Under the pieces are notes generated by a model. It did no database searches. It worked only from the letters and a program-made list of their open reading frames with translations, and was not told the DNA's origin. A stretch of DNA of 32,000 nucleotides, from NCBI GenBank assembly GCA_018712915.1, contig DVGC01000058.1, positions 21,091 to 53,090 of the forward strand, in the 5' to 3' direction. Position numbers and translations under genes: made by a program. Of the stretch, positions 1-32,000 are shown in pieces. The DNA is from Candidatus Copromonas faecavium (nom. illeg.). GTDB lineage: Bacteria; Bacillota; Clostridia; Lachnospirales; Lachnospiraceae. How positions within the stretch are numbered: the stretch's first letter is position 1; every line of letters begins with the position of its first letter.

Positions 1-590
1 CGGCCCTGATGAGTGTTTCCACCATCGTTCTCAATCAGATGCTGGTGGTATACGGCAACGCGCCGGTGGCCGCCATCGGGATTGTCTTTAAGGCCAACAT
101 GTTCATCACCTTCCTCCAGATGGGACTGGCCAACGGCGTTCAGCCGCTTTTAGGCTATAATTACGGCTCCGGCAATGGAAAGCGCTTCCGCGAGGTGGAA
201 TGGTTTACGAAAAAATGCTGCCTGGTGGTGGGAACCCTGGCCACCCTCCTCTATTTTTTCCTGCGGGAACCTATTATCCGCCTGTTTATCAACGACGATG
301 AGGTAGTACGCTACGGCGTTCAGATGCTGACAGCCTACATGCTCTCCGGCCCGGTTATCGGCTTTCTGTTCGTAAATATGAACAGCCTCCAGTCGGTGGG
401 GCACGCACTGGAAGCCACAATTTTGTCGATCCTGCGGCAGGGGATTCTGCTGATTCCCATTCTGTACCTTTTACAGGCACTTTTCGGGCTCACAGGCATC
501 ATCTTCGGACAGTCTTTAACCGACTGCGCGGCGGTGTTTCTTTCTGCCATTCTCTGGAGAAGCGTCCGCAGGAGACTCCCCGGAAATTAA
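1..590 (+). CDS. MATE family efflux transporter, C-terminal part (5' end lies left of the window)
   Basis: Reading frame is open to position 1. The 193-aa polytopic hydrophobic sequence resembles the C-terminal half of MATE/NorM exporters and the two full-length MATE paralogs in this window. TAA stop at 588-590. Confidence 0.75.
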   Translation, partial: ALMSVSTIVLNQMLVVYGNAPVAAIGIVFKANMFITFLQMGLANGVQPLLGYNYGSGNGKRFREVEWFTKKCCLVVGTLATLLYFFLREPIIRLFINDDEVVRYGVQMLTAYMLSGPVIGFLFVNMNSLQSVGHALEATILSILRQGILLIPILYLLQALFGLTGIIFGQSLTDCAAVFLSAILWRSVRRRLPGN

Positions 591-665
591 CGTCCTTCTG
601 CGAAGCAGAAGCAGCATTCAGCCGGTATTTCCCCGAAAAGTCAGGGAATCAGCTCTCCTTTGGTT

Positions 666-2954
666 TTAGAAGCATTTGCTCCATCCGCAGTTTTTGCACA
701 GGTTGCAGCCGCCCTCAAATACCAATGGTTCTCCACATTCCGGGCAGACCATGGTCTGAGGCGCTCCCTTTCCCGCCTTCGCCTTCACCGCCTTTGGCCT
801 GGGCGCCTTCTGAACAGGCTCCTGTCCGTTTTTCTTTCTGGCAGCCAGTTCTTCCTGAACCTCATTATACATATCCAGGAGGGCATTTCCCACGGCCATG
901 GGGCAGCAGGAACCCCGGCTGGTATCTTCCCTGGTGGCACGGCGCACGGTATAGGACGGGCATGCGCCGGTGGAATTTAACTGGTCGATAATCGTATAAA
1001 TATCAATTCCCCCGCGGGCACTGATGGAAATCATCCGGGACAGGCCAATCATGAAATTATTGCAGCCGCCGGTGGAGCCTTTGCTCAAATAGGTTTCCAG
1101 AAGTGCTCCCGTGTATGGGTCAAAGAGAGCGATACAGTGGAGGCTTCCGCAGCCCGTAATCAGCTTCCGTTTCTTTCCGATGACATCGTCATTGACCTGG
1201 ATGATATCGCCTCTCTTTAATCCGTCACCGGCCACAGCCCCCTTCTGGCTCTTCTCCTCCTCCGGTGTTAAAATTCCCAGCCGCTTGCAGCCGTCCCGGA
1301 AAATCGTAATTCCCTTTAATCCCTTTTCATAGGCATACAGATAAAGGCTTTCCGTTTCTTCCACCGTAAACTGATTGGGCACATTGACCGTGGAACTGAT
1401 GGAAGCGTCAATATGCTGCTGCCAGGTGGACTGCATATTGATTCTCTGACGGTAATCCAGCGTCATGGCCGTCACAAAATAATCCGGCAGCATGGCATCA
1501 TCCGTCAGCTTATGCGCCTTCATATAGTTTTCCACAATCTTTGTATAAACCTTATAATATACGTCCCTGCCATGGAGGGATTCGGTCTTTCTCACATAAT
1601 AATTGGCAAATACCGGCTCAATGCCGCCGGAAATTCCCAGCATAGTGGACAGAGTTCCCGTCGGTGCAATGGTAAGAAGCTGAGAGTTTCGCAGACCGTA
1701 TTTCTTCACCAGCTCTTTTGTGGAAGCCGACGTATTGGCTTCAAAATACGGAGAAGCCATGATGGCCTCCACGCTGCATTTTGGAAAGGCTCCGTCCTCT
1801 TTGGCAAGAAGGGCAGATGCTGCGATGGCCATGTCCGCCATGGCAAATCCAATCCGGTCACAAAGCTCCAGAGACTCCGGTTCTCCGTAAGGGATTCCCA
1901 TCTGAATCAGCATGTCCGCCAGGCCCATGATTCCCAGGCCAATCTGCCTCCACTGCTTCACGCTTTCTCTCTGTTCCTCCAGCGGGTGAAGGGGCATGCC
2001 CTCGTCCAGCACCTCATTAAGCGCCCGGACGCACTCCCGCACACACTGCTTGAAGCTGTCAAAATCAAAGGCAGCATCCGGCGTAAACGGAGACGTCACA
2101 AACCCGGCCAAGTTAATGCTTCCCAAAAGGCAGCTGCCTCCGGCCGGAAGGGGCTCCTCCGCACAGGGATTCACTCCCGCATAAGAAAAGCCCGGAGTCT
2201 CGCTGAGCAGATTCCATCCGGTTACCCGATCCCAGAATAAGGCGCCCGGCTCTGCGTAATCCCAGTTGGTTTCCGCGATATGATGGAACAGTTCTTTTGC
2301 GCGAACCTCCCGTTCAATTTTCTCTCCTGTCGCTTCCCTGGTAAAATGCAGAAGGAAGGTTTCGTTGTTTTTCACCGCCTCCATGAATTTCCCGGAAATC
2401 CGGATGGAGATATTTGCCTTGGTCACCTTCTGCAGATCGGTCTTAATATCGATAAAATGTTCCACATCCGGATGAGAGCAGTCGATGGAAATCATCAGTG
2501 CCCCTCTCCGCCCGTTCTGTCCAATCAAATCCGTCACCAGCGAATACAGATCCATAAAGGAAACTGCGCCGGAAGTCTCCTTGGCCGCATTATTGATTCT
2601 CGCACCCCGGGGACTCAGCCTGGAGATGTCGATACCGCAGCCGCCCCCGTAGCTGTAGGTTCTGGCTAACTTCTTGGCACACTCAAAAATACTCTCAATT
2701 TCGTCCTCCGGAGGCTCGATGACGTAACAGTTGGACAATGTGATTTTCCGGCCCTCGTATTCCAGCCCCCGGTTGGCCAGAATCCGTCCTCCAAACAGGA
2801 ATTTCTTTTCCCGGACCAGACGGATAACCTCCTGATTTCCGGCACTGATACGGGAAAGCCACTGCTCAAAGGTTTCCCCGTTGTTGCAGTATTTTCTTTT
2901 CCAGATGTCGATTCCCAGCTGGTTCTCCTGCCCCAGCCACTCTTCAATTTCCAT
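666..2954 (-). CDS. nrdJ: Adenosylcobalamin-dependent (class II) ribonucleotide reductase
   Basis: The long ORF carries RNR catalytic-core strings (CNLGSINL-like GSCLLGSINL, NPCAEEPL) and a C-terminal CxxC...CxxC zinc ribbon (CPECGEPLVFEGGCNLCKNCGW). I place the start at ATG 2954 (MEIEEWLG) because GGAGGAAG lies 5 nt upstream. The ORF-track start at 3104 has no SD. Confidence 0.85.
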   Translation of the reverse strand: MEIEEWLGQENQLGIDIWKRKYCNNGETFEQWLSRISAGNQEVIRLVREKKFLFGGRILANRGLEYEGRKITLSNCYVIEPPEDEIESIFECAKKLARTYSYGGGCGIDISRLSPRGARINNAAKETSGAVSFMDLYSLVTDLIGQNGRRGALMISIDCSHPDVEHFIDIKTDLQKVTKANISIRISGKFMEAVKNNETFLLHFTREATGEKIEREVRAKELFHHIAETNWDYAEPGALFWDRVTGWNLLSETPGFSYAGVNPCAEEPLPAGGSCLLGSINLAGFVTSPFTPDAAFDFDSFKQCVRECVRALNEVLDEGMPLHPLEEQRESVKQWRQIGLGIMGLADMLIQMGIPYGEPESLELCDRIGFAMADMAIAASALLAKEDGAFPKCSVEAIMASPYFEANTSASTKELVKKYGLRNSQLLTIAPTGTLSTMLGISGGIEPVFANYYVRKTESLHGRDVYYKVYTKIVENYMKAHKLTDDAMLPDYFVTAMTLDYRQRINMQSTWQQHIDASISSTVNVPNQFTVEETESLYLYAYEKGLKGITIFRDGCKRLGILTPEEEKSQKGAVAGDGLKRGDIIQVNDDVIGKKRKLITGCGSLHCIALFDPYTGALLETYLSKGSTGGCNNFMIGLSRMISISARGGIDIYTIIDQLNSTGACPSYTVRRATREDTSRGSCCPMAVGNALLDMYNEVQEELAARKKNGQEPVQKAPRPKAVKAKAGKGAPQTMVCPECGEPLVFEGGCNLCKNCGWSKCF

Positions 2955-3077
2955 AATTCTTCCTCCTGATGTGCATGCTATATTTAAAGTGTTTTCATAA
3001 CTGCGAAAAATATGATCGATGCCGCCCATAACTTCTTGGATAATCTGGCTATCCCGCAGCATCATCTTCCATCTACT

Positions 3078-3128
3078 ACCAGATATAGTGTCAAATATCA
3101 TCATATCATTCTATATCCTGTTTTTCAA
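3078..3128 (-). promoter_or_regulatory. Putative nrdJ promoter (TTGAAA-17 nt-TATGAT) overlapped by two NrdR-box-like palindromes
   Basis: On the minus strand the -35 TTGAAA is at 3123-3128 and the -10 TATGAT at 3100-3105. ACAGGATATAGAATGA (in the spacer) and ACACTATATCTGGTAG (just downstream of the -10) match the remembered NrdR consensus acaCwAtATaTwGtgt at about 11/16 and 12/16, with starts 30 nt apart. Confidence 0.4.
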
Positions 3129-3140
3129 CCAAAAATCCAT

Positions 3141-3209
3141 GTTCAAAAATAAAACTGCCGCAGACAGAATGCCGTCGTTCTGGAAACGGTTGCATTCTGT
3201 CAGCGGCAG
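3141..3209 (-). terminator. Strong rho-independent terminator, not directly adjacent to any CDS
   Basis: 18-bp stem (3155-3172 / 3192-3209, one mismatch) followed on the minus strand by TTTTATTTTT (3141-3154). Confidence 0.7.
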
Positions 3210-3380
3210 TTATATAATATTCTTGTTCACCAGTTCCGAAAGGAGTGCGGCACAGGCCGTATAGCCGGTGTCCGGTCTCACCTTGATTATCCCGGGAACA
3301 CGCGGCTGCTGGCGAACATTTTTATTTTCAGGCATCCATCCGGGTCCATAATTCCTGGCACAGAAACCTCTTCCAGCTGT

Positions 3381-3417
3381 AAAAAACCCCTTCAGCCGTC
3401 CTGGCTTTGGGCGGCTG
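3381..3417 (-). terminator. Probable terminator of the M20 amidohydrolase gene
   Basis: Hairpin CAGCCGCC / GGACGGCTG starts immediately after the stop codon and is followed by AAGGGGTTTTTT on the minus strand. A 6-nt spacer before the T-run weakens the call. Confidence 0.5.
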
Positions 3418-4620
3418 CTACTCCTGACTTAAAAACTCCGCAGCCACCATGGCCATTGCTCTCGTGCAGAGTTTAATATAGGACTCGTCCACCCGGAACT
3501 CAGGACTGTGCTTGGATGCATCCTCGCAAACACCGGCCCAGATCATGCAGGAGGGTGCCTTCTGGGAGTAAAATCCGAAATCCTCCGCCCCCAAAAGAGG
3601 CTTTTCGCCGGTTTCCAGCCAGTTCTCCGGCTTTTCCCACGTGAAATTTTCAAATAAGGTATCTTCATATTTCCGGAACGTGTCCGCCACAAAACCGGAA
3701 AATTTCTCATCATTATACACAGCCGCATAACCGGGATGCAGTTCACAGTCACAGCTTCCGCCCATCGCCTCTGCAATTCCCCTGGACAGGGTTTCAATCT
3801 TCCTGCACATCGTCTCCCTGGCTTCCTTCGACAGATTCCGCATCATCAGAGACATTTCCACCTTATCCGCAATAATATTGGCTGCGGAACCTCCATGAAT
3901 GACTCCAATATTCAGCGTGGAATGCTCCATCGGAGACATATCTCTCGATACCATGCCGTGCAGGGCCGTCACGATGGCCGCCGCGATATAAATAGCATCC
4001 GTTCCAGCCTCCGGTGTGGAGGAATGGGCCGCCTTTCCATGAACGGTCAGCGTATATCCATCCGAATAAGCCGTCAGATAACCTGTAGATACCGCCAGCT
4101 TTCCCTTTTTTCCATTTTCCACATGAAGGGCAAAGCAGGCGTCCGGTACCTCGTCCATCAATCCGGCTTCTATCATTTGCCGGCCTCCTCCGCCGTGCTC
4201 CTCTGCCGGCTGAAAGACCAGTTTTACTTTTCCTTTCCACTGATCCTTCGTGCGGTTTAAGATCTCTGCCACCGTCAGAAGGTTGGACGTATGAACGTCA
4301 TGCCCGCAGGCATGCATCACTCCGGGATTTTCAGAGGCATACGGAAGGCCCGTGTTTTCCTGAATTGGCAGGGCATCCATATCAGCCCTCAGCATCAGGA
4401 ATTTCCCCGGCTTCCCGCTGTCTATCGCAGCAATGATTCCCGGGCTGCAGGGGCTCTCCTCGTAAGGAATTCCCATCCGCTCCAATTCACTGCGAACCAG
4501 GCTGCTGGTTTTGTACTCATGAAACGCCAGCTCCGGATTTCTGTGAATCTGGTGGCGGATTTCCAGAAGATGAGGTTCCAGCTCATCTGATAAGGCACAA
4601 ATTCGTTCCATCAACTCCAT
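3418..4620 (-). CDS. M20-family amidohydrolase (N-acyl-amino acid amidohydrolase / hippurate hydrolase-like)
   Basis: 400 aa. N-terminal IRHQIHRNPELAFHEYKTS and the MHACGHDVH and PAEE(H)GGG motifs are typical of M20D peptidases. AGGAGGA SD 7 nt before ATG 4620. Confidence 0.8.
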   Translation of the reverse strand: MELMERICALSDELEPHLLEIRHQIHRNPELAFHEYKTSSLVRSELERMGIPYEESPCSPGIIAAIDSGKPGKFLMLRADMDALPIQENTGLPYASENPGVMHACGHDVHTSNLLTVAEILNRTKDQWKGKVKLVFQPAEEHGGGGRQMIEAGLMDEVPDACFALHVENGKKGKLAVSTGYLTAYSDGYTLTVHGKAAHSSTPEAGTDAIYIAAAIVTALHGMVSRDMSPMEHSTLNIGVIHGGSAANIIADKVEMSLMMRNLSKEARETMCRKIETLSRGIAEAMGGSCDCELHPGYAAVYNDEKFSGFVADTFRKYEDTLFENFTWEKPENWLETGEKPLLGAEDFGFYSQKAPSCMIWAGVCEDASKHSPEFRVDESYIKLCTRAMAMVAAEFLSQE

Positions 4621-4659
4621 AAAACATTCCTCCTTCTGCGGTCATCTGCTGCCCGCCTT

Positions 4660-5160
4660 TTATTTCCTGTTTTGCGTTTCCTGTCCTGCCCTCCATACAA
4701 GTCCTGCCGTAATCAAAGCTGCTCCGATACAGTCAATCATCACATCCGTAAACTGCCCGGAACGCCCCGGCACGAAAAGCTGATGAATTTCATCCGTACA
4801 GGCATAGAAAAATACCAGGAAAAAACCTGCCGTCAGCCATTTTCTTCCCCGAAGTCCCCACTGGTACAGCGCATACAGAATCGTAACATGAAAAACTGCG
4901 TATTCAGAAATATGAGCACATTTGCGCACCGGCATACTCATCGCTTCCAGCATTCCTGCATACTGCTCCGGTTCTCCGGAAAACAGCCCGATCCTGGTTC
5001 CAATCCACAAAAGGAGCCGACTGACAAAGTCGCTGGTTTCTGTGGACTGATCCGCCGGCTGGGCAGAAAAACAAAAGATGATAACTGCCATTGCAATCGC
5101 CGGAATCCAGGCCAGATACTTTTTATAACCGATTCCCATACAGGTATTATTTTGGTTCAT
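4660..5160 (-). CDS. VanZ-family membrane protein
   Basis: 166 aa with 4-5 TM segments. The FSAQPADQS...SDF and H..EY..F and DE.HQ.FVPGR strings are typical of the VanZ-like family. Confidence 0.7.
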   Translation of the reverse strand: MNQNNTCMGIGYKKYLAWIPAIAMAVIIFCFSAQPADQSTETSDFVSRLLLWIGTRIGLFSGEPEQYAGMLEAMSMPVRKCAHISEYAVFHVTILYALYQWGLRGRKWLTAGFFLVFFYACTDEIHQLFVPGRSGQFTDVMIDCIGAALITAGLVWRAGQETQNRK

Positions 5161-5300
5161 GCCGTCAAAATCCTTTCCTGATCAACTTTCAGGCTGCGGC
5201 ATGTACGAAAACCACAGCGCTCTGGATTGCGGGGCGCAGAGTATGCAAAAACCTCAGTTCTCCAAATCTCAGGCTGCGGCACAGACCGCACAGTTCCCTC

Positions 5301-6599
5301 CTACAGCGACAGGTTTCCTCTGGCTCTGGCACGCCGGTCCATAATGGAATGAATTACCGGTACCATAAAAATTGCCACAATTCCGCCTGCAAATCCGTTA
5401 TTATAAAGATTCATGCCACCATAAACAATTCCCACATTCAAGGCAACTGAAGAATGCAGATATCCGGCCAGCATTCCCACCAGTATGCCAAATTCTCCTG
5501 CAACAGGTGCCAGTGTAGTAGAAAACAGCAGAGCCAGCATGGGCGACGGCTCGTTGATATCCCAGTCCTTTGTCAGACTTGCAATCACCACCCCCATCAT
5601 GATTGGAGCAATATTCCTTAAATGCTTTCCGGTAGTGCTGAAACCAACGATAGTAAAAATTCCCCCGATGGTAGGGCCGTTCAGATCACCGCCTACAATC
5701 AGCACAAACAATGTGGCAAAGATACCATTGACGGCCATGTTAAAAACCGTGGCCGGTCCGCCCACTTCTTTCAGATAATCAGTGCCGGAAATTCCTGTGC
5801 TTCTTATAATCGTTTTATAGTTGATGAGAAGATTCTTTCCCCCCAGCAGCAGCGCTCCGGCTGCCATAATCAAAAACAGGACTGCAAGAACAATCAGCAT
5901 CTCCCGATCATGGCCCGTATCCCACAAAAGCCTGGACTCCGTTTCCATCCCAAAGGATTTCATAACCGAAACGATTACGGTGGCAATGATCCCGGAAGCA
6001 AATCCTACATTGTAAAGAGAGTATCCCTTATGAGCATAATGAACATGTGTGGACAATGGGGGAAGGACAAAGCCGATCATAATTCCAATCAGAATGCTGA
6101 CAAAAATCCGCACACCGTAAGGAAGCTCCGTCATGTACATAACCTGTGTAATGATCGGAGAAAGACTCGTTCCATAAAGTCCGATATAAATATAACGGGA
6201 TAAATGCATTTTATGATACTTGGAATAAAGATAAACCCCAAGAAGAATCGACCAGATATTAAGAAGATTCTTTCCAAATAAAGAAAATCCAAACATAAGA
6301 CAGCAGGATGTGATGGTATGTCCATCCATCTCCTTGCCCAGAGCGTAAATGATCCCCAGAGAACACAGCGTCAGAACACCGGCATTAATAAAAGCCGCTC
6401 CGATTCCGCCTACCACGAAATAGTCTGTAATCAGGAAGTCCGGCTCCCGTAAGAGCGTCATAAAACCAGGGAAGATTTCATCCAGCGGCTGAAGGAAAAA
6501 TCCGAGTACGATAAAATAAATCGGTATCAGTGCCAGAAGGCCAAACTGCTGCTTTCTTCCAAAGGTATGCGTTTTCCCCATATGTACATTCCTTTCCAT
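5301..6599 (-). CDS. Polytopic integral membrane protein (possibly DUF1576 family)
   Basis: 432 aa with at least 10 predicted TM helices. The family name is from memory only. The true start may be ATG 6581 (MGKTH), which has a GAAAGGA SD upstream. Confidence 0.5.
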   Translation of the reverse strand: MERNVHMGKTHTFGRKQQFGLLALIPIYFIVLGFFLQPLDEIFPGFMTLLREPDFLITDYFVVGGIGAAFINAGVLTLCSLGIIYALGKEMDGHTITSCCLMFGFSLFGKNLLNIWSILLGVYLYSKYHKMHLSRYIYIGLYGTSLSPIITQVMYMTELPYGVRIFVSILIGIMIGFVLPPLSTHVHYAHKGYSLYNVGFASGIIATVIVSVMKSFGMETESRLLWDTGHDREMLIVLAVLFLIMAAGALLLGGKNLLINYKTIIRSTGISGTDYLKEVGGPATVFNMAVNGIFATLFVLIVGGDLNGPTIGGIFTIVGFSTTGKHLRNIAPIMMGVVIASLTKDWDINEPSPMLALLFSTTLAPVAGEFGILVGMLAGYLHSSVALNVGIVYGGMNLYNNGFAGGIVAIFMVPVIHSIMDRRARARGNLSL

Positions 6600-6933
6600 G
6601 ATTTAATCTCTGTCTGTCATGAGCCGCATCCTCTGCTGGTTTTCACACGCGATTTGCCGCTCTGAATCACTACCTTTCAATTATACATGAAAAAGGCTAT
6701 CGTGTACAGCGTTTTTCTGAGAGCCCGGGCGGCATTTTCCAAAATATGACCACAGATAAACGACTGCCACGTCCTGTCCTCGGAGCAAAAACCGGCAGGT
6801 TCCGTATATGCAATAAGTTTATACCGGTCATCCTCCAGGGCAGCTGTTTTCACTGGCTGTCACTGCGGAAATTTTTTCGTTTTCGCCTGCAAGGCTAAGC
6901 ATATTTGCATACTGTCGTGAGGAAATGGGAAGA

Positions 6934-6962
6934 TTGTCGAAATAGGAGGGATGTGATATACT
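6934..6962 (+). promoter_or_regulatory. Putative promoter of the type I toxin mRNA (TTGTCG-17 nt-TGaTATACT, extended -10)
   Basis: -35 at 6934-6939, TG at 6954-6955, -10 TATACT at 6957-6962. This predicts a ~50-nt 5' UTR in which CCCCT (6976-6980) can pair with the AGGGG of the SD (6995-6999). Confidence 0.5.
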
Positions 6963-7014
6963 TCTTTTGTTGCCACCCCTATACCGGCAAGGAAAGGGGG
7001 GCTGACCTACGGAA

Positions 7015-7095
7015 ATGCTCATAACTTTTGCTCTTTCTGTCGTAGCAGGTGTGGTTTGCCACCTCATTTGCAAATGGCTGGACAGAAAGAGGTAG
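7015..7095 (+). CDS. Fst/PepA1-like type I toxin, 26 aa (MLITFALSVVAGVVCHLICKWLDRKR)
   Basis: Small ORF below the ORF-track cutoff. It is a single hydrophobic helix ending in WL-D-RKR, like Fst-family toxins (compare ...SGCAIAFFSYWLSRRNTK of S. aureus PepA1). A GGAAAGGGGGG SD lies upstream and an in-frame TGA lies 4 codons upstream. The locus has the matching antisense RNA and bidirectional terminator. Confidence 0.75.
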   Translation: MLITFALSVVAGVVCHLICKWLDRKR

Positions 7096-7142
7096 ACGGC
7101 AACCAGCCTAGGGCCTAAGCCACCCTGCAAAAACGGAATAGA

Positions 7143-7173
7143 AAACCCCAGAGGCTGCATCCTCTGGGGTTTT
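7143..7173. terminator. Bidirectional rho-independent terminator shared by the toxin mRNA and the antisense RNA
   Basis: AAAACCCCAGAGG-ctgcat-CCTCTGGGGTTTT: a 9-bp GC-rich stem flanked by an A-run and a T-run, so it can terminate on both strands. Confidence 0.8.
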
Positions 7174-7213
7174 TGTTGACCTTACGGCCAAGCTCATAAC
7201 TTTTTGCCTACCG
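7143..7213 (-). ncRNA. Putative antitoxin antisense RNA (~70 nt) of the Fst-like module
   Basis: It would be transcribed from the promoter at 7216-7244 toward the shared terminator. It contains GGCAAAAAGTTATGAGCTTGGCCGTAAGGTCAA, which is complementary to toxin mRNA 7002-7033. That stretch includes a perfect 13-nt match over the last base of the start codon through codon 5 (7017-7029). Confidence 0.65.
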
Positions 7214-7215
7214 GC

Positions 7216-7244
7216 ATTATAGCATATGCAGATTTTTTTTGCAA
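7216..7244 (-). promoter_or_regulatory. Near-consensus sigma-70-type promoter for the antisense RNA (TTGCAA-17 nt-TATAAT)
   Basis: On the minus strand the -35 TTGCAA is at 7239-7244 and the -10 TATAAT at 7216-7221, with exactly 17 nt between them. Confidence 0.7.
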
Positions 7245-7367
7245 GATACAGCAAAATTGGCCTCCTGGCATCGTATGATGATTTCTGCTCCTTCATTCCG
7301 GCAATCTCCCGTATCCATCGTCTATCCTTGCTGCTTTCTGTCCCGGCTGGTTCTTCTGCAGGCCCAG

Positions 7368-8318
7368 TTATCCCAACCGTTTCAAAACCTCCTCCATAAA
7401 AGGCATGGCGGGAATCGCTCCGCGCCGTTCTACGCAAAGAGAAGCCACTGCATTGGCAAAGCGGGCCGCCTCACAGGCCTCCTGCAAGCTCAGCTCCTCC
7501 GGCCGCTTCCCAAACTGGCAGATCTGATACAGAAAACCACCCCAGAAAGAATCTCCGGCCCCCGTTGTATCCACCACCTGGCTCTTATATCCGGGAACCA
7601 CGATTCCGCCTTCCCGGTTTGCCACATAGGCGCCTTTTGCCCCCAGAGTCACAACCACCAGCTTTACTCCCTGGCTGCAGAGGAAGTCAGCCGCCTGCTC
7701 CGGCTCCTCAAAATCTGTCAGAAGTCCCGTTTCCTCATCAGAAATCTTCATAATATCCACATAAGGAATCAGGCTTCTCATCTGCTCTTTAGCGTCCTCC
7801 TCGCTTCTCCAGAGAGAAGCACGGTAATTGGGATCATAGGAAATCAGACTTCCGTTTTCCCTGGCTGTCTGAACAGCATACATGGTCGTTCCTCTGGCCG
7901 GTTCGTCCGTCAGAGACAGCGAGCCCACATGGAAAATTTTCGTATGTTTCAGCACATCAGGGGAAAGCTCTTCCCTTGAAAGCTGTGTGTCCGCTCCCGG
8001 TTTCCTTGCGAAAGAAAAGCTCCGTTCTCCTTCCGGTGTCAGCGCCACAAAAGCAAGCGTCGTAAAGAAATTCGGATCCAGCAGGAAACCGCCTGTATGG
8101 ATCTTTTCCTTTATTAATGTTTCCTTCAGAAATCTTCCATGCATATCATCCCCGGCTTTTCCAAGGAACGCACAGGACGCTCCCAGTCTGGAGGCAGCCG
8201 TCAGTGCATTGGCCGGCGCACCGCCGGGATTCTGAGCAAACAGCTTCTGTCCGTCTCCATTTTCTCCCTGATAGGTAAAATCAATCAAAATTTCTCCAAG
8301 TGCTGTAATATCGTACAT
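7368..8318 (-). CDS. PfkB-family carbohydrate kinase, fructokinase-like
   Basis: 316 aa. N-terminal ALGEILIDF...NPGGAPANA and C-terminal DTTGAGDSF motifs of ribokinase/PfkB sugar kinases. AGGGGGG SD upstream. Confidence 0.8.
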   Translation of the reverse strand: MYDITALGEILIDFTYQGENGDGQKLFAQNPGGAPANALTAASRLGASCAFLGKAGDDMHGRFLKETLIKEKIHTGGFLLDPNFFTTLAFVALTPEGERSFSFARKPGADTQLSREELSPDVLKHTKIFHVGSLSLTDEPARGTTMYAVQTARENGSLISYDPNYRASLWRSEEDAKEQMRSLIPYVDIMKISDEETGLLTDFEEPEQAADFLCSQGVKLVVVTLGAKGAYVANREGGIVVPGYKSQVVDTTGAGDSFWGGFLYQICQFGKRPEELSLQEACEAARFANAVASLCVERRGAIPAMPFMEEVLKRLG

Positions 8319-8514
8319 CCAATTGCCCCCCTGTGGTTTTTATTGTTTTTCAATACACGCTTTTGTTATTGCAACGGCTGCGCCTTTTGTTTACAATAAT
8401 CAATCAGTTTCTTTGCAGACGTAAGACCTGCCCCTTCTTATAGTGGCTTCCAATTTTTATATACCGTTATTCATGCATTTCCGTCAAGCTATCCATTTCT
8501 CTCAAGCCCCTTCC

Positions 8515-9243
8515 CTACAGCAGCGGCACAATCCAATTCTCCCAGGCCCAGCTGACCGGCATTACAAGAGCCATGGCCGGAATCATATCTGCCGTGGGAA
8601 ATTCCCGGATTTTGGATATGCGAAAACCGGTAGCAATCAGAAGAAAGCCGCCGCAGGCCTTGAAATCGTCAATCATATCCGGAGTCGTCAGCGGATAAAT
8701 GATGCTGGATGCTGCAAAAATCACCAGAAAAATCAGCATTTGGGGAACAGCGATAAAAGACACCACCAGTCCCAGGTTAGACGCAAAAATAATGGCCGTA
8801 AAGAAATCCAGCACCGATTTGGAAATCATGATCGTATGATCGCCGCTGATGCCGGAATCCAGAGAACCGTAAATTCCCGTCCCGCTGGCGCAGAACAGAA
8901 CGATCACCGTTACCAGAACACTCATGTACTCCTCTCTTGAAAGGCCAGTAGGCTGATTTTTAAAAATCAGACTCACCGGTTTTTCCATCAGCATTCCGCC
9001 CCGGTGAATCCACTGTCCCAGATGGCAGGCCAGACCGATGGCGGTTCCCACCACGACGGAAAAAATCACTGCCGGCATGTTTTTCATTAAAACAATCGAA
9101 CTGACTCCCATTCCCATGGAGCAGACACCAAAAATCAAAGTCAGTTCATGTTTCATCCGAGCCGGCACCTTATGGCCCAACAAAGCTCCAATCGCTCCCC
9201 CGAGTGCCACCGACAACGCGTTGATAATAATTCCTGTTGGCAT
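8515..9243 (-). CDS. DUF554-family membrane protein (YqgA/YdfK-like)
   Basis: 242 aa, multi-TM. N-terminal GIIINALSVALGGAIGALLG is typical of DUF554. Confidence 0.65.
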   Translation of the reverse strand: MPTGIIINALSVALGGAIGALLGHKVPARMKHELTLIFGVCSMGMGVSSIVLMKNMPAVIFSVVVGTAIGLACHLGQWIHRGGMLMEKPVSLIFKNQPTGLSREEYMSVLVTVIVLFCASGTGIYGSLDSGISGDHTIMISKSVLDFFTAIIFASNLGLVVSFIAVPQMLIFLVIFAASSIIYPLTTPDMIDDFKACGGFLLIATGFRISKIREFPTADMIPAMALVMPVSWAWENWIVPLL

Positions 9244-9651
9244 ATTCAGTCCCCTTTCTGCTGTAGGTCCACCGTTTCATGCTTCTCCATGGCCTCCATG
9301 GAATCTGCATTCCTATTATTTGCCCGTCAGTTTCCTGTTATTTATGCTCCTTCCGTAGCGGGCAGCCTTTCACAGACTCATCTTTTCCCATTATATCAGA
9401 AGCGGCCGCTTCTTTCCACAGAATTTCCATCCGCCCCCCCTCAAAGCCAAAAATGAGATTTTAAATTCCACCTTCTCCCCTCAAAGTACCTGCGGAATTG
9501 CATATTTCAAATCAGCCGCAGAATAACCCCGCATTCAGTTTTTCCTGCCATACCCATCAGTAAAACTCATAAGTCTGTTTCATTTTCTCTCTGTTTTCTC
9601 CCGGGAAGCCATGCTATACTGGTATTACATACCAAAAAGGAGGATCCCAGC

Positions 9652-10932
9652 ATGCATGAACTGACCAAACTGATTTTTGATGATATGAAGCCCGCCCTAG
9701 GGGTAACAGAACCAGGAGCCATCGCATTCGCGGTTTCAACGGCAAAATCCCGGGTTCCCGGTGCTGTCCGCCAGATCTCTCTGCGGTTAAACAGCGGCAT
9801 GTATAAAAATGCATTTACCTGCGGAATTCCCGGCACCAGTCAGGTTGGAAACGAATATGCCGCGGCGTTAGGCGCCATCGCCGCAGACTCGAAAAAGGGT
9901 CTGGAATGTCTGGACGGCATCACCGAAGACCAGGTGCGCGAGGCCAGGCAGATGATCGCGGATGGAAAGGTCCGCGTATCCATGAGCGAAATTACCAGCA
10001 GAATTTTCATTGAAGCTGCTGTCACCACAGATACCGGTTCATCCTCGGTAACCATCCGGGATTCCCATACCAATATCGTAAAAATCGTTGAAAACGACCG
10101 CACCATCCTGGAAAAAGCAGACGAAGGAGAGCAGGAAAATGCCATGCCTCCTCTGATCCATCGTTATACGCTGGAGCAGCTTCTTTCCTACGTAAGGGAA
10201 GTCCCATTGGAAGAAATTCAGTTCATTCAGGCCGCTCATACCATGAATTATAAGCTGATGGAGGAGGGCCTGGAAAGTCCCAGAACCACCTTTTCCCGCT
10301 GTCTCCTGGATGAAAATGGGGGAAGCATCATTTCCGAAGATGAGCAGAAAACAGCCTCCCTTCTCTGCAGCGCAGCAATCGAAGCCAGGGTCATCGGTCT
10401 GTCCCGTCCTGCCATGAGCATTACCGGCTCCGGCGCACATGGAATCATTGCCACCATGCCCCTTTATGCCGCCTGTCAGGTCCGCGGGCATTCGGAAGAG
10501 CAGCTGCTAAGAGCCACCGCTTTAAGCTATTTAATCTGCATGTACATCAAAGAATACTCCGGCAGGCTGTCTGCTTTCTGCGGCTGTGCCATTGCGGCCG
10601 GAACAGGAATGGCCTGCGGCCTTACCTATCTGCGGGGCGGAATGGAAAAAGAAATGGAATACACCATCAATAACATGGCCAGCAGCATCACCGGAATGAT
10701 CTGTGACGGCGGAAATCAGGGATGCGTTATGAAAGGAGTCGTGGCTGTGGATGCGGCTTACCGCTCTGTGGATCTGGCCATGAAAGGCGTTCATATCGAT
10801 AAGGTTCATGGTGTCAATGGAAATACACCGGAGGAAACCATGCGGTATATGGGCCTGATTGCCTCTCCGGGCATGGTAGGAACGGAAAAAACCATTGTAG
10901 AAATCCTGGAACATAAATCCTCCGGACATTAA
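9652..10932 (+). CDS. L-cysteine desulfidase family protein (UPF0597/YhaM-like, serine dehydratase alpha-like)
   Basis: 426 aa. KPALG(V/C)TEP, HTNIV, TGSGAHGIIATMP and MICDGGNQGC strings parallel E. coli YhaM. AAAGGAGGA SD 7 nt before the ATG, and TGcTATACT upstream. Confidence 0.75.
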   Translation: MHELTKLIFDDMKPALGVTEPGAIAFAVSTAKSRVPGAVRQISLRLNSGMYKNAFTCGIPGTSQVGNEYAAALGAIAADSKKGLECLDGITEDQVREARQMIADGKVRVSMSEITSRIFIEAAVTTDTGSSSVTIRDSHTNIVKIVENDRTILEKADEGEQENAMPPLIHRYTLEQLLSYVREVPLEEIQFIQAAHTMNYKLMEEGLESPRTTFSRCLLDENGGSIISEDEQKTASLLCSAAIEARVIGLSRPAMSITGSGAHGIIATMPLYAACQVRGHSEEQLLRATALSYLICMYIKEYSGRLSAFCGCAIAAGTGMACGLTYLRGGMEKEMEYTINNMASSITGMICDGGNQGCVMKGVVAVDAAYRSVDLAMKGVHIDKVHGVNGNTPEETMRYMGLIASPGMVGTEKTIVEILEHKSSGH

Positions 10933-11024
10933 AATATCTTTCAGCCAGCCCGAAAGCAGATTCGTTTTCTGCCTTCCGCTTCCGGCAGGCCTTTCTTCCT
11001 GTCAAAATCGCTTTTCATCAGAAA

Positions 11025-11072
11025 AGGCCTCCGTCTGCGCTCTACTCGCACAGACAGAGGCCTCTTATCTTT
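11025..11072. terminator. Hairpin terminator between convergent genes
   Basis: ~16-bp stem AGGCCTCCGTCTGCGC / GCACAGACAGAGGCCT (with G-U pairs). It is followed by CTTATCTTT on the plus strand and AGGCCTTTTCTGATG on the minus strand. Confidence 0.55.
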
Positions 11073-11156
11073 CACGGCTGTTTTCCTGGCTATTTTTCTG
11101 ACTATTCTTCTGAGACAGTTCTTTTTCCTGGCTGTTCAGTCATAATTCCATATAAA

Positions 11157-11447
11157 TTACATGAAAACTTTTTCCAGCCTGGTTTCTGCCATACAGCGCT
11201 CTTTGATTTCCGCCAGTTTTTTCATGTGGGGCTGTTCCATATGAACCTTCTGGCATTCTTCCGTTTCCCATTTTTCCACCAAAAGAAGCAGGTTTTCATC
11301 TTCCTCCGAGTAGAAATAATCGTATTGAAGACATCCATTCTCCCGGCGAATCGCGTCAAGAATTCCGGCATCCCGCACCTGACAGACAAACGATTCTCTC
11401 ATTCCCGGTTTCGCTGTATAAGCAACCAGAAGCAAAAGCTGAGCCAT
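11157..11447 (-). CDS. Antibiotic biosynthesis monooxygenase (ABM) domain protein / putative quinol monooxygenase
   Basis: 96 aa with an ABM-like ferredoxin-fold pattern (LLLVAYTAKPG...C..Y......D.N...LVEKW...). AAGGAGGA SD. Confidence 0.65.
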   Translation of the reverse strand: MAQLLLLVAYTAKPGMRESFVCQVRDAGILDAIRRENGCLQYDYFYSEEDENLLLLVEKWETEECQKVHMEQPHMKKLAEIKERCMAETRLEKVFM

Positions 11448-11496
11448 CGGACGGTTCCTCCTTTTTCATCAAATCATCGTTTCTGCAGCCGGCTGA

Positions 11497-11874
11497 TTAC
11501 TCTGCTTTCCAGAGTCCGTGGAGATTGCAGTAAGCATAAACGGCTTCCACCTGATCTCCCTCACAAAGAGCGAAGCATGCCTCCGGTGCCTCACCGGGAT
11601 GAAGTTCCTTTCTCTGGTTTCCCTGCTTGGTCTGGATGGAAATCCACTCAATATAATGGGCGTCCATCATCGGATGCTCTACCTCGCCCACCTTTACATG
11701 AACCTTATTTCCTTCCACCGTATAAACAGGAACGTGCTTTTCATGGGCGCCGTCCGAAGTTCCCGGGATCAGTTCTGTCATTTTCTGACCGCAGCACATA
11801 ACCGGTACTCCGCTGCTCTTTACCATCGCAATCATGTTTCCGCATTTCTCACAAATAAAAAACTGCTGTTTCAT
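11497..11874 (-). CDS. dfx: Desulfoferrodoxin (2Fe superoxide reductase)
   Basis: 125 aa. N-terminal desulforedoxin CxxC...CC motif (CEKCGN...MCCGQ) and a C-terminal SOR centre (EKHVP...H...HYIEW...CNLHGLW). AGGAGG SD. Confidence 0.9.
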   Translation of the reverse strand: MKQQFFICEKCGNMIAMVKSSGVPVMCCGQKMTELIPGTSDGAHEKHVPVYTVEGNKVHVKVGEVEHPMMDAHYIEWISIQTKQGNQRKELHPGEAPEACFALCEGDQVEAVYAYCNLHGLWKAE

Positions 11875-11919
11875 TGAATCTACCTCCTGTTACAATATGT
11901 TTATGGTTGACGTACCTAA

Positions 11920-11951
11920 CAGCCAATAAGAAACTGTCTTCTTATTGGCTG
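11920..11951. repeat. 13-bp-arm perfect inverted repeat upstream of dfx
   Basis: CAGCCAATAAGAA-actgtc-TTCTTATTGGCTG lies ~45 nt upstream of the dfx start. No T-run follows on either strand. Confidence 0.8.
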
Positions 11952-12085
11952 AGCTTACCGGTTTTACATCCCAGCCGTCTGCCGGTTTTTGTAAAAAATA
12001 TTCCTGGTATCTATTGAGAAGTGTATCACAAATCATCGGAAAAATACAGTCCTAAAGCAAAAAATCCCGGAAAAGCCATGATTTG

Positions 12086-12940
12086 TCAGCCAGTCTTTTC
12101 TCCGGCCAGGATAAACAGGCGGCCATCCTTTCTGGTGTATTCACAGGTCACCAGAGTCAGAAGCCGTTCCGGCCATCCGGGGACATTCTGGGTATCATGA
12201 ATGTTCTTCCTTTCTGCCAGTTCTATCACAGCTTTAAAATCGTCCTCCGTTTCTGCCAGCAGATATTTGGAAAGCTCCTCCGCCTCCGAAGCCGACAGAC
12301 AGAATACGGAAAAGACCTGATAGCAGCTGGTCTCCTCCAGCGTATCAAACAGGATTTCTTTATGTTCTTCATAAAATTCCTCAGACCGGTACTGTTCCAA
12401 TTGTGCAAACATGGTTCCGTTTTTCATATGATGACCATAAAGGATGCTGTTGTTTCCTCCATTTGGACGGCAGTCCGCATCCATAAAAATCATTCCTCCG
12501 GCGGAGGGCTGTCGGTCAAACCCATGGTTCAAATAAAAATCCGGTTCCTCCGGCGTCTGCATCACCGGATACTCCACCGCAGTCCCCTCAATGGAAATCC
12601 AGCCAACCGTATCACTGTTGGCCTCCAGGCTTTTCAGGCAGCGTGCCAGCCGCAGGGAACGGCTGGCGTCTTTTTCATTTTCCTGTCCGCTTTCTCCCTC
12701 CGATGGCTGTGCTTTTCCGGCATGACTGCCATTTTGCCCGCTATTCCATCCCGGCTGTTCCTCCTTTTCCGCCCCATTCTCTTCCAAAGTACTCGAGAGC
12801 TGCCGGATCTTTTCCAAATCTTCCTCCACACGCCCATAATCCCGGCACATGGAAATCAGTTCCCATCCGGACCAGGCAGACAGACCCAGACAGACAGTCA
12901 AAATCGCTGCGGAAGTCATAGATTTTATTCTTTTTTTCAT
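12086..12940 (-). CDS. srtB: Class B sortase
   Basis: 284 aa. N-terminal membrane anchor, YGHHMKNGTMF and the catalytic TLVTCE motif, and a class-B-like IEGT.VEYPVMQ string. It carries a low-complexity Gly/Glu/Gln insert after the anchor. AGGTGG SD. Confidence 0.85.
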   Translation of the reverse strand: MKKRIKSMTSAAILTVCLGLSAWSGWELISMCRDYGRVEEDLEKIRQLSSTLEENGAEKEEQPGWNSGQNGSHAGKAQPSEGESGQENEKDASRSLRLARCLKSLEANSDTVGWISIEGTAVEYPVMQTPEEPDFYLNHGFDRQPSAGGMIFMDADCRPNGGNNSILYGHHMKNGTMFAQLEQYRSEEFYEEHKEILFDTLEETSCYQVFSVFCLSASEAEELSKYLLAETEDDFKAVIELAERKNIHDTQNVPGWPERLLTLVTCEYTRKDGRLFILAGEKTG

Positions 12941-13043
12941 AATGCCACCTATTATTAACAGACTTTATTGTATTTTTCACATATTTATCACATATTTTAT
13001 CAAATTAAACTTCTCAGAAAGCAAAGTCTTATGGTATAATGTA

Positions 13044-13071
13044 CGCATAAGCAATGAGCAGGGCAGTCTGC
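13044..13071 (+). repeat. Copy A of an identical 28-nt module (CGCATAAGCAATGAGCAGGGCAGTCTGC), 3 nt downstream of TGgTATAAT
   Basis: Exact repeat of 13270-13297. An extended -10-like element lies at 13032-13040. Confidence 0.9.
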
Positions 13072-13269
13072 TGCAGGGGGAACTTTCCATCATGCTTGCA
13101 TGAATGGAAAGGTACACCGGCTGCTGACTATCGTGCGAATGCACGCGAGCGAGATGGAGCGCAGCGGAATCGAGCCCCTGCGGCGTAATCACGTGTAGCG
13201 CTTTGTGCGTTCACCGCACAAATCCGGGCGCATAAAACATATTATGGCCGCAGTCCATGATATCATGTG

Positions 13270-13297
13270 CGCATAAGCAATGAGCAGGGCAGTCTGC
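13270..13297 (+). repeat. Copy B of the 28-nt module, 3 nt downstream of TGaTATCAT
   Basis: Exact repeat of 13044-13071, 226 nt downstream. A -10-like element lies at 13258-13266. Both copies are followed by GGGGAACTTTC (13077-13087 and 13323-13333). Confidence 0.9.
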
Positions 13298-13432
13298 CGC
13301 TGCCATGGTATCGTGACCGCAAGGGGAACTTTCAGTGACGAACACAGACGAATTCTGTGACATCATGCAGAAAAGGCTTTCAAAAAGTTTTTGAAATGCA
13401 CGTATCAGAAACAGACAGAAAGGAGAACTTTC

Positions 13433-14056
13433 ATGAGCAAACTTACAATTACATGGCATGGACACTCATGCTTCACCATTTCTGCAGACGGTTATGATGT
13501 GGTGTTGGATCCTTATGCTCCGGGCTCCGTTCCGGGACTTGGCGATCTTTCCCTGACCGCCGACATGGTCTTATGCAGCCATGAGCACAGCGACCATGGA
13601 TTCACAGACGCAGTCCGCATCCGGACCGGCGGAGCAGAAAATCCTTTTCAGATTACAAAAATTGACACCTTCCATGATGATGCTTCCGGCTCTCTCAGAG
13701 GAACCAACCGGATTCACATCCTGGAAACAGGAGGACTAAAAGCAGTCCATCTGGGCGATTTGGGCTGTATGCTGAACGCCATGCAGATTGATCAGCTGAA
13801 GAAGCCGGACATTCTTCTGATTCCTGTGGGAGGCTACTATACCATCAATGCAGCTCAGGCGGCACAGGTTGTGGAAAAACTTTCTCCCCGGGTAACCGTT
13901 CCCATGCATTACCGCTCAGACACCTTCGGCTATCCGGTTATCGGGCGTCTTGAAGAATACACCTCCCGCTGCAATAACGTCATTCACTATGATACCAATG
14001 TTTTAACTGTAGATTCCTCTACCAGGCCTCAGACGGCCGTTCTTACCATGGTTTAG
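13433..14056 (+). CDS. MBL-fold metallo-hydrolase (UPF0173-like)
   Basis: 207 aa counted from ATG 13433 (AAAGGAGA SD 6 nt upstream). ITWHGHSCF and SHEHSDH (HxHxDH) motifs. Confidence 0.8.
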   Translation: MSKLTITWHGHSCFTISADGYDVVLDPYAPGSVPGLGDLSLTADMVLCSHEHSDHGFTDAVRIRTGGAENPFQITKIDTFHDDASGSLRGTNRIHILETGGLKAVHLGDLGCMLNAMQIDQLKKPDILLIPVGGYYTINAAQAAQVVEKLSPRVTVPMHYRSDTFGYPVIGRLEEYTSRCNNVIHYDTNVLTVDSSTRPQTAVLTMV

Positions 14057-14057
14057 C

Positions 14058-14086
14058 CCGGTCTGCTTATGCAGACCGGATTTTTT
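14058..14086 (+). terminator. Rho-independent terminator of the MBL-fold hydrolase gene
   Basis: CCGGTCTGC-ttat-GCAGACCGG followed by ATTTTTT, starting 2 nt after the stop codon. Confidence 0.85.
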
Positions 14087-14222
14087 CTGCGGGTCTTCCT
14101 ATGAGTCTTCCTGTGGCTTTTCCGGGCCGTTTCCGTGGATACAGGAGGAAGCTCTGGCGGCGCCGGCCGCCGCACCGATTCCATCAGCCGCAGCATCACA
14201 TCCCAACCATAAATCCGGCGCA

Positions 14223-15095
14223 TCAGATGTGGCGGCGCCATTCCTCCAGGCGATACCGCTGCTCTGCCTTCGCCCGCTCCAGCTGAGCCATCATAGCCGG
14301 AATATCCTCATTAAAGGTTCCTGCCAGTACTACATAATTGGAAGCATGATTGGTGCGGAAAATCGTGCCAGGAGAATCGATATGGCTTAAAAACAGCTCC
14401 ATTTCCTCTACAATCTCATCAGGCGTAATTAGCTCCATCTCTCCGCGCTTCACTTCCTCATTCATCTTTGTTCCCTCATAAAGACGCAGCGTCAGGAAAG
14501 ATGCATATTCCGGATTCATTCCATTGATCAGTTCGGCAGATTTTACCGCATGCTCCCGGATTCCCTTCCGTCCTCCAAGACCGGAAATTAACGTCACGGA
14601 TGTCTTCAGGCCGCAGCGTTTCAGCTTCTGCCCCGCCTCTATGATCTCGGCTGCCGTCACGTCCTTCTGAATATGGGTCAGCACCCGGTCATCCCCCGAT
14701 TCCGCTCCCAGATAGATTAATTCCAGTCCGGCAGCAGCCAGGGCTTTCAGCTCCTCTTCCGACTTTCGTAAAACATCCTTTGCCGTTCCATATGAAGAAA
14801 TCCGTTCCACTGCCGGAAAGTTCTTATGCACATAGGCCAAAAGCTCCAGCAGCAGGTCAGTTTTCACCACCAGTGCATCTCCGTCGGCAAAGAAAACCCG
14901 CCGGATCATGGGGCCATAATAAGCCCGGCACTCATCCAAGTCTGCCATGATTTCTTCTTTCGTCCGCACCCGGAATTTCTTCTCCCGGTACATATTGCAG
15001 AAGGTGCAGCGGTTATGGGCGCAGCCAATGGTCACCTGAATGATCAGGCTCCTGGCCTCGCTGGGCGGCCGGTATAAAATTCCCTCGTATTCCAT
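14223..15095 (-). CDS. Radical SAM domain protein (function unknown)
   Basis: 290 aa counted from ATG 15095 (AAGGAGGA SD 8 nt upstream). The cluster motif GCAHNRCTFCNMY reads CX4CX2C as written. GGxxG-like and TIM-barrel-type pattern. Confidence 0.7.
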   Translation of the reverse strand: MEYEGILYRPPSEARSLIIQVTIGCAHNRCTFCNMYREKKFRVRTKEEIMADLDECRAYYGPMIRRVFFADGDALVVKTDLLLELLAYVHKNFPAVERISSYGTAKDVLRKSEEELKALAAAGLELIYLGAESGDDRVLTHIQKDVTAAEIIEAGQKLKRCGLKTSVTLISGLGGRKGIREHAVKSAELINGMNPEYASFLTLRLYEGTKMNEEVKRGEMELITPDEIVEEMELFLSHIDSPGTIFRTNHASNYVVLAGTFNEDIPAMMAQLERAKAEQRYRLEEWRRHI

Positions 15096-15149
15096 GTTCA
15101 AATTCCTCCTTATATTCCGGTTCTGAAACCAGCTCCGTATGATTGTCAA

Positions 15150-15175
15150 ACCCGGCCTGGAAGTTCCGGCCGGGT
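15150..15175 (-). terminator. Possible weak terminator after the MATE gene
   Basis: ACCCGGCC / GGCCGGGT 8-bp stem. Only TTT follows on the minus strand. Confidence 0.3.
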
Positions 15176-15181
15176 CTTTTG

Positions 15182-16573
15182 TTATCCTTTATACACCTGT
15201 TTCTTCTGTATTTTGGTGAGCTTTCTGATGGCGCTGAACCGGTAATAGTAGATGACAAACGCGATGGATGTCACAGTCCAGCTCAGCGGATAGCTGACCA
15301 ATGTTACAAGCAAATCATGATAAACCGTTCCTACGGTAAAAATCCAGGTTACCCTGAGGACACAGGTTCCGATACAGACAAGCAGCATGGGAACCAGTGC
15401 ATCGCCAACCCCGCGCAGAGTGCTGGGGAATACGTTCACGCATACATAGGTGAACCAGAACGGTACCAGGAAATGGATGATGTCCATACTGTATTCCAGC
15501 ACCGCCGCATCGCTGGTGAACAGTCCGCTTAAAACCGGGCCGAAAACAACAACGATACCGCCCAGGATCGCTGTCAGAATCGCAGACATTGCAATTCCTA
15601 CATAATTTCCTTTCTTAACCCGATCCAGCTTATCCGCTCCAAAATTCTGCCCAGAGAAAGTTGTAACGGCGATGCCCATAGCATCCATAGTCATCCAGAA
15701 CAGGCCGTCAATCTTTCCAAATACTGCCCACGCTGCGATGGTATCCGTTCCGAAGCTGTTGATATTTGCCTGAATCAGTACATTGGAAATCGAATACATC
15801 ATGGACTGAAGCCCTGCCGGAAGGCCGATTTTTACAACCTTCCGGAGAATCTTCATGTCTACCTTCAACGCCTTCACATCCAGTTTGTAGGAATCCGTGG
15901 TTCTTAAAAGTCTTGTAATCACAAGGAAAGCCGACAGATACTGAGATATAATCGTCGCAATGGCAGCCCCCGCAACATTCATATGAAAGACCACAACAAA
16001 CAGCAAATCCAGGAAGATATTGGTAAAGCAGCTGGCAATCAGGAAATACAGAGGCCGCTTGGAGTCTCCGACTGCCCGGAGAATGGCGGCGCCCATGTTA
16101 TAAATCAGGTTGCCGATGGTCCCAAGGAAGTAAATCCGCAAGTATATAACGGAATAACCCATGATTTCTTCCGGCGCTCCCATGGCCCGCAAAGCAATCG
16201 GCGTAAAAATCTCACCAATCACCAAAAGAGCCACTCCGCCAATAATGGCAACGCAGAGGGATGTATGTACCGCCTTTTTTACGTAGTCACCCTGTTTGGC
16301 TCCATAATACTGGGAAACTACGACGGAAGCGCCCGAAGACACTCCGACAAAAAAACCAACCAGAAGATTGATCAGTGTTCCCGTCGTGCCTCCTACGGCC
16401 GACAGGGCCTCCTTGCCAACAAACTTTCCCACGATCATGGCATCCGCCGTATTGTAAAGCTGCTGGAAGAAGGTACCAAGTAAAATCGGAAAGAAGAATA
16501 TCAGAAGCTGCTGCCAGATCACGCCCTCCGTGATGCCGTTGTACTGCACAGCCTCGCTTTTCCTACGTATCAT
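15182..16573 (-). CDS. MATE family efflux transporter
   Basis: 463 aa, 12-TM pattern. N-terminal W..L..F..P...G...QQLYN.AD...VG is typical of MATE/DinF-type exporters. Confidence 0.85.
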   Translation of the reverse strand: MIRRKSEAVQYNGITEGVIWQQLLIFFFPILLGTFFQQLYNTADAMIVGKFVGKEALSAVGGTTGTLINLLVGFFVGVSSGASVVVSQYYGAKQGDYVKKAVHTSLCVAIIGGVALLVIGEIFTPIALRAMGAPEEIMGYSVIYLRIYFLGTIGNLIYNMGAAILRAVGDSKRPLYFLIASCFTNIFLDLLFVVVFHMNVAGAAIATIISQYLSAFLVITRLLRTTDSYKLDVKALKVDMKILRKVVKIGLPAGLQSMMYSISNVLIQANINSFGTDTIAAWAVFGKIDGLFWMTMDAMGIAVTTFSGQNFGADKLDRVKKGNYVGIAMSAILTAILGGIVVVFGPVLSGLFTSDAAVLEYSMDIIHFLVPFWFTYVCVNVFPSTLRGVGDALVPMLLVCIGTCVLRVTWIFTVGTVYHDLLVTLVSYPLSWTVTSIAFVIYYYRFSAIRKLTKIQKKQVYKG

Positions 16574-16662
16574 GACATGTTCACCCTGTTATTTCCTTTC
16601 AAATGCCGCATCCATGGCGTACTGCCCGGCGCGTTTTGACCGGATATTCCGGCGTTATTCAG

Positions 16663-17649
16663 TTACAGATAATGCGCTCTCAGTTCCTCACCGCTCTTTG
16701 CAGACAGATAAGCAGGCGGAATATCCAGAACAGTCTTGCATCCCTTTTGTCCTTCGTTTTTCATGCGGAAAGCAGCTCTCGCACAGGCCACAATCACCGA
16801 AGACGTAAATTCCGGATTGGAGTCCAGCTTTAAGCTGTATTCAATCACATGACGATGCTCCAGGTCCCAGCCGGTTCTTCCGCTGCGCAGCACAAAGCCG
16901 CCATGAGGCAGATTGGCATGATCCCGCTTCATCTCCTCTTCGGAAATAAAGTGCACCGTCGTGTCATAATCGGCAAAATAGTTGGGCATGGTTACAATTT
17001 CCTGCTCAATCTTTGCCTTATCCGCGCCTTCTTCGGCAACCACAAAGCATTCTCTCGTATGCTTCTGTCTCGTGGTCAGTTCCGGTGTTTCTCCGTTCCG
17101 GATAGCCTCCAGAACGCTCTCCACAGGAATTGTATACTGCCTTGCATCCTTCACTCCCGCAATTCTGCGGATGGCGTCGGAATGCCCCTGACTGACTCCT
17201 TTTCCCCAGAAAGTATAATCACAGCCATCCGGAAGAACCGCGTTTGCATAAACCCGGTTTAAAGAGAACATTCCCGGATCCCAGCCGGCCGAAATGACAG
17301 CCACATGTCCGGATGCTGACGCCGCCTCATCCACTGCAGCGAAATGCTCCGGAATCTTTGCATGGGTATCAAAGCTGTCCACTACGTTAAAATATTTCGC
17401 ATATTCCGGGGTCTGTACCGGAAGATCGGTCGCGCTTCCTCCGCAGAGAATCAGCACATCGATTTCTCCCGCCATATCTTTCGCCTCCGACGCAGAGCAT
17501 ACTTTTGTGCCCTCTGTCAGAATGCTTACCGTCTCCGGATTCCTTCTGGTAAATACGGCCTTCAGTTCCATATCAGGATTCTGTTTAATCGCGCACTCCA
17601 CACCCCGTCCCAGATTGCCGTATCCCATGATTCCGATTCTGATTGTCAT
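16663..17649 (-). CDS. ddh: meso-Diaminopimelate D-dehydrogenase
   Basis: 328 aa. N-terminal IRIGIMGYGNLGRGVE Rossmann motif, with WDPG and GVSQGHSDA strings characteristic of Ddh. GGAGGA SD. Confidence 0.85.
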   Translation of the reverse strand: MTIRIGIMGYGNLGRGVECAIKQNPDMELKAVFTRRNPETVSILTEGTKVCSASEAKDMAGEIDVLILCGGSATDLPVQTPEYAKYFNVVDSFDTHAKIPEHFAAVDEAASASGHVAVISAGWDPGMFSLNRVYANAVLPDGCDYTFWGKGVSQGHSDAIRRIAGVKDARQYTIPVESVLEAIRNGETPELTTRQKHTRECFVVAEEGADKAKIEQEIVTMPNYFADYDTTVHFISEEEMKRDHANLPHGGFVLRSGRTGWDLEHRHVIEYSLKLDSNPEFTSSVIVACARAAFRMKNEGQKGCKTVLDIPPAYLSAKSGEELRAHYL

Positions 17650-17711
17650 TCCAGTCGTTCCTCCGTTTCATTATAATTGCAATCCAATTGTATCAATGTC
17701 CCAATGCCATG

Positions 17712-19025
17712 TCAATTGATTTCCTTCCGCATAAAAAAGAAAACCAGCACCGCTGTCAAAAGCTCAGATACGGCCACCGTAACCCAGATTCCATTAACGC
17801 CGAACACCAGAGGAAGCAGAAAAACGAACACGCTGTTGAGAATGATTCCGCGCATCAGGGTACTGACCAGAGCCAGCTTCGGCTTCACCACCGACTGGAA
17901 ATAAGTACCGTACATAATATTCCAGGCTGCCGGAATAAACGCCGGAAAATAAAGGCGGACTGCAGGCACAGCCATGGCAAGAACCTCTTCTGTGGGGTCC
18001 AAAAACAGATAGGAAAGCTGAACGGGAAACAGCATCCCAATGACTGTAAACAGAACTCCGGCAAACAACGATGCCTTGATTCCAAGGCTTTTTGCTTCCC
18101 GGATCCGCTCCCATTTGCCTGCACCGAAGTTGGTGGAAAGCAGAGGCTGAGCCGCCTGGGCAATTCCGTTGGATACCGATTTTACCACCAGCGCCGCATT
18201 GCTGATAATTCCATACACCACCACACCGGTCTCCCCTACATAAGCCAGCAGCTGGCGGTTAAACACAAAGGTCACAAAGCCGCCGGATACTTCGAGAATG
18301 AAGCTTGCCAGCCCATTGGCGGCAATAGAAGCCGCCTGCCGGATGCTCACTTCCCGCACCAGCTTTAAATGATTTTCTTTGGAGAAAAAGTGGGTGATAA
18401 GAATCAGAACCGTCAGTGCCGTTCCTATGGCCGTTGCCAGGGCAGCTCCTGCCATTCCCTGATCCAGGGTAAAAATAAACACGTAATCCAGAACCACATT
18501 GGTAACTCCTCCGCTGATCACCCCTGCCATAGCCAGACGGGGAGCTCCGTCATTGCGCACAAAGGCCTGAAGGAAAGAGGAAAATACAAACAGCGGCGAC
18601 GCGTACACCAGCACCAGTCCATAGGGAACGGAATACTGATGGAGGGACGGTGTATCGCCAAGAATCTTCAAAAGCGGTTCAAAAAAAAGACCGCAGAGCC
18701 CGATACAGGCGGCTGCCAGAATCACAGCCAGCAAAAGGGCGGTGGTAAAATAGCTCCGTGCCGCATGCTCGTCCCCTTTTCCTCTGGAGAATCCAAACAG
18801 GACGCTGCCTCCTACTCCGCACATCATTCCAATTCCATAATACGCACTGTATAAAGGCAGCAAAAGATTAAGGGCGGCAATACCGGAAGCCCCCACGCCC
18901 CGGCCAATCATCATGGTATCGGCCAAAATATAAATGGATGTCACCAGCGTGGCGCTGACCGACGGCGCCAGGTAACTGAAGAACACCCGGCGAATGGGGT
19001 CTTCCAGCATATTCGTCTGTCTCAT
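17712..19025 (-). CDS. MATE family efflux transporter
   Basis: 437 aa, 12-TM pattern. N-terminal LAP.....L..S.Y...D...IGRGVG is MATE-like. Confidence 0.8.
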   Translation of the reverse strand: MRQTNMLEDPIRRVFFSYLAPSVSATLVTSIYILADTMMIGRGVGASGIAALNLLLPLYSAYYGIGMMCGVGGSVLFGFSRGKGDEHAARSYFTTALLLAVILAAACIGLCGLFFEPLLKILGDTPSLHQYSVPYGLVLVYASPLFVFSSFLQAFVRNDGAPRLAMAGVISGGVTNVVLDYVFIFTLDQGMAGAALATAIGTALTVLILITHFFSKENHLKLVREVSIRQAASIAANGLASFILEVSGGFVTFVFNRQLLAYVGETGVVVYGIISNAALVVKSVSNGIAQAAQPLLSTNFGAGKWERIREAKSLGIKASLFAGVLFTVIGMLFPVQLSYLFLDPTEEVLAMAVPAVRLYFPAFIPAAWNIMYGTYFQSVVKPKLALVSTLMRGIILNSVFVFLLPLVFGVNGIWVTVAVSELLTAVLVFFFMRKEIN

Positions 19026-19039
19026 AAGTAAAACCTCAA

Positions 19040-19732
19040 TTATTCTGCAAGATTAAAATTTGTGTCACTGTATCCCATCAGGATATCCGCCAGATTCTCT
19101 CCATATTCATCCGCAAAATCCTGCAGGACCTGGCGGCCGGCAGCCTCTCCTTCCGCACCGAAGATCGCTCCGGAAATCTCGTAAAAGGACCAGTAAAGAT
19201 GAGCACAATGATATTCAAAAGAACGAAGTCCGGCCAGATTCTTATCCAGCTTGGAGTTCTCCGTAATCCCTGCATTTTTTACTGTCTGAATACAGTAATC
19301 ATGATCATGAAGAGTCTGCGTCACCAGATACTCCTGTTCCGGATTAAACCCCCGGCTGATGGACGCATCCAAATCGCGGCAGTAAGCCAGCCCTGCTTCC
19401 TTAAGCCCCATCTCTTTAAACTGAGAATGCCAGGGACATGCAAAAATATGCATCTCATAATCCGGACTCATGCTGGCAATTTCCGTGCGGTTGGCCAGCC
19501 CCATTTGACGAATTTCTTCCGTATTCACCCACTCGCCATAGCGGCAGTAGTTCTCGTAAGTCAGTTCTTTTCCGTCCCGGATTGCCCGCTGAGCCATCCG
19601 GCGTCCTCTCTGCTCCCCATAATATCTGGTGGCATGAAGGAACGCGGCCTTTCCTCTCTCCCCGAATTTTTCCGTCAGATGCACATAGTATTTGGCGGCC
19701 AGAAACGCATGTGTTCTTTCATTAAATCCCAT
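19040..19732 (-). CDS. L-2-amino-thiazoline-4-carboxylic acid hydrolase-like protein (family assignment tentative)
   Basis: 230 aa counted from ATG 19732 (AAGGAGG SD 7 nt upstream; the longer ORF-track start lacks an SD). Soluble, with CPW and YC motifs. The family name is recalled, not verified. The stop lies only 14 nt from the downstream MATE start. Confidence 0.45.
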   Translation of the reverse strand: MGFNERTHAFLAAKYYVHLTEKFGERGKAAFLHATRYYGEQRGRRMAQRAIRDGKELTYENYCRYGEWVNTEEIRQMGLANRTEIASMSPDYEMHIFACPWHSQFKEMGLKEAGLAYCRDLDASISRGFNPEQEYLVTQTLHDHDYCIQTVKNAGITENSKLDKNLAGLRSFEYHCAHLYWSFYEISGAIFGAEGEAAGRQVLQDFADEYGENLADILMGYSDTNFNLAE

Positions 19733-19771
19733 AAAAAACCTCCTTGAATCCTGATAAAAGTTTCCCTGCTT

Positions 19772-19807
19772 CGCTATAAAATCCCCTGCAGCCGTTCGCA
19801 GGGGATT
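19772..19807 (-). terminator. Rho-independent terminator after rsmA
   Basis: AATCCCCTGC / GCAGGGGATT 10-bp stem followed by TTATAGCG on the minus strand. Confidence 0.6.
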
Positions 19808-19917
19808 GATCCTCAGCTTACTCCAATTCCAGTCCTTTTTCCCTGGAGCCAACCATTCAGCTTTTGGCACCTCTTTCCGGTTATGACCGTACTTCTGCTT
19901 CCCGAAGGCTCGCCCCT

Positions 19918-20793
19918 CTAAAAATCGCCGGACTCTTCCAGAAGGTCAGACAAAGCCGCAAACTGAGGAAGGGTCAGTGCCTCTCCCCGGACAGCCGCAG
20001 GAAGCCCCAGCTTTTCCAGAGCATAGGATATCTGCTCTTTGGAAAAAGAAAGCTCCGGAGCATTTCCAAGACTGTTCTGCAGTGTTTTCCTCCGCTGATT
20101 GAATGAAGCCCGAATCAGCTGAAACATCAGCTTCGGATGCTTCACCTGTACCGGCGGCTCTGCATGCCTGGTAAGGCGGATGACCGCAGAACCCACATTG
20201 GGTCTGGGAATAAAGCAGTTGGGCGGAACGTTGGCCACAATTTCCGGTTCTGCATAATACTGAACCGCCAGAGAAAGGGCACCATAATCCTTGGAACCAG
20301 GCCCCACCATCATCCGTTCAGCCACCTCTTTCTGGACCATCACCGTAATGGTATCCACCGGAGCATCCCCTTCAAGCAGCCCCATGACAATCGGTGTTGT
20401 AATATAGTAGGGCAAATTGGCCACCACCTTCAATGGCTTTCCTCCATGATACGTTTCCGCAATCTGCCGGATATCTGTTTTCATAATATCCGCATTGATT
20501 ACCGTCACATTGTCAAGCCCTTCCAGCGTCTCCTCAAGAATCGGGATCAGATTCCGGTCAATCTCCACGGCCACCACGCGGCCGGCGGTTTCCGCCAGAT
20601 ACTGGGTCAGGGTTCCGATTCCCGGCCCGATCTCCAGCACACAGTCCTCCTTCGTCACTCCGGCGGCGTTTATAATTTTTTCCAGCACATGAGGATCGAT
20701 CAGAAAGTTCTGACCGAACTTTTTCTGGAACATGAATCCATGCTTCTGAATTGTCTCAATGGTCTGTTTTGGATTTCCCAGTTTTTTCTCCAT
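19918..20793 (-). CDS. rsmA: 16S rRNA (adenine1518/1519-N6)-dimethyltransferase
   Basis: 291 aa counted from ATG 20793 (AGGGAGGA SD). KKFGQNFLID, VLEIGPGIGTLT (SAM motif) and NLPYYITTPI are KsgA signatures. Confidence 0.9.
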   Translation of the reverse strand: MEKKLGNPKQTIETIQKHGFMFQKKFGQNFLIDPHVLEKIINAAGVTKEDCVLEIGPGIGTLTQYLAETAGRVVAVEIDRNLIPILEETLEGLDNVTVINADIMKTDIRQIAETYHGGKPLKVVANLPYYITTPIVMGLLEGDAPVDTITVMVQKEVAERMMVGPGSKDYGALSLAVQYYAEPEIVANVPPNCFIPRPNVGSAVIRLTRHAEPPVQVKHPKLMFQLIRASFNQRRKTLQNSLGNAPELSFSKEQISYALEKLGLPAAVRGEALTLPQFAALSDLLEESGDF

Positions 20794-21661
20794 AATCCTC
20801 CCTGCTGCCTGTTTTCCGGCAAAGTTCAAAACCGGCACCAACCGGCAGTATCCGCGGCAATCCCGGATTCTGCCAACCAGATTCTTTCCCTTCCAGCCGG
20901 TACAGCCGGACGGCATTTTCAGCGGTCTGCCGGATAACCTCCTCCTCAGAAACGTCCTTAATCTCCGCAAGAGCCTTCACTACATAAGGAAGCTTCAGCG
21001 AAGAATTTCGTTTCCCCCGTTCAGGCACCGGTGAAAGATAGGGGCTGTCCGTTTCCAGAACCAGCCGGGAAAGCGGGGCATATTCCGCCACCTCTTTCAG
21101 CTTCTTCGCATTCTGAAACGTCAGGACGCCTCCAATACCAAGGTAATATCCCATATCCAGGTATTCCCTGGCCATTTCCACTCCATAAGAAAAGCAGTGA
21201 ATCACCCCGCCGGAGATTCTGCTCTGTTCCGCTTTCATAATATCCAGTGTATCCTTCGCAGCTTCCCGGCTGTGAATCACCACAGGAAGCCCGGTTTCCC
21301 CCGCAATCTCCAGCTGTCTGACAAACCATTTCTTCTGGATTTCCCGTTCCGGCTCATCCCAGTGATAATCCAGCCCGATCTCACCGATGGCCACGACTTT
21401 TTCCTCTCCGGCAATTTGTTTCAGCCAGTCCATGTCCTTTTCCGTCAGCTCCCCCGTCTCATTCGGATGAATGCCTACGGCTGCATAAAGGAACGGATAC
21501 CGCTTCGCAAGGGCCAGTGTCGTCCCGCAGGAAGACAAGCTGGCCCCAATGTTTACCACCGTTCCGATTCCATGTTCTCTGAGACCGGAAAGAATCTCCT
21601 CCCGGTCCCCGTCAAACGCCTCATCATCATAATGTGCATGCGTATCAAAAATCAGGTTCAT
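20756..21661 (-). CDS. tatD: TatD-family metal-dependent hydrolase, with ~44-aa C-terminal extension
   Basis: N-terminal IFDTHAHYDDEAF and the HSR and ETDSPYL motifs. The ORF runs ~44 codons past the usual ...NAVRLYRL end and overlaps the rsmA start by 38 nt. Confidence 0.85.
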   Translation of the reverse strand: MNLIFDTHAHYDDEAFDGDREEILSGLREHGIGTVVNIGASLSSCGTTLALAKRYPFLYAAVGIHPNETGELTEKDMDWLKQIAGEEKVVAIGEIGLDYHWDEPEREIQKKWFVRQLEIAGETGLPVVIHSREAAKDTLDIMKAEQSRISGGVIHCFSYGVEMAREYLDMGYYLGIGGVLTFQNAKKLKEVAEYAPLSRLVLETDSPYLSPVPERGKRNSSLKLPYVVKALAEIKDVSEEEVIRQTAENAVRLYRLEGKESGWQNPGLPRILPVGAGFELCRKTGSREDYGEKTGKSKTDH

Positions 21662-21689
21662 ATCTGTGTCTGCGCTCCTTAAAAGCCGT

Positions 21690-23705
21690 TTACCGGACTT
21701 CAGAACCGGACTTGATGTCTTTTTCCGGAGACATCAGCGCCAGATTTCCTTCATCGTCCTCGGCACAGAGAATCATGCCTTCCGACATCATTCCCGCCAG
21801 CTTGGCCGGCTTTAAGTTGGTTACCACCATCACCTTTCTTCCGACCATATCTTCCGGCTTGTACCACGCCTTGATTCCGCTTAAGATCTGTCTGGTTTCA
21901 GATCCGATCTTCACCTGAGAGCAGAGCAGCTTCTTGGACTTCGGAACTGCCTCGCATTTTACAATCTCGCCAATCTGGAACTGGAGTTTTGCGAAATCAT
22001 CATAAGTAATCTCTGGTTTCTTTTCCACGTCCATGCCATCCTGGCTGCCGCCCTCTTCACCGGCTGTTTCTCCTGGTTTTCCGCATCCGTTTTCCTGGTT
22101 CTTTCCGGCAGCTTCCGCTTCGGCTGCCTTCATGGCCTCCACTTTCTCCAGCACGTCCTTGATGTCCATACGGGCAAACAGAATCTCCGGCTTCTCCACC
22201 ACCTTATTTCCATTCGGATAAAGACCAAACCGATCCATCTCATCCAGTCCCCGCTTTCCGGTTCCCAGCTGAGTCAGAATCTTCCCTGAAGTGGAAGGCA
22301 TAAACGAATACAGCAGGGAAGCACCGATGGTAATGGATTCTGTCAGGTTATAAAGGACGGTAGCCAGACGATCCTTCTTTGCCTCATCCTTCGCCAGCGC
22401 CCAGGGCATCGTCTCGTCAATATATTTATTGCTGCGCCGGAAAATATTAAAGATTTCCGAAATGGCATCCGCCACACGCAGACGGTTCATCTTCTCATCT
22501 GTTTTCTGAACTGCTTCCAGAACCACAGACTTCAAATCCTCATCCACTTCCTCGCACACGTTCCGGTTCTCCACAACGCCGCCGAAATATTTATTGGTCA
22601 TGGAAACCGTACGGTTTACCAGATTGCCAAGGATATTGGCCAGATCCGAGTTCATCCGCTCCACCATCAGTTCCCAGGTAATCACACCATCATTGTCAAA
22701 CGGCATTTCATGCAGTACGAAATAGCGAACTGCATCCACACCGAAAAAGTCCACCAGCGTATCTGCATAAAGGACATTTCCCTTGGATTTGCTCATCTTT
22801 CCGTCTCCCTGTAAAAGCCAGGGATGTCCGAACACCTGCTTGGGAAGAGGCAGGCCCAGTGCCATCAGAAAGATCGGCCAGTAAATCGTATGGAACCGGA
22901 TAATGTCTTTTCCAATCAGATGAAGATCCGCCGGCCAGTATTTCTTAAACTTCTCGTCATGTTCTCCATCGCAGTCATAACCGATTCCCGTAATGTAGTT
23001 TGTCAGCGCATCCAGCCACACATAGGTTACATGCTTGGGATCAAATTCCACCGGGATGCCCCATGTAAAGGAAGTTCTGGATACACACAGATCCTGCAGG
23101 CCCGGAAGAAGGAAATTATTCATCATCTCATTTTTCCTGGAAACCGGCTGGATAAATTCCGGATGCTCATTGATATACTCAATCAGTTTGGGCGCATATT
23201 TGCTCATACGGAAGAAATATGCTTCCTCCCTGGCTGGCTGCACCGGGCGTCCGCAGTCCGGGCATTTGCCGTCCACAACCTGAGACGGAGTCCAGAAGGA
23301 TTCACAGGGCGTGCAGTATAATCCTTCATAATGTCCCTTATAAATATCTCCCTGATCATACAGTTTTTTAAAGATTTTCTGAACCTGCTTCTCGTGATAC
23401 GTGTCTGTGGTTCTGATAAATTTATCATAAGAGGTGTCCATCAGATCCCAGATTCTCTTAATTTCTCCAGCCACCTGGTCCACAAATTCTTTCGGGGTAA
23501 CTCCTGCCTCCCCGGCCTTTAATTCTATTTTCTGCCCATGCTCATCGGTTCCTGTCTGGAAATAAACATCATATCCCTGTTCTCTTTTATAGCGGGCAAT
23601 GGCATCTGCCAGTACAATTTCATACGTATTTCCAATGTGCGGCTTGCCGGAAGTATAGGCAATCGCCGTCGAAATATAATACGGTTTTTTACAGTCCTTG
23701 CACAT
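21690..23705 (-). CDS. metG: Methionine--tRNA ligase with C-terminal tRNA-binding (EMAP/Trbp111-like) domain
   Basis: 671 aa. HIGN (HIGH-like) and KMSKS motifs, a CPDCG zinc knuckle, and a C-terminal F.KLQFQIGEIV...KKLL OB-fold. GGAGGAGGG SD. Confidence 0.92.
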   Translation of the reverse strand: MCKDCKKPYYISTAIAYTSGKPHIGNTYEIVLADAIARYKREQGYDVYFQTGTDEHGQKIELKAGEAGVTPKEFVDQVAGEIKRIWDLMDTSYDKFIRTTDTYHEKQVQKIFKKLYDQGDIYKGHYEGLYCTPCESFWTPSQVVDGKCPDCGRPVQPAREEAYFFRMSKYAPKLIEYINEHPEFIQPVSRKNEMMNNFLLPGLQDLCVSRTSFTWGIPVEFDPKHVTYVWLDALTNYITGIGYDCDGEHDEKFKKYWPADLHLIGKDIIRFHTIYWPIFLMALGLPLPKQVFGHPWLLQGDGKMSKSKGNVLYADTLVDFFGVDAVRYFVLHEMPFDNDGVITWELMVERMNSDLANILGNLVNRTVSMTNKYFGGVVENRNVCEEVDEDLKSVVLEAVQKTDEKMNRLRVADAISEIFNIFRRSNKYIDETMPWALAKDEAKKDRLATVLYNLTESITIGASLLYSFMPSTSGKILTQLGTGKRGLDEMDRFGLYPNGNKVVEKPEILFARMDIKDVLEKVEAMKAAEAEAAGKNQENGCGKPGETAGEEGGSQDGMDVEKKPEITYDDFAKLQFQIGEIVKCEAVPKSKKLLCSQVKIGSETRQILSGIKAWYKPEDMVGRKVMVVTNLKPAKLAGMMSEGMILCAEDDEGNLALMSPEKDIKSGSEVR

Positions 23706-23771
23706 TCTGGTCCCTCCTCCGTTTCTGTCACCATCCGGCCTTTTTGGGCCGTCTATGTTCTTTCTGTTCCT

Positions 23772-23800
23772 AATCTATCTGTTTCCCTGGTTTTTGTCAA
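23772..23800 (-). promoter_or_regulatory. Putative metG promoter (TTGACA-17 nt-TAGATT)
   Basis: On the minus strand the -35 is at 23795-23800 and the -10 at 23772-23777. The ~60-nt leader is too short for a T-box. Confidence 0.55.
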
Positions 23801-24012
23801 GCATTGGCAGAGAAAAAGCGGATATATGGGGATATCCTTCTTCTTTTTTCCATATATTGGTAAAAAATACTGTCTGACGGCTGTCATCTGTCAGGAGTCT
23901 GTTCCCGGCTCCGCTTTCAAAAACCGGTACCGCCGCATCCTGGTTTGTCCGGAAAAACATAACGGCAAACTGGAAGCAGATGTCCGCCTGTGCAGTTTAT
24001 GGAGGATTTTTT

Positions 24013-25896
24013 ATGTACACTCTGCAAGCCTGTCCATACCGAAAGAACGGCCAGTCCCGCCTGCGGTATGTTTTATATCTGGCAGCTTTTGTATGTTTTC
24101 TTCTCCTTTTTCTTACCGGATGCAGAAGAGAACGGCTGATTCAGCCCCATGACGGAGAAACCGGAGCGTTCTGCCTTGCCTCGGAGTCTTCCCGCGAGCA
24201 TCCGGAGGAAGCCGTGCAGACCCAGGCTCAGGCAGCCTTTCAGCAATTTACGGAGCAGATATTCCGGGAAGAACTCTCTGCCGCTTCCACTCTGGACTTA
24301 CACTACACACTGGCTTATCCGGAGCGCTTCGGAATCGAAGCCGGAACTCCCACGCTGGGATCTTACAGCCTGACCGGTTTAATAGAAGCATCTGCCGCGG
24401 CAGAAGATTTGAAAGAACAGCTGGAAGAATTTGACCCCTCCCTTCTTTCTCCAAAGCAGCAGGTACTTTATGACACACTGAAGGAATCTCTGAATACAAC
24501 CCTGATGGCCAAAGGCCTGGAGCTTTACGAGCAGCCGCTGGCCCCCACCATCGGCACGCAGGCCCAGCTTCCCATTCTGCTTTCTGAATATGCTTTCTAC
24601 TCCAGGGAAGATGTGGATGACTATCTGGCACTGATAGAAGAAACCGATGAATATTTTCGTCAGCTTCTTGTCTTTGAAAACCAGAAAGCTGAAGCAGGCC
24701 TTGCCCCTTCTGATTCCTCCATCGACGGCATCATTGCCTCCTGCGAAAGCTATCTGATCGATCCGGAAAACAATTTTCTGACAGAAACCTTTGAAACCCG
24801 CCTGGCAGAACTGGAGTCTTCCGTTCCTCTTACACAGGAAGAAAAAGACGGCTGCCGTATGCGCCATGCTGCCGCCATCCGCGATCATTTTATTCCCGCC
24901 TATCAGCTGCTCATTGACGGGATGAACAGCCTCAAAGGGAAGGGCATCCAGGATGGAGGGCTCTGCGGCCTAAAGGATGGGCGGCAGTATTATGAGTATC
25001 TGGTAAAATCCGGCCCTGGCCTTTCCTATTCCATACCGGAGCTGAAAAAGGCCCTGGCAGAAAAAATGGAAAAAGATCTGGAAACCCTTGGGCGCCTCTT
25101 TGAAGAAAATCCCTCGCCGGATGTAATGGACGCCGCGTTTTCCCTGGCGGATCCCCAGATGATTCTGGAAGACTTAAAGCAGCAGATGACGGGACGTTTC
25201 CCGGAAATTCCTGACTGTACATATGAAATCCGGTATGTACCCCAATATCTGGAAGAAACTCTGAGCCCGGCTTTCTATCTGACGGCTCCTGCAGACAATC
25301 TGAATCGGAATATTATCTATATCAACAATGGCTATTCCGACAGTACCGACAGTCTCTACACGACTCTGGCTCACGAAGGATTTCCCGGCCATCTGTACCA
25401 GACCGTCTACAGCCGCTTCCATGCCGAAAGTCCGCTGGCCGCCATTTTAAGCTGTTCCGGCGCCAACGAAGGCTGGGCCACCTATGTGGAAAATCTGGCC
25501 TGCCAGTTTGATAACGGACTGCCTGAAGGTGCGGGACAGTACCGGGCCTGCCTGCGCTCCTTTTCTCTCTGCGCCTATGGTCTTTTGGATATTGGTATTC
25601 ATTATGACGGGTGGAGCAAAGAGCAGGCCGCCCAGTTTATTCAAACCTGGTTTCAAGCTGAAGAATCCGTCACAGATGAAATCTGGCAAACCATTCTTGA
25701 CGCTCCCGCCAACTATCTGGAATATGCCGGAGGCTATGTAGAACTGATGGAAATGCGTGAGGAAGCAGAACAACGGCTGGGCGATGATTTTTCCGAAAAG
25801 GAATTTCATACCTTTTATCTGGATTTGGGTCCCGTTCCCTTTTCCGTTGCCAGGAAATATTTTTCCCTCTGGCTTTCCCAACATCCTGGCGCTTAA
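24013..25896 (+). CDS. DUF885-family lipoprotein (metallopeptidase-like fold)
   Basis: 627 aa counted from ATG 24013 (GGAGGA SD). Lipobox LLFLTGC, and the HEGFPGHLYQ motif typical of DUF885. Confidence 0.75.
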   Translation: MYTLQACPYRKNGQSRLRYVLYLAAFVCFLLLFLTGCRRERLIQPHDGETGAFCLASESSREHPEEAVQTQAQAAFQQFTEQIFREELSAASTLDLHYTLAYPERFGIEAGTPTLGSYSLTGLIEASAAAEDLKEQLEEFDPSLLSPKQQVLYDTLKESLNTTLMAKGLELYEQPLAPTIGTQAQLPILLSEYAFYSREDVDDYLALIEETDEYFRQLLVFENQKAEAGLAPSDSSIDGIIASCESYLIDPENNFLTETFETRLAELESSVPLTQEEKDGCRMRHAAAIRDHFIPAYQLLIDGMNSLKGKGIQDGGLCGLKDGRQYYEYLVKSGPGLSYSIPELKKALAEKMEKDLETLGRLFEENPSPDVMDAAFSLADPQMILEDLKQQMTGRFPEIPDCTYEIRYVPQYLEETLSPAFYLTAPADNLNRNIIYINNGYSDSTDSLYTTLAHEGFPGHLYQTVYSRFHAESPLAAILSCSGANEGWATYVENLACQFDNGLPEGAGQYRACLRSFSLCAYGLLDIGIHYDGWSKEQAAQFIQTWFQAEESVTDEIWQTILDAPANYLEYAGGYVELMEMREEAEQRLGDDFSEKEFHTFYLDLGPVPFSVARKYFSLWLSQHPGA

Positions 25897-25979
25897 AAGA
25901 TCCCAATATTCCGATGCCTGAAAGAGCACTGGACAATTCCTCCAATTTTAGTTAAGATAATCATAAAGGAGGGATTCCT

Positions 25980-26501
25980 ATGAACGAAGTCATGCAAAAT
26001 ATTTTAACCAGAAGAAGTGTCCGTAAATTTACAGACGAACCAATCCCCAAAGACATTCTGGAGGATCTGGTAAACGCAGCTCTCCATGCTCCCAGCGGTA
26101 AGGGCCGCCAGACATGGAAGTTCACCGTTATTACTAACAAAGATGCCATCTCCCGCCTGGTGGATGCCATCGGAACGGAATTAAAACGAAACGGTTACGA
26201 TATGTACCATCCAACCGCTATCATTATGCCATCCAATATCCGTGACGGGATCTGGAGCAAAGAGGATAATGCCTGCGCCCTGGAAAATATTTTCCTGGCA
26301 GCTCATTCCTATGGCATCGGCTCTGTCTGGATCAATCAGATGCAGAATATCTGCGATACGCCGGCCATCCGGACCATTCTGAATGATTTTGGTGTTCCGG
26401 AGGATCATGTGGTCTTTGGCCTGGCTGCCCTCGGATATCCGGCTCCTGATGCCCCCATCGCTCCAATCAAACGTACCGGAACTGTTTCCTATATTGAATA
26501 G
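25980..26501 (+). CDS. Nitroreductase family protein
   Basis: 173 aa. N-terminal RRSVRKFTDEPIP and the PS..G.Q.W.F pattern. AAAGGAGGG SD. Confidence 0.85.
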   Translation: MNEVMQNILTRRSVRKFTDEPIPKDILEDLVNAALHAPSGKGRQTWKFTVITNKDAISRLVDAIGTELKRNGYDMYHPTAIIMPSNIRDGIWSKEDNACALENIFLAAHSYGIGSVWINQMQNICDTPAIRTILNDFGVPEDHVVFGLAALGYPAPDAPIAPIKRTGTVSYIE

Positions 26502-26624
26502 CACTGCCGTTTGCACCGCCGGCAGAAAGACAGGAAATGCAGAGTTCCCGAATTTAATAAGGGAATCATATCAATAAGCACGCGATATCCTGGCTTCTGA
26601 CAAATATTTAAGAACTATCCGGAA

Positions 26625-26670
26625 AAGCGCCGCTTTATCGTTCTTCAACGATCTGGCGGCGCTTCTTTTG
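26625..26670. terminator. Bidirectional terminator between the convergent nitroreductase genes
   Basis: AAGCGCCGC / GCGGCGCTT 9-bp stem with an inner ATCGTT/AACGAT stem. CTTTTG follows on the plus strand and TTTTCC on the minus strand. Confidence 0.65.
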
Positions 26671-26784
26671 TATCTGAATGGTTCGTATTCCGTTTTTCCT
26701 GCAGAAGATCTATTTTACAGGAATCAAAAATCTGCTCGGCTCATCTATGACAGATATTCCAAAGCTTCATGGTCTCCAAACGCA

Positions 26785-27297
26785 TTACAAATAACGGACC
26801 ATGTTCTCCATCGGGATTCTGTCTGCATGAAGCCTGGACGGATGCGCTCCCTCTGCCGGATAGCCAAGAGGAAGAAGGGCGGTGGGTACCAGCCCATTCA
26901 TCTCCGGAAAGGCAGCCAGAAGCTTCTCCGGGTCAAACATCCCCACATACGTGGTCCCCAGACCCAGGTCTGCAGCCTGAAGCATCATCTGCGTGGCCGC
27001 GATGGTCGCGTCGATTTCTCCATGGTTCTTTCCGTCAATTTCCCGATCCCAGGCAATTTCCTTACTGTAGGCAATCACCAGCATCACCGGCGGATGGAAA
27101 TGGGCTGCCGTACATCCGTCAACTTTCTCCAGCCCCTCACTGGACTTGATAACGAAAATTCTCTGAGGCTGATTGTTATGAGCTGTAGGCGCATTGCGTC
27201 CGGCTTCCAATACCTTTTCCAGTTTTTCCGCTTCCACAGGGCAATCACTGAATTTGCGGAGAGAATACCGCTCCGCACAGAGCTTTTCAAAATCCAT
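26785..27297 (-). CDS. Nitroreductase family protein
   Basis: 170 aa. RYSLRKFSD and the APTAHNNQP pattern. AGGAGGA SD. The start lies 21 nt downstream of the PFK stop. Confidence 0.85.
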   Translation of the reverse strand: MDFEKLCAERYSLRKFSDCPVEAEKLEKVLEAGRNAPTAHNNQPQRIFVIKSSEGLEKVDGCTAAHFHPPVMLVIAYSKEIAWDREIDGKNHGEIDATIAATQMMLQAADLGLGTTYVGMFDPEKLLAAFPEMNGLVPTALLPLGYPAEGAHPSRLHADRIPMENMVRYL

Positions 27298-27318
27298 ATC
27301 GGTTTTCCTCCTGTCTTC

Positions 27319-28557
27319 CTACCACTTGTCACAATGATACAGATGTCTCGGGATTCCATCCACCATAATCGGCGGCACATCTCCCTGAATCAGGGGACGT
27401 ACATAATTCAGGAATTCTTCCGTCACATAATCTCCGTCTTCATTAATCCATTCCCGCGGTACCACTTTCTCCACGTTGGAAACCTTATGAACATTTCTCA
27501 GGCTGGTGGTGCACTGGTACGGATCATCTGACAATCTTTCCAGGATCACCATTTCTCCCGTATCGCCTTCATCGGCTGCCTTTACTGCTGCTCCGCCGAC
27601 CTGAAACGCCTCAATAATATCAATTCTTGAGACAAGATGGGAGGCTGCCCGCTGAAGCGTGGAAAGCTCGATTCCTCTCGCCTTGCAGCCCAGCTCATTG
27701 GCAATACGGCAGGCAAGATAGTTGGCAGTTCCGCTTAACTGTTTATGTCCGAAAGCATCTACGTAATCTACGCCGTTGGTCAGTTCGCAGACATATCTTC
27801 CATCAGCCAGCCGGATTCCCTCAGAAACCGCCACCACAACGGACTGCTTCTTTTCCAGAAGTCCTCTGACCTTTTCCACAAATTTTTCCACGTCAAAGGG
27901 CAGCTCCGGCAGGTAAATCAAATCCGGGCCCTCACAGTCTTCGCCTTTGGAAAGAGCGGCTGCTCCCGTCAGCCAGCCTGCATTCCGGCCCATAATTTCC
28001 ACAACCGTCACCAGACCCTTCCCATATTCCAGGGCGTTGCTGTCACGGATAATCTCTTTTGTCGATGTACCGATATATTTCGCCGCACTTCCGTATCCCG
28101 GTGTGTGATCTGTAAGAGCCAAATCGTTATCGATGGTCTTTGGAACACCAATAAACTTCGTCTTATGACCTTTTAAAATCGCATAATCCGACAGTTTTTT
28201 AATTGTGTCCATGGAGTCATTTCCGCCGATATAAATAAAACTTTCGATTTCCAGCTTTTCCAGGATGCCGAAGATCTTTTCGTAAACCTCCAAGTCCTCA
28301 TGAATCTCCGGGAGCTTGTACCTGCAGGATCCAAGATAAGCAGCCGGTGTCCGTTTTAAAAGCTCCACATCCAGATCATTCCGGATGTGCTCCGATAAGT
28401 CCACATACTGCTCGTCCAGAAATCCCTGGATTCCATGAAGCATTCCATAAACCTTAGGTGCCCCTCTGTCAATTGCCGTCCGGTATACGCCGGCAAGGCT
28501 GGAATTGATGGCCGACGTCGGACCGCCGGACTGTCCGACGATTACATTTCCTTTCAT
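27319..28557 (-). CDS. pfp: 6-phosphofructokinase, probably pyrophosphate-dependent (PFP type)
   Basis: 412 aa. GQSGGPT..IN, GGNDS and PKTIDND motifs. Asp at the GGDG-Gly position and Lys in PKT are the residues classically linked to PPi rather than ATP use. Confidence 0.75.
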   Translation of the reverse strand: MKGNVIVGQSGGPTSAINSSLAGVYRTAIDRGAPKVYGMLHGIQGFLDEQYVDLSEHIRNDLDVELLKRTPAAYLGSCRYKLPEIHEDLEVYEKIFGILEKLEIESFIYIGGNDSMDTIKKLSDYAILKGHKTKFIGVPKTIDNDLALTDHTPGYGSAAKYIGTSTKEIIRDSNALEYGKGLVTVVEIMGRNAGWLTGAAALSKGEDCEGPDLIYLPELPFDVEKFVEKVRGLLEKKQSVVVAVSEGIRLADGRYVCELTNGVDYVDAFGHKQLSGTANYLACRIANELGCKARGIELSTLQRAASHLVSRIDIIEAFQVGGAAVKAADEGDTGEMVILERLSDDPYQCTTSLRNVHKVSNVEKVVPREWINEDGDYVTEEFLNYVRPLIQGDVPPIMVDGIPRHLYHCDKW

Positions 28558-28595
28558 AGTCTGTATCCTTCCTTCTATATATTTATCTGTGTATC

Positions 28596-29075
28596 TTATC
28601 CCCGCTTTTCAGCCGGAAGTTTCTCCTTCTGATTTTGCTGTTCCTTTTCCCGAAACCACAGGTCCAGCTTTGTGAGCGCCTCAATCAGCACCCGTTTCTC
28701 CTCGTCATTGAATCCCTCCATAACGCCGTTTATCATTTCCCGATGAAATCGGGCATGATGATCATAAGCTTTTCGGCCCCTTTCCGACAAGGAAATGTAC
28801 ACAACACGCCGGTCATTTTTTCCCCGTTCCCGTACCACGTATCCTTTTTTTACCAGACTGTTCATGGCAATCGTCAGCGTTCCCACTGTTACAGACAGTT
28901 CTTTCGCAATGGATGACATATTTTTAGGCGCACCAATCCCTATCGCTTCTATCACATGCATATCATTGTTGGTTATATCGTGATATTCCTGAGTGATAAT
29001 GGCCTTTTCTTCAATATCCATAATATCGCGGAACAGCCGGACCAGTACCTCATTCAGTATTCCATACTCATCCAA
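28596..29075 (-). CDS. MarR-family transcriptional regulator
   Basis: 159 aa with a winged-HTH pattern (MSSIAKELSVTVGTLTIAMNSLVKKGYV.R....DRR). The start appears to be TTG at 29073-29075 with an AAAGGAA SD. Confidence 0.85.
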   Translation of the reverse strand: MDEYGILNEVLVRLFRDIMDIEEKAIITQEYHDITNNDMHVIEAIGIGAPKNMSSIAKELSVTVGTLTIAMNSLVKKGYVVRERGKNDRRVVYISLSERGRKAYDHHARFHREMINGVMEGFNDEEKRVLIEALTKLDLWFREKEQQNQKEKLPAEKRG

Positions 29076-29132
29076 TGGGGGATTCCTTTTCCTTTTCTGT
29101 TAATTTACGCCCAAAAGGCATATTGGAGCGGA

Positions 29133-29510
29133 CGCAGAGTTATAATAACCACTCTGCGGTTATTACGCTATGTCCGCTTCCCGGACATAACGGTTTGATG
29201 CGCCTGACTTTCTGCGGTGAACGCAGAAATCAGATGCGCAGAGTTATAATAACCGCTCTGCGGTTATTACGCTATGTCCGCTTCCCGGACATAACGGTTT
29301 GATGCGCCCGGCTTTCTGCGGTGAACGCAGAAACCGGATGCGCAGAGTTATAATAACCGCTCTGCGGTTATTATAACTCATCCGAAAAAGGCGCACAACA
29401 AGATTTTTTGGTGTTTGCGCAGAGTTTCCGCTCATTTTCCTATTATGTCACGGCCTCCGGACATAACATATTTGATGCGCTCAGTTGCTGCAGCGAACAC
29501 GCAAGCCGGT
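29133..29510. repeat. Tandem array of a 104-nt unit (2 full copies, 1 truncated, 1 degenerate), three hairpins per unit
   Basis: Units start at 29133, 29237 and 29341 (exact 104-nt period), with a degenerate copy from ~29417. Each unit has the TAATAACCGC-tct-GCGGTTATTA, ATGTCCG-cttcc-CGGACAT and TTTCTGCG-gtgaa-CGCAGAAA stems. Confidence 0.9.
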
Positions 29511-29536
29511 AGTGCATCATCAAAATTCCAGAGTAA

Positions 29537-30067
29537 TCATGATACCATCAGTTCTGCCAGGAAAATACTGGCAGCAATTCCTCCTCCGGTAGCAAGGAGA
29601 GCACCTGGCAGGGTCCATCTGGTTTTACGGATATGAGCCGCCATAAAATAGATGCTCATCGTATAAAACACGGTCTCCGTACACCCCATCATCACCGACG
29701 CCATCATGCCTTCAAGGGAGTCCGGTCCATACTGTTTAAAAATATCAAGAATCAGGCCGGTGGCCGCAGAGCCTGATACAATACGAACCAGAATTACCGG
29801 TACAATCGGAACCGGAATATGCAGAAGCGAAGCTGGACTTTTTAAAAATTCCGCCAGTGCTTCCAGGAACCCAGAAGCGCGCAGAACTCCAACCGCCGTT
29901 ATCAGTCCCACCAGGGTCGGAAGAATACCCGCCACCGTTTTCATTCCTTCCCGGGCGCCATCAAGAAAGTCATCAAACACCGGCCGCCCGGACAGAATTC
30001 CAAAACCAACAATATAAAAAATCGTCAGTGGAACCATAAATTCCGACAAATAAATTAGAATATCCAT
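29537..30067 (-). CDS. spmB: Spore maturation protein B-like (nucleoside recognition domain membrane protein)
   Basis: 176 aa, multi-TM. F..GAREG......P.L.G....V...R.SG pattern is like SpmB. AGGAAG SD. Confidence 0.7.
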   Translation of the reverse strand: MDILIYLSEFMVPLTIFYIVGFGILSGRPVFDDFLDGAREGMKTVAGILPTLVGLITAVGVLRASGFLEALAEFLKSPASLLHIPVPIVPVILVRIVSGSAATGLILDIFKQYGPDSLEGMMASVMMGCTETVFYTMSIYFMAAHIRKTRWTLPGALLATGGGIAASIFLAELMVS

Positions 30068-30218
30068 TTCATTCTTCCTGTCAGCTCTCTTTTCCTAATT
30101 GTATTCCCTGAGAAAATCAGATATACTGAGTCCATGAGAGAATGTCTCATCCGGCGCCGGAAGGTCGGCAAACTGCCATCCCGGCCCAAAATCAGCGGGA
30201 CATTGATTGGAGGTTTTT

Positions 30219-30578
30219 ATGCAGGTTTTATTTCTGGAATATCCGCCATGCTCTACCTGTCAAAAAGCAAAAAAGTGGCTGGATGAACATCAGGTTTCCT
30301 ATGTCAGCCGTCATATCAAAGAAAGCAATCCTTCCTTTGAAGAGCTGGAAAGCTGGTATCACAGAAGTGGGCTGCCTCTGAAGCGTTTTTTCAACACCAG
30401 CGGCGTCCTTTATAAATCCATGGCTTTAAAAGACAAGCTGCAGACCATGGAAGAAAAAGAACAGCTGTCTCTTCTGTCCACCGATGGCATGCTGGTAAAG
30501 CGTCCTATCATCGTAGCAGACGATTTCGTACTGGTCGGCTTCAAAGAAAAGGAATGGGAAGAAAAACTGCTTCCCTAG
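30219..30578 (+). CDS. ArsC/Spx-superfamily protein (YffB-like arsenate reductase family)
   Basis: 119 aa counted from ATG 30219 (GGAGG SD). N-terminal CSTCQKAKKWL and C-terminal L.KRPI pattern. TTGTAT-17-TATACT promoter-like element at ~30095-30123. Confidence 0.75.
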   Translation: MQVLFLEYPPCSTCQKAKKWLDEHQVSYVSRHIKESNPSFEELESWYHRSGLPLKRFFNTSGVLYKSMALKDKLQTMEEKEQLSLLSTDGMLVKRPIIVADDFVLVGFKEKEWEEKLLP

Positions 30579-31561
30579 TCCTCCTCTTTTCGGTAAAAGG
30601 AACGTACAAAAAGCCATCCTCCGGCTGCCAGTATCAGGAAAAACATCATACTGACCGCTACAACCGTCCGGCGCCGTGTAAGCCAGTTTATCAGCCTGTC
30701 CAAAACTCCTAACTGAGCTGAAGGCGCCGGCAGTTCTTCCTGACGGGACTCCTTCGTTCCATCCGTCCCCCGCTCAGTTTGCTCCGTCCTCTCTGTCTCC
30801 GGAATCGTTTCCATGGTCTCTTCGATTGCCTCATAAATTCCGATATATTGCTTCCCGTCCAGATCCGGTGTACGCACCTGACCGCCATATCTGGCTGTTA
30901 CCCTTCGAATCCTCCTGCTTCCGGATGCCTCTGCATCTCTGAACATCACTCCCTCTTTTTCATAAGGTTCTCCGATCCAGGAAACCCGTTCTACCCGATA
31001 CGCCTCTTCCGGAAGTCCCATAGATTCCAGCAATTCCTTTCCGTAATCCGAAAGTTCCGCATCTCCCGGAATCTCATATTCTTCCAGCTTTAAGGTATCA
31101 GCTCCATATCCGGATACCGTGACGGAAAAGCGAAAATCATCCATCCAGTATACCTGAAGCTCCTCCGTTTCCAATAGAGGAACCTGCCTCTCGTACTCGC
31201 TTCCTGTCTCCTTTACCGTGATCACGGCACTTTCCGGAGGCTCCTCCGTTCCCTCCAGTTCAAAAGAGCTTTCTGATGTGAGAAAGGTAAGTTCTCCCTC
31301 CTTTTGGGCCCTGCGAATATTGGTGGAGACCAGGCGGTAGGTTTTACCGCCCTGTTCCATCCATTCTTTCGGTTTATACTCCTCCCCGTCTCCAAGAAAA
31401 ACAGGACTTTCATAGGTAATGGTTTCCGATCTTTCCCTATCCTGTGCTTCTTCATTCAGCTTCCCTGATTCTTTCGAAGTTCCCTCTGCCTGCTCTGTCC
31501 CGATAAAAGCAAACATCAAAAGCAGCATGACAATTGTTCTTCCTTTTCTTTTATGTTTCAT
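30575..31561 (-). CDS. Hypothetical protein with N-terminal signal/anchor and C-terminal TM helix
   Basis: ~328 aa. Signal-like MKHKRKGRTIVMLLLMFAFIGT, an acidic body with no family recognised, and a C-terminal VVAVSMMFFLILAAGGWLFV + RSFYRKEED. The start overlaps the upstream gene's stop by 11 nt. AAGGAGG SD. Confidence 0.6.
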   Translation of the reverse strand: MKHKRKGRTIVMLLLMFAFIGTEQAEGTSKESGKLNEEAQDRERSETITYESPVFLGDGEEYKPKEWMEQGGKTYRLVSTNIRRAQKEGELTFLTSESSFELEGTEEPPESAVITVKETGSEYERQVPLLETEELQVYWMDDFRFSVTVSGYGADTLKLEEYEIPGDAELSDYGKELLESMGLPEEAYRVERVSWIGEPYEKEGVMFRDAEASGSRRIRRVTARYGGQVRTPDLDGKQYIGIYEAIEETMETIPETERTEQTERGTDGTKESRQEELPAPSAQLGVLDRLINWLTRRRTVVAVSMMFFLILAAGGWLFVRSFYRKEED

Positions 31562-32000
31562 CACGCCTCCTTTTCATCCAGAAACCGAGCCCAAAAAATC
31601 CGGCGGTTAGCCCAAGAAGATAGAGAACTGGCCTGTGTCTGTCTCCTGTATCCGGAATATCCGGATAAAACCTTCCCGGCTGCTCCAGACGCAGAATCCC
31701 CTCATAAGGATTTCTGTTTTCATAATGTGCTGTGATGCTTCCCCAGGTTTTTTCCGGCAGAACAGGTGTTTCAGGAGTTTCCGGACGGTCAGGTTCGTCG
31801 GGTTTCTCAGGACGCTCAGGAGTTTCTGGTCCTGTCGGCTCCTCTGGGCTCGTTGGTTCTTCCGGCTCCGTCGGTTCCTCCGGTTTTGTCGGCTCTTCCG
31901 GTTCCGTCGGCTCTTCTGGTTCCTCCGGTTCTTCCGGTTCCGTTGGTTCTTCCGGTTCCTCTGGCTTCGGTTTGTCCTCCATCACAACCCGGTTGATTTC
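31551..32000 (-). CDS. Cell-wall-anchored surface protein, C-terminal fragment (5' end lies right of the window)
   Basis: Frame is open to position 32000. There is a Pro/Glu/Thr-rich PEEPTEPEEP repeat spacer. An IPDTGD motif follows, then a hydrophobic segment (VLYLLGLTAGFFGLGFWM), then a KRRRDET tail, which is sortase sorting-signal architecture. Confidence 0.7.
   Translation of the reverse strand, partial: EINRVVMEDKPKPEEPEEPTEPEEPEEPEEPTEPEEPTKPEEPTEPEEPTSPEEPTGPETPERPEKPDEPDRPETPETPVLPEKTWGSITAHYENRNPYEGILRLEQPGRFYPDIPDTGDRHRPVLYLLGLTAGFFGLGFWMKRRRDET

Follow-up and report, generated by a model that had tools for sequence, protein, structure and literature searches.

Type I toxin-antitoxin modules are below the size range of gene finders. 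In Streptococcus pneumoniae, the genes fcsR and adcA flank Fst-A and Fst-B, of which Fst-B is toxic in Escherichia coli and has a 65- to 75-nt antisense RNA, and among the relatives considered here, toxicity is known only for this peptide. The pneumococcal RNA SpF66 (F66) maps between SP2168 and SP2169, which we take to be fcsR and adcA, respectively, and F66 appears to be the Fst-A/B locus because the flanking genes match. The peptide signature of the Fst/Ldr toxin superfamily includes, within the helix, the motif [P/D/S/T]xxxG(C) (Weaver 2020, PMC7472228). Fst-like sequences in Clostridium (Enterocloster) bolteae and C. asparagiforme were placed in the Ldr/Fst family by PSI-BLAST (Fozo et al. 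2010); in the passages of that study cited here, no RNA architecture, distribution, or experiment is given for them.

Positions 6934 to 7244 of the window (the whole 32,000-nt stretch of DNA that was analyzed) are very probably a member of the par/Fst type I toxin-antitoxin family on the core chromosome of Candidatus Copromonas faecavium. The entire module was contained in the intergenic gap between two ordinary metabolic genes, with pfkB as a flanking gene, and it belonged to a large Fst/par branch, common among gut Lachnospiraceae and hardly ever annotated. An initial annotation had listed five parts of such a module, and all five were found where it had placed them. Each element of the proposed architecture (convergent promoters, a common bidirectional terminator, a small hydrophobic open reading frame [ORF], and a repeat of the initiation region) held and was kept in relatives, and the combination of ORF and repeat, whose lack of conservation had been named as evidence against the module, was clearly retained in related genomes. 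The demonstrated lines of support were the parts with this conservation, the ORF's coding signature, covarying helices, locus-specific coevolution of the repeats, and RNA homology to pneumococcal fst. The features are given below in window coordinates.

6934-6962, plus strand: toxin-RNA promoter, with -35 TTGTCG (6934-6939), a 17-nt spacer, TG (6954-6955), and -10 at 6957-6962 (TGaTATACT)
6969-7180, plus strand: predicted mRNA of the toxin (RNA I equivalent), ~210 nt, beginning at the conserved GUUGCC and ending at the terminator
6969-7006, plus strand: 5' stem-loop, with GUUGCC and ACCCC paired with the G-rich Shine-Dalgarno run (6996-7001)
7002-7033, plus strand: direct-repeat copy 1, over the translation start; predicted antisense target
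7009-7011, plus strand: canonical start position of the family, ACG in the window, 22 codons before the Trp
7015-7095, plus strand: toxin ORF, ATG start, 26 aa, MLITFALSVVAGVVCHLICKWLDRKR
7045-7071, plus strand: hairpin within the ORF, GCAGGUG.UGG ... CCA.CCUCAUUUGC
7076-7108, plus strand: hairpin around the stop codon, GGCUGG (7076-7081) paired with CCAGCC (7103-7108)
7108-7296, minus strand: HIR06260.1, "hypothetical protein" of 62 aa in the GenBank annotation, over the antitoxin gene and terminator
7137-7209, minus strand: predicted antitoxin RNA (RNA II equivalent), ~73 nt, with a 5' tail complementary to 7002-7033 and then the terminator hairpin
7142-7174, both strands: bidirectional intrinsic terminator common to both RNAs, with a 9-bp GC stem, a 6-nt loop, an A-run, and a T-run
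7177-7208, plus strand: direct-repeat copy 2; the antisense RNA has its reverse complement as 5' tail
7216-7244, minus strand: antitoxin promoter, with TTGCAA (7244-7239), a 17-nt spacer, and TGcTATAAT (7224-7216)

A promoter scan recovered the proposed extended -10 promoter at 6934-6962 with its TG extension and confirmed the near-consensus minus-strand promoter at 7216-7244, which matched 10 of 12 consensus positions plus TG and had its -10 at 7221-7216. Promoter-like hexamers alone were not above chance (3 in the scan versus 1.2 ± 1.2 expected); the calls are significant because the whole arrangement is conserved in hundreds of other loci. TGnTATAAT of the plus-strand promoter was kept across the family, and homology to relatives started at this promoter. 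TGcTATAAT of the antitoxin promoter was likewise kept and fell within a strongly conserved motif, GCCTACNGGCATTATAGCATA (7206-7226), which was present with at most one mismatch in 72 of 95 modules found via the peptide alone. The convergent promoters characteristic of a par(pAD1)-type locus were therefore present as predicted promoters, both with a TG extension, and by analogy with the characterized systems both would be transcribed at this locus.

The toxin mRNA, with a predicted transcription start at about G6969, agreed in size with the ~210 nt that had been proposed, and its predicted fold had an energy of -78.9 kcal/mol (z = -2.65). In this fold, 6969-6980 paired with 6996-7006; in the family consensus, the 5' GUUGCC paired in silico with GG.GGUG in 111 to 116 of ~119 sequences per pair. 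A Shine-Dalgarno-sequestering 5' stem-loop, as in par(pAD1), was thus seen in both the predicted fold and the consensus. Compensatory changes across the family were found in four RNA helices: the 5' stem-loop, where the inner GCAA-loop hairpin covaried (UA 38, CG 24, UG 18); the ORF hairpin (for example, UA 40/AU 30, AU 49/GC 33, and GC 63/AU 22); the stop-codon hairpin (AU 55/GC 41; UG 62/CG 40/UA 14), which is the counterpart of one helix of the SpF66 model; and the terminator. RNAalifold on the full-length MAFFT alignment gave the ORF hairpin and terminator only, and the other helices came from region-by-region alignments. No consensus helix was found for segment 7108-7135 in the family alignments. 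Hand inspection of the same segment suggested a conserved YUAAGCC loop on a variable stem.

The GC-rich hairpin with A- and T-runs that had been described at 7143-7173 was present, and its helix covaried in the family. The stem consisted of CCCCAGAGG (7146-7154) and CCTCTGGGG (7161-7169) around the loop CTGCAT, flanked by the A-run (7142-7145) and the T-run (7170-7174); because these runs pair with each other, the arms (7142-7157 and 7158-7173) extended to 16 nt and were 94% complementary. Perfect terminator hairpins were found in 111 of 138 modules, with compensatory changes. A terminator scanner called no terminator; the T tail that it needs is probably taken up by the A/T-extended stem. The RNA predicted to end at this hairpin on the minus strand, at ~73 nt, was close to the ~70-nt antisense RNA originally proposed, and its predicted fold had an energy of -30.1 kcal/mol (z = -3.91). 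Approximately 18 loci elsewhere lacked a toxin ORF and contained the antitoxin half alone (terminator, tail, and promoter). Antitoxin-only units occurred near tRNA genes.

The direct repeat reported at 7002-7033 and 7177-7208 was found and had the DRa/DRb organization of par-type loci. Copy 1 was split into DRa (~7003-7013) and DRb (~7017-7033) with a 3- to 4-nt mismatch bubble between them, and the gapped alignment of the two repeats covered 28 nt. The repeat had been said to contain 13 perfect nucleotides across the start codon; a 13-nt block was present (7017-7029), but its first nucleotide is the G of the ATG, and the A and T are in the mismatch bubble. Pairing of the antisense RNA with the toxin start was supported by computation, with a predicted duplex energy of -37.7 kcal/mol at 7002-7033 compared to -21.1 ± 3.2 kcal/mol for shuffled tails, and within the full 32 kb of the window, 7002-7033 was the antisense RNA's best non-self target. 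The cognate repeat copy ranked first in 73 of 76 nonredundant modules, and repeat scores were higher within a locus than across loci (19.3 versus 8.8; 19.5 versus 9.6 in the peptide-ascertained set). As judged from these sequence comparisons, the two direct repeats coevolve within each locus.

The mechanism proposed for this module is already known. The plus-strand promoter would give rise to a structured mRNA of ~210 nt for a 26-aa membrane peptide, and the 5' stem-loop of this mRNA would mask the Shine-Dalgarno sequence. The strong convergent promoter would produce the ~73-nt antisense RNA ending at the common bidirectional terminator. First contact between the two RNAs would be made via the complementary terminator loops, after which the antisense 5' tail would pair with 7002-7033 over the toxin start and block translation; this order of pairing is presumed to be that of the characterized family. 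The two RNAs would also differ in stability, as in that family, and upon loss of the antisense RNA, the peptide would be made and the membrane damaged. Toxicity of the 26-aa peptide is likewise expected by analogy.

The proposed 26-aa hydrophobic ORF, with W-L-D and charged residues at its end, was present at 7015-7095 and in the family, whose peptides ranged from 27 to 34 aa. Residues 2 to 19 (LITFALSVVAGVVCHLIC) were hydrophobic, consistent with a very small single-helix peptide, and the helix carried an SxxxG motif (S8-G12) and was followed by W21 and a basic tail (L-D-R-K-R after the Trp). Rfam lists SpF66 merely as a Streptococcus sRNA, and the plus-strand RNA was highly structured, with covarying helices of which one lies within the ORF; a noncoding regulatory sRNA of the SpF66 type, in which the small ORF is incidental, would have these properties. 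This interpretation is very improbable, because 120 of the 121 diverse sequences kept the frame open, with the other two frames mostly closed (in-frame stops in 1 of 121 versus 115 and 36), and because second codon positions varied least (entropies by codon position, 0.96, 0.48, and 1.03). K-W-L-D was essentially invariant, with K-W found in 121 of 121 sequences. Also contrary to a noncoding function, the SpF66 consensus encodes a homologous peptide, and the pneumococcal peptide is toxic. The small ORF, on this comparative sequence evidence, evolves as a coding sequence across the family.

The start codon was less regular than the reading frame. The canonical position of the family, where ATG (45 sequences), TTG (21), and GTG (20) were found, was occupied in the window by ACG and preceded by an in-frame TGA (7003-7005), and translation would have to begin at ATG 7015. 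This ATG is two codons downstream, is not the usual start codon of the family, and sits 13 nt from the G-run of the Shine-Dalgarno sequence, a poor spacing. The nearest relatives among the matches listed (L108, L082, and L034) had no ATG, GTG, or TTG start whatsoever; L108 and L082 had ATA at the canonical position, which L034 has lost by deletion. A relative with a canonical start encodes, for example, MEFIISFIVAVAAGVVCHYIIKWLDGDK. This sub-branch may make little or no toxin. The irregular starts and the 13-nt spacing are what would be expected of an attenuated or decaying copy, in which the toxin is barely or not translated and the RNA pair persists, for example, as an antitoxin donor or a relic, and the ~18 antitoxin-only loci indicate that toxin loss with retention of the antitoxin does occur in the family. 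Such decay is a possibility but was considered unlikely, since the ORF had no frameshift or stop in four sub-branch members at DNA identities of just 80 to 83%, substitutions among the four were conservative, the cassette was nearly invariant across strains of the species, complementarity of the repeat to the toxin start was kept, and weak or non-ATG starts (TTG and GTG, as counted above) were common in the family.

The module had been described as unlisted, which was correct for the toxin module itself but not for the gap, where GenBank has HIR06260.1 on the minus strand. This call is an internal-start version of the minus-strand ORF and is probably spurious. That HIR06260.1 is the real gene of the gap, served by the promoters and repeats, is extremely unlikely: its ATG was outside the conserved cassette, its frame would run through the terminator hairpin, the strong minus-strand promoter sits within the ORF, and spacer lengths across the region showed no preference for multiples of 3 (52/36/39). 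In its favor, the ORF is annotated in the metagenome-assembled genome deposited in GenBank, gene finders also call it in some strains, and an open minus-strand frame over this stretch was frequent in the family; against it, the called ORF had no Pfam match on record. The toxin-antitoxin reading of the gap was retained.

Homologues of the module were collected by degenerate DNA patterns, and the window's own species was not among the genome matches listed. Searches with the antitoxin-promoter motif identified the ~300-bp cassette (~6951-7260) in at least 119 loci of species-representative genomes, mostly Lachnospiraceae. The motif was also found in 70 viral contigs, at least 120 viral or prophage contigs matched the peptide-only pattern, and the cassette was present on small plasmids of Mediterraneibacter gnavus and Waltera. 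One cultivable carrier is M. gnavus NBRC 114413, with plasmid NZ_CP084015.1, and an M. gnavus plasmid bearing the cassette is 6.9 kb in size. A blastn search of the annotated phage collection gave no match. Homology was confined to ~6951-7260, which indicates a discrete cassette found in unrelated contexts. Among strains of the window's species, the cassette was nearly invariant, and no empty site was seen among the strain variants, all of which carried it.

For the plasmid and prophage copies, stabilization of the element is the obvious role. A broader proposal, that the mobilome of gut Lachnospiraceae has KWLD cassettes as its main type I toxin-antitoxin system and that chromosomal copies with crippled starts, together with antitoxin-only copies, provide anti-addiction immunity, is speculative and rather doubtful. 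If it were true, the antisense RNA of such copies would neutralize related cassettes on incoming plasmids or phages, and KWLD cassettes would be spread over prophages, small plasmids, and chromosomes while invisible to current annotation. The motif GCCTACNGGCATTATAGCATA adjoining a KWLD peptide is a simple DNA signature that flags hundreds of unannotated modules in Lachnospiraceae, prophages, and small plasmids and could improve the annotation of gut commensals. The cassettes are also candidate plasmid-stabilization or counterselection parts for genetically difficult Lachnospiraceae, and the >70 coevolved pairs of toxin start and antisense RNA constitute a natural data set for RNA-RNA specificity.

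Searches with peptide profiles gave scores below the cutoffs. Against the Pfam Fst_toxin model (PF13955), the comparison suggested in the initial annotation, the window peptide scored 14.3 bits (cutoff, 36; E = 0.041), and against NCBIfam NF033608 it scored 13.1 bits (cutoff, 26; E = 0.065); at E ≤ 1, 7 and 9 of 45 family members matched these models, respectively. Fst and Ldr were 2 of only 4 Pfam families reported for the window peptide. A comparison of the family profile with PDB sequences returned unrelated transmembrane segments at E > 1 and neither Fst nor PepA1. The window peptide matched the published Fst/Ldr signature, including the Trp region and S8-V-V-A-G12 within the helix, with its Cys at G+3 rather than G+1, and the register of the motif was in line with the P-xxx-G of PepA1 and Fst. 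The first position of xxxG in the family was A in 67, S in 32, and T in 19 of 121 sequences, and hence only 51 of 121 strictly fit [P/D/S/T]xxxG.

At the RNA level, the full-length Rfam model RF02442 (SpF66_sRNA) covered 6957-7181 with 39.8 bits (E = 8.7e-8). This score is 2.2 bits short of the gathering score of 42 bits, and the window was absent from the gathering-threshold scan; two relatives, L029 (46.6 bits) and L108 (43.7 bits; module 83% identical), passed the cutoff. The SpF66 consensus encodes MSLILELVLTIIADVIAGIILYFVCKWLDGKE, a peptide ending in KWLDGKE.

Compared to described systems of Clostridia, the locus resembled the type I systems of Clostridioides difficile (NF047374) in having a small hydrophobic toxin and an antisense RNA; those of C. 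difficile are often in prophages. Of 45 family members, 13 gave subthreshold matches to the NF047374 model, the best of them at E = 3.5e-4. Homology to NF047374 was unsupported: the window peptide scored 13 bits against a cutoff of 60, and the model, with 51 positions, is approximately twice as long. The Fst-like sequences of Fozo et al. (2010) have Lachnospiraceae hosts, as does the window locus, and Enterocloster genomes carry the window-type cassette; those sequences therefore probably belong to the same branch.

SprA1/SprA1AS of Staphylococcus aureus shares a peptide register with the window (PepA1/window, P10/S8, G14/G12, W23/W21, and L24/L22, followed by a basic tail), and SprA1AS acts at the translation start via a part not overlapping the toxin gene, as predicted for the window antisense RNA. 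No nucleotide-level homology to SprA1 was detected, and the hhalign probability for the two peptides was just 56%. The par locus of Enterococcus faecalis pAD1 has convergent promoters, a common bidirectional terminator, RNAs of sizes similar to those predicted in the window, DRa and DRb repeats through which RNA II is complementary to the site where toxin translation starts, and a 5' stem-loop masking the Shine-Dalgarno sequence, as predicted in the window. It differs in being located on a plasmid, whereas the window copy is chromosomal, and its peptide was weakly similar (hhalign probability, 39%), with Val at the family Trp position and PxxxG instead of SxxxG. A YUNR U-turn motif was absent from the window terminator loop CUGCAU (7155-7160), unlike that of pAD1 par; not all par homologues carry this motif (PMC7472228).

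The likeness to par(pAD1) and PepA1 in the initial annotation was thus borne out for the par-type architecture, but the closest characterized relative was pneumococcal Fst-A/B (F66/srn502 and F67/srn503; SpF66) rather than PepA1 or pAD1 Fst. In the pneumococcus, a host of the Bacilli, the loci are arranged in tandem and encode a 32-aa peptide with DxxxG, whereas the window locus is single, in a host of the Clostridia, and encodes 26 aa with SxxxG. Both have a chromosomal, intergenic location, and the pneumococcal antisense RNA comes from the 3' side, as predicted for the window. The toxin mRNA matched the SpF66 model, including the stop-codon hairpin and terminator, and the two peptides had a common xxxG ... 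CKWLD core.

A gap of 768 nt separates a DUF1576 membrane-protein gene and a PfkB sugar-kinase gene, both on the minus strand, and the initial annotation had placed in it a complete type I toxin-antitoxin module of the par(pAD1)/Fst type. The promoters on the two strands, the 26-aa ORF, the A- and T-flanked GC-rich hairpin, and the direct repeat that it described were all recovered, as follows.

5301-6599, minus strand, DUF1576 membrane-protein gene
6934-6962, plus strand, toxin promoter TTGTCG-17-TGaTATACT (promoter scan)
7002-7033 and 7177-7208, direct repeat
7015-7095, plus strand, toxin ORF of 26 codons, product MLITFALSVVAGVVCHLICKWLDRKR
7108-7296, minus strand, HIR06260.1 (locus tag IAB28_09915), 62-aa "hypothetical protein" (GenBank)
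7146-7169, GC-rich hairpin with an A-run and a T-run on its flanks (inverted-repeat search)
7244-7216, minus strand, near-consensus antitoxin promoter TTGCAA-17-TGcTATAAT (promoter scan)
7368-8318, minus strand, PfkB sugar-kinase gene

No terminator was reported by the terminator scanner at the 7146-7169 hairpin, probably because an A/T extension of the stem consumes the T tail that the scanner requires. Promoter-like hexamers (3 seen versus 1.2 expected), taken alone, were not more numerous than chance, and the case therefore depends on comparative evidence.

Homologues were sought with degenerate back-translated DNA patterns of the peptide. The first pattern retrieved genuine relatives in viral contigs, with the same layout as the window cassette and a common conserved stretch around the minus-strand -10, GCCTACNGGCATTATAGCATA. 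This motif was found in 70 viral contigs; in species-representative genomes it marked at least 119 loci. Among the genome matches listed, nearly all were Lachnospiraceae (including Blautia, Dorea, Enterocloster, Roseburia, Acetatifactor, Lachnospira, and genomes labelled "Ruminococcus" or "Eubacterium"), with a few Holdemanella or Oscillospiraceae. A peptide-only pattern, run to counter the bias from collecting loci by promoter motif, matched at least 120 viral contigs, and the minus-strand motif recurred with at most one mismatch, at a fixed distance, in 72 of the 95 unique modules from the peptide-only matches listed. With window positions 4000-10000 as the blastn query, homology to the collected loci was confined to about 6951-7260; in a MAFFT alignment, conservation ran from the plus-strand -10 element to the minus-strand -35 element. 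These comparisons delimit the unit as a discrete cassette of ~300 bp in unrelated contexts. Conservation of the 21-nt GCCTACNGGCATTATAGCATA stretch (window 7206-7226) far exceeded the needs of a promoter alone, and its TAC-GGCA portion resembled the toxin 5' UTR, TACCGGCA, at 6983-6990.

The cassette was also present, unannotated, on small plasmids of Lachnospiraceae, among them one of 6.9 kb in Mediterraneibacter gnavus, encoding a MobQ relaxase and Rep, and one of 5.6 kb in Waltera intestinalis. Beyond this family, a 224-kb Clostridium perfringens plasmid (NZ_CP119189.1, 50799-50997) gave a partial match covering 66% of the query. Tandem cassettes 0.5 to 1.5 kb apart occurred in some genomes or contigs, as do Fst-A and Fst-B in Streptococcus pneumoniae, and several genomes, such as Otoolea muris and Ruminococcus sp. 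AM22-13, had copies on more than one contig. Locus L227 carried a complete module followed by a second antitoxin-like unit, downstream of 2700. About 18 loci consisted of the antitoxin half alone (terminator hairpin, ~35-nt tail often with CATGGA, and conserved minus-strand promoter, without a toxin ORF). Such units could represent orphan antitoxins or what deletions have left behind. tRNA genes were found in 4 of 17 such loci checked; those for Pro (L103), Thr (L136), and Gly (L104) lay a few hundred bases from the unit.

L206, 3301-3553 of NZ_CP084015.1, plasmid cassette in an unannotated gap
L207, 4477-4735 of LC817946.1, plasmid cassette in an unannotated gap
L133, 5382 and 6782, tandem cassettes
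L087, about 1250-1560 and 2735-3040, tandem cassettes
L221, 162 and 684, tandem cassettes
L103, about 5690-5800, antitoxin-only unit
L136, about 3470-3600, antitoxin-only unit
L104, about 4700-4815, antitoxin-only unit (others in L149 and L158)

K-W-[L/F] lay at the core of a small ORF in 138 of 165 unique modules among the matches listed; its common form was M-E-x-x-x-S-F-x-V-[A/S/T]-V-x-A-G-V-x-C-H-[Y/L]-I-x-K-W-L-D and then a charged tail. Across 121 distinct sequences, entropy at codon positions 1, 2, and 3 was 0.96, 0.48, and 1.03 (23 codons), the K and W of KWLD were invariant, and stops interrupted the toxin frame in 1 sequence versus 115 and 36 in the other two frames. This signature across relatives identifies the small ORF as a coding sequence. 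The usual family start lies 22 codons upstream of the Trp, is followed by Glu or Asp, and was ATG in 45, TTG in 21, and GTG in 20 modules. In the window, the codon at this position is ACG (7009-7011), shortly after an in-frame TGA, and the ORF must start at the ATG at 7015, with 13 nt between it and the G-run. In L108 (~4685-4907), L082, and L034, the modules nearest to the window cassette among the matches listed, the canonical start is replaced by ATA or deleted and no ATG, GTG, or TTG start is present; the ORFs are otherwise intact. The window toxin may therefore be weakly translated or attenuated; however, the reading frame is intact in all four members of the sub-branch, and attenuation is considered unlikely. 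Such attenuation is compatible with the main explanation, an Fst-type module.

The predicted toxin mRNA (~6969-7178; fold, -78.9 kcal/mol; z = -2.65) and antisense RNA (~7209-7137; fold, -30.1 kcal/mol; z = -3.91) had ends derived from the -10 positions. Covariation, assessed on region-wise alignments, revealed compensatory base changes in four helices: the terminator, a hairpin within the ORF, another around the stop codon, and a 5' stem-loop in which the Shine-Dalgarno run is paired to the 5' end. The proposed complementarity of the antisense RNA to the toxin initiation region was borne out by a predicted duplex of -37.7 kcal/mol between its 5' tail and 7002-7033 (-21.1 ± 3.2 kcal/mol for 500 shuffled tails), the best target of the tail on both strands of the whole window, its own template excepted. 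The repeat was highly divergent between loci and matched within each locus. In 73 of 76 non-redundant modules, the start-region copy aligned best with the downstream copy of its own locus (mean local alignment score, 19.3 same locus versus 8.8 cross-locus; 19.5 versus 9.6 in the peptide-ascertained set), and the ORF-plus-repeat architecture is conserved in relatives. Gene conversion between both copies could contribute to this matching; an antisense regulator nonetheless needs complementarity of the kind maintained here.

HIR06260.1 overlaps the antitoxin promoter, antisense RNA, and terminator. It is probably spurious, since its start lies outside the conserved cassette and its frame is not conserved, with no preference for multiple-of-3 lengths in this region among the relatives compared. 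The flanking proteins were identical to HIR06261.1 and HIR06259.1 (the latter differing in called start) of Candidatus Copromonas faecavium, Lachnospiraceae. The window is core chromosome, encoding ribonucleotide reductase, methionyl-tRNA synthetase, KsgA, phosphofructokinase, DAP dehydrogenase, and MATE transporters, and no integrase or phage families were matched among the scanned window proteins. Seven strain-level contigs carried the cassette in identical or near-identical form. Between the window and contigs L208 to L211, position 7002, just 3' of the Shine-Dalgarno G-run, was C, T, or G (G restores the family GGTG); position 7058 was G or A (Cys15 to Tyr); a substitution at 7235 fell in the antitoxin promoter spacer; and an indel and one more substitution lay just outside the cassette. 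Elsewhere, between the serine dehydratase and DUF554 genes, gene callers predicted a non-hydrophobic 30-aa ORF, MEILWKEAAASDIMGKDESVKGCPLRKEHK, at ~9338-9430 on the minus strand (L002, 1889-1981).

No published account of how this Fst branch is built, how abundant it is, or where it occurs was found in the literature searched; the locus is of some further use as a starting point into a large, unannotated group of par/Fst modules. Scores of the window peptide were below threshold for peptide HMMs, including the Pfam Fst_toxin HMM proposed as a check, and a PDB sequence search returned no relatives; assignment to the par/Fst kind is therefore supported by architecture, RNA homology, and peptide signature, in agreement with the initial reading. 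The U-turn motif of par-type loci was not found at the window locus. The peptide has the features of the Fst/Ldr signature (PMC7472228), namely, a hydrophobic helix, SxxxG (S8-G12), and a Trp preceding the charged tail, and it shared motif register with PepA1 and Fst in profile alignments. In six aligned repeat pairs, a short stretch of mismatches or gaps just 3' of the start codon interrupted each, and the repeat therefore consists of two half-repeats, like the DRa/DRb pair of pAD1 par. The window plus-strand RNA matched the whole Rfam model RF02442 (SpF66_sRNA; E = 8.7e-8) at 39.8 bits, below the gathering score of 42 bits; the curated threshold was passed by L029 (46.6 bits) and L108 (43.7 bits), the latter being the closest module among the matches listed (83% identity). 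The SpF66 consensus translates as MSLILELVLTIIADVIAGIILYFVCKWLDGKE. F66 is a 239-nt RNA of S. pneumoniae TIGR4 located between SP2168 and SP2169, which we take to be fcsR and adcA; for its neighbor, F67, the annotation is a toxin locus of the Fst family. Fozo et al. located the tandem homologues Fst-A and Fst-B between fcsR and adcA, demonstrated toxicity of Fst-B in E. coli, and detected an antisense RNA of 65 to 75 nt.
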